A stretch of DNA of 64,000 nucleotides from Phoronis australis (Eukaryota; Animalia; Phoronida), in assembly GCA_002633005.1 (NCBI GenBank), contig NMRA01000007.1, forward strand, positions 1,576,001 through 1,640,000, given 5' to 3'. The translations under genes and the position numbers were made by a program. The notes beneath the pieces are model-generated. The model was not told the origin of the DNA. It made no database searches and saw only the letters and a program-made list of their open reading frames with translations. Shown piece by piece: positions 1 through 64,000 of the stretch. The first letter of the stretch is position 1. Every line of letters starts with the position of its first letter.

Positions 1-351
1 GCCCTCTCTGTGGTTAGTTGGGGATAGGTACCACACCTCGCTCAGATACATCCTCAAGTATCTCACTTGTGGAAAGTTCGGACACGGTGCTTTACGTGAG
101 TAGCCGATCATAGCTGACCGCCGTGTAAGGGTTCACAACACAAAACTAAGAACTTGAATTCGGTGGATCCGGAAATCGAAATATTCGCGGTTTTGTCAAT
201 CCAATATTTATTCATCAAAGGATTATTATTTCTTCATCATCGAGATTGGTTAGTTTCTTTTAACCCCCCCCCCCCAAAATAAACGATCAGTGCGCAACGT
301 TTCAGCTTAAATTTGTTTTTTCCGTGCAACGATCTGTGATTTTAGTTTCAG

Positions 352-3300
352 CAAATAGGACCACACCGACACAAGATGACAGGGGGAAAATTAGCATAGC
401 AGTTGTACCCGTGAAATCTCAAACCGTTACAAACGTTATCAACCGTTACAAGATCAGCCAGGAAACGTCCAACATGCAAGAAAAGACTCGAGTGGACACC
501 ATGGAGTTGGGATTTACAGCTGCTTTTGACATCGAGAGTATAACTACCGTCAAAACAGGTCTCAATTCTAAAACTTCAACAGAACAGTATATTTAATTAA
601 TGTCACATTATTCAGAAATTGTCTCGGATAATGTAGTGAGTTCTGTGTTATAATTAACTGGCCAGGGAAGTTTTATAATCAATGAAACATCATGTCGTGT
701 GGCGCAAGGAATTTCTTCACAGTTATCATAATTGATTTTTTTAAAGTTTCGTATTTTGTATTTTGGCCTTGTCTACTACAAATCTGCAAAAACGGGGTCA
801 CCGAACCAGTTTTTCTCATACAGCCAACTAAACAGAGGCACCACTGGCAAAACTGTGAAACTTACGTGAGTTAATGAAAAGCCACTTCTAGTTAAATTCA
901 TGATTGGAATCCACTTGAAAACGTATTCATTGTTGTACGATGTCAGTTTGATGCTTTAACGAGTTTAATTGTATTTTCCCCGTTCCCTGATTTTCTTATT
1001 TCGGGTTAAGAAAACGTTTCTATGGATTTCAATTACCTCAAATTTTAACGTTTACACGAAAAGTTTTTATTTAATATTTTGTTTCGATGCAGATCATGTT
1101 CTCTATGAAATAAGTTACTAAAAGTTTACTTTTGTGAAATTAATGATTGAAATCATTTTGAAAATGGATTATTTTCGTTGTCCGATGCCAGTTTTAAGTT
1201 TCAACAAGCTTAATTGTATTTTCCGGTTTCCCGATTCTCCGTCACCGCTTGCGTTGGTGTAAGTAAACGTTTTTTTGTTTGGATTATGAGTTCCTCAAAT
1301 TTTAGCGATTTGGCTTCTACTTAAAAATAAACTATCAATTTTCTTTTACGTTTTAATTTGATGCTCATTGGAGTCACCAACTTCACGACTTGTGATGTAT
1401 TTCTAGAGACGACGGTGGACGACAATGATTTCAATACTAACAACAATCCCAACGAACCGGAAGAAGAGCCAGATGCCATAAACGACGTTGTGATGGCGCA
1501 AGAATTCCCGCGTATTGAAGAAGAAGTGTTGGAGGATCTTGAGGAAAAGGCGTCAGGTAGTTTAGATTAATCACATTGATCTTATTTTTACGTCGACGCT
1601 TCCTTTACTCTACGGGTACCTTTGAAGCTGTGTTACATTTATTTTGCACCCAGATTAGGATAGACCGGGTATATATTGTTCCCATTAATGAATAATCGGG
1701 ACTGGCACACCTTCTACAATACAGAATTGCAAGCGAGCACGGATTCAGTCAGACCGCCCGACATTATTCTCGATCCGCGCCTGCCACTTGTTCTTGACGT
1801 CATTTACTTCAGACATCTTTAACGTACATTACATTTTGGAAGTAATGTTCAGGATATTCAAATTGATATCAGAAATCAGTACACTCAATATTCTTGTAGA
1901 AGAAATAGATGTCACGAAACTCGACACCAGATCTATCAAGAGTGAGTTGAGTGGAGTCGACGAACTGGAAAGAGGTGTGTCAACTCGAGGCTCCTTTCTT
2001 GGCAGTGGATTCCACGTAAGGTTCAAATTTCTGTTAGAGCGAGTAGAGAGATATTATGCAACATCGTTGCTTCACGAATAACGTAGTGAAACCGTAACTG
2101 TTGATATGAAATACCGTAATGTCAAGAGAGACAAGCTTGGTGGCATAAACAACAATTTCGTCCACGTTTCATGGTGAAGTGCCAATTAAAATGGTCCATT
2201 GCATTAATTTGGCTTACTTTGTTACAGACCATTATGATGGCCCGTAGAAAGCATGTTGACAGATATGACGCAGTTTCCATTTCGTCACTCGCCAGTAAAA
2301 CAGAGGTAAAGTGAATTGTCTTTTATATAGTCAGACGTTTGCATAAATAATGAGGTTTAAATAGAAAAACCTCTCACATAGAAACAACGTTGTATATTTG
2401 CCCTTGAGGAGTGGTTAGTAGAACATACTTAAGGTTTTGTCTCACCAGAATGACCCACGTTTCCGTCTTCCAGACACGAGAATCATCAACACCTACACCT
2501 TTCTTGGAGAAAGATGAAGTGCCAGGAACCACTGCACAACAAACCTCTTCGACTGACGATGGCAGTATTAGGGCAAGAGATGGAATGGCAGTAAAAACTG
2601 ACGAACAAACCTCTTCAACTGACGTTGGACGCATTGTGGCAAAAGATGAAATGCCAGTAACAACTGCAGAACAAACCTCCTCGACTGATGATGGAAGTAT
2701 TGTGGCAAAAGCTAAAGCAATGTTAAGCAGCATTAGCGCAAAATTTAGGGATGACATAGCTGGAAGATGGCATGAACGTCAGCTGAAAGAAGAGATCAGC
2801 ACGCCTGAAGAAATCACAGATCCTATTCAACTAAATGATGACAGAGGTGATCATGTCAAAGAGAAGGAACTGGAGGCGACGATGACTCTAGATCCTGCAA
2901 CTGTTAATGCGTCGACCACAAGTTCTGCCCAAGACAATACCACGAGGAATACCGATGAAAGTATTACACGTATTGGGTCTGTAGTTGAGGCCAGTGACAT
3001 GTTTCAAAGCTTTTGGATGGAGAAGAACCCGCTTGACGAGACCGTTAATACATACATTCCCGTTAATACAAACATTCCTGAGGTTAGAGTCCAAATGTAT
3101 GAAAACTCAGCTACAGATATCACCGAGGAGCCACTATATTTTTCTAAAGTAGACGAAAACCAACCACCTGTCAGTGCTGATTACAGCAGGGAAACCGAAT
3201 ATTCTGACGGCGACAAGATCGAAAAAGAATTATCGGATATTCCATTAAACAGAGCTGCCATAAGTGAGGACAGGGTCAAAATGGACTACGAATTTACTGA

Positions 3301-3748
3301 CGTGTCGGACGTGGACGAGAGATCGGATGGTTCTTTAATTGCCATTCTGAGTGAAGGAGAATCTGTAGCGACTGACCATGAAGAAAACGAAGGTTTTGAG
3401 ATAGAGGAAGGCGCGCCATCTGTTGCACAGGTAATTCGACGATTAGAAAAACGAGAATCAACAACCTTTGAGGATATTGACTTGAATAGTGATGCTCACT
3501 GGGATGCAGACACACACGACGCTACAAGAAACGAGAATCTAATGACAAAGGAAGAAGTGGCGACAAAAGAACAGACTGCCAGTGCCACTGGTGGCCATGA
3601 TTCTTTCGTGGACGGAGAAATTAGTGGAAATGAAAATAAGAGCGACGAGGAAGCTCCTCCAAAATATGATGTTAAAGCCGTCGCATCACAAGTAGTTTCG
3701 GAGGTTTTCGCAGGCCTTTTCTCTGCGTTCAAGATAAAAAACGACTAA
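352..3748 (+). CDS. Spliced gene (probably 5'-partial) for an acidic, low-complexity, probably disordered protein of unknown family
   Basis: Phase-compatible GT-AG exons at 1407-1556 (phase 1/1), 1900-2015 (1/0) and 2474-3748 (terminal, TAA). A tentative upstream exon at 352-558 has a weak GTCTCA donor. The last exon is a ~424-codon open frame with three ~22-aa repeats (TTAxQTSSTDDGxIxAKD). AATAAA at ~3968. Confidence 0.7.
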
Positions 3749-4149
3749 CAAATTTTCGCGGCCACTGCCTCTGTGCTTCGTGGAGCATAAGTATTTTAAT
3801 GACATTCAATATTTTCTGGTGAAGGTGTTCCTATGTGAGGTATTGTATTTTGTTACAGATTTTTTAATTGGCTTATGTTGATATGCAGCCTGTGAATACT
3901 ATAGAATCAACGGGCGATTTAGACATCTACAAATGGTTCCGTTGAGTTCAGTCAGAATGTGCATGAAAATAAAACTATTGTTGCCTTGGGGTTATATGTG
4001 GCTACAAAGTGCAGGGCAGCAACTGCAATAACTTTATTTCGTTCCAGATGTAAAACAAATATCACATAACCGGCGATTCGACACATACACACATGATTTC
4101 AGCCAAAACGTGGCTCATTTTCTCACTTAATGCCATTTTAGTGTTTGCA

Positions 4150-7100
4150 TTATGCAACAGTTATTTTCTCAAGAAACTCAACTTCTGTCTCAACTTTCGT
4201 TAGTTTCACATGGCCTTCTTCACTTGTATAGTCACTAGAATCGTCCGTCGTAATCGGAAGTTCAGTCTTGTACAACCATCTTCCCCAAATTGACAAGAGA
4301 AACACTTCGAACGCCAGCAGAGAGTTATGAAGAACTGCAACAAAGAGGTTGTGTCCACTGAATGGTGGTGTTAGTGCGTCCAAGTGATAGGCACTTCTTT
4401 CCTTCAAGCATAATGTTAGTCAGTTTTTAATAGTAAGATTAGAAACCTCTCTCGTTCACGTTAGTCTCAGTCGAGCCCAAACGTCAAGTAAAAAGCGAAA
4501 GCAAAAATTACCAGAATAACTGATTATTGCTGTTGATGTAATTAACCCACATGTCTTCTCGGCTTTACTTAACAATAGGGGTTTTATTATTCAGGAATAA
4601 AACGAATAACTTTGGAAATTGTTTAGACGTTTCAACTTCTAATCTCAGGTGGTATATTGGGTTGAAAAGATTTTCGCTACTTTCACGTTTTCCAGTCCTA
4701 TAAGTATACGACCTTGTTCCAACGTCGTGTTACAACATTCAACACAGTGTGGTCATTAGTCGTTTTACATTACCGTGCTCTCTGCACTGTTACCACTAAC
4801 CTATAGCACGACCTGCAGGTGAAAATGGCGCAGCACACGGTATCCTGCCTGTCATCGCCACCATTCCGATGATGAACGACTGCACCCTGGTACAGCACAG
4901 CATTATGGGAAATATGGCAAACTTGCCCATGGGCTTGAAACCATCCAGAGAAAACCTCACTCCTGTTAGCAGTATGTTGAGAGTGTACAGACCCAAAAGT
5001 TTTGACCCGCTAGTAAACAGCACGAACCAAAATTGAGCGTTTTCAACTGCAAACTAAAAAACAAAGTTATGAGGATCGTAAATTATAGGCCTACTGCATT
5101 TCGATGTCTTCAAGATATAACAAAACAGTAACTAATCATTGAACTTGACCTAACTTGGCAAGACATCTACGGAGGCTCCGTTTTCAATCCGAGCTACCCT
5201 TTTAAACAATTACAGATTACTTACGAGGGATTCACAAAGTTTAACCCCGCCCACGTAAATAAATGACCGCTCCCTGGCAATTTTTTTCTGTCATTATTTT
5301 GTGGCGATAAACACTGCCAGTGTCTACATTCTGTCTCAATGCCACGAGAGGTCGCACTGCAGATTGATCATCAAGTGTAATACGGCTTTTCATTTGCTAA
5401 CAGAACGAAGTAAAACATTCCAGTTGGTTGAAAAATAGCATTTCCATATACAAGTAGACGAGGGAGTAAGGCGTTTTAACCGATATTTTTCGATAGACTT
5501 CGACTGGGTTGTCAAAAGGTTGGAATTAAATCACATCAAACATGTGTCGTTCGGATTCATCGTTTCACAGGGCCACAACTCCATACAGGTGGCGCTGTGA
5601 CTAAGGGTATAGCGAGGCCCATGAGGCTTCAGTAGTTAAACACTGGTCGATAAAATCGTACCTCGTCACTGAGACGTAATGTTCCATTTCAGGGTAAATT
5701 ACTTATTTGCCTATATCCAAAAGTTTTAGAGCGTTATCTTGCCATTGTATTGTCATATGCGTACCGATCAAAACTTGTCACGGAAATTATATTCATTGGC
5801 AGTAGTAGAGAGGTCTCGCATGAAATTCATGAAAGTGGCTAAAAAGCAAATTAAAGGCGTCGAACTTACCCCTGCAGGAACATGACTTCCGTCGTTCCAA
5901 AGAAGAATTGCCATTATTAAAACAATGACATGAATTAAAGGTGACTGTAATATGGATAATTTTATCACCAACAAGTTTCGTCTGAAATCGAATTGTAAAA
6001 TAAAAAAATCGCAATGAGATGGACCAAATTTTTAACATCTGTTCTAAGACAAAGTATTTTTACTACTGCAGCATGTGCACACGGCTGAGAAGAGTCCGTA
6101 ATGATGTATATTTATTTCTTATCGTGACGCCTTGCGGCACATTCGAGACAAAAAAATGCTAGAAAATTCTCTTGAGTCAGCAACAATTTTCACTAAACCC
6201 AGCATTAGTACGTCAGCAACCTATCACAGTGTACTGGGTGTGCTTGTTACAAAAATGCAAGGATTTGCTTTTTAATTGACATTTTGGAGTTTTCCTCGCG
6301 AATGGCTGTAATTTCAATACATTGAAGATAGTCGCACCTCAGTGAGACTCGATTTAATGGCAGTTCTCAGTGCGATCTTAAAAACTGAACACAAACCGAA
6401 TGGGAACCTACTAAGTGCTGTGAAATCTGAGTAAGAACCATTTGGATGTTATTGCATTGGATCATGTTCTGGCCATAGCTGTCCCAAAGCTTTCAATTTT
6501 CTATATAAGCGATCAAATGCAGGGAACAGTAAAGACATTAAGTTCAAATCACCCAGCCCATCACTAGTTGACTGGCAACAGTTTCACGCAAAATCATCTT
6601 TTGTTTCAATCGTGAACATCATCTATCGTAATCAGTGGGTGAGGAAAAAAACATATGTCACGAATTTTCAATTAACTGTTGCTGCAGCCTCAGGCATTGC
6701 AAAAAGCACCATTGCGTTTTTACCGACTGGAGTCGTCATATCTTGCAATATTTGTTTATTGCACACAGGACTGCTACGGTCCATGAAACAACAATGGCCG
6801 CCAGTGGCCGTCCAATGGGATTTCGCTCGGTGGTTTGTCTTCCCCTCTTGGCAGTCCATTTCTGCCTGTTCCAATCCCGTTATATTACAATGCTTAATAT
6901 GCTCTTTCCACTTCTTTCCAGCCAAGAGTTTGACCCCGAACTAATCTATTTTTAACTTATTTGCAAACGATGGTGTTCAATACGTACCGATAATCAATGT
7001 TTTCAAAATATCCGTAATAACAATTGAATGCGGAACTTTCAAAATAATTTTGGAATATCTGGTGCCAACAAAATGACCGCCATATTTAAAGTGAAACTAA

Positions 7101-10100
7101 GTTTATTTGTTTTGAATTGGGGGCAAAATGCTAATATTGCAGGACTTAAATTTACGAAATGTTTTTATTTTAATGATGCCTTTCCATGTTTGGTGAAACT
7201 ATTTCAGTCTTCTAAACTGACGTGCGCTCATTACCGCTTGGACCTACGGTAAGACCTGACTGAAATCTACCCAGAATCACGTGTTCTGAAAATACACAAT
7301 ATCTCACGTAATCTCACGAAGTCTTGCCTTTTAGCGAGGATTTGGCGTTACTGAATTTGAGGCTGTTGTGACTTGCTCTTCCTTTGAAACATAAGATTCA
7401 GTCCTCTGAATACGCACCTCGTGAACCGAACATTCGGCAGACAGCAGCAGCAACAGCAGCAGGGACCGGCCATCATCTTCATTTGACTCGTGTCTCCTAG
7501 TTTGTCGCACGTGACGTCTTCACCACCCATATAGTCTAGTATGAGGTTTGTGAACTTGTATTGTATTATTGCATAATACCTGCAGGTAATGCAGCCAGAT
7601 TTAATGTAATGTGAAGGAATGGTTCGACGTTTTAACTTGTTTGGAACTGAGCAAAAATATTAAGTGAATTTATTTCCAAATTTTCAAAAGAAAAAAATCA
7701 TCTAACCTTTGAGCGTGACTCCAAGGACTTATTTCCGAATTAACGAATTTTGAGCCATCATCGAAAACCTGCCCGAAGCCAAGGGGCGTGCGACGTGTAC
7801 AAAAGCACAACACACGGGCAGTTGCGGTCCGCTCTAAGAACCAAACACTGGCAGTTTAGGTTCGCATCAGCCAGAGCCAGAACAAAATCGTCTCTAAACC
7901 TGACTTAAAAAGTAAATGTAATGCCCCTAATTTCCAAGAAATTTAGAAAATGAACAAACGAGGTATTAAAAGAACAATTCACAGTGTTGTCTTCAACCGT
8001 ACTATAGTACCTCATGAAAAAATTTGCTTTCAATTTAAACAAACGTGTGTGGCCAGTAGGAAATTTCTGGCAATTTAATGTGTGTCTTGGAACCATTGGA
8101 CATCAGCCTGAAACATTTAATAAATTTCTGTCCGAACGCTAAAAGATCATTTTTTTTCCATCCCGAAACACGGCATTAAGGACATCATCATGTAAGAAGG
8201 ATGTCAGAAGCCACCACTTTTGACGGCGACTGTAATTTCAAGTTTACGAATTGTAGTCATGACAACACAAATTAACCATCTATATGATTAGGCTGCACAC
8301 GTGATTTGTATAGAGTGATCATTCCGAAAAAGTGAAACCCCTACGACACCAATGGGCTGGCGTTGGCCAGCTCGTCCAAAACTATGGAGTGTCAAGTGAC
8401 CTTTTACTTCTTTTTGTTGGTACATTCAACCGCTATAACAAGACCAATTTGTTGGAGTTAATTTCGTGAGTCTGGTGTTTAGGTGGCAAAAAAGTGAATT
8501 AAATGGAACTTTAACGTATTAAACAAAAGCAATCTCTCTGAAACAGTGAATCCTAACTTACTCTCATTTTCGACGTCTTTTTTGCTTAAACCGTGTGCTT
8601 TCTATGCAGGGGTAACACTCATGAGACACACACAATTAAGGGACCCGATTCTTGAAAACTGGCTTAAGACTTAAGACTTAGGTCCAAAAATGTGTTAAAG
8701 TTAAGAACAAAATTCGAACTAAATTCAGACGGATGATTAAAATTCAGGAAAGACCGTTTCATGAACACAAATTTGGATTTTAGTCTTAGGTCTTAACATA
8801 GGTGACATAAGTGCAACGAGCATACAAACTACGCTTTCGCCACCTTTTGTGAATTCACACAACTAAGAGAGGCGCTGCGCGTGTGAAATATGATTTCAAG
8901 AATACGCTTGGTCTTGAAACACTTAATGGTAATTTATTTACATTTTGGATGTAACTGGGATCTCGTTCGCTTGAGAATACCCTGGCATTACTGGAAAATC
9001 TCATTTCATATAGGCCGACAAGTCACACTGCATTGTCGCAACGACCCTTGCCGGTTCTCGTATCAAAAGCAGGGCCCGGTCTCCAATCTTTTTACTCGAA
9101 ATGGAACTCGAAATTAGGTTTGGCATTTTCTACTCTACTTTTGGGCAAACTCAAGATAAATGTCTATTATTCTATGCTCGAGTACACAATAACTTACGTA
9201 GATAATTTATTGCCCTTAGTCAAAGTTTGTAAACCCAATATTAAAGCAATAAGTTCAAGTTTGAACTCGAAATTTCGAGTTTTTACTCGAGTTTGTAGCA
9301 CGAATATAAGGGTCTTCAAGGGCAAACTTGAACTAGAAACTCCTATGCATAAACTATAATGTATTCGAGCACAGTCTTATAACCAATTATCTTAAGTTCG
9401 CACAAAAGGAGCAGAGAAATTGCCAAAAATATTTTCCGGCGAGTTCGTTTCGAGCACAAAGATTAGAGACAGGGCCCAGGTGTTACTCAATGTGACATCG
9501 TTTAGGGACCTTAGATTGCGAAAAATATTTAATGAAATCTGTTCGTCGACAGTTTACAGTGATAGTAGTAATAAATTTTGGTCATTTAGGCTCCATTAAG
9601 ACAGAAAAGGTTTCATGAAGCGGGCTCCAGAGTATCAAGGGCATTCTGAACACATTATGTAAACACGTGTGACTAGCTCTTTCAGTTTCTTGGAAACTAG
9701 AGGCTAAACCAACACGTACAAGAGCGGATCCAGGATTTTGAGTTGGGGGAAGGGACATGGCTGAGTATTAGCCAGGATTTTAGCCGACAAACATTCGCAC
9801 TACCCGCGAAGTGTCAAAGGGAACATGGGAGAATTTTAGGGGGAAAGGGCATGGTTCCCTTAAATCCGTCACTGCGTATCTGTGACGTGAACAGCGGATG
9901 ACCCGGGGAGTGGTCAATTGTCAGTGACACATTCGGGGTGAGATCCTCTAATCACAACTTTCCCTTGTTGCAATAGCTGGCAACGGACAAGGAAAACGAA
10001 ATAATTTCAGTTTGGATGGTTATAGGAGATCAAATTAAAGCCCATTGGCATTTCACTGAAATGCTTTTGTTCGTAAACAATGAAACAGTACTTAATTTGC

Positions 10101-13100
10101 AATAATAAGAGATGGTCGAAAGTACTTGCATGGAACCGACGAAATCACATGTCGTTGCACCTCTAGGAATTAGAACAGCCAGCATCGATAATATGACGAA
10201 TACCTGGAGAAGAAAACAAACATTTAATGAAAACATGAAACACGGCAGATAATTTCATTAAAGTCGTACTACTTCCTCAAACATTCGATACGTGGCAGAA
10301 TACTATAACAGTTGATAACTCAGAGCAGCTTATGGAATCAAATCACGCTACAGCAATTATCATTTCCATAAGCACTTGACCCTGAGCATGAATGAACCGA
10401 TGAATGTATCAATTAGGAGTTTTAACTGATATTAAATACTATCACCCAGGAAAGCCACAATAAAAAGTTGGTTTGAAGAATGTACGTACTGGATAAGTCG
10501 ACACCATCCACAAGGTCAAAGCTTTCCTCGCCAAGCTTTGCCGAGCTTTCACGGTGTAGATAAGAGTATCCAGCGAGACGACCAGGCACAGAATGAAGGA
10601 CAATGAGCAGATGACAAACAGCGCAACATCTTCTCCTTTCCACACTGAAATAAATTGAGTATTTTGAAAACTCTGCCGCACGCACATTATTGTGGACATA
10701 AAACTACGAAGCACCATTGTGTTTCTTTTGAAAACATGTCCGTTTCACTCGACAAAAAATGCTCGCGTGAATCCTGACGTCATTGATAGAATTCAGATTA
10801 CTTAGGAACCACGTCACTAAGGTATGTATGAACTCACTTGGCTATATGCTGATTAAACAACATAGAAATATCTTGTTCTCTCTCATGTGTAAGAGTTAAC
10901 ATTACGATTATACATTTTTTACTCACGTTTGAATCTTAAAAGAGTAGTGCTCGCAAACACCACAATGTGGCGGTGCCAGTAGATTCAGACGCTGCACTAA
11001 TCTACTTGACAAAAATTCAGCCTCGTCCCCAAGCCTCAAGATGGCTCTGATCGTTTAAGCCGTTTGAGGCTTTGTTATGGGAATTACCTTCTGTCAAATT
11101 ATTGGCCGTTGCCTTGACGTCATTAAAACAAAGACAGACTTTGATTATTTTCACAGGTGTTGTTGTTGCCATTCATGAAGCAGAAGGCATTGTTTTAGTT
11201 AGTGTTTGAAATAAGAGTTGTTGGCGTACTTTTTTCAATTTTTTTGCTAGCAGTGCCGTTAGTTTTCATTGATGTTATACCGCAGAAAATTTCAAAGTTG
11301 TACTACACGTGATATTCCGGCGATATCCGTAAAAATGTGTGTCAGAACCCTGACTGACTTCATTTCCCATAATCAATCCTCAAATGGTTAAACCGATCAG
11401 GGCCATCTTGATAGCTTGGGGAACGAGGCTAACGAAAATCTATGGTGTACCATCGTAGACTTCGGACACGTGCGCATTGTTTTAGCGACGATTGCATAAT
11501 CAACGCGTTTGTCAGTAAAAGTGAGTGGCATTACGTCACCTGTCCCTTTGCATACCTTGCTTATTTATAAACAAGTACATGACAAAGTTACGTCATGACC
11601 TCTGTTCTACAAAGAGAGCTGCCTGGTCAAGAACGAAAGCCGTTCAAACGTCCGGAGAGAAGGTGTGTGCCGCAAAAATATTTGTTTGTGTGACGTTGTA
11701 GTTAACATCAAATGGACTGACCTCATTACTTGATCTATTTTCTAGTTTTACATTTAACTGTTGTAATAGCCATACTTTTTATTTCATTAAATCAGTTCAC
11801 GTGCACTAAGATTTTCCTTTTTCTTATTTTACTTTATAGTTTCCATGTTCACGTTTTTTAAGTCGTTTCTGTACCACTTGTTGTTCGTTTTACTTTTAGT
11901 TTCATTCTCTATCACGAGATCTCTCGATATATCATATATTTTGCATTATTGTTTATGTGAAGAAAATAAGTCACTGAGGGGACTTTGAAAATGTACGAAA
12001 ATGTCTACTTTAGTTTCAGTTGAACAGGGTTATTTACAAATATTGCTATACGGCGAAGTATTTTTTACGAAACCGAATCCAAATGTTGAGTAATCTCGCG
12101 TGCACTATCAGTTCACGTGTGGCTATATTCTCAAGACTGGACTGCCGCCTGGAATTTTTAGTGCTCGCGTACTAATTAATGTTAATAAACGAGACCTCAA
12201 TATCAGAACAACTTGCAATAGTCACTCGTAGATACTTGAAATGTCAGATTATATATTCCTCACTCGACTAGAGCATACCTCTCAATACGAAAACAAACAT
12301 GAATTGATGATAACTCACTGGTTGATGTGTCTCGACAATCCACTTTTCAAAAATAAAAGCTGACTTTTTATAATGTGAAGGTAGAGATTATTGAGAGTAT
12401 CTCACTAAACTAAAAAGTGTGACATGTTGCAAAATATTCATGAACGCTGTCTTTTTCGTGATTAATATGCATTTTGCCAGTTCGTAAGTACTCAACGTCA
12501 CGATATTAGTATTGAGTGTTTGCATGAATAATTTAGTACGTTGTCGAACATCTAGTGTATACAGTTGAATATGTACAAAACTATAAAAAAGTATTGTGAA
12601 AAAGTAAGTATTTCCTGAAAGTACAACGCCTGTTGAATTTAAATGTGCTTCATAAATTGGGTCACGTGACCACATCTTTATGATACGATTCAGGGGCAGA
12701 TCCAGGATTTTAGTTAGGGGGGCCAGGGCATAGTATTAGCCAGGATTTTGCCCGTCAGACATTCGCACCCCCGAACTGCCAAATGGAATCTGGAAGAATT
12801 TTAGGTGGAGCCATGGCCCCCTTGGCCCCCCTCTAAATTCGCCACTGCAATTTAGTTGAAATAGCATGATCAAATTTGGTTTGACAGAAAACGTTCAAAT
12901 TTCAACAAAGCTGTTACACTTTTAAAGTCCTGGTCTCAAAATGCCCAGGTGGTTCCAGTATCCGAAAATACTTACTAAATAAAATCTTATTTTCGACACC
13001 CTGTCTTTATATTCTTTTCGCCTTTCTTGCCAAAAGCGATTTTTAACAGTATCTGACCCTTTTCTGTGAGCGTATAAGTACCGGCTGTTATCGGTTATTT

Positions 13101-16100
13101 CCGTACCCACATTTCCGGCTCATCAGTTCAGGAACTTGTCCTGAACGCCGACATTTTTTCCTTGTAACTGAATGTGCTATCGCTAGCTCGAAAAGTCTTC
13201 ATTGTTTTGTTTTATTAGCAATATCTCTTGATTCGTTTGCATATGTAGTGTATTTATAGTTTGTAGTTAGTGGTCGTTGAATTTTTTTAATGTTACGCGT
13301 ACTCATTATGTTAAAATAGCATTGGTGTTTAGTTCCTTACCTAGGGCGGTCGAATCTAGGAACCAATTATGAGTCGGACCAATTTTTTTCGTTCTGATTT
13401 TTTTTCTCGTTTTGAAAAAGTACTTTGCTGTCATCGGGAAGGTAGTGCATTCTACTCAGTAAAAATCGAAAAAATATCAAAATCGAGGCAAGCAGTGTAA
13501 AGTTACTGCAATTTTGTGGCAAAATTTGGGTCACTTTGTTTGGATCGCGTCTGCAATATTGGAGGACAGCGGGATAAGTTACGAGTTTAAAACTTTGTGT
13601 AAATTGTTTTCGCCAACAGTTTACGGTGAAATTTAGTGAGACATATCTTTACTTGCTATTCTGCACGGTTCAACAGTGTTCACCAAATTTCAGCCTCGCA
13701 GTTGCTACTCGTTAAGTGATAAATGTGGTCACAATTCCCGTTGGACTTCGTCTCATTTCTGGTGGCACCGACAACATGGCGACTTTTGCTTAACTGGAAG
13801 GCATGTCCAACCTGTTACTTTGTAATTTGTGAAGATTTAACGTTGATACATTTTTACAAACGTTGCTGCAAAAAGGAACTTTGTTCAATTTTCGTGTTTT
13901 TTGTTGCAAAATATAAGATATATTCGAATTATTTTACTGTGAATGTCCCATTCAGGTGATCTTACACAAAAGCTAAAAAAATAGTTGAAATAATTTTGAA
14001 ATGGTTTTTTGTTTGACTGTCAACTGCTGTTCAAGGCTTCATTAGGTGTTACAAAATGAATCATATTTTTCTAAATTTTAAGTCTGAATTGCTTTCAAGT
14101 CATGTTTTGTAACTTATTGCTTCTTAATTCAGGTTATCAAGTCAACAATATGAATAATCTTAATTTGAGAAATAAGCTATGTTGGATTGTGAAGCTTCAA
14201 GCCTCCAATTTTTGTTCCTTGCAACTTCATATTTTTTAATCATGCTTTTCAAATTCTGGTGTAAGAAAACACTATTCGGTCACAATGGTAATAGTTAGAT
14301 GTATGTCCACTTTCATATCATGGAAACTTTTGCTGTTAAATAGTGTTGTAAAGTATTGGGCATTTTAAAATACTTATTATGTTAAAAGGTTGAATCATTT
14401 TGGCTTAATGAATAAAAAATGATAACATTTTGTATTGGACTTGTCATACTTATGTGCTCGAACGAGCCCCCTATTTGTAGAAATGGAAAAAGGTCTGCCT
14501 CAATCAGAGAAGCATGAACTCCGAAAAAAGTAGAAAACGAGACAATATTCCACTAGAAGATAGGAAGTACCAAAATTTAGCGTCTGCAATTCATAGCTCT
14601 GAACATACCCAGTGAATCTTATAATAAAAGATAGACATTCCCAAAAATTCCAGCCCCCCATTTTTTTAGGCTTGGTGGGCTCATACAAAGTCTGGGAAAA
14701 TCTCTGTTGAAAGCCAACAACTTTGCACAGTTCGCCAGAAGTACCCAAGTTCTAAATAGACCTTGTTTCAGCGAGCGCTGTGGTCAGCGACCAGGTAGGC
14801 CTAAGGGTAGCCTTGACGCAAAGCTGTATAGGCCTACTAACAAGCTGTAGTTAGTCTTCATACTGGTAGCTGGCACTGAGGCTAGCTAAGGGCTGCCGCA
14901 GCAGTGTGACACAGGACTAACCAGCCGGTAATTTTATGCAAGTGTCTGAAACTACCTTTGAATATATACGGCATTTATGATTAGAACATTTTACTTCGAC
15001 AAAACAGCTTGCAACCGTATGCCTTTACCGTTCGCCAGTGTTTGGTCTCGATCCGCACCGGGTCCGATAGGCTGCAGTCCCGAGTTCGGCAAAATAATTT
15101 CTGTCAAAATTTATTCCCACATTTCTTCAGTAAATTCGATAAAATTGTCCGTATTTTGCTTTTATTAAAATTAAGGCGCGCTGTCGATTATTTAATCCCC
15201 ATTTGCAGACTGGTAACAGGCACTCGTTCATTCACACTGACGGCGTTTTCTTGGTCTGGGTTCCTGAATGGCTGTGGTTCTTCGGGTGCGAATCGTGAGT
15301 GGTGCGTTCAGTTAAACTTTTTTTGAGTACGGATTGTGTATTAGTTATGGGGTACCTTGGATCTTTATAACATCCTCTAACCATGTAATAAGGGTTAACA
15401 ACGTGATGGGGTACCTTGCATCTTTATAACATCCTCTAACCATGTAATAAGGGTTAACAACGTGTGAGACCAAGACTTTAATTTGACGTGGTTTTTGAGT
15501 TTTTTCTTAAAGTCAGGTCATTTTTGTTAGGTCCTGACGCAAAAGCCTAATATTTTGAAAACAAATTCTAACATCGATTTGGAGAACAGCTATGACCGAG
15601 ACGTAGTTATTCTCTTGGATTTGGAAATAAATGTAACAGAACAATTGATTTGCTTTAGTTTACAATACACACATGCCCACACAGTTATACACGCGCGCGC
15701 GCACACGCACACACACACGCGTGGGCACACACACACACACACAAGTCAAATTGTTTCGTTTCGACTCAAAACACCAATGAAAAGGCACAGCAATGAGGTG
15801 AGCAATACAGAAAACAAATCAGTCAAAGTATCAGAGCCTTACTGGTCAGGTATGTTTTGATTCCATAAGCTGATGGACGTTTCAATTTAAATATGACCTT
15901 TGGACGTGTGTGCCCATTGTAAATATGGCCTCGATTGTCGCTAAAGCGCTCGTTATCTATTTTCTGATATTTCTATACCCGTAACTGAATATGTTTTGCT
16001 TTACAATATAAACACGACAGGTCATAAGACATCGACACTTTATGCGCTTCACATGTGAATTTCAAACAGTATCTTCGTATGTTTTTATAATGAAGGTACT

Positions 16101-16435
16101 GAAAGCAATCTCTATAGTGTGTCAATCGCTTATAATCAGTACTGAATGAAACAATATGCACCTATCAACTTGGTCATTTTATCTTCAGTTTAATTCCTAG
16201 TTGTCACCTCAATTTTGTTTTACTGGTAGTCAACTTAGTCCATTCAGCTATAGCTATAGGTACATGTATACATTGTTGTGTCTAAAGTGCAAATCTCACC
16301 TAAAACATGTCCAAGTAGATTTGACGACGAAGGAATCCCAAATTCGCATTTTCTGGGAATACTTGAGGAATTGTCCGATTCATTCGTCCCGTTAACGAAT
16401 ATGTTGGTGGGTACTTCACTATAACCGTACTCCAT
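4150..16435 (-). CDS. SLC51A: Organic solute transporter alpha-like protein, copy A (7 exons, 358 aa with the proximal exon 1)
   Basis: Exons 16435-16300, 10644-10490, 10203-10130, 7579-7418, 5981-5870, 5053-4801 and 4334-4150 join in frame (1077 nt). The protein has several hydrophobic segments, the diagnostic poly-Cys tract AGPCCCCCCCLP, and the motifs LIPR, GKF, IPCAAPFS and HNSLLAFEVFLL, matching vertebrate OSTalpha as recalled. Confidence 0.9.
9073..9476. mobile_element. PIF/Harbinger-like MITE, specific to unit A
   Basis: TIRs GGCCCGGTCTCCAATCTTT and AAAGATTAGAGACAGGGCC, with a 3-bp TSD CAG. Empty site at ~43370. It is nested in an older TIR element (~8640-9628, ~42974-43516). A relative lies at ~50930-51197. 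Confidence 0.8.
11018..11431. mobile_element. MITE with ~65-bp TIRs (YAGCCTC termini); homologue at ~47376-47766
   Basis: CAGCCTCGTCCCCAAGC.TCAAGATGGCTCTGATCG... and ...CGATCAGGGCCATCTTGATAGCTTGGGGAACGAGGCTA. Confidence 0.7.
12691..12848. mobile_element. ~155-bp MITE with CAGGGGC(G/A)GATCC termini; second copy at 9719-9874
   Basis: The two copies share the internal AGTATTAGCCAGGATTTT..ACATTCGCAC. Both are absent from the homologous unit B sites. Confidence 0.7.
12926..15477. mobile_element. TTAA-flanked TIR element (Kolobok-like termini), specific to unit A
   Basis: TTAA-AGTCCTGGTCTCA ... TGAGACCAAGACT-TTAA. Absent at the homologous site ~49415. Confidence 0.65.
15347..15464. repeat. 59-bp direct tandem duplication
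   Basis: ATGGGGTACCTTG(G/C)ATCTTTATAACATCCTCTAACCATGTAATAAGGGTTAACAACGTG, two copies. Confidence 0.92.
15666..15743. repeat. (CA/CG)n compound microsatellite; homologues at ~18838-18873 and ~49659-49714
   Basis: Runs of ACAC and GCGC are directly visible. Confidence 0.85.
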
Positions 16436-17817
16436 AACACAGTTTGGCTAGTTCACAAATCGTTTGCGGAGCGCCAAAAGTCCCGCGTAAACCCCTCGCT
16501 GCGTTACCGTAGGTGAGAATGGTGGTGCTGGAAACGGCACTGTTAAAAATTCTAGCCAAGCAGCATGACGGCTCAATATTCGGTGATGATTGGTAGACCA
16601 GGAATTAACCCACGTACACGCACACGTACTGGTAAGATCAACACAAAAATAACGAGTTTAAAGCCTATTGTCACACGGGTGAGAAACAACATGACCGCCG
16701 GTCCTCCAAATCCGGCCGACTCACCCCAAAACAGGACCTACGGCTATCAAATTGACCGCCGCCCCAGAAAATGGGACTGACGCATCTAAACACATGACCA
16801 CCCCACCACAAAATAGGAGTCACAAGACCGCCGGAAACTGAACGTGACCTTCGGGGATTGAAACCGCAATGACAATGAGGCTAAAGTTCTATGACCGGTC
16901 AGTTGACCGTTGGCCAATATAGATCATACAATGGGGCTATGCAGGTCTTATGTTGATTATTCCACCGAAATCTTTTGTGTGCTACTGACACTTCTTTTTG
17001 TAAAACACGGCGCTTAATTTTGAGTATCACCAGGCTCTGCTGAGGTATGTGAGTTATAAGCAATTGAAAGACGGTCAGCATTTAAAATTAATAAATCTAA
17101 CCACACACCAACCACGTTGCACACTTTTGAGCTAAATTTAATTAGAATTTTATCCACTGCGTAACTTTTACAACAAAATGAAACCCATTTTATCCAATTT
17201 GGCGTTTTACTCAAGTCAAAAAACGGGCGTCCTGGTTCTCGGGTAAAGTATCCTCATAACTAACCTTGGTGCGGCAGCTGTATACTAAATATCAAGGTTT
17301 GCACAGGAATGGGCAAAGTAAAATCTTCACAAAATTAGTGACACTCTTCCTTGAGTGAACTAAATTATTTATCGGCGTTCGGGAAAAATTGTCCTGCTGC
17401 TGTTATTCTGCTGCTAAATAGTGATGCGTTCTTTTGGGTGGGCTTTCATTGGCCAGTTTCTTTTTCCTCGATTCTTCAATCAGCTGTTCTTCTCTTCCAC
17501 GAGTTTGCGTACATGGCACAACAAATTATCAGAACTGGTTTCATTTCTTTACAAGCTTTTAATATTTTAATACCAACGAAACCGAATTTCAGAACAAGTT
17601 TTGCTGCGTCGAAGCAGTCATCATCTTCCGAAAGATGTCGCAAAATTTTAGGAAATGGCGCGTGCATGTCACGAGCGCAACAGACTTTTCTTTGTTACAA
17701 AAGGCAAAGAATTATGCATGAAAATGACGTGTATTAGATTGTTTTTCACTCAAGCAGTTGCAACCACAGGCGCTTGAGTTTATCAGTTCCTCGATCATCA
17801 CTGACGTCAGTCACTAC

Positions 17818-18777
17818 TAAGAAAACATAAAGGTTGGACACTCAAAATCTGTTTGCTCAGAATTTTCTTCTCAAATGTTCATGGAACTCCGCAAAACCAG
17901 CATCGAACAAATCTTTGAATACATTCTTTCATTTGATCTCTTTAAATTGCCTTCGAGTGGTGATTTGACTACAAAAATGTCAAAAAACGCCAAAACACAA
18001 ATTCAAGGACCTCATTTTGTGACGTAAGACGTTCATGGCAGACAACCTTCGAACATCCGTGTTCTTGGCGGACGGTCACGACGTAATTCCGGAGCTCTGC
18101 GTTCGTGCGCCCACGAATGTTATTTGAGTGCCCTCCACATAATTTAGTATCAGTTGGAATGTAATTACAGCCATGGTATTACGGGTTGCTAGCTTCTAAC
18201 GCTGGTCTACTGCGAAGTGCGGCATTTACCGATGGTGATTTACCGCGACTAAACGCGTGGTCAGACATCGGAAATATCCGCCGAAAACCGAGTGTTCGTG
18301 TGCTTCAACAAAGAGTAGCATATAATGTCAAAATCAAACACAAGATACGCCGGTTCTTGCAATAAAATTCTAGGATAAGGGTTAAAATGAGCTATAGAAG
18401 AAGCAAATTACATTAAGTGGAAGGTTAATCTTAACCTCAATCATTGAAGTTGAGGATTTCTTGACTTTGACTTAGGAGTTGCTTGCTCAAACTCGAAATT
18501 TGATCTTCGACCAGCGTACAAGTTAAAGCACAAATGAAATCCGCCATGTTAACTATTTTAGATCCTTGAATTCAGAGTTTTGAGTTTATTTTGAAAATTT
18601 CGTTGCCAATTCACCACTTACAATGATAATTTAATGAAATCGAGGAAAAATAAGGCTTCGAAGGTTTATGCAATACCAGTCAGAGAAAGATGCAAGTGAT
18701 TTTATTTGAATTTGGGACAGTTGAAGTTGGGAGCCTCGGCTCGGCAAAGTTTTAGTGTCCAACCTTTATGTTTCTTA
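17818..18777. mobile_element. Non-autonomous TIR element (~960 bp)
   Basis: Inverted termini TAAGAAAACATAAAGGTTGGACACT and AGTGTCCAACCTTTATGTTTCTTA. Confidence 0.65.
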
Positions 18778-19167
18778 TATATGCTTATGAGTCCTTCAGA
18801 AATTCGAGCGACTCTGGTTGCAACGGGCAAGGTGAGTGCACACACACACGCACACGCACACGCATAAGCACACAAGTCAAATTGTTTCGACTCAAAAGAC
18901 CAAAGAAAAGGTACAGCCCTCGTTGGTTCCCTACGTACCTAGCCAGCACGCAGGTATCACGCAGTGGCACGCGCTTTAGCATTGGTTGATGTAGCCTCAG
19001 CAATCATTGGTTAGCGTTACAACAACGTGAAAAAATGGCGGACTGTGTACGATTTTTAGTCTTGTCATGCAAGTGGCGTCGCAGCAACTATTTCGTTTCT
19101 GCAGTGATGTTTAATAGCCGCGTGCTTGAAGCACATACACGTACAATAAAAACATATCTGGCCGATT

Positions 19168-19980
19168 CAGTGGCGGATCTAGGATATCACAAGGGGGGGG
19201 CCCAACATTTTGTCCGGCTGTAAACATTTGCGCATACTGAACCACGATTGTAGATGCGCATAGCACCAAATGGGGGGAGGCCCAGGAAATTTTTCTGTTT
19301 TGACCTCTAAAAATCAAGTATTTTCCTTGATTCCTGAAGTATTAACCAAGAAAAAAGGCAAAAAAACGGAGAACGTGTCAAACAGGAAAAACTGCAAGTA
19401 CCAAAGACTCGAACTCACTACCTTGCGCATAGAGCGCGCGTGCGTTACCACTACACCACCACGATTTAGCTACTAATCTCATACTAAGAGACGTACTTGT
19501 TTATGGTCCACAGCGTTTGCGCGCGAAACCTACTTCTTTTTGTAATGCTTATTACACGTTTTGTGCCATCGATTCTTAACAAATTTGTCGTATTTAAAAT
19601 AGTCTTAAAATGCCCAAAAGACCTGGAGCCTGTTCCAAGAAACTGACTTAAGTTCATTTTTGACTTAAGTTTGAGATTTGTCTTAACTTCCAAACTTTGA
19701 AACTTCCACATTTGGTAAGTTAGTCAAAATTAAGGCAAAACTTATGTCAAACATTTAAGTCAAACTTAAGATCTCTTTCTTTAATTGGTTTTGAGACAAA
19801 TTTAACTTTTATTTTAAAAATTACTAAAATTTAAGATTTGTCTTAGCTAAGTCAGTTTTGTTGGAACGGGCCCCAAATCCGTTATTCGTGTCGGCAATAA
19901 TGACCGGGGATTGCTTTGGAAATCGTCTTAACATAAGGTTTGACAAAGAGAGTATTGCGAGTTTCTGAGTGATTCACTAA
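19168..19980. mobile_element. CAGTGGCGGATCTAG-type element with an internal tRNA-like segment; inverted homologue at ~46455-47232
   Basis: Extended reverse-complement homology to 46645-47232. Contains a nested TIR element at ~19625-19873. Confidence 0.65.
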
Positions 19981-20504
19981 GGCTTCTATTAAAATTCCCA
20001 TCTTACCAGCAGCTTCTGTTTTTTCATCGTCACTCAGGTTCCATTTTCTTTAAAAAATGAAGTAAATTTTCTTCATTGCACCATAGATTATAGACAACAG
20101 ATTCGCAACTCCGGCATATTCTTACGAGCTGAGTTGACCTCTAATGACCTATCTGCTGCAGTTTCCGGTCAGTTTTAATTTGACGAGAAATACCTGCATC
20201 TACTTTACTGTCCAAAACAGCGAAAAAAACATTAATTTATATTAATTTCGGTATTGAAACGCTTTTCAAAGTCTTTCAATAGTAGAAGTGTTGGTATTGT
20301 GAGTACTTTTGGCAATGATACTGGTAATTAATTTCAAAATTCAAACTTCGGTTCCGACCCTTTATGTCGTCTGCTTGCCCAATAGCAGCATAGTTATCGG
20401 ACAGTTTTTGATTTACGGTTCACATAGGCCTATTGTGAAAACTACGAAAGCGTGTTTATAAATCAACATTCTCAAGTGAGCAGTTCTTCTGGGAAGTGTT
20501 GAGT

Positions 20505-20561
20505 GGCCCTTAAAAGGGCCGTTGGTTGTAGGTATAGCGTGAAATGGTTCTTAAAAGAACC
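20505..20561 (-). promoter_or_regulatory. Two tandem histone-mRNA-type 3' stem-loops
   Basis: On the minus strand: TCAAC-GGTTCT TTTA AGAACC-ATTTC (20561-20546) and CCAAC-GGCCCT TTTA AGGGCC-ACTCA (20520-20505), followed by purine-rich CAGAAGAA. Both have the 6-bp stem, 4-nt loop, GG..CC base and T-A top pair of the SLBP-binding consensus. Confidence 0.75.
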
Positions 20562-20571
20562 GTTGAATAAT

Positions 20572-20930
20572 TCAACATAAATCACACAGTATACCATGCT
20601 CACTCAAGTAGGCCTACTGAAGGTCCTCTTCATTCAAGTTTTCATCTGGAAAGGTTGGATGAAAACAGAGGAGATGACAATATCGATGACAGTTGTAACA
20701 CCTTAGAAAGTTAGATAGATATCACCGTTCACCAACGTTGTCACGAACCCTGCATCGTTCAGTTCTTGTTCCTGTATCCACAAATAATCCTGAACTGTAG
20801 GAAAAAATGACAAACAACACAACGAATCAAATTTCGAAAATCATCGCCTTCGTACGATTCCGTGTTGCTGTCACCAGACTGATGTTCATCTCCAACGTCC
20901 ATCGTAAAAAATCGACGTTGCAAGTGATGG
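20572..20930 (-). pseudogene. Decayed C-terminal PHD finger, possibly a double PHD
   Basis: ERCRVRDNVGER*YLSNFLRCYNCHRYCHLLCFHPTFP...LQ*AYLSEHGILCDLC* shows C4HC3 spacing; the second Cys is one substitution away (CGT vs TGT). Upstream fragments TCNV, NLIRCVVCH and IICGY suggest a second finger. Confidence 0.7.
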
Positions 20931-22743
20931 AAACTTGTCTACGCTCTCGTCCTTTGTTTCTAACCTTTAACCCATTTTTTAATAAAGGGGTGTACTGTTT
21001 TTGGCTCATGTTGATAGTGCATAATCTATGATTTTACAATGTATTAATAGTGTTAAATGCATATATATGAACTGGTCTCATTGAGGTGCACAGCAAATAA
21101 ATTAACTATAACAAATTAAAGTTTTGAAAATATAAAGAGCAGTAACAGACTCCCTAAAAATTAGGCTTGTTTTCGAAAGGTTTGCGCCATTGGTGATCCG
21201 ATTGGTTCAATCGCTTGCGGCGGGAAAATTGATAGACCCAGTTATTGTGCGCGTGTACACTGTATCAATGCTTTGTATCTTATTCTTATTTGTCTAATCT
21301 GTTGATACAGTAAATTTCCTTATTTATGCCCATCCTGATTTAACCCCGACTTGAGCTCCTTGGGTTTTACCATATTGGGGCTGTCCAGGGACTCACGTGC
21401 ATGCGCGCACCCAGTCTTCAAAATGGGGGGCTCGAATTCCTGACGTTATGGAACTGTTGTTAACAAGAGAGCGGGCAGACCTTTTTGCCCACTTCGCCAA
21501 ATGGGGGGGGCTCGAACCCCCCTCCTCTGAGTGGCGCGCATGACGTGGTGCTTACTCGAATGAGTTTCATTTTAGCGGCTATTTCCAATTGTGTAGGTGA
21601 AGTAAATTAACAAAGTGGATGATTATCATCACCGGTATTTCATCATTAGTATTTTTGTCGGCCTCTCAAGTTTTCCGTGGCTAGGGATTGTCACATCTGT
21701 AAGGTAGACGTGTTTCAGTGAACCTCCATGTTTGTGGCGTTATTTATACCTGACCAAACTTTGAAAAAGAAGCCCGCGTTTAAACCAGGAGCTGCATTGG
21801 GTGCAATTTGTGTAGACGTTTCATGCGCGCACCCAGCCTCTAATACGGGGGCTCGAATCTCTGGCAAAGTGGACCTTTTGCTAACAAAAAGCGTGAGAAC
21901 TAAAATAAAAAACGGGGTGCTGCCGTATTGTGGACTTTCGTCTCTTTCTCTTGGACTTTTCCCCTGGGTGCGCGCATGCGTTTGTCTACGTTGCTAGTTT
22001 TTATAAAGGTGGGCCTGTCTGTAGCCAACTACGGTAAATTCATAAAAGGTCACGTGCAGTGCAACTCAAGTTCATTACAAATTAAAAATCCGAACTTTCA
22101 AACCGTTTGATCTGAGTTGACATCTCAAATCAAAATTATGAAAATGCCACATAAAAGTATGAAATTGAAAATTAGCACACGTCAGCTTCACGTCCCTACC
22201 ACCCCCTTTATCTTGCTTGCTACCTCTTAGGGTTCATTTCCCTTGCTTCCGAGGTTTTTCGTTATTCTGGTATTTTCATAGACTGCAGCGTACTTGGCTA
22301 AGATGGTTCAAGTTTTGTGCGGCATACAGTCGACATAAATAATTGAGTATGTAACCTGCTGTTGAATTGCGGGATAGATTTTGACAGGTCCAGGTATTTA
22401 TTTCTGAAGTATTAATGTAATCTTTATTTATGTTAAAGGTTTTACTAGCGTCCTATTTATTTGTACACGAATGTGAATTTGTTGAAATCGCTGATCCAAA
22501 TCCTGGCCAAATCTGCGCATTATGCTGAGACCAACCGTCTGATCAGGGCCACCTAAGAGTAATTTGGTTAATTCGCTCACTAGACTATGGCTGAAGGTCC
22601 TCGTAAGGACAAGAGTTCACCAGTCACTACCATTGGAAGAAATTTAGCGGACATTTTTCGTCAAAAAGTTTACCAGATAGTTTTCATCAAAACGGAGAAA
22701 AGAAAAATGGATTTGTGAAGACAGGATTAAGTAGTAGGCCTAC

Positions 22744-22950
22744 CAGAGCCTCTTAAAAAACACCCATCTTCGAAGTGTCGTGAACAAATGTATGAGTTTT
22801 TTTTTGGAAAGAAAAACTTCCATTCACGTCGACGCAAGAACATAACTTTTTCTCCCAAAGCGGATTTTGTGGTCTTCGTACACTATGGAAGCTAACGCCT
22901 CTGCATTTCGCCTGCGTAGCCGAACAACCGGCCACACAGCAACCGACCAT
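22744..22950 (-). pseudogene. Frameshifted THAP (C2CH) zinc-finger exon
   Basis: MVGCCVAGCS...GVSFH...W, then in the shifted frame LRRREWKFFFPKKNSYICSRHFEDGCF, which is the THAP consensus pattern. Confidence 0.85.
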
Positions 22951-25099
22951 GATTAGCAGACGACGTACTTGCCGGAAATTACACCAGATAATTGAGCCAG
23001 GTGTCGCCAGTGAATAATGACGTAAAGGCTTGTGCGTAAGACCACAGATTTCGTCCATTGAAAGTAAACGGAGTTAGCGGTCCATGTACTATAGTCTATG
23101 ATTGCACAGTGGAGCAGACGACGGAAACTGAGTCGTAGTGCGCAGCGCCACTGCCGGTCGCTTGGGATATCGCGGGAGAGCCAATACTTAGCCATAGTTC
23201 CGTTACGAATGTACATCAGTCATGCTACCTTGTTTGCGTAAAGCGCTGTCTGTTGAGAATTCGACTAGTCAGTCAGAAACGCCTGTGTAATAAAATTTCC
23301 AGAGGAAAATAAATGATACTTGCGTGCTGGCTACTGACCACCTAGCGGCACGCAAGGAACCAGCGAGGGCACAGCCCTGAGGAGAGCAATACAGACAACC
23401 AATCAGTTAAAGTTTCAGAGCCTTAATGGACAGGTATATTTTGTTTCCACAAGCTGACGGACGTTTCAATTGACCCATCGCAAGCTCCGCCCCCTTGCGT
23501 AATGTCGACTAACAAACAATAAGTTTTACCCGGCAACGTGTTGTTTGTCGGGTAAAATGGCGACTTGGAAACGAAGGTGTGTCAAGAATGATGAGTTCTA
23601 AATGGTCAGTTAAGCTGTCACTCAAAATCCTGGCGACAGGTCAATTTAAAACAAGACCTTTGGACGAGTGTGCCAATTGTAAATACGACCTCGATTGTCG
23701 CTAAAGCGCTTGTTACCTATTTTCTGATATTTCTATACCCATATGTCACGTGGTGGATATCCTGCCGATAAGTGGTTGAAACAACGCAGTTTGATTTAAA
23801 TATAATAATGATTATACCACAATAATTATTAGTCTCGAATGGCATATACAACCGTGTTATCTCACTAGTGAGATAACATTTTGGCGGGAAACCAAGCCCG
23901 GATTCGCACCTGGGCCTCAACAGTTTCGAGTCGCCGACTTTACCACTACACCACTCAGCGGCTGACGTCATCGAACGTGAAAATAGAATACTTAATGTGC
24001 ACGCGAAACAATCGCATGTTCAGCAAAGGGCATTGCTATACGCTATGAAAAATAAGACGCATAATTTCCATAAAAACGATATTTTAATTCAGTGAAAATT
24101 TTCTCTTGTGTTCTCTCACTTGTAAATCACCGATCTCCAATTTGAATGCGGGCCTCGTGTCGTCGGGATCCTTTGACTTGAGCATTACAGTCAGTTACTA
24201 GTGGTAATCTACTTTAGCAGACGATATTTTCCCGGTCGAAGCTTAGCGTGATAAAATGTGTAGTTAGCTATGATAGTTGCTAAACCTTAATTTATAGATT
24301 CACTTTATTTCTATTATGTGTTATTTTTCAATTGGTTTTGAGTAAAAGCATTATTTGACAAAAACAGCTCGGCTTTTCTTAAAAGGTCACGACCTCCGAC
24401 CCCGGGCCTCTGACATAGAAAGTAGTCACAAAGCCGAGGCGAGTCGAGAAAGGTAGATCGATTCATTGCAATGTTTCTCGTTCAGTATGTGGTATAAATA
24501 ACGCCCCTCGGGCGATAATTCTCCAAAATCCAATTAGGCTCTAAATAAGGGGGATAACGCCATGTAATAATCTATATGTATATTGACTAAATATTTAAAT
24601 TTTCCTAAATGAAAGATCATAAACATTAATACATGATGACGTTCTCCCGTTCCTAGCGTCGGCCTTGGATCCAGTGTTACACTTGTTGTCTGTGACGAGT
24701 TTTTCTTCTCTTGATCATGCAATCCAGTTTCCAAGCAATCTTCCCTTAATTGGAGAGATACTTCGGATTAATCGTGAAGTTCAGTCCATCGAACATCAGA
24801 TAAATTACGTTAACAAGAATTCAGTCCACCGAATTCTAGATAGGCCTACAATGTATCCCCTTGAAATTCAGTCGAATTTCTGCTACAATGTGTCGAATTG
24901 AAATTCAGTCGATCGAATTTCTAGTACTTGTGACATTTCTGAGCAAACCAGTAGTATCTCCTCAAGAATATCTATGATATCTCTGTAGCAACAGTGCTGT
25001 AGTGAGGCGTAGGCATACGTAAGCGCAGCCAACCACCTTTTGACACTTGAACGTAGCGCCTACGCACCGTAAGTTACGTTCAGTGCTCAAGGTGATACG

Positions 25100-25364
25100 C
25101 ATGCGCGCACCCAGCCCTCAATATTGGGGGCTCGAATTCCTGACGTTGTGGACCTTTCGGTAACAACATAGGCGGTGGACTAAAAAGAAAAAAAAGAAAA
25201 AAAAAACGAAAAAAAAAAACAAAAAACGGGGGCACTACTGTTGCGTGTTTGTGGTTGTTTAAAGGACTTTTGTCTCATTTTCTTGGACATTTTGTTTCTC
25301 GGAGGCGGACCTTTTTGCCCACTTCACCAAATGGGTCCCCGAGCCCCCCGTGGGTGCGCGCATG
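25100..25364. mobile_element. MITE family with CATGCGCGCACCCA termini and 5-bp TSD (other copies 21400-21542 and 21822-21978)
   Basis: Perfect 5-bp direct repeats flank each copy: ATACG, ACGTG and CGTTT respectively. Confidence 0.85.
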
Positions 25365-26313
25365 ATACGGTGGGCTTTGGGCGCTTACTTACCTCTAATT
25401 TTACCACTACAGCATTGTGTAGCAAGCTGGTTGCCTCTCTTCAAGAAATATGTCTTCTTGAGTAGCTAACAGAATATTTATATCAAACAAAATAAAGATG
25501 GGCGAGTTAGATCAAAACATAAAATCTACAAACTCCCACCAAATGCTACTCATAGTTCTAAAACAATTCTAGGAACAAAATTGTTGAATTTCAACTATGA
25601 ACCCAAGCCTTCGCTAAATATGGTAAGGCTTTAAGTACTTTCTGATTAATAATAACAAGACTATTGTTGTTGCCCGGAATGGCTCGCCCCACAGTTCCGA
25701 TGAATTTAAAGTTACATAGCATAACATAAACACATGGTAAGAGACAAATATGCTGATTCATTTCCTATGCACTCATAGGAGGCAACAAATTTCGGTAAAC
25801 AACCGAAACATTAATTAATTAATTACACAACAATCACTATATACTTAATTAATACTTGCCATACAATATTATGATATGCATATATTTAACCCAAGCTGTA
25901 ATGTATCTGTATCATAATCTAGATGATGTAAATATTAAATAACTGACATTTTCATCCTACATAATATCTCGCCGTAACACCATAACTAAATATGTTCTGC
26001 TTTCCAATATAAAATACGACAGTTTATAAGACATCGACAGTATATGCATTTCACATGTGTATGTTAAACAATATCTTCGCATATTTTTATGATGAAAGTA
26101 CTGAAAGTAATCCCTATAGTGTTTCAATTGCTTATCAGTTCTGAATGAAACAATAAGCACCTATCAACTTGGTCTTTTTATCTTCAGTTTAATTCCTAGT
26201 TGTCACCTCAATTTTGTTTTATTAGTAGTCAACTTTGTCCACACAGCTATAGCTAATAGGTACGTGTATCCATTGTTGTGTCTAAAGTTTAATATTAAAA
26301 GTGCAAAACTCAC

Positions 26314-26464
26314 CTAAAACATGTCCAAGTAGATGTGACGACGGAGGAATCCCAAATTCGCATTTTCTGGGAATACTTGAGGAATTGTCCGAAACATTTG
26401 TCTTGTTAACGAATATGTCCCATGACGATGCGCCGGTGGGTACTTCACTATGACCGTGCTTCAT
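26314..26464 (-). CDS. Duplicate (distal) first coding exon of OSTalpha-like copy A
   Basis: Encodes MKHGHSEVPTGASSWDIFVNKTNVSDNSSSIPRKCEFGIPPSSHLLGHVL. It has an ATG and a phase-1 donor G|GTGAGT compatible with exon 2 at 10644. Homologous to 16300-16435 and 50272-50422. Confidence 0.75.
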
Positions 26465-27109
26465 AACGCAGATTGTCTAGTTCAGAAATCGTCTGCTGAC
26501 CGCCGAAAATCCCGCATAATCTCCTCGCTGCGTTACCGTAGGTGAGAATGGTGGTGCTGGAAAGGGCACTGTTAAAAATTCTAACCAAACAGCATGGCGG
26601 CTCAAGATTCGACGATGAATTGTAATACAGACCAGTAATTAACCCACGTAAACACGCACGTACTGGCAAAATCAACGCACAGATAACGGGATTAAAACCT
26701 ATTATCTGGAATACAATATTTGATTAATTTTCACACATACTCCAGTATGATCTCAAACGCAATGAAATTATTTTACGTCGGTCAATAAGCATTGAGTAAT
26801 CACTAGACACACCTCGACTTGTAGCTAAAATACTTTCGCACAAGAAACGTCGTGTGGAAGTCTATATTGAAGAATTTATAGCCGAGTATTTATCGCGCGA
26901 TGAAATAAACATAATATTATTCTATCATCACGATAAGCACCGCTTAAAATTATCAGACCACAGATGTCTGGGCCCGCGATATTATCTGTGTATTTGATAT
27001 CAAATTAGAAATTATTTTTGACATTTTCCGTCCTGCTTCAATATGAAATTAAGATTAGTGTATAATATTCTATGCTAGAGTACGTTATGGTTTACCCAGA
27101 TTATTTAGT

Positions 27110-28830
27110 CCCTGAAAGTTTGACTTTATTCGCCATCTGTTGGTGTTTTTTTTGTGTTCGCCATGCGGCTTCTATCGCGTACTATTTTCCACGTGACTAA
27201 TTCTTCAACACATTTTTACATATGTAAGACTGTTTGGCTGACCATGGTTTATAGCTGTAACTCGCCAATTTGGCTCATTCGTATTTCAACGCCCTTACCG
27301 ATGAGTTTAATATATTCTAGTTTAGTCGTGATTTTTATGCCGCAAATTGGTGTAAGTATATTGTACTTAGTTTTTTTATACAGTCAGAACTTCAACGTAA
27401 TTGTAACGCGTGTTCTGTACCTTAACATGTAATTACCGTTGCCTCAAGTAGTTTGACGTTGGGTTTGAATATTAAGTGTATATGCAATGTTAAACATCAA
27501 TATTGTAACTTTGTAAACGACCAACGCATTGTTCAATTGTCTCATAGAATGTTTTCTGTATGTTACAGTTGAACCCAACAACTACAAGTTTACGAACAAA
27601 TAAAGTTATTCAGCGCAACTCATGCTCGCGTTCATCCATGTGGGCCTCACGATTTTCGCGACCACATTGTTGTTCCAACCAATGGCTGAGATGTCAAACG
27701 CCCACCATTAGCCACGAAGCTGGTGTCAGACTTTAAGCGGCTCAACGGCGACGCAGTATGGCATTGGATACACCGACGTCGACTTCATTCCGAACATGTC
27801 TGGGGACGCCAACTCTATTATTCAGAACATGCCTGACAAGACAAGGAGTGGACCGACTCCAAAAGCGTGAAGTCGTCATTTTCTGCATATTCGTCTGTGT
27901 CTGCTGTCTCATCTAAAACAATGTTAAAACTTTCGAACGCTAAAGCCAAGAAAGCTGAGCTTGAGGCACACCTAGCCGCTGCAACCTGAGCACAAATTGA
28001 AGATGAGCATCAAACATTTAGAGCTGGAATTGGAGGAATAGAAATTACTACAGATTTACAAGTTGCTTCAGCCTATAAGAAGGTTTATATGAAAATTTAT
28101 CAGACAGTGTTGTGTCAATCGACTCGGTGTTGCCCGTAGCACAGACAGAGTCTGTTGATAACCCTGCACGTACGTGTGAGTCATCTATTGTCTCATCGCA
28201 GTCTGTTGTTAAAAGTGCGCCTTCTTACGTATCAGTTCATAGTACAAGCCAAGTGATTCCCAGTGCGAACTCTGACGTAATTGTACCCCGTTCAAGTGCT
28301 GGTGTTGCCATGACGTCGCAACTTCAGTCTTCTATATTCTATGCCATGCCACCCTTATCATCCGGTGCCTGTGTTGCTGTTACGTCACACCCGTCTGCAA
28401 AGTAAACGAAGAAATGATATGTTTGTGTTGATCAATTTATATTTAACATGTCCAAAAGTCATTTGGCCGTATATGGGGTGTCTTTAAAGACCAGTCATCA
28501 ACGCCACCATGTGTCAGCAGTGGATCTCTGCCGATTGTAGCCACAGGTATCAGACCCATAGCCAGGATTACGCAAGGGATGGTTCTAAACAGTGGGCCTT
28601 TTGATGATGTTTGCCAAATTTGGCATCGACTCTGTACCTTTTTCGGGAGCGCCCCTATGGAGCTAGACAGTGAGCGACGCAACACTGTCAGGAAATTCAA
28701 ACGCAACACATAAGTCGATGTAGACGTAAATTCCAATTTCAGTACAACATTACGTATTGAAACGACGAGATGTACACCAGAGGTTGATAGGCTTCCAAAT
28801 TTTATCTTTCGGATTTAGCTCTTATAAACG
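27110..28830 (+). mobile_element. Decayed LTR-retrotransposon fragment with a BEL/Pao-like gag N-terminus; boundaries approximate
   Basis: Broken frames KSVKSSFSAYSSVSAVSS...KAKKAELEA, LELELEE, EITTDLQVASAYKKVY and PEVDR resemble BEL/Pao gag. PBS-like TGGTGTCAGA at 27721 and AATAAA at ~27599. It interrupts a MITE that is complete in unit B. Confidence 0.5.
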
Positions 28831-29530
28831 TTGTCAGTAACTAACTCTTTGTTATTGTGGACATCAGCGCCAATATGGCAATTTATCTGAGACTCCTCTC
28901 ATACCTGCTCGCACTAATTAACGTGTAAACATATCGCGCCTTGCCAACCAACGACTACGGAACACATCAGTCAGTTTTTTTTCTACATATTCGGAATGTA
29001 TGTGCATCATTGTTCTCTCTTTGGGCAGCCTTTCCTTAGCAGGTACCTGCTAGGGCTGGACCGTTTTCGCGGGGGGGGGGGTCGATACAACCGCTCACGA
29101 ACCTCCCCTGGATACGGGCCTGGGTATACCAGCCAGCACCAACAACGCTTTCCACCGTCAACATCCGCTTAATACGGGTTCCCAAACTTACATCAAAATT
29201 TCAGAATTTTGCACATTTTTCCGCAAAAGACGATCGTGAAGACAACGATGAACACAAGAACCTTTGTGATCGTGAACACACTGTGTCGTCTCTAATGACG
29301 GCGAGCTTATTGTAATAAGACGTACAAATTAAGTTACGAAACCAGTGTCGTCCAAAAAAATTTACTGCAGCCTATATTGAATTATTGTGTGATATTTCTA
29401 TAAGCTAGAATATATGACATAGATTGCTTGTAAATCCCCAAAAGCACTAAATGTATACCAAGCAAAGTGTAAAGAGAGTTACCGTTGTCGTACCTCTTAA
29501 AGGGACACTATCGAAGAACGCATTTTGGGA

Positions 29531-29925
29531 CTACTGTTGGATGGGACAGGCTTCTTGAAGTTATTGTTGGATGGGATAGACTTCTTGAAGTTATTGTTGG
29601 ATGGGATAGACCTCTTGATGTTATTGTTGGATGGGATAGACCTCTTGAAGTTATTGTTGGATGGGATAGACCTCTTGAAGTTATTGTTGGATGGGATAGA
29701 CCTCTTGAAGTTATTGTTGGATGGGATAGACCTCTTGAAGTTATTGTTGGATGGGATAGACTTCTTGAAGTTATTGTTGGATGGGATAGACTTCTTGAAG
29801 TTATTGTTGGATGGGATAGACTTCTTGAAGTTATTGTTGGATGGGATAGACTTCTTGAAGTTATTGTTGGATGGGATAGACTTCTTGAAGTTATTGTTGG
29901 ATGGGATAGACTTCTTGAAGTTATT
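29531..29925. repeat. 30-bp minisatellite, 13 units
   Basis: (TTATTGTTGGATGGGATAGAC[T/C]TCTTGAAG)n with no spacers. Confidence 0.97.
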
Positions 29926-30884
29926 AGCTTTGATCACAGCTATTAAACAACAAAATCCATTGTTTTTGCGAGTGTATTTCAAATAGCCAATTCTCGACTT
30001 CCAGACATTCGCTGAAAACAAGGCCGGTACTGCTATTTACCGCGCGGTATTGTGGCTCAGCGGCCGCGTCGTGTGTGCGTTGACCTTGGGCGATCATTTT
30101 AAACTCCCACAATATATCGAAAATTTTGTAACTACTTGCAGTGATGTACAGCGACTAAGTAGGATCAGATCAGAACAAATCAACAAATCAACGCGGAGAG
30201 CATTCTAACACTATTTACAAAGCATAATGTATATTTTTCTGACTTTTTCCGCTTGCACACATTATTTAATGTTGATAACAAAGATGTCAACATATCACAG
30301 AAGACCAGTTGTCCGCATAATACTGTATTATGGAATTTCGTGAAATCCATTGAAGCTCTGGCTTCAGAATCAGGCTAATACTCTTTCAAGAGAGATCTAA
30401 ACACCGTCACCCATTTTATATTTCGTACAAAGTCAAACCCTACTTCTATACCTTAACTTTCCGCACTTGAAAATTAACCTCTTTTTATCAAAATCGAATT
30501 TTAGTTCATGGCTCTGATCGGCTTGGCATCCTCAGTCGTCGACTGTGGTTCGTGGTCATAGAGGCCTTGACATTGTCGCCCTCTCTCTGGCTAGTTGGAG
30601 ATAGGAACCACACCTCGCTCAGATACATCGTCAAGTATATCACTTGTGGGAAGTTCGGACACGTAGCTTTACGTGAGTAGTCCGGTCGATAATAGCCGAC
30701 CGCCATGTAAGGGTTTACTACAACACTAAAACTAAGAACGTAAATTCAGTGGCACTGGAAATCGAACTATTCGTGGTTTTGTCCATCCAATGTTTTTTCA
30801 CCAAAGGATTATTATTTTTTTATCATTGAGATTGGTTAGTTTCTTTTTAAAAGGGAAAAAATAAACGACCAGTGTGCAACGACT

Positions 30885-33635
30885 CAGGGGCGGATCTACG
30901 TTTTCAGTAAGGGGGGGGTTTAGGATTCCCGCAAAGGTCGAATCCGAGGCACGTGGCGCCGAGAGGGGGGAGGTCGGGAGGGGGGTTTCCCCCCTCCGTG
31001 TAAGACCATTTTTTTGTTTTTGTAGCCAAATAGTGAAATTTCCATGCATCCTGGTAAGTTTCTGGCACTAATAACATGTCTCTTGAGTTTTTCTTAAGAT
31101 AATTTAAAACCCTTCTCGATTTCGTCGCATGAACGTGGCTCACAAGTTTCGTGAAATCATATTTGTGCACATCTGGGTATGAATTACGCCACCAGCAAAA
31201 ATTTTTGTTGGAACATCTGCTTATACACACCTTTTTAGCATACGAAAAGTCGTATATGAAAAAGTGTGGTGTGTGTGGGGGGTTAGACAACTACCAAATA
31301 TTCAAGAGCATAAGGAGCACCCGACGGGGAGTAAAACATTGAATAACAGATGATCGCGTAACAGCAGCCTCAAGTTGTTTAAGAACGAAGACCTGTACTG
31401 TTAGTCTGGAAATAAACATGTGTTCTGTCTAATTATGAGAAAAACTGGCAAACGATGGTGCTCTCAGCTCATAGTATATTATTAAAAGCGACAATAAACA
31501 ATTAGGTATCACTTCATTAAGCTGAATCACGTTGACCACAATTGAAAAACGTCAAATGTATCTGGAAACGAATCAGCTGAAAACAGTTTCAAGAAACCAA
31601 AACATTCTGTACATCGTGGTGAAAATATAAACAGGACCAGTTCGCAGAGGGACCAGGTGTACACTGAGAGTACACAAAAAGGCCTGGTCCGTCACGAGAC
31701 CAAAAGTACACCTGTGCTTATTATCCCTATAAACATAGTTGATCTGTGGCGGGACCAAACAGTACTGGCTGAGATAGATAGTTTTACAAAGCACACTTTG
31801 GTAAAAAAACATCACAAGACTAGTTCGCCGAGGAACCAGAAGTACACTGAAACTCACTATCTACACAAATCAAGCTGGCCTGGTCCCTCGCGAGACCTAA
31901 AGTGTACTATGCAAAAAAGTTTGAATTGAAAACTTCTCTCTAGACACTTTTTAATGCCCAGTGGTTGCTCATACATGTATTTTATACATCTGGTCGTCAA
32001 CTGCTGCGAGAGGTTGTCTAGGAAGGGTTTTCGCACCGTTCTGTAGTACTCACTGGAAGAAACAAGTATTGAGAACAAATTTAACTACGCACTACGTGAA
32101 ATCAATTTTGGATATGAAGCAGATAGAGCCAAGTGGAAATACAAACCAGAATCAGTTTTTGTGCGCTCGTAGACCCTCTGCTGTATTGGGTAAATTTGGC
32201 ATGACCAAAAATAATTTCTATTTCGTTTTCATTGTACACAAGTATAAAAACCGACATTATGTACAAACTGTGTAGAATCATAACTTATTACGTAGGTATT
32301 TCTCCAGGAACGTTAGTCCTATCCTGCTGTTGTCTGGACTGCCGAGGAATCTGTATATCGGATCCAATGGTTTGCTGCTCTTGGAACCATTCTACCCAGA
32401 CATCTTCGACGTTTGTTCCCAACGCTTGCACTTCGTCAACTGCTGTGTCAATGAGCTTGTACGCCTCTACAATGTCAGCATCTCGTTTCGCAGCTCAGTT
32501 GGCACTAAGCCCCCTGAGGTTACCAAGTCCATTCAAAAGACTTACAGCATGCGCAACTAAATTTGATCCGTTCATCATGGACTACTTCAAACCTTGACGA
32601 TGTATCCCAGGACCCATTTGCATCTCTTGCAATTTTCGAAATAAACGTCCCAGTGTCTGAACGCTTGAAACCCGAAGTACAAACATCAAATAAATGCCCA
32701 TGAGCATGGGCGTTTCGTCGGTTGGGCCTTTCTGCGGAAATTCCCAGTATAGAAAACGGCAGTGGTGCTTATTGCAGGTAGAAAGACGGTAGGTGTTGAG
32801 GTCGGCACTAGGGCTCCTTAGGAGGCCCATTGAACATCGCACGAGTCCCGCAAGACTTTGTTGTGAAAATACAGGCTCCCCGCAATTTCTGGTACTGTAA
32901 ACTGTTCGCGAATGCGGTCACTTTGTCAATGTGAGTGCCCCCTTGGTCATTCCTTGTATAGACAAAACTTGTTAGAGTGCATCTTCAAACAGACTCGCGA
33001 CCAGACCACGGCGCCCGCCACAATAGCAATTCTTCGGAAAACAAGTTTTTTTCAAAAGTATTACATGTACATGTACACCGTATGATATTGCGCAAGACAA
33101 CTTTACTGTACACCACTCAAATTCGAGTTTCAAACGTGTGGGGTGTAATACGATGACACGGCATGACAGATGAGGTAAAAACGTTGCACGTCAATTCGCC
33201 TGAATATCAGGGTTGGGGCACCACAGTATTTCCCTAATCAAATCAAAACATATCTTAGAGTAAAGAAGCTAGTTATCTAAAGAAATCAGCTATAGAGCTG
33301 CTCTTTCAGCGGTGGATCCATCTAAAATGCTTGGCTACTTCAGAAGTGTCGTCGGAAGCGCGCGCACAATTGATCTACGGGGTTTTGTCGATGAGCCACG
33401 AAGACTCGAAACGCGTTGATTTTCATAACAGCAATTCACAATGCAAAAAATATATTTTCAGAGTGAACCCCCCCCCCTCATTTTTTTCCAGGTTGGTTTA
33501 CTTAGGGTTTACACACGCTGGCGGTGCCGGCGTTTTTGTTTTGCTGGAGACGTTTTTGTTTTGTTTTTTAATTTTTGGGTCCTGGCCCGAGGGGGGGGTT
33601 TAAACCCCCTGAACCCCCCCGTAGATCCGCCACTG
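30885..33635 (-). mobile_element. Internally deleted hAT (Tip100/PRKRIR-type) transposon, specific to unit B
   Basis: TIRs CAGGGGCGGATCTAC and GTAGATCCGCCACTG, with a degenerate ~8-bp TSD of GCAACGTT (empty site at ~294). Minus-strand remnant at ~32520-32290, KRDADIVEAYKLIDTAVDEVQALGTNVEDVWVEWF...IPRQSRQQQDRTNVPG, resembles THAP12/PRKRIR-like hAT transposases. Confidence 0.8.
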
Positions 33636-33692
33636 GTAACGTTTCAGCTTAAATTTGTCTTATACGTAGAACGATATGTGATTTTAGTGTTA

Positions 33693-36600
33693 GAAAATAG
33701 GACCGCACCGGCACAAGATGAAAGAGGGAAAATTAGCATAGCAGTTGTATCCGTAAAAGTTCAAACCGTTGCAAACGATATCAACCGTTACAAGATCAGC
33801 CAGGAAACGTCCAACATGGAGGTGGGATTTACCGCTGCTTTTGACATCAAAGGTATAACTGCAGTCAAAACAGGTCTCAATTCCAAAACTTTACCAAAGC
33901 AGTACATTTAATTAATTTAACATTAATCAGAAATTGTCTCGGATAATTTAGTGAGTTCTATGTCATAATTAACTGGCCATGGAAGTTTTATAATCAATGA
34001 AACATCAGGCCGTGTGGCGCAAGGAAGTTCTACACAGTTATCACTGATTTTTTAAGTTTCGTGTTTTGTGTTTTGGCCATGTCTCCTACAATTCTCCAAA
34101 AATGGAGTCACCGAACCAATTTTTCCGATGCAGCCCAGTAAACAGAGGCACCTCTCGCAAAACTGTGAAATTTACGTGAGTTAATGAAAAGCTACTTCTA
34201 ATTAAATTCATGATTGGAATCCATTTGAATACGAATTCATTTTGTTGTACGATGTCAGTTAGATGTTTTAACGAGTTTAATTGTAATTTACCGTTCCCTG
34301 ATTTTCTTACCTCGGGCTATGTAAACGGTTTTTTGTATTTTAAGTACCTCAAATTTTAGCGTTTACACGAAAAGTTACATCGTGAATTTTTTCTTTAATG
34401 TTTATTTTGATGCAGATCATGTTTTCTATGAAATAAGAAAAAATAAGGGTCGCTAACAAAGTTTTTACGTAATTTAGGTGAAACAGCGTCACACAAGAAT
34501 GCGCAAGTTGACCTTCCCCTAACCGCACTGATTTCAATATGACAAGTCAGTGTCCCCCGCATTTCACTAGCTAGCGACTGAAACGTTGGAATTGTGAAAT
34601 GTCTTTAGTTGATGTGAATACACTAAGACGAGATGTTTCTTCTTGAAGGGGTTCTACACAGTTTAAATTTGTGGCTGAAGTTTTCGTAAATTTTCATATT
34701 TTGCATTTCAGTCTTTTTTTCTTACTGCAAATCTGCAGTCGCCCGAGCACCTCTGGCAAAAATGTGAAATTTACCTGAGTTACTGAAAATTTTCCTCTGG
34801 TTAATCTAATGATTGAAATCCTTTTGAAAACGGATTATTTTCGTTGTACGATACCAGTTTTATGTTTTAACAAGCTTAATTGTATTTTCCGGTTTCCCGA
34901 TTTTCTCTCAGCTTGCGTCGGTGTCAGTAAATGTTTTTTTTGTGTGGAGTATGAGCTCCTCAAATTTTAGGTTTTGGCTTCTACAAAAAAGAGACTATTA
35001 TATTTTGCTTGGATGTCCATTGGAGTCACCAACTTCGTTTTTTATCTATTTGATCTCATAAAAAACCAACTGATTTCAATACTAACAATAATTCCAACAA
35101 ACCAAAAGAAGAACCAGATACCACAAACGACGGTGTGAAGCCGCCAGAATTCAAACGTTTTGAAGAAGTGTTAGGGGATCTTGCGGAAAAGGCGTGAGGT
35201 AGTTTAAACTAATCACATTGATCTTATTATGACGTCGATGCTTTTTTTACTCTACGCGCACCTTTGAAGCTGTACTACATTTGTTTTGAACCCGCATTAG
35301 GATAGATCGGGTATGTAATGAACCCATAAATAATCAGGACTGACACAGCTTCTACCATACAGAATTGCAAGCAAGCACGGATTCAGTCAGACCGCTCGGC
35401 ATTATTCTGGATCTACGCCTGCCATTTGTTCTTGACGTCGTTTACTTCAGACTTCGTAAATTGCATTTTGGAAGCGATGTTCAGGATATTCAGATTGATA
35501 TCAGAGATCAGTACACTCAGTATTCTTGTAGAAGAAATAGATGTCACGAAGCTCGACACCAGATCTATCATGTCTTCTAAGAGTGGGCTGAGAAGCGTCG
35601 ACGAACTGGAGAGGGGTGTGTCAACTCGAGGCTCCTTTCTTGACAGTGGATTCCACGTAAGGTTCAGATTTCTGTTAGATCGAATAAAGAGATATTATGC
35701 AGCATCGTTACTTCACGAATAACGTCTAACCAAAGTAGTTAAGTCCTAAGTCCGTGACCACTTTTTAACCGATAGTTGATTTGAAGACTCGGCAATCACA
35801 TCACGTAAAATTTGACAATTCATTCGTGGTGCGTGAATTGTTTTCCTTGGTCTTATCATTAAGAACATGATACCAGACTGAAATGAATGACCATGTTCAC
35901 CAACGAATGTGGTGAAACCGTAAAATTTTTGAATATGGATAAAAGTGCTCTGGGGACATGTACTGGGCTGTACAAAAAGACGGCTACTGCAACATAGCTT
36001 TTGAATTGAAATAATGTCGAGAGACAAGCTTGGTGGCATAAACAACAATTTCGTCCACATTGCATGGTGAAGTGCCAATTAAAACGGCCCATTACTTTAA
36101 TTTGGCTTACTTTATAACAGACCATTATGATGGAGTGCAGAAAGCATGTTGACAGAAATGACGCAGTTTCCATCTCGTCTCTCGCCAGTAAAACAAAGGT
36201 GCATTGTCTTTTATATAGTTAGACGTTTGCAAAAATAATGAGGTTTAAATAGAAAAAAACTCTCACATAGAAACAACGTTGTATATTTGCCCTTGAGGAG
36301 TGGTTAGTAGAACATACTTAAGGTTTTGTCTCATCAGAATGACCCACGTTTTCGTCTTCCAGACACGAGAATCATCAACACCTACACCTTCTTTGGCGAA
36401 AGATGAAGTGCCAGGCACCACTGCACAACAAACCTCTTCGACTGACGATGGCAGTATTAGGGCAAGATATGAAATGGCAGCAAAAACTGACGAACAAACC
36501 TCTTCAACTGACGTTGGACGCATTGTGACAAAAGATGAAATGCCAGTAACAACTGCAGAACAAACCTCGACTGATGATGGAAGTATTGTGGCAAAAGCTA

Positions 36601-37618
36601 AAGCAATGTTAAGCAGCATTATGGCAAAATTTAGGGATGACATAACCGCAAGATGGCATGAACGTCAGCTGAAATAAGACATCAGCACGCCTAAAGAAAT
36701 CACAGATCCTATCGAACTAAATGATGACAAAGGTGATCATGTCAAAGAGAAGGAGCTGGAGGCGACGATGACTCTAGATCCTGCAACTGTTAACACGTCG
36801 ACCACAAGTACTCCCCAAGAAAATACCATGAGGAACACTGATGAAAATATTACACGTATTGGTTCTGTAGTTCAGGCAAATGACATGGTTGAAAGCTTTT
36901 GGATAGAGAACAACCCGCTTGACGAGACCGTTAATGCATACCTTCCTGAGGTCAGAGTCCAAATGTGTGAAAACTCAGTTACCGATATGACCGATGAGCC
37001 ACTATATTTTTCTGAAGTAGACGAAAGCCAACCAACCATTAGTGCTGAGAACAGCAGGGAAACGAATATTCTGAGGGGGACAAGGTCAAAAAAGAATGTT
37101 AGGATATTTCATTAAACAGAGCTGCCATAAGTGAAGGCAGGGTCAAAATGAACTACGAATTTAATGACGTCTCGGACGTGGACGAGAGATTGGATGGTTC
37201 TCTAATTGCCATTCTGAGTGAAAGGGAATCTGTAGCAACTGACCATGAAGAAAACGAAGGTTCCGAGATAGAGGAAGCCGCGCCATCTGTTGCACAGATA
37301 ATTCGACGATTAGAAAAATGAGAATCAACAATCTTTTGAGAACATTGACTTGAATAGTGACGCACTCTGGGATGCAAACCCCCGCGACACTTCAACAAAC
37401 GCCGGAGGCTCTAATGACAAATGAAAAAGTGGCGACAACAAAAGAACAGACTACCAATTCCTCTGGTGGCCAATGATTCGTACATGAACGGCGAAGTTAC
37501 TGAAAAAGGGAGTGACGATGAAGCTCCTCCAAAAGATGATGTTAAGCTGTCGCATCACCAGAAGTTTCGGAGGTTTTCCAAAGGCCTTTTCTCTGCGTTC
37601 AAAATAAAAAACGACTGA
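33693..37618 (+). pseudogene. Disabled duplicate of the acidic-protein gene
   Basis: Homologous to 352-3748. TCA>TGA at 35195-35197, GAA>TAA at 36675-36677, a frameshift near 37065 and further stops. The acceptor of the exon matching 1407-1556 is replaced. Confidence 0.85.
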
Positions 37619-38162
37619 CAGAATTTCGCGGCCACCGTCTCTGTGCTTTGTGAAGTAAAAGAATTTTAATGACATTTAATATTTTCTGGTGAAGGTGTTC
37701 CTATGTGAGGTTTTGTATTTTGTTACAGATTTTTTATTTGGTGAGCCTGTGAGAATCAACAAGCTTTTAGACATATGCAAATGGTTCCGCTGAGTTCAGT
37801 CAGAATGTGCATGAAAATAAAATTACTGTTGCCGAGGGGTTATTGTCGCACTATTTATTAGTAAGACCTGTTAGCATTAGTTCCATTGGGCCTGACCCAT
37901 AATGCACCCCTTCTTCCTGTAAGGTGTTAGTGTGTTTAGACAATAGAATTTTACTATGACCTATGTCGTCTGATTATAAAGTAATCACACCTCATCCAAT
38001 AATATAACAGTTATATCTCGCTGGAAAGTGCAGGGCAGCAACTTGAATAACTATATTTCATTCCAGATGTAAAATGAATATCACATACCTGTCGATTCGA
38101 TACATACATACTATACGAGTCACGTTTTCTCATTTATATTAAATGCCATTTAAGAGTTTACA

Positions 38163-41100
38163 TTATGCAACAGTTATTTTTTCCAAAAATTCAACTTCTG
38201 TCTCAACTTTCGTTAGTTTCACATGGTCTTCTTCACTTGAATAGTCACTAGAATCGTCCTTCGTAGTTGGAAGTTCCCTCTTGTACAACCATCTTCCCCA
38301 AATTGACAAGAGAAACACTTCGAAAGCCAGCAGAGAGTTATGAAGAACTGCAACAAAGAGTTTGTGTCCACTGAACGGTGGTGTTAATGCGTCCAAGTAA
38401 TAGGCACTTATTTCCTTTAAGCATAATGTTAGACTTCTTTCCTTTAAGCATAATGTTAGTGTTCTTTCCTTTAAGCATAATGTTGGTCGGTTTTGAATAG
38501 TTTTTTATAATAAGATTAGAAACCTCTCCCGTAAACGTTAGTCTCTGTCTAGCCCAATTGTCAAGTAAAAAGCGAAAGCAAAAAGTACAAGAATAACTGA
38601 TTATTATTCTTAATATAGTAAACATGCATGTCTTGTCACCATTAGTTACTGGTAGAGGTTTTATTATACAGGAATAAAACGAATAACTTCAAGTTATTCA
38701 GTTGAAAAGTTTTTAGACGAAGCATTCCAGTTGAAAAGTTTTTAGACGTTTCAACTTCTAGTCTTAGGTAGTATATTGGGTTGCAAAGATTTTCGTTACT
38801 TTCACGTTTTCCAGTCCTATAAGTATACGACCTTGTTCCAACGTCGTGTTACAACATTCAACACAGTGTGGTCATTAGTCGTTTTACATTACCGTGCTCT
38901 CTGCACTGTTACCACTAACCTATAGCGCGACCTGCAGGTGAAAATGGCGCAGCACACGGTATCCTGCCCGTCATCGCCACCATGCCGATAATGAACGACT
39001 GCAGCCTGGTACAGCACAGCATTATGGGAAATATGGCAAACTTGCCCATGGGCTTGAAACCATCCAGGGAAAACCTCACTCCTGTTAGCAGTATGTTGAG
39101 AGTGTACAGACCCAAAAGTTTTGATCCGCCAGTAAACAGGGCGAACCAAAATTGAGCGTTTTTAACTCCAATCTAAAAATACAAAGTTATGAAGATCGTA
39201 AATTATACATCATTCTGATGTCTTCCAGATATAATAAAACAATAACTAACCAATGAACTTGACCTAACCTGGCAAGACAACTACACGACCTCGTTTTCTG
39301 AACTACCCTTTTAAACAGTAACATAGATTACAAACGAGGGATTCACAAAGTTTAGCCCCCCGTCAATAAATGAACGCTCGTGGTACTTTTTTCTGTTGTC
39401 ATTTTGTGACGACGCACACTGGCGGTAGTTCATCATTGCCAGAGTCTACACTCTTTCTCAATGCCACGAGAGGTCGGGGTAGCATTGCGGATTAATCGTG
39501 TAATACAGCTTTTCATTTGTTAACAGAACGAATTAACACATTCCAAGTGGTTGAAAATAACATTCAAACGATCCATTGGCTGATGCTGAGAAATATTCTT
39601 TATCTAAACGCGAGACCATGGTGTCGTCCACTATCTTGAGCATTTGGTAGAGTAAACACACCAATTCAAGTGCGTTTCCATATACAAGTGGACGAGGGAG
39701 TAAGGCATGTCAAAACCGACATTTTTCGATAGATTTCGACTGGGTTGTCAAAAGATTGGAATTAAATCATTCCAAACATATTCAGGATTGTCATAAACTC
39801 ATTTTTGTTCCCGTGAGATGTTGATGTTGTCGGTAATAATGCGGCAATATCAGCCACGTTATCACGAAATCCATCCATGATCATAATGATAGCTAGCCAT
39901 CGATACAAATGCAGGTCTTAAAATTATTTCATTTGAGGCCACAATGTCATTACACTCACAATCCCATCGATTGATCAGCGAAACCAAAATTCGAATGATA
40001 AAAGCCAATTCCATGAAGTATTTTCAAACAACCTCTCAGCATGCACGTAAATGTATTATCCATCGCTGTTTTCACCATTTATTTCACAAATCGACTTGTT
40101 TACTCGACGATCTAATGATTAACCGGCGCTACTGCGCACGCACTACACATGTCACTCCAATTCGAAACCGTGGACTCGTGCGTTTCAGAAATGTCTTTGT
40201 GGTTGGTGACTGCTGCACAAAATCAGACTAAATCGATGTGCTCGTGATAAGATTACAAGATATGAAAAAACAACAAAATGAATTATTTTACCTTTCTAGC
40301 TCATTATAGATATGTTTACAACAAACGTACAAACGAACATGCGCATTGATGTCGACATACGGAATTCCGTGTCGTTCGGATTCATCAATTCACAGGGCCA
40401 CAATTTCCACACAGTTGACGCTGTGAATATAGAGTGAGGCCCATGAGAAATCTGTATTTAAACACTCGTCGACAAAATCGTACCTCGTCACTGAGACGTA
40501 ATGTTCCATTTCAGGGTAAATTACTTATTTAGTTATATCCAGAAGTTTTAGAGTTTGCTTGCCATCGTATTGTCAAGGGCGTACCCATTAAAACTTGTTC
40601 CTAAGAGTCCCCTTTTATTCACTGGCAGTAGTGAGTATAGCGAGGTCCCGCATGACATTCATGAACGTGGCTAAAAAGTAAGGTAAAGACGTCGAACTTA
40701 CCCCGCCAGGGAGATGACTTCCGTCGTTCCAAAGAAGAATTGCCATTATTAAAACAATGGCATGGACTAAAGGTGACTGTAATATGGATAGCTTGATCAC
40801 CAATAAGTTTCGTCTGAAATCAAATGGTCAAAATTCACAATGAGATGGACCAAAAATGTTAAACATGTATTATAAGACAAAGTATTTTTACTATTGCAGA
40901 ATCTGCACACTGAGTGCGCCGCGTATTGATGTATATTTATTACTTACCGTAACACCTCGCGGCACGTTCGAGACAAAAAAATTGCGAGAAAATTCGAGAC
41001 CGCGACAGTTTTCACTATGAAAACCCAGCATTGGTTCTTCAGCACCCAATCTCAGTGCATTGCGAGTGTTTACGACAAAAATGCGAGGCCCCGCTTTTGA

Positions 41101-44100
41101 AGTGACATATTGGAGCCTTCCTCGCGAATGGCTGTAATTTCAATACATCGCAGATAGTCGCAGCACAGTGGGACGCGACTTTACGGCAGTTGTTAGTACG
41201 ATTTCAAAAACTGAACACAAACCAAATGGGAACCTACTGAGTAAAAACCCTTTGGACATTATTGTGTTGATGCATGTTTTGGCCATAGCTGCCCATTTCT
41301 GCCCGTCCCCATCCCGTTTCTTTCCAATGTTAAAGATATTCTTTCCGTTTCTTTTGAGCCAAAAACTTCATAAAAAGAGTTTGACTCCGAACCAATCTAC
41401 TTTAAACTTATTCTCAAACGATGCTGTTTCAATACATATTCAAATATTTTCAAAATAACAAGTATACGGAATTTTCAAAATAATTTTGGAATTTCTGGTT
41501 ATGAACTAACAAAATGACCGCTACAGTAAACATGGAACGAAGTTTACTTGTTGTGAATTGCGGGCAAAACGCTAATATTGTAGGACTTAAATTTGCGAAA
41601 TGTTTTAATTTTAATTATGCCTTTCGATGATTGGTATAATCAGTTCCGTCTTCTAAACTGGTGTAACTGGGCTCTTCCTTTGAAGCATAATATTCAGTTC
41701 TCTGAATACTCACCTCGTGAACCGAACATTCGGCAGACAACAGCAGCAACAGCAGCAGGGACCGGCCATCATCTTCATTTGACTCGTGTCTCCAAGTTTG
41801 TCACACGTGACGTCTTCACCACCCATATAGTCTAATATGAGGTTTGTGAACTTGTATTGTATTATTGCATAATACCTGCAGGTAATACAACCAGATTTAA
41901 TGTAACGTGAAGGAATGGTTCGACGTTTTAACGTGCTTGCAACTGAGCAAAAACATTAAGTGAGCGTTATTAATTTCCAAATTTCCAAAGGAAAATTTAT
42001 CAAACCTTTGAGAGAGACTCCAAGGACTTATTTCCTGATGAATGAATTTCGAGCCATTATCGAAGAAAGGCCATGACAAACGATTTTGTTTTTTGAAAAA
42101 CGAGATATTCCATTCCCGTAGCCAAGGGGCGTGCGACGTGTACAAAAGCACAACACACGGGCAGCAGCGGTACGCTCAAGGAATCAAACACTGGTAGTTC
42201 AGGTTCGCGTCAGTCAGGGCCAGAACAAAATCGTCCCTAAACCTGACTCAAAAAGTAATTTAGCATCTGGCTTGCTCCTAATTTCTAAGAAATTGAGAAA
42301 TTGAAAATACGTTGAGGTATTAAAAGTGCAATTCACAGTGTTGTCTTCAACCGTACTGCAGTACTGATGAAAAAGTTGCTTCCAACTTACACAAATGTGT
42401 TTGGCCAGTAGGAAATTTCTGGCAATTTAATGTGTGTCTTAGAAATATTGGACATCGGCCTGAAACATTTAATAAATGTCTGTCCGAATGTCATTTCTTT
42501 TTCCATCCCCAAACAAGGAATTAAGGACGTCACCATATAAAAAGGATGTCAAAATTTCAAGTTCACGAATTGTAGTCATGACAACAAGAAATAAGCCATC
42601 ATCATGATTAAGCCGCACACGTGGGATGCATAGAGTGATTGGTAAATACGATCATTCCGAAAAAGTGAAACCCCTACGCCACCAATGGCCGACCCGTCCA
42701 AAACTATGGAGTGCCAAGTGACCCTTCACTTCTTTTTTGTCGGTATATTTAACCGCAGTCACGATGATGGGAACTTTGAGACAAATTTGTAGGAGCTAGT
42801 TTCGTGATTCTGATGTTTAGGTTTAAATAGGGAATGAAATGCAATTTCAACGTATTAAACAAAAGCCATTTCTATGAAACAGTGAATCCTGCCTGACTCT
42901 TATATTTCGACGTCCTTTTTTTCTTAAACCGTGTGCTTTCTCGGCAAGGGTAAGACTCATGAGGCACACACAAGGGGCCCGTTCCATTTCATGAAAACTG
43001 GCTTAAGACTTAAGACTTAGGACCAAAAATGTGTTAAAGTTAAAACAAAAATTCGGGCTAAGTTAAGACCGAAGACAGAAATTAAGTAAAGACAGTTTCA
43101 TGAACACATGAACACAAAGTCGGATTTTGGTCTTAGGTCTTAACTCAGGTGACATAGGTGCAACGAGCATACAAACTACGCTTTCGCCACCTTTTGTGAA
43201 TTCACACAACTAAGAGCGGTCCTGCGTGTGTGAAAGACGGTTTCAAGAATAAGCTTACATTTTGGATATAACTGGGATTTCGTTTACTTGAGAATACTCT
43301 GGCATGGCTGGAAAATATCATTTCATATGTGCCAATAAGACATACTGCATTGTCACTATGAACCGAAAGCAAACGTTACTCAATTTGACATAGTTTAGGG
43401 ACCTCAGATTGCTAAAAAAATATTAACAAAATTTATTCCTCAACAGTTTACAGGAGTCCTAAATTTTGGTCATTTAGACTCCAGTAAAACAGAAAAGGTT
43501 TCATGAAACGGGCTCCAGAGTATCCAGAACATCACACTGTACACATTAAAGGAGCATGCCACCCAAAAAACAACCTAATTTGTATCAATTTAGCTCGAGT
43601 AGTTCTACTCCATAACGACACGCACGGTTGCGTTACCTGACACCTGACGGCAGACGGAGGTGTTGAAATTATCCAATGACGTTATCGGTTTCACACGCAG
43701 TCTGTTCAACAGTTCACAACACGGGTTACTGGTGTCAGCTTATCGCTTGAAGTCGTAGTTTAACACCAACAAATCATCAAACTTCGATGTAAAACCCTTA
43801 AAAATACACCGTTATAAAAACGTGTTGTTTTATTTCGCTCTTATGGATTTATTGGTATTTGGACACACCGTAGCCTACAAACTTCGGCAGGCCAATAAGG
43901 TCCGTAGCAGGAGTTTGGGGTCTGCTCGGAGATAATTTCGAAGTATTTTCCGTGAGATACAGACAGGAGAACCTAGATCTGTGTTGTTTAGACTTGTGAT
44001 TTTTTTAGTTCTAAACACAAAACGCTCGTTATCCTGACCAGTGGCTCGGAGCCCGATCAGACATCACGAACATAAACCGGACAAAGTTCAGTGGAAACTA

Positions 44101-47100
44101 AACTTCCAGTCAAGAAAATACTATACTAGTGAGCCAAAGTAATGTGCACGTGATTATGTTGGTGAATTAGCCACGAAACTGCAAATCTACTTACTCGTCG
44201 GGGGCCGCGAATTCAGGTTCCGCTTTGGTCACAGCACCGTCAGGGCAGAAGTCGTACATTGACAATCATTATTTGAGTAATCATGTGATGTAAATGTAAA
44301 TAAAGATTCCCCTAACACCTGGCCGTGGGATGGAAATCGAGTTGTTTCACAACAGTTTCTGCCAGCAAACACTAAATTAGCATGAGCTCACACGGCCTAC
44401 CCGTCAATTAGATTTATTGCACTTCAAAAGCCGGTAACGCAGTGATTTATTCATTGCTGGCTTCTCAAATCATTTGCACTCACGAACACTGCAAAGGCAT
44501 TACAAATTGCATCTAATGAGACAGACTTTGTTTCAGTTTTATAAAAGTATTGGTTAGGGTGAGAATAATTCATTTTGAAACAGAACGCTCAGTAATCATA
44601 AACGCCAACATGGCAACTCGCAATCCCGACTTTGGACGAGCTCTGAGAGCTCATCAGTCCCGACTTCGCAGGTGGATCGTTAAGTTTTACAGGCTATCAA
44701 TTTGAACAGGAATACAGTGATCAAGAAATACTAGAGAGGCGCCGTGAACAAGCTCAGACAACGGAACGTATGCAGTTATTTGGTAAGCCGACCGGCATTC
44801 CTCAGGCACTGTCGACGTATGCAGGCCACAGACACGGAGATGTTTCACGGCCTCATACTTGCTATTTACAGCATACATTTCATTCTTCACTGCCATGACC
44901 CACTTCCTAAGCACTCTCGAGGAAGTAAAAAAAACGATATACCCGCTTTCCTCGCAGCTGCTTAGTTCGGACAAGCGGGAACGATGCACCGCAACATAGT
45001 GGCATTCACTCTGCATATGAACCACTGACGTCGCTGGCGTCGTTTCTCACCTTCCTAACAGGTTAACGCGACACCTCTTGGCAAGGTAAGGTCGACCGTA
45101 TGCGAGGCGATGTGGATATAGACCGATTAAGGCGGCAAAAAAGACTAATTAAATCGGGTGGCATTCTCCTTTAAGAGACATGCGTATGTCAAATGTATTT
45201 ACTCTTTCAATTTCTTGGAAATTAAGGGCTAAACCAACACGTACATTTAATTTTTGAGTACTTAAATTTTCATTCTGAAGGATCTGTGACTGCGTGACGT
45301 GAACGACGGATGACCTGAATAGTGGTCAATTGCCAACGACACAGGCGGGGTGAGAGCAAGGCTGAAGGTTCTCTTATCACAACTTTGCCGTGTTGCAAAA
45401 GCTGACTACGGATTTTGGAAACGAAATAATTTCAGTGTGGGACGGTTAGATCAAGTAAAAGCTCATTGCCATTGCACTGAAATGCTTTTGTTCGTAAACA
45501 ACGGATCTTAATTGGCAATAATAAGATATGGTCGAAAGTACTTGCATGGAACCGACGAAATCACAGGTCGTTGCACCTCTAGGAATTAGAACAGCCAGCA
45601 ACGATAGTATGGCGAATACCTGGAGAAGAAAACAAACATCTAATGAAAACATGAAACAGATAATTTCATTAAAGTCGTACTACTTCCTCAAACAACCGAT
45701 ACGTGGCAGAATACTATAACAGTTGTTAACTCAGAGCACCGTTATGGATTCAAATCACGCTACAACAATTACTATTTCCATAAGCAACCGACCCTGAGCA
45801 TGGATGCACCGATGAATGTATCAATTAGGAGTTTTTTGGGGGAATTTAGCATACGTCTACCTCCACTTGTTCATTAACAATTCATGTCTGGGGGAACTTT
45901 CTAATCGCTCTCGTGTACGCACCTTTTGAGAAAACTATTATAGCTCGCGAGTTTTGCCAAAATGCTTTTATGACCAAATTTTTTTCTCAAATTCAACCAA
46001 AAATGAATCGAAGTAAGTTTTGACTGGAAAACCACTAGATTGGTTTGAAGAATGTACGTACTGGATAAGTCGACACCATACACAAGGTCAAAGCTTTCCT
46101 CGACGAGCTTTGCCGAGCTTTCACGGTGTAGATAAGAGTATCCAGCGAGACGACCAGGCACAGAATGACGGACAATGAGCAGATGACAAACAGCGCAACA
46201 TCTCCCCCTTTCCACACTGAAATAAATTGAGTATTTTGAAAACTCTGCTGCACACACCTTATTATGAGCATAAAATTACGAAACATCATTGTGTTCCTTT
46301 TGAAAACTTGTCCGTTTCACTTGTTTTGTGTTGGAATACACTAGTGGATAATGAAGTCGTCGACAAAAATGCTCGCGTGAATCAGGAAGTCATTGATAGA
46401 ATTCAGATAACCGTCGAATGACGTCACTAAGGTATGAACTCACTTAGCTATAGACATAGGTGGATTTAGGGGGGCCCCATCCGCCCCCTTGGCTGCGGCA
46501 AAAAAAAATAAAACAGCAAGAATGTAGGGAAAAGTTGAGTTTATTAATTAACCCCGGTAATTAAAATCATACGGATGAAACAAGATTTGAATGTGTCCAG
46601 TTTTAGTGTTGNACAGCGCATTCGTAACTGAACTGTGGCTAAATATAGAGAATCACTCAGAAACTCGTAATTCTTTCTATGTCAAACCTTAACTTAAGAC
46701 GATTTTCAAAGCAATCCCGTCATTATTGCCAACATGAAAAACGGATCTGGTCTTTTGGGCATTTGAAGACTATTTTAAATACAACAAATTTGTTAAGAAC
46801 CGATTGCACAAAATATAAAACGTGTAATAAGTATTACAAAAACAAGTAGGTTTCGCGCGCAAACGCTGTACAGACCATAAACAAGTAGGTCTCTTAGTAC
46901 AATATTAGTAGATAAATCGTGGTGGTGTAGTGGAAAAGCGCGCGCGCTCTATCCGCCCGGTCGTGAGTCCGAGTCTGTGGTACCTCCAGTTTTTCCTGTT
47001 GGACACGTTATCCGTGTTTTTGTTTTTTTGCCTTTTTTTCTTGGATAATACTTCAGGAATCAAGGAAAATGCTTGATTTTTAGAGGAAAAAACAGAAAAA

Positions 47101-50100
47101 TTTTCTGGGCGGGAGGGGAGCAAACCCCCATTTCGACCTCCCCCCATTCGGTGCTATGCGCATCTACAATCGTGGTTTACACACATCCGGACAAAAAGTT
47201 GGGCCCCCTTGTGATATCCTAGATCCGCCACGGATTAAATAACATGGATATAAGTTTTTCGCGCTCATGTTCAAGAGTTCAACATTACCGTGACTATTAT
47301 ACAGTGCTCAGTGCTCGCCAACACCACAGCAGTAGATTCAGACGCTGCACTAATCTACTTGGTAGGACAAAAATCCAGCCTCATTCCCAAGCCTCAAGAT
47401 AGCTCTGATCGGTTTAGCCATTTAAGGCTTGGTTATGGGAAATGCCTTCTATGCAATTATTGGCCACTGCCTTGACGTGATTAAAACAAAGGCAGACTTT
47501 AATTATTTTCACAGGCATTATTGCTGCCATTCACGAATTAGTTATTGTTTGAAATAAAGGTTGTTGCCGTAGTAATTTTCAACTCTTCTTTGCTAATTAT
47601 CATAGAAATTAATCAGTTTTGGAATCAAAAAACATCATTTATGCAATAATTTAGTATACCGTTAGTGTTCATTTTTATTTCACATTCTGACACATTACAT
47701 TTTCCATAACCAAGCCTCAAATTGCTAAAGCGATGAGCACCATCTTGAGGCTTGGGGACGAGGCTGACAAAAATCCAACTTGTTCCATCATGGACTTCGG
47801 GACACGTGAGCATTTCAGCGACGATTGCGTAATCAACACGTGTCATTAAAAGTGAGTTAATTGCATGCGTTTTCTAAGGGGCACGATAGCGTTCCACGAT
47901 AAAATACGAGGACGTTTTCTCTCTACAGGGGATTTGCAGCAATATTTCAACGCTTATTAGCCTCCCGCCATTAAGTAAAAAATTTATCTTATTGGCATTA
48001 CGTCACCTGTCCCTTCACATACCTTGCTCATTTATGAACAAGTACATGACAAAGTTACGTCATGATCTCTGTTCTACAAAGAGAGCTGCCTGGTCAAGAA
48101 AGCCATTCAAATGTCCGGAGAGAAGGTGTTTGCCGCAAAAATATTTGTTTGTATGACGTTGTAGTTAACATCAAACGGTCTGACCTCATTACTTGATCTA
48201 TTTTCTAGTTTTACATTTAACTGTTGTAATAGCCATACTTCTTATTTCATTAAATCAGTTTACGTGCACTAAGATTTTCCTTTTTCTTATTTTACTTTAT
48301 AGTTTCCTTGTTCACGTTTTTTCATGTCGTTTCTGTATGACTTCCTGTTCGTTTTACTTCTATTTTTCATCGAGATCACGAGATCTTACTAAAAAAATCT
48401 CTGTGGATATATAGTGAATCCTATACGAGTCTTAGGTTTGTGACATGGACAAAACCGCTTGAAAATTTCGTCAAAATTCCTCGGCAGGCCTCGGAATTTT
48501 GACGAAATTTCCAAGAGGTTTTGCCCATGTCATAAACCTATGACGAATATAAGATTCTCTATATTATGCATTATTGTTTATGTGAAGATAGCAAGTAACA
48601 CTTTGAAAATGGCGAAAATGTCTAGTTTAGTTTCAGTTGAACAGGGTTATTTGCCAATGATGCAGTGCGGCGAAGTATTTTTTACGAAACCGAATCCCAA
48701 TGTCGAGTAATCTCGCGCGTACTATTAGTTCCCGTGTATACTCAAGACTGGGCTGCCGCCTGGAATTTTTAGTGCACGCGTACTAAGAAATGTTAATAAA
48801 TGAGACCTCAATATCAGAACAACTTGCAATAGTCACTCGTAGATACTTGAAATGTCAGATTATATAGCCCTCAATCGACTAGAGCATACCTCTCAATACG
48901 AAAACAAACACAACTCGCTGATAACTCACTGGTTGACGTGTCTCGACAATCAAGTTTTCATAAGCATATCAAAAATAAACGCAGACTTATTGACTTTTTA
49001 ATAATGTGAAGGTAGAGATTTTTGAGAGTATCTCACTAAACTAAAAAGTGTGACATGTTGCAAAATATTTATGAACGCTGGCTTTTTCGTGATTAATAGG
49101 CATCTTGCCGGTAAGTACTCAACTTCAGGAGTGTTTGAATGAACAATTTAGCGGAATAGAAGTACGTTGTGGAACATCTGGTTTATACAGTTGAATATGT
49201 CCAAAATATAAAATTAATTTTATTGTGAAAAGGTATTATTTTCTGTAAGTAGAACGCCTGCTGAATTTAACTGTGCGCCATGAATTGGGTCACGTGACCA
49301 CATCTTTATGATAAAATTTAGCTAAAAGAAATGTATCATAGCAATACAACAGCATTAATAACATGACCAAATTTGGTTTGAAACAAAAAGTTCAAATTTC
49401 AAAAAAGCTGTTACGCAATTTTTGAGTTTTTTTTTCTTAAAATCAAGTCACTTTTGTTGGGTCCTGACGCAAAAGTGGAATATTTTGAAAACAAATTGGA
49501 GAAAAAAACCTAACACATAATTATTAACTTTTATCGAGGTCAATAACTTGATTTTCTGACCTCAAAAATGAGAGATAATGACCGAGATGTAGTTATTCTC
49601 CTGGATTTGGAAATAAATGAGTAAAAATAACAGAACATTGATTTGCTTTAGTTTACAATACACGCAGTCACACAAACGCGCGCGCACACACACACAGGCA
49701 CACACACACGCACAAATTGAATTTTTTCGTTTCAACTCAAAACATCAATGAAAAGGTACAGCAATGAGGGGAGCAATACAAATAACCAGTCACTCAAAGT
49801 ATCAGAGCCTTACTTGTTAGGTATATGTTTTGTTTCCACAAGCTGACGTTTCAATTTAAAACAAGACGTTTGGATGTGTGTGCTAATTGTAAGTATGACC
49901 TCGATTGTCACTAAAGCGCTTATCTATTTTCTGATATTTCTATACCCATAACTGAATATGTTCTGCTTTTCAATATAGAATACGACAGTTCATAAGACAT
50001 CGACAGTTTGTGTATTTCACATGTGAATTTCAAACAATATCTTCGCATATCTTAATGATGTAGGTACTGAAAGTAATCCGTATAGTATATCAATCGCTTA

Positions 50101-50422
50101 TCAGTACTCAATAAGCACGTATCAACTTGGTCTTTTTATCTTCAATTCAATTCCTAGTTGTCACCTCAATTTTGTTTTATTAGTAGTCAACTTTGTCCAC
50201 TCAGCTATAGCTCATAGCTAGATGTATACAGTGTTGTGTCTAAAGTTTAATATCAAAAGTGCAAATCTCACCTAAAACATGTCCAAGTAGATGTGATGAC
50301 GAAGGAATCCCAAATTCGCATTTTCTGGGAATACTTGAGGAATTGTCCGAAACATTTGTCCTGTTAACGAGTATGTCCCATGACGATGCGCTGGTGGGTA
50401 CTTCACTATAACCGTATTCCAT
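38163..50422 (-). CDS. SLC51A: Organic solute transporter alpha-like protein, copy B (7 exons, 363 aa)
   Basis: Exons 50422-50272, 46216-46062, 45619-45546, 41875-41714, 40813-40702, 39172-38920 and 38347-38163. Exons 2-7 have the same lengths and phases as copy A, no stops were seen, and the poly-Cys tract is retained. Confidence 0.9.
38411..38487. repeat. 27-bp tandem repeat, ~3 units (single unit in copy A at ~4400)
   Basis: TTTCCTTTAAGCATAATGTT(A/G)G occurs three times. Confidence 0.85.
43550..45170. mobile_element. Kolobok-like DNA transposon with a THAP-like remnant, specific to unit B
   Basis: TTAA-AGGAGCATGCCACCC ... GGGTGGCATTCTCCT-TTAA. Minus-strand ORF 44687-45025 contains RKWVMAV...HLRVCGLH. 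Absent at ~9655. Confidence 0.8.
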
Positions 50423-51627
50423 AACGCAGGTTGTCTATTTCAGAAATCGTCTGCTGAGCGCCGAAAGTCCCGCGTAAAGCCCTCGCTGCGTTGCCGCGGG
50501 TGAGAATTGTGGTGCTGGAAACGGCAATGTTAAAAATTCTAACCAAACAGCATGGCGGCTTAAAATTCGACGATGATTGGTAATACAGACCAGGAATTAA
50601 CCCACGTACACACGCACGTACTGGTAAGATCAACGCACAGATAACGAGTTTAAAGCCTATTGTCTGGGATACAATATTTGATTAGCTTTTACACATACTC
50701 CAGTTTGATCTCAAACGCAATGAAATTATTTTACGACGGTCAATAAACATCGATTGACCACAAGACACACCTCGATTTGTAGCTAATATGCTTTCGGACA
50801 AGAAACGTCGTGTGGAGGCCTATATTAAAGAGTTTGTAACGGAGTTTTTATCATGTGACAAAATAAACATAATATATTTGTCTATCATCACGATGAGCAA
50901 AGCTTAAAACTACCAGACCGCAGATATCTGGGCCCGCGATCTTATCAATGTATTCGATATCGAACTCGAAATTATTTTTGACATTTTCCATCCTGCTTCA
51001 ATATGAACTCAAGATTAGTGTATATTATTCTGTGCTAGAGTACGTTATGGTTTACCCAGATTATTGTTTAGTCCAAGTTCGCACTTATTGGCCCCAAGGA
51101 TTTGTGCTACAAACTCGAGTAAAACTCGCGATTTCGTGTAAAAATGTCCAAAATAATTTCGAGATCGATTTCGAGTACAAAGATTACAGCCTGGGCCCAG
51201 AAGTGGAAGAAAGAAATATAAAATTTACTAAAACCTGGGAATTTTAGCACTGTAGCCACTACGAAAAAAACAAGCAATTTATAGATGGTAATTAATAAAA
51301 TGTAAGAGAACAATTAATTACACCCCAGCAAACCCCTGATCGAGAACAGTGGACAACGATAATCACCGAAGTTTAACTCTGATAACTTTGATGTCGTTTT
51401 GGTAACTTGTGGTTAATTTCGGCATTAGACCAATAAAGAAAACATGAAGTTATGAAAACATAATGCAACACGGGTTCTCCAAACTCATATATCAAAATTT
51501 CTGAATTTTGGACACTTTTCCGCAAAAAGGATCGTGAAGACAATGATGAACACACGAACCTTTGTGATCGTGAACGCACTGTGGTGTGGATAATGACGGC
51601 GAGCTTATTGTATGTTTTAAGACGTAA

Positions 51628-53246
51628 AAATAGAGAATCCTACACTCGTGTCAGGTTTATGGCATGAGGAAAACCCTCTTGGAAATTTCGTTAAATTTCC
51701 AAGAGGTTTTGCTCATGTCATAAATCTGAGACGAGTGTAGGATTTGCTTTCTCAAACGAACCGTAAAAACGATCTTTTTGCCAAAAAACTCGACGTGTCT
51801 AAAACTTTCAACCACATGACGCTACTTTTGTAAAAACACGCTTGCGCAATGTAAAATAATTCAGTTGCTTTTTGTTAATAGTTTTATTTTAAGATTAACA
51901 ATTGTAAATTGCATTCAGCTTTCGTAGCACATATTCAAGTTAGAATCTAATCGAATAGTCTTTGAAGTTGTAATATTAAAACTTGAAAAATGTTTATAAA
52001 TAACAGTCAGCAAGGCTTCACCGCGCGTGAGCACAGGATTGGCCTTAGACAGCACATCAAGTCGCGTTTCTTGAGTTGGGGCTCGTCTCCGTTTGAATGA
52101 AAGTGGATATGGAATTCGCCGCCGAAGATGGGTCCGTTTAAGAAGTTGTTTGCATGTCCTTCCGAGTGGGAGTACGTACAGTTGCGGCACCCAATTTGAC
52201 AATCACAGCCTTGTCACCTTCTCGGAATTCCGGCGTTGTTTGGTTGACGCGCGTTTGGTTGTTTTAGTGTTTTGCACACGATAGAATGTAAGGCGTATAG
52301 ATTTCTGCTTTGCACTTCTTTGTGATTTGCCCATGTAACATAAAAAAATTACGTACTCGGTGTTATACCACAATATTAGCGTCAAATGGCAATTGCAACC
52401 GTGTAATAACCCATAAAGTTATCTCACTAGTGAGATAACGATATGGCAGGAAACCGAGGACGGAGTCGAACCCGGGACCATGGACTTGCTGGTCGCCGAC
52501 TTTACCACTACACCATGCAGCGACTGACGTCGTCAAGAGTGAAAATAGAATACTTAAATGAGTACGCGCAATAAACCTCATTGTACTGTACTTATACGCT
52601 ACGAAAAATAAGACACATAATTTCCATAAAAATGATATCTTAATTCAATGAAATTTTTCTCTCATGCCCTCTTACTTGTAAATCACCGATCTCCAGTTTG
52701 AATGCGGGTATCCTGTCGTCAGGATCTTTGAATTGAGAATTATATTCAGTTACCAGTGGTAACCTACTTTAGCAGACGATGATTTCCCGGTCGAAGCTTA
52801 GCGTGAAAAAAACGTGTTTTAAGCTATAATAGTTGGTAAACCTTAATTTATAAATTCAATTTATTTCTATTATATTTAAGTTTTCAATTGGTTTTGAGTA
52901 AAAGCATTATTTGACAAAAATAGCTCGGCTTTTCTTAAAAGGTCACGGGCCTCTGACATAGAAAGTAGTTACAAAGCTGTGGAGAGTCAGAAAAGGTAAA
53001 TCGATTCATTGCAATGTTTCTCGTTTAGTATGTGGTATAAATAGATTATTACATGTTCTCAGCCGTTATCCCCCTTATCTAGAGCCCTCGTGGATTTTGG
53101 AGAATTATCACCCTAGGGGCTAACGCCCCTCGGGCGATAATTCTCCAAAATCCACTCGGGCTCTAGATAACGGGGGATAACGACTTCGCCATGTAATAAT
53201 CTATGTTTATTAACCAGTCGTGTCGTTACACTTTAGTTCATGTGAG
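51628..53246. mobile_element. Insertion specific to unit B, bounded by long hairpins; its right part is shared with 23790-24575
   Basis: Absent at ~29325. Near-perfect palindromes at 51636-51744 and 53041-53204, with an internal tRNA-like segment. Confidence 0.65.
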
Positions 53247-54566
53247 AAATTAAGTTACGAAACCAATGTAGTCCAAGGAATTTATTGCATCCTATAATGA
53301 ATTATTATTGTGTGGTATCACTTTTGTAAACTGGTATAGATATCACAGATTGCTTGTAAATCCCCATAAGCACTGAACGTACACCAAGGAAAGCGTAAGG
53401 GAGAGTTACCGTTGTCGTACCACTTAAAGGGACACTACCATTTTTACGACCGAAAAACGCATTTTGGGACTATTGTTGGATGAGATAGACTTTAGAAGTT
53501 ATTTGCTTTGATCACAGCTATTAAACAACAAAATCCATTGTCTTTGTGAGTTTATTTCAAATCGCCAATTCTCGACTGTGTATGCCAGACATTCGCTGAA
53601 AACAAGGCAGGTTCTGCTATTTAACGCGTGGTATCACGGCTCAGCGGCCGCATCGTGTGTGCGTTGACATTGGGAGATCATTTTAACTCCCATAATTTAT
53701 CGAATATTTTGTAACAGCTTGCAAAGAAGTACAGCGGCTAAGTAGGATTACATCAAAACAAATTAACGCGGAGAGCATTCTAACACTATTTACAAAGCAT
53801 AATGTTTATTTTTCTGACTTTTCCACTTGCACACATTATTTAATGTTGATAACCAAGATGTCAGCATATCACATAAGACCGGTTGTCCGCATAATACTGT
53901 AAATGGAATTTCGTGAAATCCTTTGAAACCGTGGCTTCATAATCTTGCTAATACTCTTCAAGAGAGAACTAAACACCGCCACCCATTTTATACTTCGTAC
54001 AAACCATATTTCCTCCGAGTACACATAGCACAAGCGATATCAAGTAACAAGAAGTAACTGCACGATTGGACACAACTAGTTTCTCATACAGATTAGATGC
54101 GACTTCGGGGTTTGGAGAGAACCAACAGTAACCGTAATTGCTTGAAACCACGCTCAGTAAATTGCCGGGATTGACCCAGCGGGTTATTTTGTGCACCAAG
54201 GATGGTCTCAAACGATAACACCATAATCTCAGACAGAGTTCTTCCGTTAAACTTTGAATCACTTCTAATCTGCGAACGAAGCAAGTCGAGACAAGTTTTC
54301 CGGTCATTTTTTTACAGCAAGTGGCCCTATAACCAGTTCACTTGGTATTTGACTAACCCGAGGCACGGTGGTTTGGAATATCTTAAAACGACTATAAACC
54401 CGCCTTTCTTCACAAAAACTTTTGATTTAGACAATTTACAGTTATAAAATCGTGAGGTGCTTTCAGGGCTGCGAAAGAACCGGCATTTCAATATTGAATA
54501 AGAGGAGGCTCTAAAATATGGCTTTTCACATTTTGTGCGTTGCGCATGCTCAAGAAATAACAAGTC

Positions 54567-54761
54567 CAGCCTCCCGTTCAGTAACGCCAGGACCTCGCTA
54601 AAAAGCAAGACTTCGCGAGATTACGCGAGATATTTCCGTGTATTTTAAATGAGAATACGTGGCTTTGACTAGGTTTTAGCTAAAATACACGGCAATATCT
54701 CGTGTAATCTCGCGAAGTCTTGCTTTTTAGCGAGGTTCTAGCGTTACTGAATGGGAGGCAG
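54567..54761. mobile_element. Fold-back MITE (~80-bp arms); one arm of the same family at ~7290-7365
   Basis: CAGCCTCCCGTTCAGTAACGC...CTCGCTAAAAAGCAAGACTTCGCGAGATTAC and its reverse complement, separated by a short spacer. Confidence 0.8.
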
Positions 54762-56219
54762 AATTCTCTTCTCATTTGAATAAGGAACAAGTTGAGACAA
54801 ATTTCATAGCGGTAAGTGGTCTAAACCAAACGTTCACTTCTTGGACGGAAGGCGGGTTTATGACCTTTTAATCGCTATATGGTCAGTTTTAAATTCTTTT
54901 CTGTGAGCCCCGTACACTCTTATTGAGAAATAATGTATAGCCACGCAATGAGGTCATCACTCCTTCTATAAGCGAAAACGTGCATTTTGAGAACATTTAA
55001 AAATGCAACGACTTCGTCCACCATTCTTCTCATGGATTTTTGCCAATCAACCGCGACCAAAATGTTGTATAAGAGCTGAGAATTTCACGTTTGAATTAAT
55101 GGTTTCGTTCACACCAGAATCCAAAGACCCTGAATCTGTGCCCATATAGTAATATACTCGAATGTAAGGCCACGACCAGATATACCAAATTTTAGGATAC
55201 TAGTTACTTGTCTCCCGGAGCTGTTGTATTGAGAAAAAATCTGAGTTTCAGAAATTGTTGTGCACAAGGAGGGCCAAATACGCCAAACTTCGACACTGTA
55301 AATTCCCGAAAACAGCTGTGGTTCGCATTGTTTCCTAGTATTAGATAAGGTAACGCGGAGACAACATATAACAAGTGATAATTTAACAGGAATAAGAAAG
55401 CATGACTTAAACAAACTGTTTTCCACTGCATGATACTTTGAAATGTTAATACATGTATAAGTGACTCATATGCCCCCTGTAGGCATTTTCCAAAAAATCA
55501 CAAAAATAGAAACTAACTAAACTATAGGATTCCTTGACTAAAATAACTGAATGTGAACCTTGCTAATGGAAAACGACAACAATGTATGGCCTCTTCTAAA
55601 CAAAGAGACACCACAAATCTCTACTCACCACAAACAATTTCCAACAGACAATAAGCCTACTATAAATACAAAGTTGCCTAAAACGGGCTCAGAATATAAT
55701 GTATGGCATAATTACTTGACAAAAGAAAGCTAGATTTACCCTTTATCAAAGACATCTATCTATGAAGCAACTCTTTCATAAAAAATTGACTCACTCATGC
55801 CAAAAAGTCTACACAGGAAGACAGTAAGTTGGCATCCTACCAGAACCTTTAGATCAAGTTTTCCAAAATAAATAAGTGTTTAATAAACTACAACTGTTCT
55901 TTACGGGCCATGTTATGAGCTGAGGGTCGCTCTGTAGTCATCACCATTTATGGTTTCTACAGTGCTCGATTGGTCAGATAGCGACATCTGATGTCCATGC
56001 ATTTACCATGTGTGGGAAGTTACAGCATCGCCTTAGCCAAACAGAAGGCAGAAGTATCGGTGGTGTGTAATAACATTTATCCACGCATTTAATGACATAG
56101 CATCGCGCGTATAGGGTAAAAATAACTTAGACAGATTACACTTGCAGCAAACGTCGACTGTTAACTTTCAAGCTGACATTCAAATGGCACAGATTCTAGT
56201 AGTGACTCGCCTTCTAAAG

Positions 56220-59200
56220 TTACGAATTGTCGACACCATTGGGAGAGGTTTTCGGTGGTGGCCCCATGTTCTCGCGTTCCGCTTCTGCAAGTTCCAATTC
56301 TCGTGCAATACCGTGAATCACGTGACCTGCGGGAGTACCGTACGCGGCGGCGCTCTGAACATGCTTTGTCTGGTCATCAAAAAAAATATGCGGTTTAATT
56401 GACTCCAAGATCGGTCCCTTTGGTGCGCCAGCTAGGAAATGCACTTCGTCAATATGCAGCCCCCAGGAACGCAATGTCAACAGCGCGCGCTCACCAGCGC
56501 TGGCAGCGCTCCTAGCTGTAACGATGTACGTGCGCAGAGGACTTTTAGCATCAATGAGGTTGTTGTCGCGGAATTTCTTTTGCATACGCCCCAAAGCTTC
56601 GGCAAATTTCTTTAGAGGCCCCTGTAAACACCGAAAAAAACACTGATAAAAAGAGCCACACGTTTTCAGTAATCGTTAAGGAGCAGTAGAAGCATGCAAC
56701 ATCGACTTCTCCCAAAACATTTTAAGAGTTTTCCGTTGATTTTTTGTTTTATCCAACCAAACAAGATTACACGTTGCATGACAGGCGCATTAGTGCAGTC
56801 TTTCGGTTTTAAATAGGTGATAACTTAAGTTTCGCTAATTGACAATTTCCACTTACCCCCTGTAAGGGTGTGTTCACGTGGTCTTTCTCCCACTTAAAGA
56901 AAGCTGGAAGCCCACCCGCCTTTCCTATGCGTTCTGTTTCGTCGGCAAAAAGTACCGCGTCTAAATCAAAGGCGACTCGTAGCTGCTTCTTGATGGGGTT
57001 CTCCACCTTCTGTTTCGACAGCGATGCCGAAGCGATTCCTGGAATTTAAATAAGGGCCTGCAACCTCAAGATAGATGAAGTTTGAGACGGTTTAAATGGC
57101 CTACGATACACCGTAAAGGCTCTACCAAGAATACAGAACAACCGTGGGAAACTATCCATTACGCTTCCCTGCTGTTCATGAATTATGAAAATAGAAAAAT
57201 TAAAAGAAAACAAGTCCCGTGTAGCATGAGAGCAAGTACATGTACGCCGGACTGATTGTTGAACAGCACAGACTCACGGCTCTTGCCTTGACGCCAATTG
57301 TCGGCAATGGTTTTCAAAGATGGTGCTGAATGGAGATTTAACATGGGGCGTTACCGTAGGCGTAAGGCTATTCTCAAGAAAAGTTAAGGTCATTACGTGC
57401 ATCGTTTATAATGTATCGCCATAAAGACTTGCGGGAATTAGCTTCATCGCGAGTGTCTGCCGTCTACAAAAAAGCTGTATTTCGCCGTTTGAGGGTAAAA
57501 GAATCAATTCGATTCTTGTTTTCAGTCTGATAAAATCGGTCTCATAATATTCTTTACTGTTAAAGGATTCTAGTTTCCTTACTAATAAGAGTAGCGAAAC
57601 CATCAAGAAAACGCGTGCTTCAGAGTTTAATGGGTTAGCCAAACAAGTGCACAAGCGTTGCCGGCTCATTCGGCAATAGTAAAGATCAGATGAGCGTGGT
57701 AATGTTTTAAACTTCAAAGCGCTTCGACTGGGAATTCAACATGGACAGGTAAACAGCGTCGAAATTCAGCTTTAACTGTGATCTACTCTTTTCATTTCTA
57801 ACATGCAATTCGATCATTACCCATTTTCAGTGCTTCTTCGACTTCCTCAGGATGAGAGGTCAGGAATAAAGTAGCGTTGTAGGCTTGTAAATAACTGTCT
57901 ACAGGATTGACGCCCCCTGTTAGGCACATACGCTCGATGTTCAGATCTGAAAGCAAGGTGGAGTTCACAACATGACACCAGTCATAGCCTAACCAAACTC
58001 GCATTTATCAAGAATATAAGACAGAAGCAAAACACTACTATAGTGCCACTTTGTGATAAACAACTGTTAGTACATGCTGAATGGGCAGAGGAGGATTGCA
58101 ACAAATTTATGTGCGTTTTCATTTTGAAGAATGAAAAGACAATGCATTAAAATTCCGACAGCATCCTGATAACGCAAATGTATCTTCGTATAACTACAAG
58201 TCGCCCAGAAATCGTCAACTGTCGAACGAATAATTTTAAGTAAAGGCAGAACAGTATTTAAACGGAGACAGCTTTTCATCGTCTTAGACTAGGTACAGAC
58301 GGCGAGCTCCCATACCTGCCTCAAATGCAAGAAAGAAAAAGCGCATAGTTACCTATTCCTTACGTCAGCCAACACTAATTAATGTGTATCATTTTACTCA
58401 TACCTGAATGGAAAAAATCCAAAACCTGCAAAATTTTTGAAGAAAGTTGCAGGTCCAATGGGAGCTACATCACAGTTTGTCAATTTTTTCATTTCAGATT
58501 TTCATGTATCTCGTTTATTTCATTTTCGGCTATTGCAACTATGCGTCGCTTGTAGGGACCAGTTGGGCTAGTTCATTCAAATGCAGTCTTATTTTCCTTC
58601 GTTGAATGAAATGGCAAGTAATACAGCTGATCGTGTTCCCTGTTTCTAAGGCAAATGGAACGTGTCACTGTGATCTCCATTACCGAACGGCTAAATCTCA
58701 CTGGCCGATAAAGCTTATTAACCAAGCATGTTGACATCTCACCTCGTCCCTCCTGAGGGTTTACAAGATGACAAATCAATAGAAATTCGCCCTTCAGTGT
58801 CTCGCAAGGTAAAATCTTACGCTTAATCTACAGCAGGCATGAGCTAACCTTCACTTGAGGCAGCAGGATAGGCTCGCAACAGTTTATCTACGCCAGATCT
58901 AAGCAGAAATCTAAGCACTCGTTCAAGGAGTACCCACTGTGATAATTAATAGACTTGATGAGTCGCACCCCCGCTTCGGCATGTACGTGACTCATCATTA
59001 TCACGTTGAAGATCTCTTGCTCGGTCGGGTCTATCCGCTTTAAAGCGGCATTCACGTGTTCCAACGCCTAGAGTGCAAAAACGGAACCAATGCTGAATAA
59101 TAAGCAGTGCAGTAATTATTTCAATACTAGTGTGCGTAAAAACAACATCTCATTTTCAAAGAAGTAGACCCACACTCGAAAACTGTACTGGTAACTTCGT

Positions 59201-59555
59201 TTCGAAATTATATACAGGCCCGTTTCACGTTAAATTAAAAGAACAGCGGCAGAGGCTTTTGCAGAATGGCTGGTCCTTCTAAAACACACCAAAGTAAATG
59301 AATTACGTTATTATTACTTAAGCATTTCAATGCCCGCTGATCTGGCGCGGTCTGGAAGTTTTCAACCGAAACGCACAATTAACTTACGGATATAAACGGG
59401 AATGCGGTTCCAGGCTCAAGAGGCTCACTCTCGTGCGACATCTGGTGCTTAATATAACTGTCTAGTCCTTCATTCTTGAAGACGGCCGATTCTTCCTCTT
59501 GACTGAATAAGGCTGCACTGGACACAGCTATATTTACAGCCGACTTTGGAGAAGT
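56220..59555 (-). CDS. NT5C1A: Cytosolic 5'-nucleotidase 1 (cN-I, NT5C1A-like); start exon uncertain
   Basis: In-frame exons 59555-59388, 59067-58938, 57946-57821, 57038-56857 and 56621-56220. Motifs IAVSSx[25 protein letters not shown] (HAD DxD motif), [23 protein letters not shown] and PHIFFDDQ. A possible upstream exon at 60006-59932 contains an N. Confidence 0.93.
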
Positions 59556-61997
59556 CTGAAACAGTTCATCAACATCTTGTTTTGTTTATTTTAATCTAAT
59601 CGGCAACACATTTTTTTTCACTACAAGGGTGTTAAGTTTTAGGGACAGTCTAAAAACTACCCTTGGGTTTCATGGGCGGTAATCGTACCCTTTCCATGGG
59701 TGGGCCGCAATGCACTTATCACTGACGCAACCCTTATTACAGTACACAAAACACTCCAAGAATTTTCAACACACGCGAAGCGCACAGAAGCTGAACTTAA
59801 TTGAGGTACATTTACTAACGGACAAAAACATTTTGTCGCGGTAAATTCGCCCCCATGCATGACAAGGGCCATCTGTTTTACGTGTGCACAATGTAAAATC
59901 AGTATTGCTTTGCTTTCCTATGTTGTCTCACTTCAGCATTGTCAAACGTCGTTCCTAACAAGATGACCACAGAGTNTCCCACTTCCCTTGACATCATCGT
60001 GCAAACCTGTAGGTGTTCAAATGGAACCCTCCTGGGGTCCTCATATTAGTTTCCCACTAGACACAGCAGTATGGCTTCGACAGGCACAACTATGCATCCT
60101 ATAAAGAAAATTAGTGACTAAAGAATTTGCGGATCAACACCGAGTTGTTTTCTCATCTCGGTTCATGAAACTTACAGAGATGAATAAATTATACTCCACA
60201 CGCACACGCACACACAGTGCCCAAACGAACACACGTTTACATGATATCACGGTGCCTTGTTGATTTCTTCTCGCAATCCACATCTTTCCAAGTCATTAAC
60301 AGATTCTTCTCGGGATCTCTTAAATCCCGGACATTTTTGCTTTCACCTGGAGAGCCTTCGCGTATGCACTTGGGGACAAATTGATAATTGTGAGTTGTAT
60401 TATTACGTCTACTGTTTAATATGACAATCGATTTTTGAGTACTTTGTTTCAATTGACTAGTGGGGTGCATCCCATGAAAAACCTGCTGTCGAGTTGCGAA
60501 TTTGCCATAAAACCTGGGTTTAGAGACTACTTGAAATACAAAGCATGGCGTAAACTAGTGAAGTACATCGTAAAACATATCTGTGGACTCGTTGAGGAGG
60601 AAGTTTCCGGATTGTCTGTGTGCATGCCTGTTTGTTGCTTGCTCGATATACACGTTTTCTTAGCCTAAGGGATATATGACCGAAAGGCCAGTGAAGACAT
60701 ATTTTGTGTAGTTTTCCAACTGCAGGGCAATACACGTTATGCAACAAGATGATGACGATTATCTCCTGCTTCCTCTCACGAGTGAACTATCTTTACAGCG
60801 TGTATCCTACACATGTACAGCCACTTACAAACAGATACTTTACCATACTTTTCAAACGAAGGCCCAAGGAAAACATGAAAACATAGACCTAGATTTCCAG
60901 GGCAAATTCAGTCAGATTCTAAAATTTAAAAAGACGCATTTTATGATGTGAAGTTGTCGGTTTCGGTTTTCACTAGAAGAAGGTTAGTAAACACAGTCCC
61001 ACGTAAATCAATGCCATAGCCACCGTTGCAAATCGTTGAAACGAAGGTGACAAATAATTTAAATCTTGGTCACTTATTTTGATCAGAAATTTTATTAATC
61101 AATTTCTACAGTTCTACGGATTGTGATCTGACAGGAAACTAAATAAGGGGGCAGTTTATGTTCGTGCATTCATGAATATTTAACTTATAAATCACTGTAT
61201 TTCAGAATGAATTACAACCCATCACTACGAAATAAAACATTCGAGGGGTGTATGAAAGAAACGCCAACTGAGTTGTGTTCCGTAAGGCTTAATTTTTGCT
61301 AGTTTGGCGTGGCACAAGTATTCGAGGGATATCGCCACGCCCCTACAAGCGAAAAATGCGATCTCACTATCTTTCACTCGCCATTATCTTGCGTTAGAGA
61401 GCCGGTCCGTTTGCAAAATAATCCAATGATTGCTTTGTCGTTTCCCAAATTATTACAAAATAGTCAATTTCTTATAAAGCTAAATGCTTGGGTAAGTATC
61501 TTCTACTGTCCCAGAAGTTAAAAACATCAAAAACAAAAATTACCAACGAATCATCCAGACTTGTAGTCACGAAAACTGAAAACCCTAAACATTGCTATTT
61601 AAGTTACATACTTGGAACTAGAGTACTGCTGTTGTCTCTCAGTTAGTGATTAATTGCCACTGTTGTTTTCTTATTGAAAGGCGAATAGGTAAAAACATCC
61701 ACATGTATTTAATAAAATAAAAGTGTATATAACACAACAACCCATCTATTAGGAAAAAATCAAGGTCATACCTCATTTTCATCTAAACAATCTTAAAGTG
61801 GCCCCTGTTAAATACCATTCATTGAAACACAAATAGAATCTAATAAATTATCACCCCTAATGAGACTCAAAAAATCTAAAAAGTCTTTTCATCACGATTT
61901 TCTAATTTTTTTAATATTCTTCCACAGTCCTTAATTTGCCAGCCTTCAGCTGGCCAATGCAACTGGTCGCAGACTCTCGATAACAGTTTTGGCGACC

Positions 61998-63398
61998 TCA
62001 TTTTCGTTTTGACTTCCTGGAATTTTGGTGAAGTCTCATATGGCGAGCTGGCACCAACCTATGTGTCGAGCACTGTTCGAAGTTCAATAACTCCTTCAGA
62101 CCAATCAAATCCTTTATGACACCGTATGTGCAAAGCTGGTCTATGCTCCCCAGAATAGAGCGGCCACCTGATGCACGCTGCATGGACTTCCGGACGGAAA
62201 TGACAGACAGTTATTGAAGAGACAAAGGGCTGTGAAGGTGGCGTCTCAGCATTCCGATATATCGAGGATCTACTTTATAAAACATCAGTTCTTCTGCGTC
62301 GATCCACTGCTCACCATGTATAGGATATCCACTAGCTTCAAGGAGGTGAAAAAATTGTACCAATTTCTCCGTAGAGTATTTGTTACGAGCCGGAACTTGT
62401 TTCAAAAGAACGAAGCTTAATTTTCTGATTCTATGGTTACGATGTATGACGTATCGTGGGCATGCAATTTTGTCAGCATTGACAACTGCGCCATGCTTAA
62501 TTAAGCACCGAACTATTTCCAAGGAAGGCTTCTTCTTGAGACAAGCCAAATCAACAGCACGCATACCCTTGCTAGTTACAGCATTGTAATTAGCCCAATA
62601 GTGTAGGAGAATGTCCACAATGACTTCCTTGGCGTCGTGTGCTGACACTGCAGAATGAAGTGGCGTAAAGCCATTCCCATCCTTGATGTTGACATGCGCA
62701 CCAACCTTTAAAAGAAATTTAACAACTTCTTCTTGACCCGACCTCACAGCGAGATGGAGAGGGGTCATGTTTGAACGGTTCTGTGGCTGATTAACATTCG
62801 CACCCAAACTCACCAGGCATTTAACAGCTTGAAGGCTGCTTTCAGAAGCCAAGCCAAGTGCAGGGCGCCCACTGCCGTCAACAATCAAGCCAGCACCAGC
62901 TTTGTGCAACATTTGGATCATTTCAACATTTTCAGAGCGTATAGCGTAAAACAATGGTAATCGCTGGCTCCCAGGCTCTCCGGGAATGTCCGCGCGTCCA
63001 AGACAATCTACTTTAGCACCGTGCTCTAACAGAACTTTGACCACTTCCTTATGAGATGAGCGAACAGCCAAAGTCAGAGGTGACTCAGCTCCATTTTCGT
63101 AGCTCACAGCGGCCCCGGCTTTCAGTAACATTTTAACAATATTCAAGCGACCTTTTCTTGCCGCGTAGTGCAAGGGACCCCATCCGTCATTTCCACATAA
63201 ATTTGAAGAGGCTCCATTCTTTAACAGAACATCCACTACTTTTTTGTGACCGTTTTCACAAGACACGTGAAGTGCTGTTCGTCCCCACAGCCCACAGCCT
63301 TTGTCTACACTGTCTGGGTATTCTTTCAGGATGATCTTCACTTCATTAGCTCTGCCTTCTTCCGCGGCAGAATGTAACGGCAACCAATTAAGCTCCAT
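61998..63398 (-). CDS. Ankyrin repeat and SOCS box (ASB-like) protein, with an in-frame TAA at 62211-62213
   Basis: 395-aa ORF with about 8-9 ankyrin repeats (GRTALHVS, GWGPLHYAA, MTPLHLAV, GFTPLHSAV). The same frame continues past the TAA: SPLSLQ*LSVISVRKSM...IDQL...IKDLIGL, ending at TGA 61998. A splice acceptor (ttttgcag) lies just upstream of the ATG. Confidence 0.85.
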
Positions 63399-64000
63399 CG
63401 TTCATCTGCAAAACGAAGACATCAACTTTCATTCGGATTTAATAGACGAGTCTCTGACACTGCACATCGTCTTTAGCGCCATGGCAATTAATGGCCATAG
63501 ACTAGAGCAACAGTCGATATTTCTTACCAACTTATCGCATCCAATGAATGACCATTCTTCTTAGAAATAAACACGGTGGGCGCGTGGTGTAACTGTTGGT
63601 GGTTGCTGTTATTTCCAAAAATACGTGACTGCTCTGGGGAATAAGAGAGCCGTGCTTCAGCAAATGCCAGCAGCGATATCCTCATTTCAATCAGACGAAC
63701 TGACAACATAAGACAGTATGACTTTCAAAGAAATCCTGAAGCTCCTGCACAGAGTCAAATGGTCCTTACAACTATACTAGGCCTAACCAAAGCCCTCAAA
63801 ATATAGGTCTACCGATAGTTTACTAGATTAGTGGAGCTGGAATACCATATAAGTTCAAGCAAGTTGTTCTAGACGAGTTAACAGCCGCAAAACTCGACAC
63901 TAAGTGTCACACCTGTCACAATGAAATGACCACCCCAGAACGTGCAAAACCTGACGTGCAATTGCCGTAAAACAATCTAAGAACAGGCTAATTTGATAAA

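Follow-up and report, generated by a model that had tools for sequence, protein, structure and literature searches.

The 64-kb window, which is the whole stretch of DNA analysed here, harbours at 20082..23100 a decayed, multi-copy, P-like, non-autonomous DNA transposon without a transposase, in which two histone-type hairpins lie behind a small PHD-finger gene (Table 1). We consider it likely, with a probability of about 0.55, that the 3' end of the PHD message in intact copies is formed by the host SLBP/U7 pathway, acting on the distal hairpin and on the purine-rich tract behind it. The hairpin would be recognised by SLBP and the tract by base-pairing with U7 snRNP, and cleavage some 5 nt beyond the stem would yield a tail-less message expected to accumulate during S phase or in eggs. 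The PHD protein is a predicted accessory chromatin-binding factor, and the THAP transposase of an autonomous relative would mobilise the element; an autonomous relative with a THAP transposase was not found. The layout recurs in unrelated mobile elements, and thus such elements likely borrow the host histone-message pathway. Judged from sequence, histone-type 3' processing has likely been borrowed repeatedly by mobile elements. An initial annotation of this DNA had put forward a co-opted histone pathway; the score, spacing and tract of the distal hairpin as well as the unrelated mobile genes speak for this idea, while its fusion gene and the proximal hairpin do not.

Table 1. Features of the transposon and its surroundings (window positions).
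Feature	Position	Strand	Remarks
7-bp target-site duplication, left copy	20075..20081		identical 7 bases at 23101-23107; one-copy empty site in reads
Terminal inverted repeat, 12 bp	20082..20093	+	11/12 matching the opposite end
12-nt direct repeat, right copy	20458..20469	-	11/12 matching 20578-20567
Purine-rich tract, predicted histone downstream element (CCAGAAGAA)	20484..20492	-	13 nt after distal hairpin
Distal histone-type stem-loop	20500..20525	-	stem 20520-20505; CCAAC and ACTCA flanks; predicted cleavage near 20500
Proximal histone-type stem-loop	20541..20566	-	stem 20561-20546; without downstream purine tract
12-nt direct repeat, left copy	20567..20578	-	covers last codon and stop
Disrupted PHD gene (one atypical finger, about 110 codons)	20572..20902	-	matches to P0001 and the P0004-P0017 family
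Nested MITE	21400..21542		CATGCGCGC ends and 5-bp duplication; very deep read cover
Second nested MITE, same family as 21400..21542	21822..21978		5-bp duplication
Possible second THAP-gene exon	22345..22550	-	translation read by eye; limits approximate; without Pfam match
Frameshifted THAP-domain exon	22743..22950	-	Pfam THAP in two frames; donor-like motif near 22744
Terminal inverted repeat, 12 bp	23089..23100	-	counterpart of 20082..20093
7-bp target-site duplication, right copy	23101..23107		same bases as 20075-20081; empty-site reads

The element is a real insertion, as documented by 12-bp terminal repeats, a 7-bp duplication and an empty site in reads. The inverted repeats and the perfect duplication of the initial annotation are both confirmed: the ends CATAGATTATAG and CATAGACTATAG match at 11 of 12 positions, and ATTGCAC is the heptamer on either side. 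A CANRG start is typical of P element termini. The empty-site joint (20074 to 23101, seven shared letters) is spanned by 164, 159 and 105 reads of the RNA runs X7, X8 and X9, respectively; in the DNA run X1 the exact joint is absent, and the adjacent joints 20069-23101 and 20064-23103 are present. The element is about 3 kb long and multi-copy, and read joints at 20100-23084 and 20314-22932 reveal internally deleted derivatives that keep both ends. The two nested MITEs and the 12-nt direct repeat around the hairpin pair are absent from the initial annotation.

The assignment to P-like elements is borne out by the 7-bp duplication, the short terminal repeats and the THAP pieces, and a 7- or 8-bp target-site duplication is a criterion of the P superfamily in the consulted part of PMC3698922. 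A DDE transposase core with the D(2)H motif is lacking, and the element is therefore filed only as P-like and non-autonomous. This agrees with the earlier remark that a transposase core could not be found: 78 of the 84 frames of at least 24 aa yielded no transposase match, and the other six overlap the C-terminal half of the PHD gene. The THAP exon proposed at the 5' end corresponds to two minus-strand pieces at 22950-22807 (Pfam E 0.086) and 22849-22756 (E 0.00097), which cover positions 1-36 and 36-60 of the profile, respectively, and which both remain under the Pfam cut-off and lie in two frames. A word search with the N-terminal piece gave no match. Other THAP contigs (L096, L097) contain no hairpin within limits that may not include the gene ends.

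The PHD gene terminates in the predicted TGA at 20574-20572, and the family alignment displays the proposed C4HC3 pattern, yet one finger only instead of a possible double one. Across three frames the gene aligns with P0001 (two pieces, at 58-75%) and with the P0004-P0017 family, of which P0015 is the Dreissena polymorpha protein KAH3730070.1. Three breaks (20801, 20703, 20609) disrupt the gene in this copy, and reads of other copies differ there by indels. The PHD piece itself reaches a Pfam E of 0.02, and its N-terminal match is weak (hhalign E 0.005); PHD_NSD is above cut-off for the relatives P0004, P0008 and P0009. A predicted model of P0009 (pLDDT 79) has PHD fingers as top matches at Z up to 4.3 (rmsd 3.0, 68 aligned), and the best Foldseek hit of this model has an E of 0.39. 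A PDB sequence search returned matches of E 0.1 or worse only; in the Atlas, P0001 had no usable match and P0009 hit only generic PHD clusters (under 0.9). Searches of viral and prokaryote genome collections for the family came back empty, and a search of five contaminated assemblies gave just two chance-level rows. The relatives are stand-alone proteins of 107-110 aa that all begin at the same motif, which fits a short gene that is probably intronless and has its own start codon. An intron within the PHD region was considered and rejected, since P0001 codes through that stretch.

The two 16-nt hairpins with CAAC 5' flanks were correctly recognised and start 10 and 51 nt past the stop. Both consist of a 6-bp stem and a 4-nt loop with G-C at pair 2 and U at loop position 3; they fold as drawn (the distal hairpin alone at -11.5 kcal/mol) and differ on both sides at stem pairs 3 and 4, i.e., by the compensatory changes that had been pointed out. 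The strict hairpin pattern occurs twice in the window versus not once in 200 resampled windows. The suggested comparison with RF00032 favours the distal hairpin, which at 36.0 bits (gathering cut-off 34) is the sole gathering-level Rfam match in the 64 kb, and not the proximal hairpin with 22.8 bits (E 0.005). According to the consulted part of a preprint (10.64898/2026.10.14.759114), histone hairpins lie 25-60 nt from the stop and carry diagnostic bases. The distance from the stop to the 26-nt element is 46 nt for the distal hairpin, inside the histone range, and 5 nt for the proximal one, outside of it. The distal hairpin is also followed by the reported ACTCA and a purine-rich, HDE-like tract at +13. 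The purine share at +12..+22 amounts to 0.64 for the distal and 0.36 for the proximal hairpin, with means of 0.74 at 21 histone sites and 0.48 at 9 bacterial look-alikes as references. The proximal hairpin hence departs from histone hairpins in score, distance to the stop and purine tract; it probably represents an ancient duplicate or an additional SLBP site rather than a cleavage signal. A histone-gene fragment as donor of the hairpins is unsupported, as a comparison with 16 histones revealed no histone remnant in the element.

The same layout is found at other loci. On animal-type contigs of other assemblies, 10 of 15 non-histone hairpin sites are located 19-27 nt past a stop, counted as the end of a frame of at least 70 aa (background 8.5% of positions; binomial p 4e-8); the contigs were sorted into animal-type and bacterial by eye, and with the 9 bacterial look-alikes pooled in, the count is 12 of 24 (p 1e-7). 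Histone sites fall into this range in 19 of 21 cases. In L047 the hairpin follows a Harbinger transposase itself (DDE_Tnp_4, 41.9 bits), which makes this locus a cleaner case. Further hairpins occur after the stops of three MADF genes (L009, L024, L038), a RING gene (L049) and two genes of a Polinton (L011/L099); since the three MADF contigs do not include a transposase, their tie to Harbinger is inferred. L070 carries a second tandem hairpin pair, which is not preceded by a frame of at least 70 aa. In 13 aligned non-histone sites, all 78 pair cells hold and two pairs are changed on both sides, a count that leans towards structure because the sites were picked by the hairpin pattern. The tandem pattern was not found in metagenome contigs. 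Single-hairpin patterns matched 0, 1 and 1 stretches of viral contigs, and the one contig concerned was set aside, as the match lies inside a long coding frame.

Within the element, the 12-nt direct repeat flanks the hairpin pair, which may thus be an inserted segment. An equally good match was seen in 0 of 547 other element windows, 7 of 2000 shuffles and 25 of 3000 random site pairs, corresponding to a chance of 0.4-0.8%; the repeat was spotted post hoc and lies in AT-rich sequence. The initial annotation had named a separate nested insertion as one finding that would count against its idea; the repeat is compatible with such an insertion, and the identical layout at unrelated mobile genes opposes it. 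Conceivably, the pair was brought in by a small insertion at the stop and retained thereafter. Read depth over the hairpins about equals that of the PHD gene (estimates of 71, 69 and 199 in X7, X8 and X1, respectively), and almost all reads just downstream differ in sequence from this copy (54 of 58 and 59 of 60 at 20433; 40 of 848 differences are listed). Thus, other copies likely hold the hairpins. RNA reads of X7-X9 stem from both strands about equally and continue past the hairpins without a drop or a pile-up of ends; as the library type is not given, they neither show nor exclude a tail-less message.

An alternative that we regard as possible, yet rather doubtful, is the capture of a passenger: in one ancestral copy, a double-hairpin cassette of 97 nt would have integrated at the PHD stop with a 12-nt duplication and would since have been replicated with the element, unused. 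Such an event would account for the direct repeat (20578-20567 / 20469-20458), and it agrees with a related PHD gene without hairpin (L001), with the further nested insertions in the element and with RNA reads that reveal no end at the hairpin in libraries of a type not given; the compensatory differences could stem from the donor. The retrospective detection of the repeat in AT-rich sequence weakens this reading, and by rough arithmetic (2.7 kb, two orientations) a cassette would land at random in sense and within some 60-90 nt past the stop in 1-2% of cases only, whereas the same placement is observed at unrelated mobile genes.

An unlikely reading concerns the structure of the gene: a single spliced THAP-(transposase)-PHD message would end at the hairpins, and the signal would control a DNA-binding/transposase protein. 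THAP and PHD are encoded on the same strand, a donor-like site follows the THAP exon, and no second hairpin closes the THAP gene. Among the 15 of 122 read joints that are listed, none splices THAP to PHD; together with the stand-alone relatives and their common starting motif, this speaks against the single gene assumed in the initial annotation. Moreover, an admittedly weak search of 199 candidates returned no longer homologue of the PHD family, no acceptor-like site was found just upstream of the PHD start, and the frames searched lack a transposase match. A fusion can nevertheless be reconciled with histone-type processing of the message. Decidedly improbable appears a scenario in which the hairpins are functional without timing a protein: they would stop read-through within the element, or give an RNA that acts as an SLBP decoy or is degraded when S phase closes, and the element would thereby be restrained. 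The tandem arrangement with one hairpin devoid of a cleavage tract, the frameless pair of L070 and the accessory, non-transposase nature of the gene involved are in line with this scenario. Yet, most other sites feature a single hairpin at a fixed short distance from the stop, which, in the consulted part of the literature, matters for translation-linked control, and in L047 the hairpin lies behind the transposase itself.

Processing of the PHD message by the SLBP/U7 pathway would bear on when such elements move. Cut-and-paste movement raises the copy number when a sister chromatid is present or in the early embryo. If transposon genes use the hairpin, their activity could be confined to these very stages; P excision leaves a gap, as the consulted part of PMC4168063 describes. 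The consulted part of PMC6303110 holds histone messages to be the sole animal protein-coding messages that end in this hairpin. The literature matches listed do not include a report of histone hairpins on transposon genes, which Lopez and Samuelsson 2008 may mention. We see an even chance that unrelated animal DNA transposons and virus-like elements (P-like, Harbinger, Merlin and Polinton) repeatedly took over the SLBP/U7 pathway and thus form tail-less messages restricted to S phase and stored in eggs. If true, transposition would be coupled to replication and the germ line, and the “histone-only” pathway would serve another group of clients besides histones. RNA data based on poly(A) selection would then miss such transcripts, and poly(A) surveys would undercount transposon activity.

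Among known systems, the PHD protein resembles short, stand-alone PHD proteins from mollusc-type DNA transposons (P0004-P0017) with regard to length, the N-terminal acidic motif and the atypical finger, in which an extended insert separates the first cysteine pair from the second. L001, the sole PHD-gene relative with readable DNA, differs: its PHD gene directly precedes, by 2 nt, a long DUF7869 / DDE-like transposase frame, whose motifs we take to be Sola-like, and it has no hairpin. With the P superfamily (P, 1360, Galileo, including non-autonomous copies and MITEs) the element shares, as far as the consulted parts of PMC3698922 and PMC4168063 go, an N-terminal THAP domain, a length of about 3 kb, internally deleted derivatives with both ends and a 7-bp duplication as in 1360 and Galileo. 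This copy is distinguished by the lack of a catalytic core, by very short terminal repeats and by an additional PHD-finger gene with histone-type hairpins, neither of which is mentioned for P in these parts of the two papers (PMC3698922, PMC4168063).

The closest counterpart of the gene end is the 3' end of animal replication-dependent histone mRNAs (RF00032, HDE, SLBP, U7 snRNP, CPSF73), with which it has in common the 16-nt hairpin and its diagnostic bases, the AAC 5' flank, the ACTCA 3' flank, the purine tract at +13, the position shortly past the stop, and a short, probably intronless gene. In contrast to histone messages, the gene here codes for a PHD finger in a transposon, the hairpins are arranged in tandem, and processing is a prediction from sequence. 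Harbinger elements (transposase plus Myb/MADF gene) and Polintons likewise carry a hairpin with tract past the stop (L047, L009, L024, L038, L011), in superfamilies and on proteins that are unrelated to those of the element described here.

The stretch 20082-23100 is a real transposon insertion, carrying 12-bp inverted repeats (11/12 positions alike) at both ends and the identical seven bases as a target-site duplication on either side. Reads of three RNA runs and of one DNA run were mapped onto 19600-23600. Among the RNA reads, 164, 159 and 105 span the empty site, connecting 20074 to 23101 over seven shared letters, and the DNA run gave joints neighbouring this one; the terminal repeats and 7-bp duplication of the initial annotation are thus confirmed. 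The target site is itself repeat sequence. The flanks (19401-20081 and 23101-24100) form a nest of high-copy repeats, with more copies near 15800, 46700-47000, 49800 and 52400-52650. The left end runs into unlike flanks in 13 DNA contigs, one DNA contig matches 20628-20973 at about 88%, and the joints 20100-23084 and 20314-22932 represent internally deleted forms. The element is therefore taken to belong to a multi-copy family that has MITE derivatives, bearing in mind that read depth is not copy number and that alleles can mimic copies. Two MITEs of a high-copy family, with CATGCGCGC ends and target duplications in 3/3 copies, are nested in the element.

Features of the window and hairpin-bearing loci on contigs of other assemblies (L-numbers)
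Feature	Position	Details
P-like element	20082-23100	
Proximal hairpin stem	20561-20546	
Distal hairpin stem	20520-20505	
Nested MITE	21400-21542	5-bp duplication
Nested MITE	21822-21978	5-bp duplication
Third copy of the MITE family	25100-25364	5-bp duplication
Open frame (+)	2408-3748	446 aa, acidic, low-complexity, no Pfam match; probably single host-gene exon
Host 5'-nucleotidase exon (-)	56220-56675	PF06189
Host ankyrin-repeat frame (-)	62211-63401	
Harbinger-type element	L047:317-2552	transposase in two frames, probable intron between; hairpin 27 nt past stop, 41.9 bits
MADF (Myb/SANT-like) genes, intronless-looking	L009, L024, L038	37.6, 42.7, 31.8 bits
RING gene	L049	41.0 bits
Polinton/Maverick	L099:14556-15054 (= L011)	two adjacent cysteine-rich genes, hairpin-ended, 32.7 and 28.9 bits
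Three unnamed frames	L041, L057, L060	among the ten qualifying sites
Merlin/IS1595-like transposase frame	L068:521-868	histone hairpin at very end, 35.8 bits

The minus strand of the element harbours a frameshifted THAP exon beginning at 22950, matched in two pieces (E 0.086 and 0.00097), and a PHD finger. The latter had been described as possibly double and as part of one THAP...PHD gene; it is a single finger, and probably a gene of its own, since its family consists mostly of proteins of 107-110 aa with a shared acidic motif at the start. Among 1.84 billion representative sequences four matches were found, two of which are real relatives, and one family member is annotated in zebra mussel. 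Judging by this named relative and by gene structure, the host would be an animal and probably an invertebrate. In a model of the relative P0009 (pLDDT 79), both fold searches rank PHD fingers first, with weak scores (Z no higher than 4.3). Similarity to the family is spread over three frames of the window, beginning at about 20878 and ending with the stop at 20572; an ATG lies at 20902. The frame breaks coincide with indels in reads of other copies, namely one extra base at 20801 (19/79 in RNA run X7), eight bases fewer at 20703 (31/58) and six fewer at 20609 (24/43), and therefore other copies, as judged from unphased reads, likely keep the PHD frame. On contig L001, which holds the one PHD relative with readable DNA, a long DDE-like frame follows 2 nt after the PHD stop, and there is no hairpin. 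The PHD gene is thus carried by more than one transposon kind, not always with the hairpin signal. The L001 layout (1-2465; one internal stop in the transposase frame) is possibly bicistronic.

Both hairpins behind the PHD stop fold into a 6-bp stem with a 4-nt loop, and stem pairs 3 and 4 differ between them on both sides, bearing out the claim of two histone stem-loops with compensatory differences. Within the window the strict pattern is present twice, as against 0 of 200 resamples. The distal hairpin reaches 36.0 bits with the Rfam histone stem-loop model RF00032 (cut-off 34), is followed by ACTCA and, at +13, by a purine tract, and has 46 nt between the stop and the 26-nt element; for histone messages, the preprint 10.64898/2026.10.14.759114 states 25-60 nt. 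The proximal hairpin, by the same measure 5 nt from the stop, scores 22.8 bits and has no purine tract, so that only the distal hairpin exceeds the model's cut-off and has the claimed downstream tract. The estimated read depth over the pair is about that of the PHD gene (71, 69 and 199), so that, judged by read depth, the pair is likely present in other copies. In the RNA libraries, whose type is unstated, read ends do not pile up at the hairpins, reads run on past them, and the two strands are about equally covered.

The hairpin pattern extends beyond this element. Scanning prokaryote assemblies for it gave 48 stretches, of which many lie in animal contigs present as contamination, and further sites came from searching ten such assemblies with Rfam. 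After removal of same-site repeats, 45 sites were sorted by eye into 21 histone, 15 non-histone animal-type and 9 bacterial ones, leaving out L014 (a near-identical second copy of Polinton L011), L012 and L019 (copies of L013), L002 (viral), L058 (flank filter failed) and L071. The stop of a frame of at least 70 aa lies 15-55 nt upstream at 19/21, 10/15 and 2/9 sites, respectively. Positions that satisfy this rule make up 8.5% of the non-histone contigs, and against this background 10/15 gives p 4e-8 and 12/24, with bacterial sites pooled, p 1e-7. At the ten qualifying animal-type sites the hairpin follows the stop by 19-27 nt; the other five have no such stop. The ten comprise the Harbinger transposase, three MADF genes, the RING gene L049, two genes of the Polinton and the three unnamed frames. 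Among transposases with a histone-type end, the clearest example is the Harbinger-type element L047, which also holds a convergent BESS-motif gene. Each MADF gene has its hairpin at 19-25 nt with a purine tract behind, and the Polinton encodes a chromodomain integrase, an A32 ATPase and a protein-primed polymerase. In 13 aligned sites all stem cells are paired and two pairs are changed on both sides, pairing being favoured by the pattern-based selection.

Further hairpins were noted elsewhere. Another tandem pair, 29 nt apart, follows a short frame of unknown kind (L070:602-675). Histone hairpins also terminate a RING gene and a small cysteine-rich gene on contigs that are gene-dense and virus-like (L100:5011, L101:184); near them lie a gene for a kinase and a decayed frame of IS605-OrfB-like, TnpB/Fanzor-like type. 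Two look-alikes of the histone hairpin in viral contig L002 (1660-1681, 2636-2655) lie within one long polyprotein frame.

We consider functional use of the hairpin signal in the element family, which has good comparative support, somewhat probable (roughly 55%). On the model of the histone pathway, the distal hairpin would be recognised by SLBP and the purine tract by U7 snRNP through base pairing, whereupon CPSF73 would cleave about 5 nt beyond the stem. This would yield a tail-less PHD message that rises in S phase and might be kept in eggs; PMC6239174 describes an oocyte Slbp2. The PHD protein is a predicted chromatin-binding helper, which may select targets or else protect or repress the element.

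It is rather unlikely that the pair is an inserted cassette carried passively. This explanation draws on a 12-nt direct repeat (11/12) on both sides of the pair, covering the stop codon, whereby the pair may be a 97-nt insertion, an origin equally compatible with later use; the repeat was found after the fact, and equally good matches arose in 7/2000 shuffles and 25/3000 random site pairs. Comparison with 16 histones uncovered no histone remnant in element or window. That the hairpins act as terminator or decoy seems improbable.

With its 7-bp duplication and THAP, the element resembles a non-autonomous P-superfamily element, as portrayed in PMC3698922 and PMC4168063. It differs in lacking the catalytic core that defines the superfamily, and is therefore filed as P-like only. 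Transposase families matched none of 78/84 stop-free frames of at least 24 aa (the six omitted overlap the PHD C-half), in line with the earlier failure to find such a core. The copy is dead; from the initial description as a decayed P-element-like copy, the duplication, THAP exon and decay stand, the class in its P-like form. Hairpins at THAP or transposon-related genes are reportedly perhaps mentioned by Lopez and Samuelsson in 2008. The literature searched, in the parts available, contained no report of histone-type hairpins on transposon genes. According to PMC6303110, no metazoan coding mRNA other than that of histones is known to have such an end, and a known RNA signal, the histone 3' hairpin, would here newly appear in a P-like transposon.
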